The position numbers and the translations under genes were made by a program. The notes under the pieces were generated by a model. That model worked only from the letters and a program-made list of their open reading frames with translations. It had not been told where the DNA came from and searched no databases. Source: Synechococcales cyanobacterium VAR_4_metabat_354 (GTDB taxonomy: Bacteria > Cyanobacteriota > Cyanobacteriia > Cyanobacteriales > Chamaesiphonaceae). From it: DNA of 10,302 bases. The stretch is from NCBI GenBank assembly GCA_031414775.1, contig JANOQI010000055.1:1-10302 (forward strand), read 5' to 3'. Below, piece after piece: positions 1-10,302 of the stretch; the first letter of the stretch is position 1, and the number at the start of each line of letters is the position of its first letter.

Positions 1-187
1 TGCACCCTTACTAGGAATGGTTCGACACGTAGTTGAATTTACTATCTGCAACTTGAGTTATTTTAGCAAAAATGGTGCAACCCTAGTTTTTCTTTCTTGC
101 CTATCGGCAGACGGGGACTAAAGTCCCCCGAGTCGCTTCCCACTCAGGGCTAAAGCCACAGAGTTTCCCACATCCCGCACTATTACT
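1..187 (-). mobile_element. Probable left end of an IS200/IS605-family element (continues beyond the left edge of the window)
   Basis: The minus strand reads TCAT (191-188), 20 nt, GAAA (167-164), then the imperfect hairpin CTCTGTGGC-TTTA-GCCCTGAG (163-143). A second hairpin GGGGAC-TTTA-GTCCCC lies at 128-113. This target tetranucleotide / spacer / guide / subterminal hairpin layout mirrors the IS608 left end. GAAA-TCAT also fits the IS608 guide-target pairing pattern (AAAG-TTAC, GAAT-TCAA). No transposase or TnpB ORF is visible in the window. Confidence 0.65.
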
Positions 188-205
188 ATGAGAAAGTTAG
201 CTCAC

Positions 206-240
206 AAAAATTTCCCCAGTGCTACGACAGCCCAGGGAAA
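206..240 (-). terminator. Intrinsic terminator of the outer-membrane protein gene
   Basis: Minus-strand RNA reads UUUCCCUGG-GCU-gucgu-AGC-a-CUGGGGAAA followed by UUUUU. The stem includes G-U pairs that form only on this strand, and it starts 32 nt after the TAA at 275-273. Confidence 0.7.
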
Positions 241-272
241 TCAGAAACTAAACAATACAGAATCGCCAGACC

Positions 273-1463
273 TTAGAACCGGTAGGCAAAATTGATGCCC
301 ACATCAAAGCTGCTACCAGAAACAGATGAGCTACCTTTGAATCCGCCAGGACCGGAAACATCCAACGTGCCAGTCTTAGAAAAGTTGTAAGTACCGCTAA
401 GGCCAGCAATAAAGTCTGGAGAAATTTCATAATCGGCACCCACTAAGAGACCAATATTTGTTTCGTTGGTGTTGGTGTCAAAATTGCCAGCTTTACTAGA
501 GCCAGATGCAAATAATACTCTAGGGCCAATATATCCGCTGAGCTTTTTGTCAGCTGATTCAAAATCGTAAGTCACAGCTGCCCCATAAGCAACTCCAGCG
601 CCTGGCGTAAAGCCCACAGCTTCTGTGCGGGTAACAAATGAGATGTAACTGTTAGCCACAGTCAATGCAGTTTGACCCGCATTAGGATTAGTCAAAGCAT
701 TGTTGATTTGACTGGCGATCGTATCAGCTTGTGTATCGCTCAAAGTCACATTGTACGCGGTCTTAATTGCTGCTCTTTTTGCCACAGGAGTTAAGGCCGT
801 AAAAGTTGCTGGGTCAGTGGGATTTCCAATGGCATCAACCAAAATATTTTGTTCAGCAGTTCGGCTAGCAGGAGCCGCAGCCAAAGCTTCACTCGTGCGT
901 TTGGCAACATCATCAGCTTGCTGATCGTTCAAATTAAGATCAGTAAATAATTTCACCTGTGCTCTTTGCTGTGCCGGAGTCAAGGTAGTGAAGACAGGCA
1001 CAGGACCAGTTGTAGCAGCAATCAAAGCATTTTGTTCAGGAGTTCGAGTAGCCACAGGCTCGGCTAGAGCATCAGCTAACAGTGCATCGGCGTCTGCGTC
1101 AGTCAAAGTAAGAGTTGGATTTTGTTGGCGTACGATCGCTCTCTTCTGGTCTGGAGTCAAAAGAACTTTAGTATCAAAACTATTAGCAACACCACTTGCT
1201 ACAGCTTTACCAAAATCCCCACCACTAACATTAGGGGTATAACCAAACAGCACAATGGGTCTAAAAGATAGTGGTACACCTGGATTGGTAATCTTACCTT
1301 TAATACCAAAAGAAGTGCCACCACCACTGAACTCGATCGCTGGGCCTACCGAATTTAATTTCGTTTTGGATGCTTTTTCTTGAGCATTAGCACTACCAGC
1401 TATCAGAAGAGAAGAGAAGAGAAGAGAAGAGAAGAAAGCGCCACTAGACTTAATACGATTCAT
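273..1463 (-). CDS. Outer-membrane beta-barrel protein (predicted 8 strands) with Sec signal peptide and inserted helical-repeat domain, 396 aa
   Basis: ATG at 1463 gives MNRIK + hydrophobic core + ANA|Q signal peptidase I site. There are three amphipathic strands before the insertion (SVGPAIEFS, SFGIKGKI, LSFRPIVLFG) and five after it (VAYGAAVTYDF, LSGYIGPRVLF, IGLLVGADYEI, FIAGLSGTYNF, FDVGINFAYRF). The C-terminal Y-x-F is typical of BamA substrates. Confidence 0.85.
   Translation of the reverse strand: MNRIKSSGAFFSSLLFSSLLIAGSANAQEKASKTKLNSVGPAIEFSGGGTSFGIKGKITNPGVPLSFRPIVLFGYTPNVSGGDFGKAVASGVANSFDTKVLLTPDQKRAIVRQQNPTLTLTDADADALLADALAEPVATRTPEQNALIAATTGPVPVFTTLTPAQQRAQVKLFTDLNLNDQQADDVAKRTSEALAAAPASRTAEQNILVDAIGNPTDPATFTALTPVAKRAAIKTAYNVTLSDTQADTIASQINNALTNPNAGQTALTVANSYISFVTRTEAVGFTPGAGVAYGAAVTYDFESADKKLSGYIGPRVLFASGSSKAGNFDTNTNETNIGLLVGADYEISPDFIAGLSGTYNFSKTGTLDVSGPGGFKGSSSVSGSSFDVGINFAYRF
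654..1169 (-). repeat. Three diverged ~60-aa protein repeats within the barrel insertion
   Basis: Repeat 1: LTPDQKRAIV...LTDADADAL...ALAEPVATRTPEQNAL. Repeat 2: LTPAQQRAQV...LNDQQADDV...ALAAAPASRTAEQNIL. Repeat 3: LTPVAKRAAI...LSDTQADTI...AL. The LTP motifs start at aa 102, 161 and 224 (spacing 59 and 63). Confidence 0.85.
1405..1435 (-). repeat. Perfect pentanucleotide simple sequence repeat (CTTCT)6 in the signal-peptide coding region
   Basis: The plus strand is (AGAAG)6 plus A, 31 nt of perfect period 5. It encodes FFSSLLFSSLL (codons 10-20). Confidence 0.97.
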
Positions 1464-1784
1464 AATTTTGAGTTTAAAGGGGGTCTTTAAACACCATTCC
1501 CAAAATTTAAAAATTTTACACAAAAGCCCAGATATCTATGCAAGTTATTTCTTTAGCTGAGCGTGATCAATAATCCTGCTACTACGAAATATCACCTATC
1601 GATCAGTATTTACTTCTGAACCTGGACTGTCTTCGGAAAAACCAGCTTAAAACCAACACCCAACAAAGATCCCGGACTCTGTTAAGATATTGAAGATCAG
1701 CGTTAAGATATATCTCAATCTGCCGCGAACTGCTAAGGTTGAGACCCCCGACGTATTACACAATTGCTCATTCATAGCAGTTCT

Positions 1785-1790
1785 AGGAGA
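1785..1790 (+). promoter_or_regulatory. Shine-Dalgarno site for ado
   Basis: AGGAGA ends 10 nt before the ATG at 1801. Confidence 0.7.
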
Positions 1791-1800
1791 ATTACCACCC

Positions 1801-2496
1801 ATGGTGCAAATGGCAGCCAGTTTGGCACTTGACTTTCAAAGTGAAGCTTATAAAGATGCCTATAGTCGTATCAATGCGATCGTGATCGAGGGCGAAGACG
1901 AAGCTCACGACAACTACGTCAAGCTAGCCGACATGCTACCTGATCAAAAAGAAGAGCTAGTTAAGCTCTCCCGCATGGAACTCAAGCACAAAAAAGGCTT
2001 TGAAGCCTGTGCCAAAAACTTGAGCGTCGTCGCTGATCTTGGTTTTGCCAAAGAGTTCTTTGCCCCCCTCCACCGCAACTTTCAGATTGCCGCTGATGCT
2101 GGCAAACTGGTTACTTGCTTGTTAATTCAATCCCTCATCATTGAATGCTTTGCAATCGCCGCCTACAACATCTATATTCCCGTCGCTGACGATTTTGCCC
2201 GTAAAATCACCGAAGGCGTAGTCAAAGACGAATATATGCACTTAAACTTCGGCGAAGAATGGTTAAAAGCCAACCTAGATAGTGCCAAGGCCGAACTCCA
2301 AGAAGCCAACAAGCAAAATCTCCCTCTTGTGTGGAAAATGCTTAATCAAGTAGCTGGTGATGCCAAAGTACTGGGGATGGAAAAAGACGCTTTAATTGAA
2401 GATTTTATGATTGCATACGGTGAAGCACTCGGCAATATCGGCTTCAGTACCGGCGAAATTATGCGGATGTCTGCCTACGGATTAATGGGAGCCTAA
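1801..2496 (+). CDS. ado: Aldehyde-deformylating oxygenase, 231 aa
   Basis: Signature [17 protein letters not shown] and [43 protein letters not shown]; di-iron ExxH motifs (ELKH, EYMH); directly upstream of aar. Start placed at ATG 1801 because of the SD site and the typical ADO length. Confidence 0.98.
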
Positions 2497-2558
2497 GCAA
2501 AGCAACCACTGCTACTTTTCGATTCGAGTTCCACACTCCATTAGTTCAAAACCTACCC

Positions 2559-3590
2559 ATGTTTGGTCTCATCGGTCATCTCACCAGTTTAGAACACGCC
2601 AAAACTGTCGCTAAAGATTTAGGCTACCCAGAATATGCTGATCAGGGTCTAGATTTTTGGTGCAGCGCACCGCCTCAAACTGTCGATCACATCAAAGTAA
2701 CTAGCATCACCGGTCAGATGATCGAAGGCCAATACATAGAATCTTGCTTTTTGCCCGAGATGCTGGCCACCCGCCGGATCAAAGCCGCCATTCGCAAGAT
2801 TCTCAATGCGATGGCACATGCTCAAAAGCAGGGTATTGATATTACTGCTTTGGGCGGCTTCTCTTCGATCATTTTTGAAGAGTTTGACCTCAGCAACAAC
2901 AAACAAGTCCGCAATGTAGAACTAGACTTTGAGCGCTTTACCACCGGTAACACTCATACTGCCTACATTATTTGTCAGCAGGTCGAGCAGGGTGCACAAC
3001 AACTCGGCATCGATTTGACTACTGCTAAAGTTGCGGTCATCGGCGCCACTGGTGATATTGGCAGTGCCGTCTGTCGGTGGCTCACCACCAAAACAGCAGT
3101 CAAAGATTTACTCCTTGTGGCTCGCAATCAAGAACGGCTTCAAAATCTGCAAGGTGAGCTGGGCGGTGGTCAAATTCTTGATCTATCGATCGCTCTCGCT
3201 GAAGCCGATATCATTGTCTGGGTGGCCAGTATGCCCAAGGGAGTGAAAATCGACCCCAGCAAGCTCCAGCAACCTTGCTTACTCATTGATGGTGGTTATC
3301 CCAAGAATCTTGGCAGTAAAGTGCAGCACCCTCACGTCCATGTCATGAATGGTGGGATTGTCGAACATTCTTTGGACATTGATTGGAAAATCATGAACAT
3401 TGTCAGTATGGATGTACCAGCCAGACAGCTGTTCGCCTGTTTCGCTGAGTCCATGATTCTAGAGTTTGAAAAATGGCATACCAATTTTTCCTGGGGCCGC
3501 AATCAAATAACCGTGGCCAAAATGGAACAGATTGGCCAAGCTTCTGTTAAGCACGGCTTTCGTCCCCTGCTTTCTCTCGTTAGTGGCTAA
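2559..3590 (+). CDS. aar: Long-chain acyl-ACP reductase (aldehyde-forming), 343 aa
   Basis: N-terminus [24 protein letters not shown], nucleotide-binding [15 protein letters not shown], and catalytic Cys in FACFAE. Confidence 0.98.
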
Positions 3591-3617
3591 TTCGTTTACT
3601 TTATCCCCTGGATCGCT

Positions 3618-4598
3618 ATGGCAGTAGAACGCAAACCCCTGCTCCTGGACTTTGAAAAACCGCTCTTTGAGCTTCAGCAAAAAATTCAGAATATTCGCGA
3701 ACTTGCCGAAGAAAGTGGCGTCGATGTCTCTAGTCAACTCCAACCACTAGAGACCAAGTACGTGCAGCTGCAAGAAGAAATTTTCAGTAATCTAAATCCT
3801 TCTCAGCGCCTGCAACTAGCTCGTCACCCCCGTCGCCCTAGTACCCTGGACTATATTCAGGCGATTACTGATGAGTGGATTGAGTTGCATGGCGATCGCG
3901 GCGGTCGTGATGACCCAGCCTTAGTGGGAGGGATCGCCCGCCTAGATGGGATGGCTGTGATGATGCTCGGCCATCAAAAAGGTCGCGACACCAAAGATAA
4001 TGTTGCTCGCAACTTTGGGATGGCTGCCCCTAGCGGTTACCGTAAAGCCATGCGCCTTATGGAACATGCCAATCGGTTTGGAATGCCCATTTTAACTTTT
4101 ATCGACACCCCCGGAGCTTGGCCAGGCTTAGAAGGAGAAGAACTTGGCCAGGGAGAAGCGATCGCTTACAACCTGCGCGAAATGTTTTTATTAGAAGTAC
4201 CGATTATTTGTACAGTGATTGGGGAAGGCGGCTCTGGTGGAGCCTTGGGAATTGGAGTAGGCGACAGGCTACTGATGCTTGAACATTCCGTCTACACCGT
4301 AGCTACCCCCGAAGCCTGCGCCGCTATTCTATGGAAAGATGCTAAAAAAGCCCCCCAAGCAGCAGAAGCTCTCCGCATTACAGCTCAAGATCTAAAGCAT
4401 CTGAAGATTTTAGATCAAATTTTACCGGAGCCTTGGGGTGGTGCCCACGCCAACTCAATCAAAGCAGCAGAAACTTTGCGCCAGTCCCTAATTACTAATT
4501 TGAAAGAACTCCTCCAATTGAGCATCGCCGACTTGCAAGAACAGCGTTACCAAAAATTCCGGCAAATGGGAATCTTCCTAGAAGAAAAAACTCTGTAG
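3618..4598 (+). CDS. accA: Acetyl-CoA carboxylase carboxyltransferase subunit alpha
   Basis: [53 protein letters not shown] and PEACAAILW motifs. Confidence 0.98.
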
Positions 4599-4603
4599 CA
4601 TCA

Positions 4604-4644
4604 TGTTATAATTCCTCTAGCAATTATTAACAAAAGTTCACAAT
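4604..4644 (+). promoter_or_regulatory. Putative internal promoter for SDR-folE, with an HLR1-like direct repeat
   Basis: Consensus extended -10 TGTTATAAT at 4604-4612. It is followed by TTAACAAA-ag-TTCACAAT at 4627-4644, where each half is one mismatch from (G/T)TTACA(T/A)(T/A). Confidence 0.5.
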
Positions 4645-4677
4645 CGTAGAGTGATTTACTAATCTAAAAGATCGGCA

Positions 4678-5394
4678 ATGGCAAATAGAACAGCATTAAT
4701 TACTGGCGCAAGTAGTGGTATAGGCAAAGCCACCGCTTTAGCCTTTGCCAAAGCAGGCATCAATCTACTTCTAGTTGGTCGCTCCCAAAAGCGTTTACAG
4801 CCAGTATTAGCAGCAGCCACAGCAGCAGGGGTTCAGGTAAAAGCTTACGAAGTAGATCTTATCCAACTCGCTCTAGTCCGCTCACAAATCGCAGCAATTA
4901 TTAAGGACAATGGTTCTATAGATATCTTGGTTAATAGTGCCGGGACAGCATATACCAATCCGTTGATAGACACCCCCTTAACTGACTGGCAGAATATCAT
5001 TGACTTAAATCTGTCCAGTGTTTTGCAAGTGACACAAGGGGTATTGCCCCAAATGCGTCAGCAACGCTCAGGTAACATCATTAATGTAGTTTCAGTCGCT
5101 GGCCAACAAGTATTCCCAGACTGGGGGGCATATTCCGTAAGCAAATTCGGCCTCGTTGCTTTATCCAAAGCGCTGGCCATCGAAGAACGAGCTTACGGCA
5201 TTCGTGTTACAGCGATCTATCCTGGTTCAGTGAATACTCCTTTGTGGGATCAACAGCAGGTTCAGGCCGATTTTGATAGGTCAGCGATGCTCACAGCGGA
5301 AGCAGTGGCAGAATCGATTCTCTACAGTGCTAACGCACCACAGACTGCCACAATTCAAGAACTTACCATTATGCCCAGTGCTGGGACTTTCTAG
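4678..5394 (+). CDS. Classical short-chain dehydrogenase/reductase (probably NADPH-preferring)
   Basis: TGASSGIG, Arg after beta-2 (VGRS), NSAG and catalytic YSVSK; usual position between accA and folE. Confidence 0.93.
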   Translation: MANRTALITGASSGIGKATALAFAKAGINLLLVGRSQKRLQPVLAAATAAGVQVKAYEVDLIQLALVRSQIAAIIKDNGSIDILVNSAGTAYTNPLIDTPLTDWQNIIDLNLSSVLQVTQGVLPQMRQQRSGNIINVVSVAGQQVFPDWGAYSVSKFGLVALSKALAIEERAYGIRVTAIYPGSVNTPLWDQQQVQADFDRSAMLTAEAVAESILYSANAPQTATIQELTIMPSAGTF

Positions 5395-5424
5395 CTGGGC
5401 ATTATCATTCCTTTAACAATATCT

Positions 5425-6084
5425 ATGACTACCTCCAAACCCTCTATCAGACCCGATCGCAACACTAATTCCAGTGGCCAATCAGCGCAGGCAACTCATC
5501 AGAAACACAAGCACAATGATGACATGATGGCAGCAGTACGCACCATAATTCAAGGTGTAGGCGAAGACCCCGAACGAGAAGGGCTACTCAAAACGCCCAA
5601 ACGGGTTGCGGAATCCATGCGCTTTTTAACCAGTGGCTATGAGCAGTCCCTAGATGACATTATCAATGGTGCGATCTTTGATGAAGGTCACAATGAAATG
5701 GTTTTAGTTAGAGACATTACTTTTTTCAGCCTCTGTGAACACCATATGCTACCCTTTATGGGTCGTGCTCATGTCGCTTATATTCCCAACCAAAAAGTTG
5801 TTGGATTGAGCAAGCTAGCGCGAATCGTGGAGATGTTCTCTCGCCGGTTACAAGTACAAGAACGCCTCACCCGTCAGGTGGCCGAAGCCCTACAAGAAGT
5901 TTTAGAACCACAGGGAGTAGCAGTGGTAATGGAAGCTAGCCACATGTGTATGGTAATGCGCGGTGTCCAAAAGCCCGGTTCTTGGACTGTTACCAGTGCT
6001 ATGGTAGGAGCTTTTCAAGACGACCAGAAAACCAGAGAGGAGTTTTTAAACCTCATTCGTCATCAGCCAGCCTTCTTCGGATAG
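5425..6084 (+). CDS. folE: GTP cyclohydrolase I (type IA)
   Basis: [17 protein letters not shown], zinc-ligand motifs CEHH and [22 protein letters not shown]. Confidence 0.98.
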
Positions 6085-6114
6085 GAATAGCGAGCCAATA
6101 TCTGCGATTTTATA

Positions 6115-6145
6115 TACCAGCCAGCATTTTACAAGCTGGCTGGTA
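6115..6145 (+). terminator. Stem-loop after folE (terminator or 3' stabilising hairpin)
   Basis: Perfect 11-bp inverted repeat TACCAGCCAGC-9 nt-GCTGGCTGGTA, 30 nt after the folE stop. The U-tract is weak (AAATTTT follows). Confidence 0.6.
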
Positions 6146-6283
6146 AAATTTTAGCCCAGTTTGATATTCTCAAGGGTGCACATGGCATACTAGTGAGAAG
6201 TTAGCTTGTCATGGTGATCGATTAAGTAGAATACTCCAGTTAATTCGAGTCTGATAAATCACCCAATTTTCACTTCAGTGTAT

Positions 6284-7972
6284 ATGCTTGTTTGTCCCCA
6301 GTGCAGCTCGAACAATCCGCTCCATCACAAATTTTGCCAGAGGTGTGGTTTTTCTCTGGTTTGTCGTTGGGCCATAGTTGTCGATCATTCCCAAGATGAT
6401 GGGGAAACAACCATACCTCAACTAAACGATGGTCAGTTACCGGCTCGTTTATATCTGGGTGCTAGATATCAAAAACTCGACTTAGAAATCAAAGAATTAC
6501 CAGCACATACCACTCTAGTGAAAGTGCTGGACAGTTTACCCAGTCAGTCATCACCTCTACAAGAATTAATGAAGCAACAGCCTGTAGATCCTGATCCGGC
6601 CAGATTAGGACAGCTACCAGCTAATTTTCCAGAATGGGAGCTGTGGGAGCGGGGCGGCGTTAGCCAAGAAGCTCGGCCATACTTAGCCTTGCAACCATTA
6701 TTAGGTGAGCATATACCAAAGCTTTATGATGCCTGGCACCGCAATAACCAAGCGGTCTTAATTTTAGAAGCTAGAGACGGAGACACTACTCTTATCGATC
6801 GATGTCAAGAATTACAGCAGCTCCCATCCCAACTAGCTAACTGGTGCAATATACTATTGCGGCTTTGGGTTTATTTAGAACCCTGGGCAGTTAGATCAAG
6901 TTTGTTGGATTTAGATAATCTCTACGTTGACAATAACCAGCAAATTTATTGTCAACGACTCATCCCCGAAATAGTAACACAGCCTTTATCTCTGCAAGAT
7001 TTAGTAGATTTCTGGTTGAAAATACTACCAGATTCTAAGCTACGGTCATCTTTAGTCGAATTCATCAAAGAAAAAGAACACCTGACAGTCGAAAGCTTAA
7101 AGCAACATTTCCAGCAGATCTATGAGCACCCGGAAATCAACAGATCAACAGATAAAACTCTCGCACCAGTAACCGTCATCGGACTAGAAGCTGCTGCTGC
7201 TACTGATGTTGGCCAACAGCGAGACCACAACGAAGATTTTTACAGCATTGAAACTAACCACCGAATCAAACAAAATCCAGAGGGGGTAAATTCAGAATAT
7301 CAAGGTCTTTACATACTTTGTGACGGAATGGGGGGCCATGCAGCCGGAGAAGTAGCCAGCGCCATGGCTATCCAAAAACTACAAAATTATTGGGAAAAGC
7401 ACTGGCAGAATGTTCTACCCAGTGAAGAAGAAATTCAGCAAGCTATTTTTTTTACAAATCAGGCTCTATTTGAAATAAATCAAGACAAAGCCGGTAATGG
7501 CAGAATGGGTACTACTCTGGTCATGGTAATGGTACAAGATAACCAAATTGCCATTGCACATGTGGGGGACTCCCGCTGCTACATTTTAGAAACCAATGGT
7601 AGCCCAGTTCAAATTACGCTCGACCATGAAGTAGGGCAACGAGAAATCTTGCGCGGGGTAGAGCCAGAAATAGCTTACGGAAGACATGATTCGTACCAGC
7701 TCACCCAAGCGATTGGCCCTCGTGATGAAAACTCGATCGATCCAGAAGTCCAATTTTTCAGTCTCCGAGAAGACACGTTGATATTACTTGCTTCTGATGG
7801 CCTAACTGATCAAGATCTATTAGAGATTCATGGTGAAGAACTCCTCAGACCAATGGTACAGAAAGAAATCAGCTTATCAGTGGGAATCAATAAGTTAGTG
7901 GAATTTGGAAACAGTTATAACGGCCACGATAACATTACAGCTATTGCAGTTCTCGTTAACATAGACAAGTAG
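6284..7972 (+). CDS. PP2C/PPM-family Ser/Thr phosphatase with N-terminal zinc ribbon and degenerate kinase-like middle region
   Basis: N-terminal CPQC-x10-CQRC. PPM motifs TDVGQQRDHNED, CDGMGGH, MGTT, HVGDSR, ASDGL and GHDNIT from ~7181 onward. ATG 6284 is preferred over GTG 6278. Confidence 0.93.
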   Translation: MLVCPQCSSNNPLHHKFCQRCGFSLVCRWAIVVDHSQDDGETTIPQLNDGQLPARLYLGARYQKLDLEIKELPAHTTLVKVLDSLPSQSSPLQELMKQQPVDPDPARLGQLPANFPEWELWERGGVSQEARPYLALQPLLGEHIPKLYDAWHRNNQAVLILEARDGDTTLIDRCQELQQLPSQLANWCNILLRLWVYLEPWAVRSSLLDLDNLYVDNNQQIYCQRLIPEIVTQPLSLQDLVDFWLKILPDSKLRSSLVEFIKEKEHLTVESLKQHFQQIYEHPEINRSTDKTLAPVTVIGLEAAAATDVGQQRDHNEDFYSIETNHRIKQNPEGVNSEYQGLYILCDGMGGHAAGEVASAMAIQKLQNYWEKHWQNVLPSEEEIQQAIFFTNQALFEINQDKAGNGRMGTTLVMVMVQDNQIAIAHVGDSRCYILETNGSPVQITLDHEVGQREILRGVEPEIAYGRHDSYQLTQAIGPRDENSIDPEVQFFSLREDTLILLASDGLTDQDLLEIHGEELLRPMVQKEISLSVGINKLVEFGNSYNGHDNITAIAVLVNIDK

Positions 7973-7979
7973 CCCAGCA

Positions 7980-9122
7980 ATGGTGATTCTGACCCTCTTC
8001 GATGCAACTAGTGGGAATATTCTCAAACAGTGGCAATTTGACCAATCTCGACAAATTCGATTGGGCAGAGCACCTGAAAATCAGGTGGTAATCGATCACC
8101 CATTGGTATCGAGGTTTCATGCTGAGCTAGTATTTAACAATAGCTGGCAAGTCATCAATCATGGCGCCAACGGTATATTGATCAAAGATCAAACAGTAGA
8201 AAGAGCAGTTCTTACTCACAACACCGTGATTCAACTAGCCCCAAATAGACCACTAGTCAAATTTGAACAGGTCAGCACTCCTGAGATTTGTCAACATCAA
8301 GATAATCCACCAAATCAACTTTTTTGTATCCACTGTGGCAAACCAGTCAATGTTATCAAAACTGTTCGTGACTATCAAATCCTCAAAGTGTTGGGACAAG
8401 GCGGCATGGGCACCACCTATTTAGCCTGGACAGGTCAAGAATTATTAGTACTTAAAGAAATGAATGCCGATATAGCTCATCACGCCAAAGCACAAGAGTT
8501 ATTTGAACGAGAAGCAAAAATTCTTAAAACGCTGCAACACACTGGAATCCCTAAATATCAAGATTTTTTCTGGGAAGCAGGACAACGCTACCTAGCAATG
8601 GAATTAGTACATGGTCAAGATCTAGAACATTATGTCTACCAACGTGGTCCAGTAACTTTAACTCAAGCTATCAACTGGATGATCCAACTCTGTCGAATTT
8701 TGTCATATATTCACAGCAAACAACCGCCCTTGATTCACCGCGATGTCAAACCAGCTAATTTATTGGTTACTAATATCGATCGGCAGATTTTCTTGATTGA
8801 TTTTGGAGCAGTAAAAGAAATTGGATCAATAGGCAGTACTCGCATCGGGGCACCTGACTATATGGCTCCTGAACAAAACCAAGGCAAGCCAGTGGTTGAG
8901 TCTGATCTCTATGCGATCGGGCCAACAATCATATTTTTGACAACTGGCCGAAATCCTGGCGAATTTCTTCAACTGAATAAAGATGGCTACCAGTTCAACC
9001 TGGCCAATATTCCGACTATTACACCAACAGTTGCCAAATTAATCCACCAAGTAACGGCAAATCGAGTGATCGATCGATATCCAACAGCACTAGATTTATC
9101 TCAAGCTTTAGCGCGTTGCTAA
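7980..9122 (+). CDS. FHA-domain Hanks-type Ser/Thr protein kinase
   Basis: FHA motifs LGR, VSRFHA and GANG; Cys/His linker CQH...FCIHCG (8289-8339); intact kinase motifs GQGGMG, VLK, HRDVKPAN, DFG and APE. Starts 7 nt after the phosphatase stop. Confidence 0.95.
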   Translation: MVILTLFDATSGNILKQWQFDQSRQIRLGRAPENQVVIDHPLVSRFHAELVFNNSWQVINHGANGILIKDQTVERAVLTHNTVIQLAPNRPLVKFEQVSTPEICQHQDNPPNQLFCIHCGKPVNVIKTVRDYQILKVLGQGGMGTTYLAWTGQELLVLKEMNADIAHHAKAQELFEREAKILKTLQHTGIPKYQDFFWEAGQRYLAMELVHGQDLEHYVYQRGPVTLTQAINWMIQLCRILSYIHSKQPPLIHRDVKPANLLVTNIDRQIFLIDFGAVKEIGSIGSTRIGAPDYMAPEQNQGKPVVESDLYAIGPTIIFLTTGRNPGEFLQLNKDGYQFNLANIPTITPTVAKLIHQVTANRVIDRYPTALDLSQALARC

Positions 9123-9131
9123 TTTAGATGC

Positions 9132-9140
9132 TGTTACAAT
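9132..9140 (+). promoter_or_regulatory. Putative extended -10 promoter element for def
   Basis: TGTTACAAT (TGn + TACAAT) in the AT-rich spacer, 63 nt before the def ATG. Confidence 0.45.
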
Positions 9141-9203
9141 TAAGTGTGATGCATAAAACTCTATTAGCTAGCACTTTCTTACTAGCATAAGATAAATAAT
9201 CCT

Positions 9204-9779
9204 ATGGCTGTTCAGATTTTAGTTGAAAAGAAAAAAATAGATAAACCTCCACTAATTATTCACTTGTTAGGCGATAAAACACTCAGGCAAGCTGCCAAAA
9301 GAATTAGTAAGGTAGACGATGAATTACGGCAAACCGTTCGAGAGATGCTGCAAACAATGTACAGCTCTGACGGCATTGGCTTAGCAGCACCGCAAGTGGG
9401 AATTCATAAACAACTGATCGTAATAGATTGTGAACTAGAAAATCCTGCAACACCACCGATAGTATTAATTAATCCAGAAATCAAGAGCCATAGTCAATCC
9501 TTTTGTAAAGATCAAGAAGGCTGCCTAAGCATTCCAGGTGTATATATGGATGTAGAACGCCCAGAACAAGTAGAAGTCAGCTATAAGGACGAGCATGGTC
9601 GTCCACGAACACTCAAAGCTGATGGCCTATTAGCTAGAGCAATCCAGCATGAAATGGATCATCTACAAGGAGTATTATTTGTGGATCACATTACAGACAG
9701 TCTGACTCTTACTGAAGAACTAAAAAAGAAAGGCTTTTCTATCCAAGCAGTTCAACCCATCAGCAACGGAGCTAAATAG
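9204..9779 (+). CDS. def: Peptide deformylase
   Basis: All three PDF motifs are present: GIGLAAPQVG, EGCLS and QHEMDHLQG. Confidence 0.98.
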   Translation: MAVQILVEKKKIDKPPLIIHLLGDKTLRQAAKRISKVDDELRQTVREMLQTMYSSDGIGLAAPQVGIHKQLIVIDCELENPATPPIVLINPEIKSHSQSFCKDQEGCLSIPGVYMDVERPEQVEVSYKDEHGRPRTLKADGLLARAIQHEMDHLQGVLFVDHITDSLTLTEELKKKGFSIQAVQPISNGAK

Positions 9780-9784
9780 CTAAT

Positions 9785-9991
9785 ATGGCAACTTATACTC
9801 CTTTGAGTAGTTTGTGTTTATTGGGTGCGTGTATATCCGCTATTGCAGCTGTTGGTTCAGTTTTTGAGCTAAGCTCAGGAACACCAGAATTAGGTGTTTC
9901 CATAACAAGTGGAATTTTGGCGGTCAGCATTCCACTATGTACCGGCCTGTTTTACATAGCTGTCCGCAGCTCTAACGAAGCTAATAAGTAA
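9785..9991 (+). CDS. Small two-helix membrane protein of unknown function, 68 aa
   Basis: Starts 5 nt after def. Two hydrophobic segments (LCLLGACISAIAAVGSVF; ITSGILAVSIPLCTGLFYIAV) flank ELSSGTPELG. Confidence 0.75.
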   Translation: MATYTPLSSLCLLGACISAIAAVGSVFELSSGTPELGVSITSGILAVSIPLCTGLFYIAVRSSNEANK

Positions 9992-10163
9992 CCTTGCCTC
10001 AAAAAAGTAGACATTTCCGAAGAGTCTAAGATTAGATCAAGGAAAATGGACAAATGACACCAAGAACGAAACAAACATTCACTGAAGAGCAGAAAGCAGA
10101 AACTTCACTGCTACTGAACTCGACCAGGCTTGGGTTGCTAGTATCACATATATTGCCACTCAT
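9989..10163 (+). mobile_element. Internally deleted IS3-family relic (left IR + orfA start + short orfB fragment)
   Basis: TAACCTTGCCTCAAAAAAGTAGACA (9989-10013) resembles IS3 left inverted repeats. ATG 10054 gives MTPRTKQTFTEEQKAE (OrfA-like N-terminus). The -1 frame at 10098-10163 reads RNFTATELDQAWVASITYIATH, matching the OrfB R-F-A--PNQ-W--DITYI motif with the first catalytic Asp replaced by Ser. Confidence 0.75.
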
Positions 10164-10164
10164 C

Positions 10165-10224
10165 AATACTGCTCGACAAGGTATTAAAAAATATCGTAAT
10201 GCTTTAATTCAACTAGCCATATAA
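10165..10224 (+). pseudogene. 3' fragment resembling an AbrB/MazE-type antitoxin of doc-associated modules
   Basis: NTARQGIKKYRNALIQLAI* resembles, from recall, the C-terminal AR--MKKYRNALRELAK* of that family. No 5' part or toxin gene is visible. Confidence 0.5.
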
Positions 10225-10264
10225 AGAAAGAGACTCCATCCAGTTAGGACGAAGTCTCTTTCTT
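10224..10264 (-). terminator. Intrinsic terminator, probably for a convergent gene beyond the right edge (possibly bidirectional)
   Basis: Perfect 12-bp arms AAGAAAGAGACT / AGTCTCTTTCTT. On the minus strand the inner UCGUCC/GGAUGG also pairs fully via G-U, giving an 18-bp stem with a 5-nt loop and U-rich 3' side. Confidence 0.7.
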
Positions 10265-10302
10265 ATCTTTCTCTTGTCAATATTAAGCCTGGCAGTGAGC
10301 TA

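Follow-up and report, generated by a model that had tools for sequence, protein, structure and literature searches.

Phase variation driven by repeats is a textbook feature of pathogens adapted to a host. A perfect pentanucleotide repeat within the signal-peptide codons of a cyanobacterial gene raises the question of whether a surface protein of a free-living cyanobacterium is switched on and off in the same manner. The gene lies in the window, by which we mean the whole 10,302-nucleotide stretch of Synechococcales cyanobacterium VAR_4_metabat_354 DNA that was analysed (Table 1). The original prediction of a contingency locus on a surface protein is supported by natural ON and OFF alleles and by different repeat units at the same site in other lineages, and we consider it probable that the locus is a simple-sequence contingency (phase-variation) locus that has evolved repeatedly.

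Table 1 Features of the locus and its surroundings in the window
Feature	Position	Strand	Basis
Gene for predicted 396-aa outer-membrane protein P0001 (signal peptide, eight-stranded β-barrel, large loop-2 insert, C-terminal ...FAYRF)	273..1463	-	Translation, AlphaFold2, structural matches, weak Pfam barrel matches
Signal-peptide codons (27; cleavage predicted after ...ANA)	1383..1463	-	Sequence
Pentanucleotide tract T(CTTCT)6, putative frame-setting switch, now ON	1405..1435	-	TRF, genome repeat scan, length variants in relatives
Barrel strands 1–3 (residues 38–75)	1239..1352	-	DSSP on model
Helical repeat domain between strands 3 and 4 (residues 76–288)	600..1238	-	Model, DNA repeats
Barrel strands 4–8 (residues 289–396)	276..599	-	DSSP on model
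Divergent intergenic region, shared with the alkane-synthesis genes	1464..1800	.	Same arrangement in G001 and G007
Aldehyde decarbonylase (context only)	1801..2496	+	PF11266, E 5e-122

A promoter scan of the divergent intergenic region found no sigma-70 consensus site and was uninformative. In positions 1801–9991, the decarbonylase gene is followed by what we take to be genes for acyl-ACP reductase (an NAD(P)-binding reductase assigned from gene order), accA, a short-chain dehydrogenase, folE, a PP2C phosphatase, an FHA kinase and peptide deformylase. Small gene pairs, presumably toxin–antitoxin modules, adjoin several orthologues of the repeat-bearing gene (L002:2434-2967, L003:2230-2859, L004:1703-2655 and L006:2755-3518).

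A frame-setting repeat in a signal peptide

TRF finds a single perfect array in the window (period 5, 6.2 copies, 100% matches). Read on the minus strand within the open reading frame, it encodes F-F-S-S-L-L-F-S-S-L-L, which makes up the greater part of the hydrophobic core in signal peptide MNRIKSSGAFFSSLLFSSLLIAGSANA, with QE following the predicted cleavage site. TRF and translation thus agree with the earlier description of a perfect, in-frame (CTTCT)6 tract coding for this core. Residues A27 and Q28 at the cleavage site are invariant in 34 of 34 aligned homologues. The start codon must lie upstream of the tract, as no in-frame ATG occurs between the tract and the cleavage site.

Tract alleles constructed in silico leave the frame open only at 3, 6, 9 and 12 units, in agreement with the predicted rule that nothing but three-unit steps keeps the gene ON. 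Specifically, the computed 5-unit allele ends in ...SSDSW and a stop codon, the 7-unit allele ends in ...SSLLF and a stop codon, and the 3-unit allele specifies a normal 22-residue signal peptide. A GTG codon in the mature frame of the 5-unit allele could yield a leaky product lacking the charged N terminus.

The tract is real and is more than chance would produce. When the 3.56-Mb genome that carries it (G000) was scanned for perfect repeats of period 1–9, the tract proved to be the sole pentamer run exceeding 16 nt, and just one perfect run of any of these periods was longer. Base composition predicts 7e-10 such tracts, and the peptide would be encoded by these particular codons with a probability of 2.7e-9, both under nulls that ignore a single 15-nt duplication. 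Six units is a short tract. A long pure repeat in a 5′ coding region, with a unit that is not a multiple of three, is one of the features of simple-sequence contingency loci, and the array has it.

The longest simple repeat of the same genome is a perfect (TCACTG)7.5, in frame in a 2,092-aa open reading frame (G000:C16:86695-86739). A C9 run (G000:C41:142072-142080) stops 8 nt short of the ATG of what, judging from a motif, we take to be a glycosyltransferase gene, and A10 runs lie in open frames of 674 and 157 codons (G000:C33:47735-47744 and C46:168934-168943). Loss of mismatch repair was rejected as a cause of repeat instability, given that both mutS (865 aa) and mutL (573 aa) have open frames. 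Loops of 5 nt are expected to escape mismatch repair.

A predicted barrel with a variable surface domain

An AlphaFold2 model of P0001 built on a 34-sequence alignment (mean pLDDT 84.9) has eight strands (residues 38–75 and 289–395), with a helical block separating strand 3 from strand 4. The predicted eight-stranded barrel is further supported by a wide structure search, which placed a designed barrel on top, followed by natural eight-stranded outer-membrane barrels. The model aligns with OprF-N (Z 15.7, rmsd 2.6, 134 aligned), OmpW (Z 15.4, rmsd 3.3, 163 aligned), the Thermus major outer-membrane protein 3dzm (Z 15.2, rmsd 3.9, 169 aligned), OmpA (Z 14.5, rmsd 2.3, 128 aligned), NspA (Z 14.1, rmsd 2.9, 140 aligned) and Opa60 (Z 8.8, rmsd 3.9, 108 aligned). 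Foldseek returned no match at E≤0.001, and a PDB sequence search returned one row (E 0.35). The Pfam family PF02462 (Opacity) has no match to P0001 at E≤1 and is weakly matched by 30 of the 34 aligned homologues at E≤0.01 (best 1.5e-7), with P0069 scoring 21.9 bits against a cut-off of 21. Together, the barrel fold, the signal peptide and the terminal Phe point to an outer-membrane location for the 369 mature residues.

Counted from the C-terminal Phe by barrel topology, the helical block (~210 aa) would be extracellular loop 2. This insert consists of ~60-residue repeats and ranges from 34 to 650 aa across homologues. Its DNA carries a repeated segment (832–891/1015–1074) and three 23-nt copies spaced 177–189 nt apart. 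Folded alone, the domain has a pLDDT of 49.7, and a search of the Atlas gave no usable match to it. Among homologues, P0003 has short in-frame duplications (KGKIKIT and ILVDILV), and loop 2 has grown to 485 residues in P0004 and 650 in P0069. Two candidate relatives, P0113 and P0125, were discarded as unrelated (ankyrin and other). In X11, the one RNA run among those listed, 0.07 of the words were present.

Different repeats occupy the same site in relatives

In the congener G001, the orthologue beside the decarbonylase gene carries two CTTCT units and is frameshifted (OFF); it reads MNRIKSSAALFSSDSW before a stop codon, and the rest of the open reading frame is intact. Orthologues of the Chamaesiphon type, which represent a second genus (named homologues are from Chamaesiphon sp.), instead carry (CATA)n from codon 4–5, the same place as the CTTCT tract. 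These CATA alleles comprise 16.2 units (G015, OFF), 14.2 units (G042, ON), 10.2 units (G043, OFF), 7.2 units (L052, OFF) and 2.8 units (L053, ON). From protein records, P0142 and P0136 read as ~5 CATA units, ON, and P0046, P0010, P0137, P0083 and P0062 as degenerate forms. L050 and L051 carry interrupted, in-frame versions of the CATA run, with a mature coding sequence that is nearly that of L053 (dS 0.03), and G021, L055 and L056 are intact orthologues without a repeat run.

A further unit, CTCTA, is present as two copies in G003, which is OFF. The protein P0102 is identical to G003 at 55 of 58 residues, and P0102 and P0145, which fall in one 90% cluster, are distinguished by precisely LLYST, the sequence that three additional CTCTA units would encode. 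Their sequences, VSTLLYSTAA and VSTLLYSTLLYSTAA, would correspond to 4 and 7 CTCTA units. As the (CTCTA)3 pattern occurs in 0 of 39 family genomes, these longer alleles are read from protein sequence.

Sixteen long-form copies have visible 5′ DNA, coming from eight genomes, six of seven metagenome loci and two of four sequencing runs, and including the near-duplicates L050/L051, L055/L056 and X5/X6. Eight are in frame, seven are frameshifted at the repeat and one (G007) is deleted. L054, the 5′ end of which is cut by a contig end, is outside this tally, and L042–L049 duplicate other loci and were not counted again. Five of the six non-duplicate frameshifted alleles, few as they are, fall one unit short of an open length, with G003 alone one over (this count draws on L005, L031, L032, L052, L002 and runs X5 and X6). 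Internal-Met starts chosen by gene callers (MAAVTAS...) were rejected as proof of an OFF state; P0011 starts there, yet L032 has the same N-terminal peptide in frame.

The CTTCT pair, G003 and the CATA group fall on separate branches of a protein tree (14 rows, midpoint root). Because CATA and CTTCT differ in unit and position, the repeat must have originated at least twice; CTCTA could represent a third origin or be related to CTCTT. The putative switch would have arisen at least twice, and probably three times, in one gene within one cyanobacterial family, probably the Chamaesiphonaceae.

Distribution of the gene and of its repeats

The protein family was matched in nine of 16 family genomes and, at E≤1e-15, in none of 284 genomes sampled from other families of the order. 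No relative was found in viral contigs, nor any longer fused form among proteins of 955–2,725 aa, the latter being weak evidence. The long form is present in eight of 39 family genomes, with a single copy in G000, and this restricted distribution indicates that the gene is dispensable.

Runs of (CATA)5 occur in four of 39 family genomes, at one site each, and three of the four sites are in the repeat-bearing gene; because their carriers are kin, these three count as one origin. The fourth, a (CATA)13 run at L059:1499-1552 (G024:C120), lies ~200 nt upstream of a PEP-CTERM-type surface-protein gene and is possibly a promoter-type switch. Its flanks have no second copy in the 39 family genomes.

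Runs of (CTTCT)4 or longer are found in four of 39 family genomes at five sites, of which four, in three other genomes, are outside the repeat-bearing gene. These other runs, of 4–7 units (L087:1501-1545, L088:1501-1535, L089:1501-1520 and L091:673-692, all from the second genus), adjoin a dispersed element, in part palindromic, that begins GAGACGCT or GAGAGGCT and that may be akin to the small dispersed repeats of cyanobacteria, a likeness that a literature search did not confirm. Given that all four adjoin this element, CTTCT runs can evidently grow without a switch role.

As a comparison by repeat length only, 14 paralogous barrels that lack the helical insert have no run longer than 14 nt in the 5′ stretch scanned, and whole-locus repeat scans agree; automatic signal-peptide labels were set aside because they were wrong for some paralogues (L009, L011, L035 and L039 have an in-frame Met). 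Two paralogues, L033 and L037, are likewise broken and carry no repeat. G000 itself has four weak small-barrel paralogues and no other long pentamer run.

Constraint on the barrel and decay of some copies

Substitution patterns indicate that the barrel has been under sustained constraint. Barrel dN/dS values are 0.02–0.12 in all 22 pairs shown, including G000–G001 (0.06) and three OFF–OFF pairs (0.06, 0.08 and 0.11). These low values imply that, for most of their past, OFF lineages had a working gene, although pairwise dN/dS cannot date a recent frameshift or exclude a very recent one-way inactivation. Four of the five fully visible OFF genes are intact to the C terminus, the exception being G003. 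Loop 2 gives dN/dS values of 0.15–0.58 in 21 of the 22 pairs, highest in pairs with L052, and the remaining pair has no amino-acid change. The two parts of the gene can also have discordant histories: L050 and L053 have roughly ten differences in the barrel and one in the loop, and G021 displays the reverse, a pattern that suggests domain exchange.

Several copies carry further damage. G007 (L003:1495-2226) keeps the promoter and start of its orthologues, but the sequence from codon 2 to a point within loop 2 is deleted, which closes the frame and removes the 5′ third of the gene. G003 contains an additional TAA, P0102 and P0145 are disrupted downstream, and the signal peptide of X5 bears the change G23D (P41S is in both X5 and X6). 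Some copies are therefore dying.

Such damage raises the most serious alternative, which is one-way decay at a mutational hotspot. Under this explanation the gene can be spared or carries a cost, repeats are tolerated in signal peptides, frameshifts are simply the commonest first step towards a pseudogene, no OFF allele reverts and the tracts experience no selection. The damaged copies and the patchy presence of the gene are as decay would predict, and so is the higher whole-gene dN/dS of OFF–OFF pairs (0.25–0.35) relative to the ON–ON pairs of G042 with L050, L051 and L053 (0.10–0.11). The available portion of one study also attributes the tolerance of repeat indels at protein termini to structural reasons, and describes N-terminal repeat enrichment as strongest in pathogens (PMC3315296). 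However, the excess dN/dS of OFF genes sits in loop 2 and not in the barrel, and decay does not explain the expansion to 10–16 pure units, the in-frame 14-unit allele, the different units at one site or the concentration of the family's long CATA runs in the repeat-bearing gene. We therefore consider decay improbable as the full account, and favour a contingency locus some copies of which are being lost.

Tract length in the closest relatives

Near-identical DNA was sought in the contigs, rather than the raw reads, of sequencing runs, and four of the 20 runs listed were compared (X1, X4, X5 and X6). Two contigs, both from one study that differs from the possible source of the window, span the tract: X5 has 496 letters where the window has 501, with three substitutions, and X6 has 461 where the window has 466, with two. 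Neither has a gap outside the masked repeat zone (1398–1442), so the 5 nt must be missing inside it, a conclusion reached by letter-count arithmetic as the aligner had discarded a gap row at the repeat as likely false, a point that tells against the count. The simplest reading is that both alleles have five units; any 5-nt loss would be OFF. The X1 and X4 contigs break in the tract and were left uncounted because shared microsatellite words fit these breaks as well as mixed alleles do. Tract length is thus not fixed at six units (five in X5 and X6, two in G001), and the CTTCT-lineage orthologue does not encode the same peptide through synonymous interruptions. With the start codon also placed upstream of the tract, none of the three outcomes that would have refuted the original prediction occurred. 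At the level of contigs, unit number varies among near-identical strains and relatives, and both ON and OFF frames are seen.

Assembly error or PCR stutter could in principle mimic such variation by miscounting units, in which case the OFF alleles would be errors and the real genes all in frame. All records are metagenome assemblies, two contigs break in the tract and gap rows at repeats are mostly flagged as false. However, the 2-unit (13 nt) and 5-unit (~26 nt) tracts are shorter than the 31-letter word, so words reaching both flanks should exist in the reads, and words bridging a 26-nt tract should not arise from a 6-unit allele. The same 5-nt loss was recovered in both runs, at depths of 10.1 and 5.2, and miscounting cannot create different units in different lineages. 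We regard an artefactual origin as very unlikely.

Equally remote, for the tract in the window only, is the proposal that an ancestral tract of three units underwent a neutral, in-frame duplication of 15 nt with no effect beyond a longer hydrophobic core. It accounts for six units in one event (3 + 3) from a normal signal peptide but not for the single-unit changes that produce the 2- and 5-unit alleles, and it ignores the CATA and CTCTA parallels. Such a duplication may instead mark the birth of the 6-unit tract within a contingency locus.

Relation to known repeat-driven switches

The closest parallel is with the opa genes of Neisseria, which, in the available text of PMC3960869, are described as encoding eight-stranded proteins of 27–31 kDa with CTCTT leader repeats, switching at ~1e-3 and hypervariable loops 2 and 3, in 3–11 copies in pathogenic species and 1–2 in commensals. 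To the extent of that description, the locus resembles opa in its pentamer (CTTCT is a rotation of CTCTT) in leader codons and in its ON/OFF frameshifting. The two also share an eight-stranded barrel, four surface loops, a hypervariable loop 2 and loop mosaicism. The locus departs from opa in residing in a free-living cyanobacterium, in its single copy in G000 (comparable only to commensal Neisseria), in a loop 2 that forms a helical repeat domain of 150–650 residues and a protein size that differs accordingly, in a conserved loop 3 (part of the barrel region with low dN/dS), in the three repeat units used at one site across lineages, and in a structure closer to OprF, OmpW, OmpA and NspA than to Opa60. 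Opa proteins bind CEACAM or heparan sulfate receptors, and a freshwater cyanobacterium would not be expected to have a host of that kind. Because size, loop pattern and copy number do not fit, the locus is not classified as Opa. The predicted 'Opa-style' character thus holds for mechanism and fold class and fails for family membership.

Other comparisons are more distant. Tetranucleotide contingency loci are reported for Haemophilus influenzae and Neisseria meningitidis in the available portion of PMC3315296, and in the (CATA)n orthologues a tetranucleotide is likewise repeated immediately behind the start codon, some lengths being ON and others OFF; unlike those species, in which such loci are many, each family genome with a long CATA run has one. 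The OmpA/OmpW/NspA/TtoA class (Pfam OMP_b-brl and Opacity) has the same eight-stranded fold but not the large helical loop-2 insert. Heptamer (STRR-type) repeats of cyanobacteria are also short tandem repeats, and heptamer runs are present in the relatives' loci too; however, STRR-type repeats are genome-wide, mostly non-coding and, in the text available from PMC4692102, judged unlikely to be phase switches, whereas the CTTCT tract is unique in its genome and lies in a signal peptide.

In line with the earlier suggestion that the locus has no cyanobacterial equivalent, no described phase-variation repeat switch of a cyanobacterium was found in the literature searched, which was mainly open access. 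In the accessible text of PMC8262939, phase variation in cyanobacteria 'may occur', and a term search of the accessible text of PMC9716671, PMC2984593 and PMC6105098 yielded nothing relevant.

A model for switching and its implications

If the locus works as a contingency locus, slipped-strand mispairing would add or remove repeat units in the signal-peptide codons. One length in three would maintain the frame and yield an exported eight-stranded barrel that displays the large variable helical domain on the cell surface, and other lengths would stop translation within ~30 codons, such that a population would hold cells with and without the surface protein. Some lineages would have lost the switch or locked it ON through interruptions. 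The agent of selection would fluctuate, and is most likely recognition by phages or grazers traded against attachment. We infer that switching is reversible, and infer likewise its rate and selective agent; the large variable surface domain, the frequent OFF states and the outright losses fit a protein that phages or grazers target and that otherwise serves the cell, perhaps in attachment.

A more ambitious reading, which we hold tentatively and at slightly less than even confidence, is that stream and sediment cyanobacteria of this family possess, on one surface protein, an Opa-like double system driven by phages or grazers rather than by immunity. It would combine a reversible repeat switch, with three independent origins, three units in one run of signal-peptide codons and a cycle of birth, expansion and locking, with antigenic variation of loop 2 through gain, loss and recombination of its repeats.

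Phage resistance in cyanobacteria is described, in the available part of PMC12507012, as arising from costly loss-of-function mutations in surface genes, and a reversible switch, if true, would be a different strategy. The repeated origin of different repeats at one site would offer a rare natural test of whether mutability is itself selected. The locus also marks an unstudied surface protein as a likely target of phages or grazers, in which the ratio of ON to OFF cells would be directly readable from metagenomic reads.
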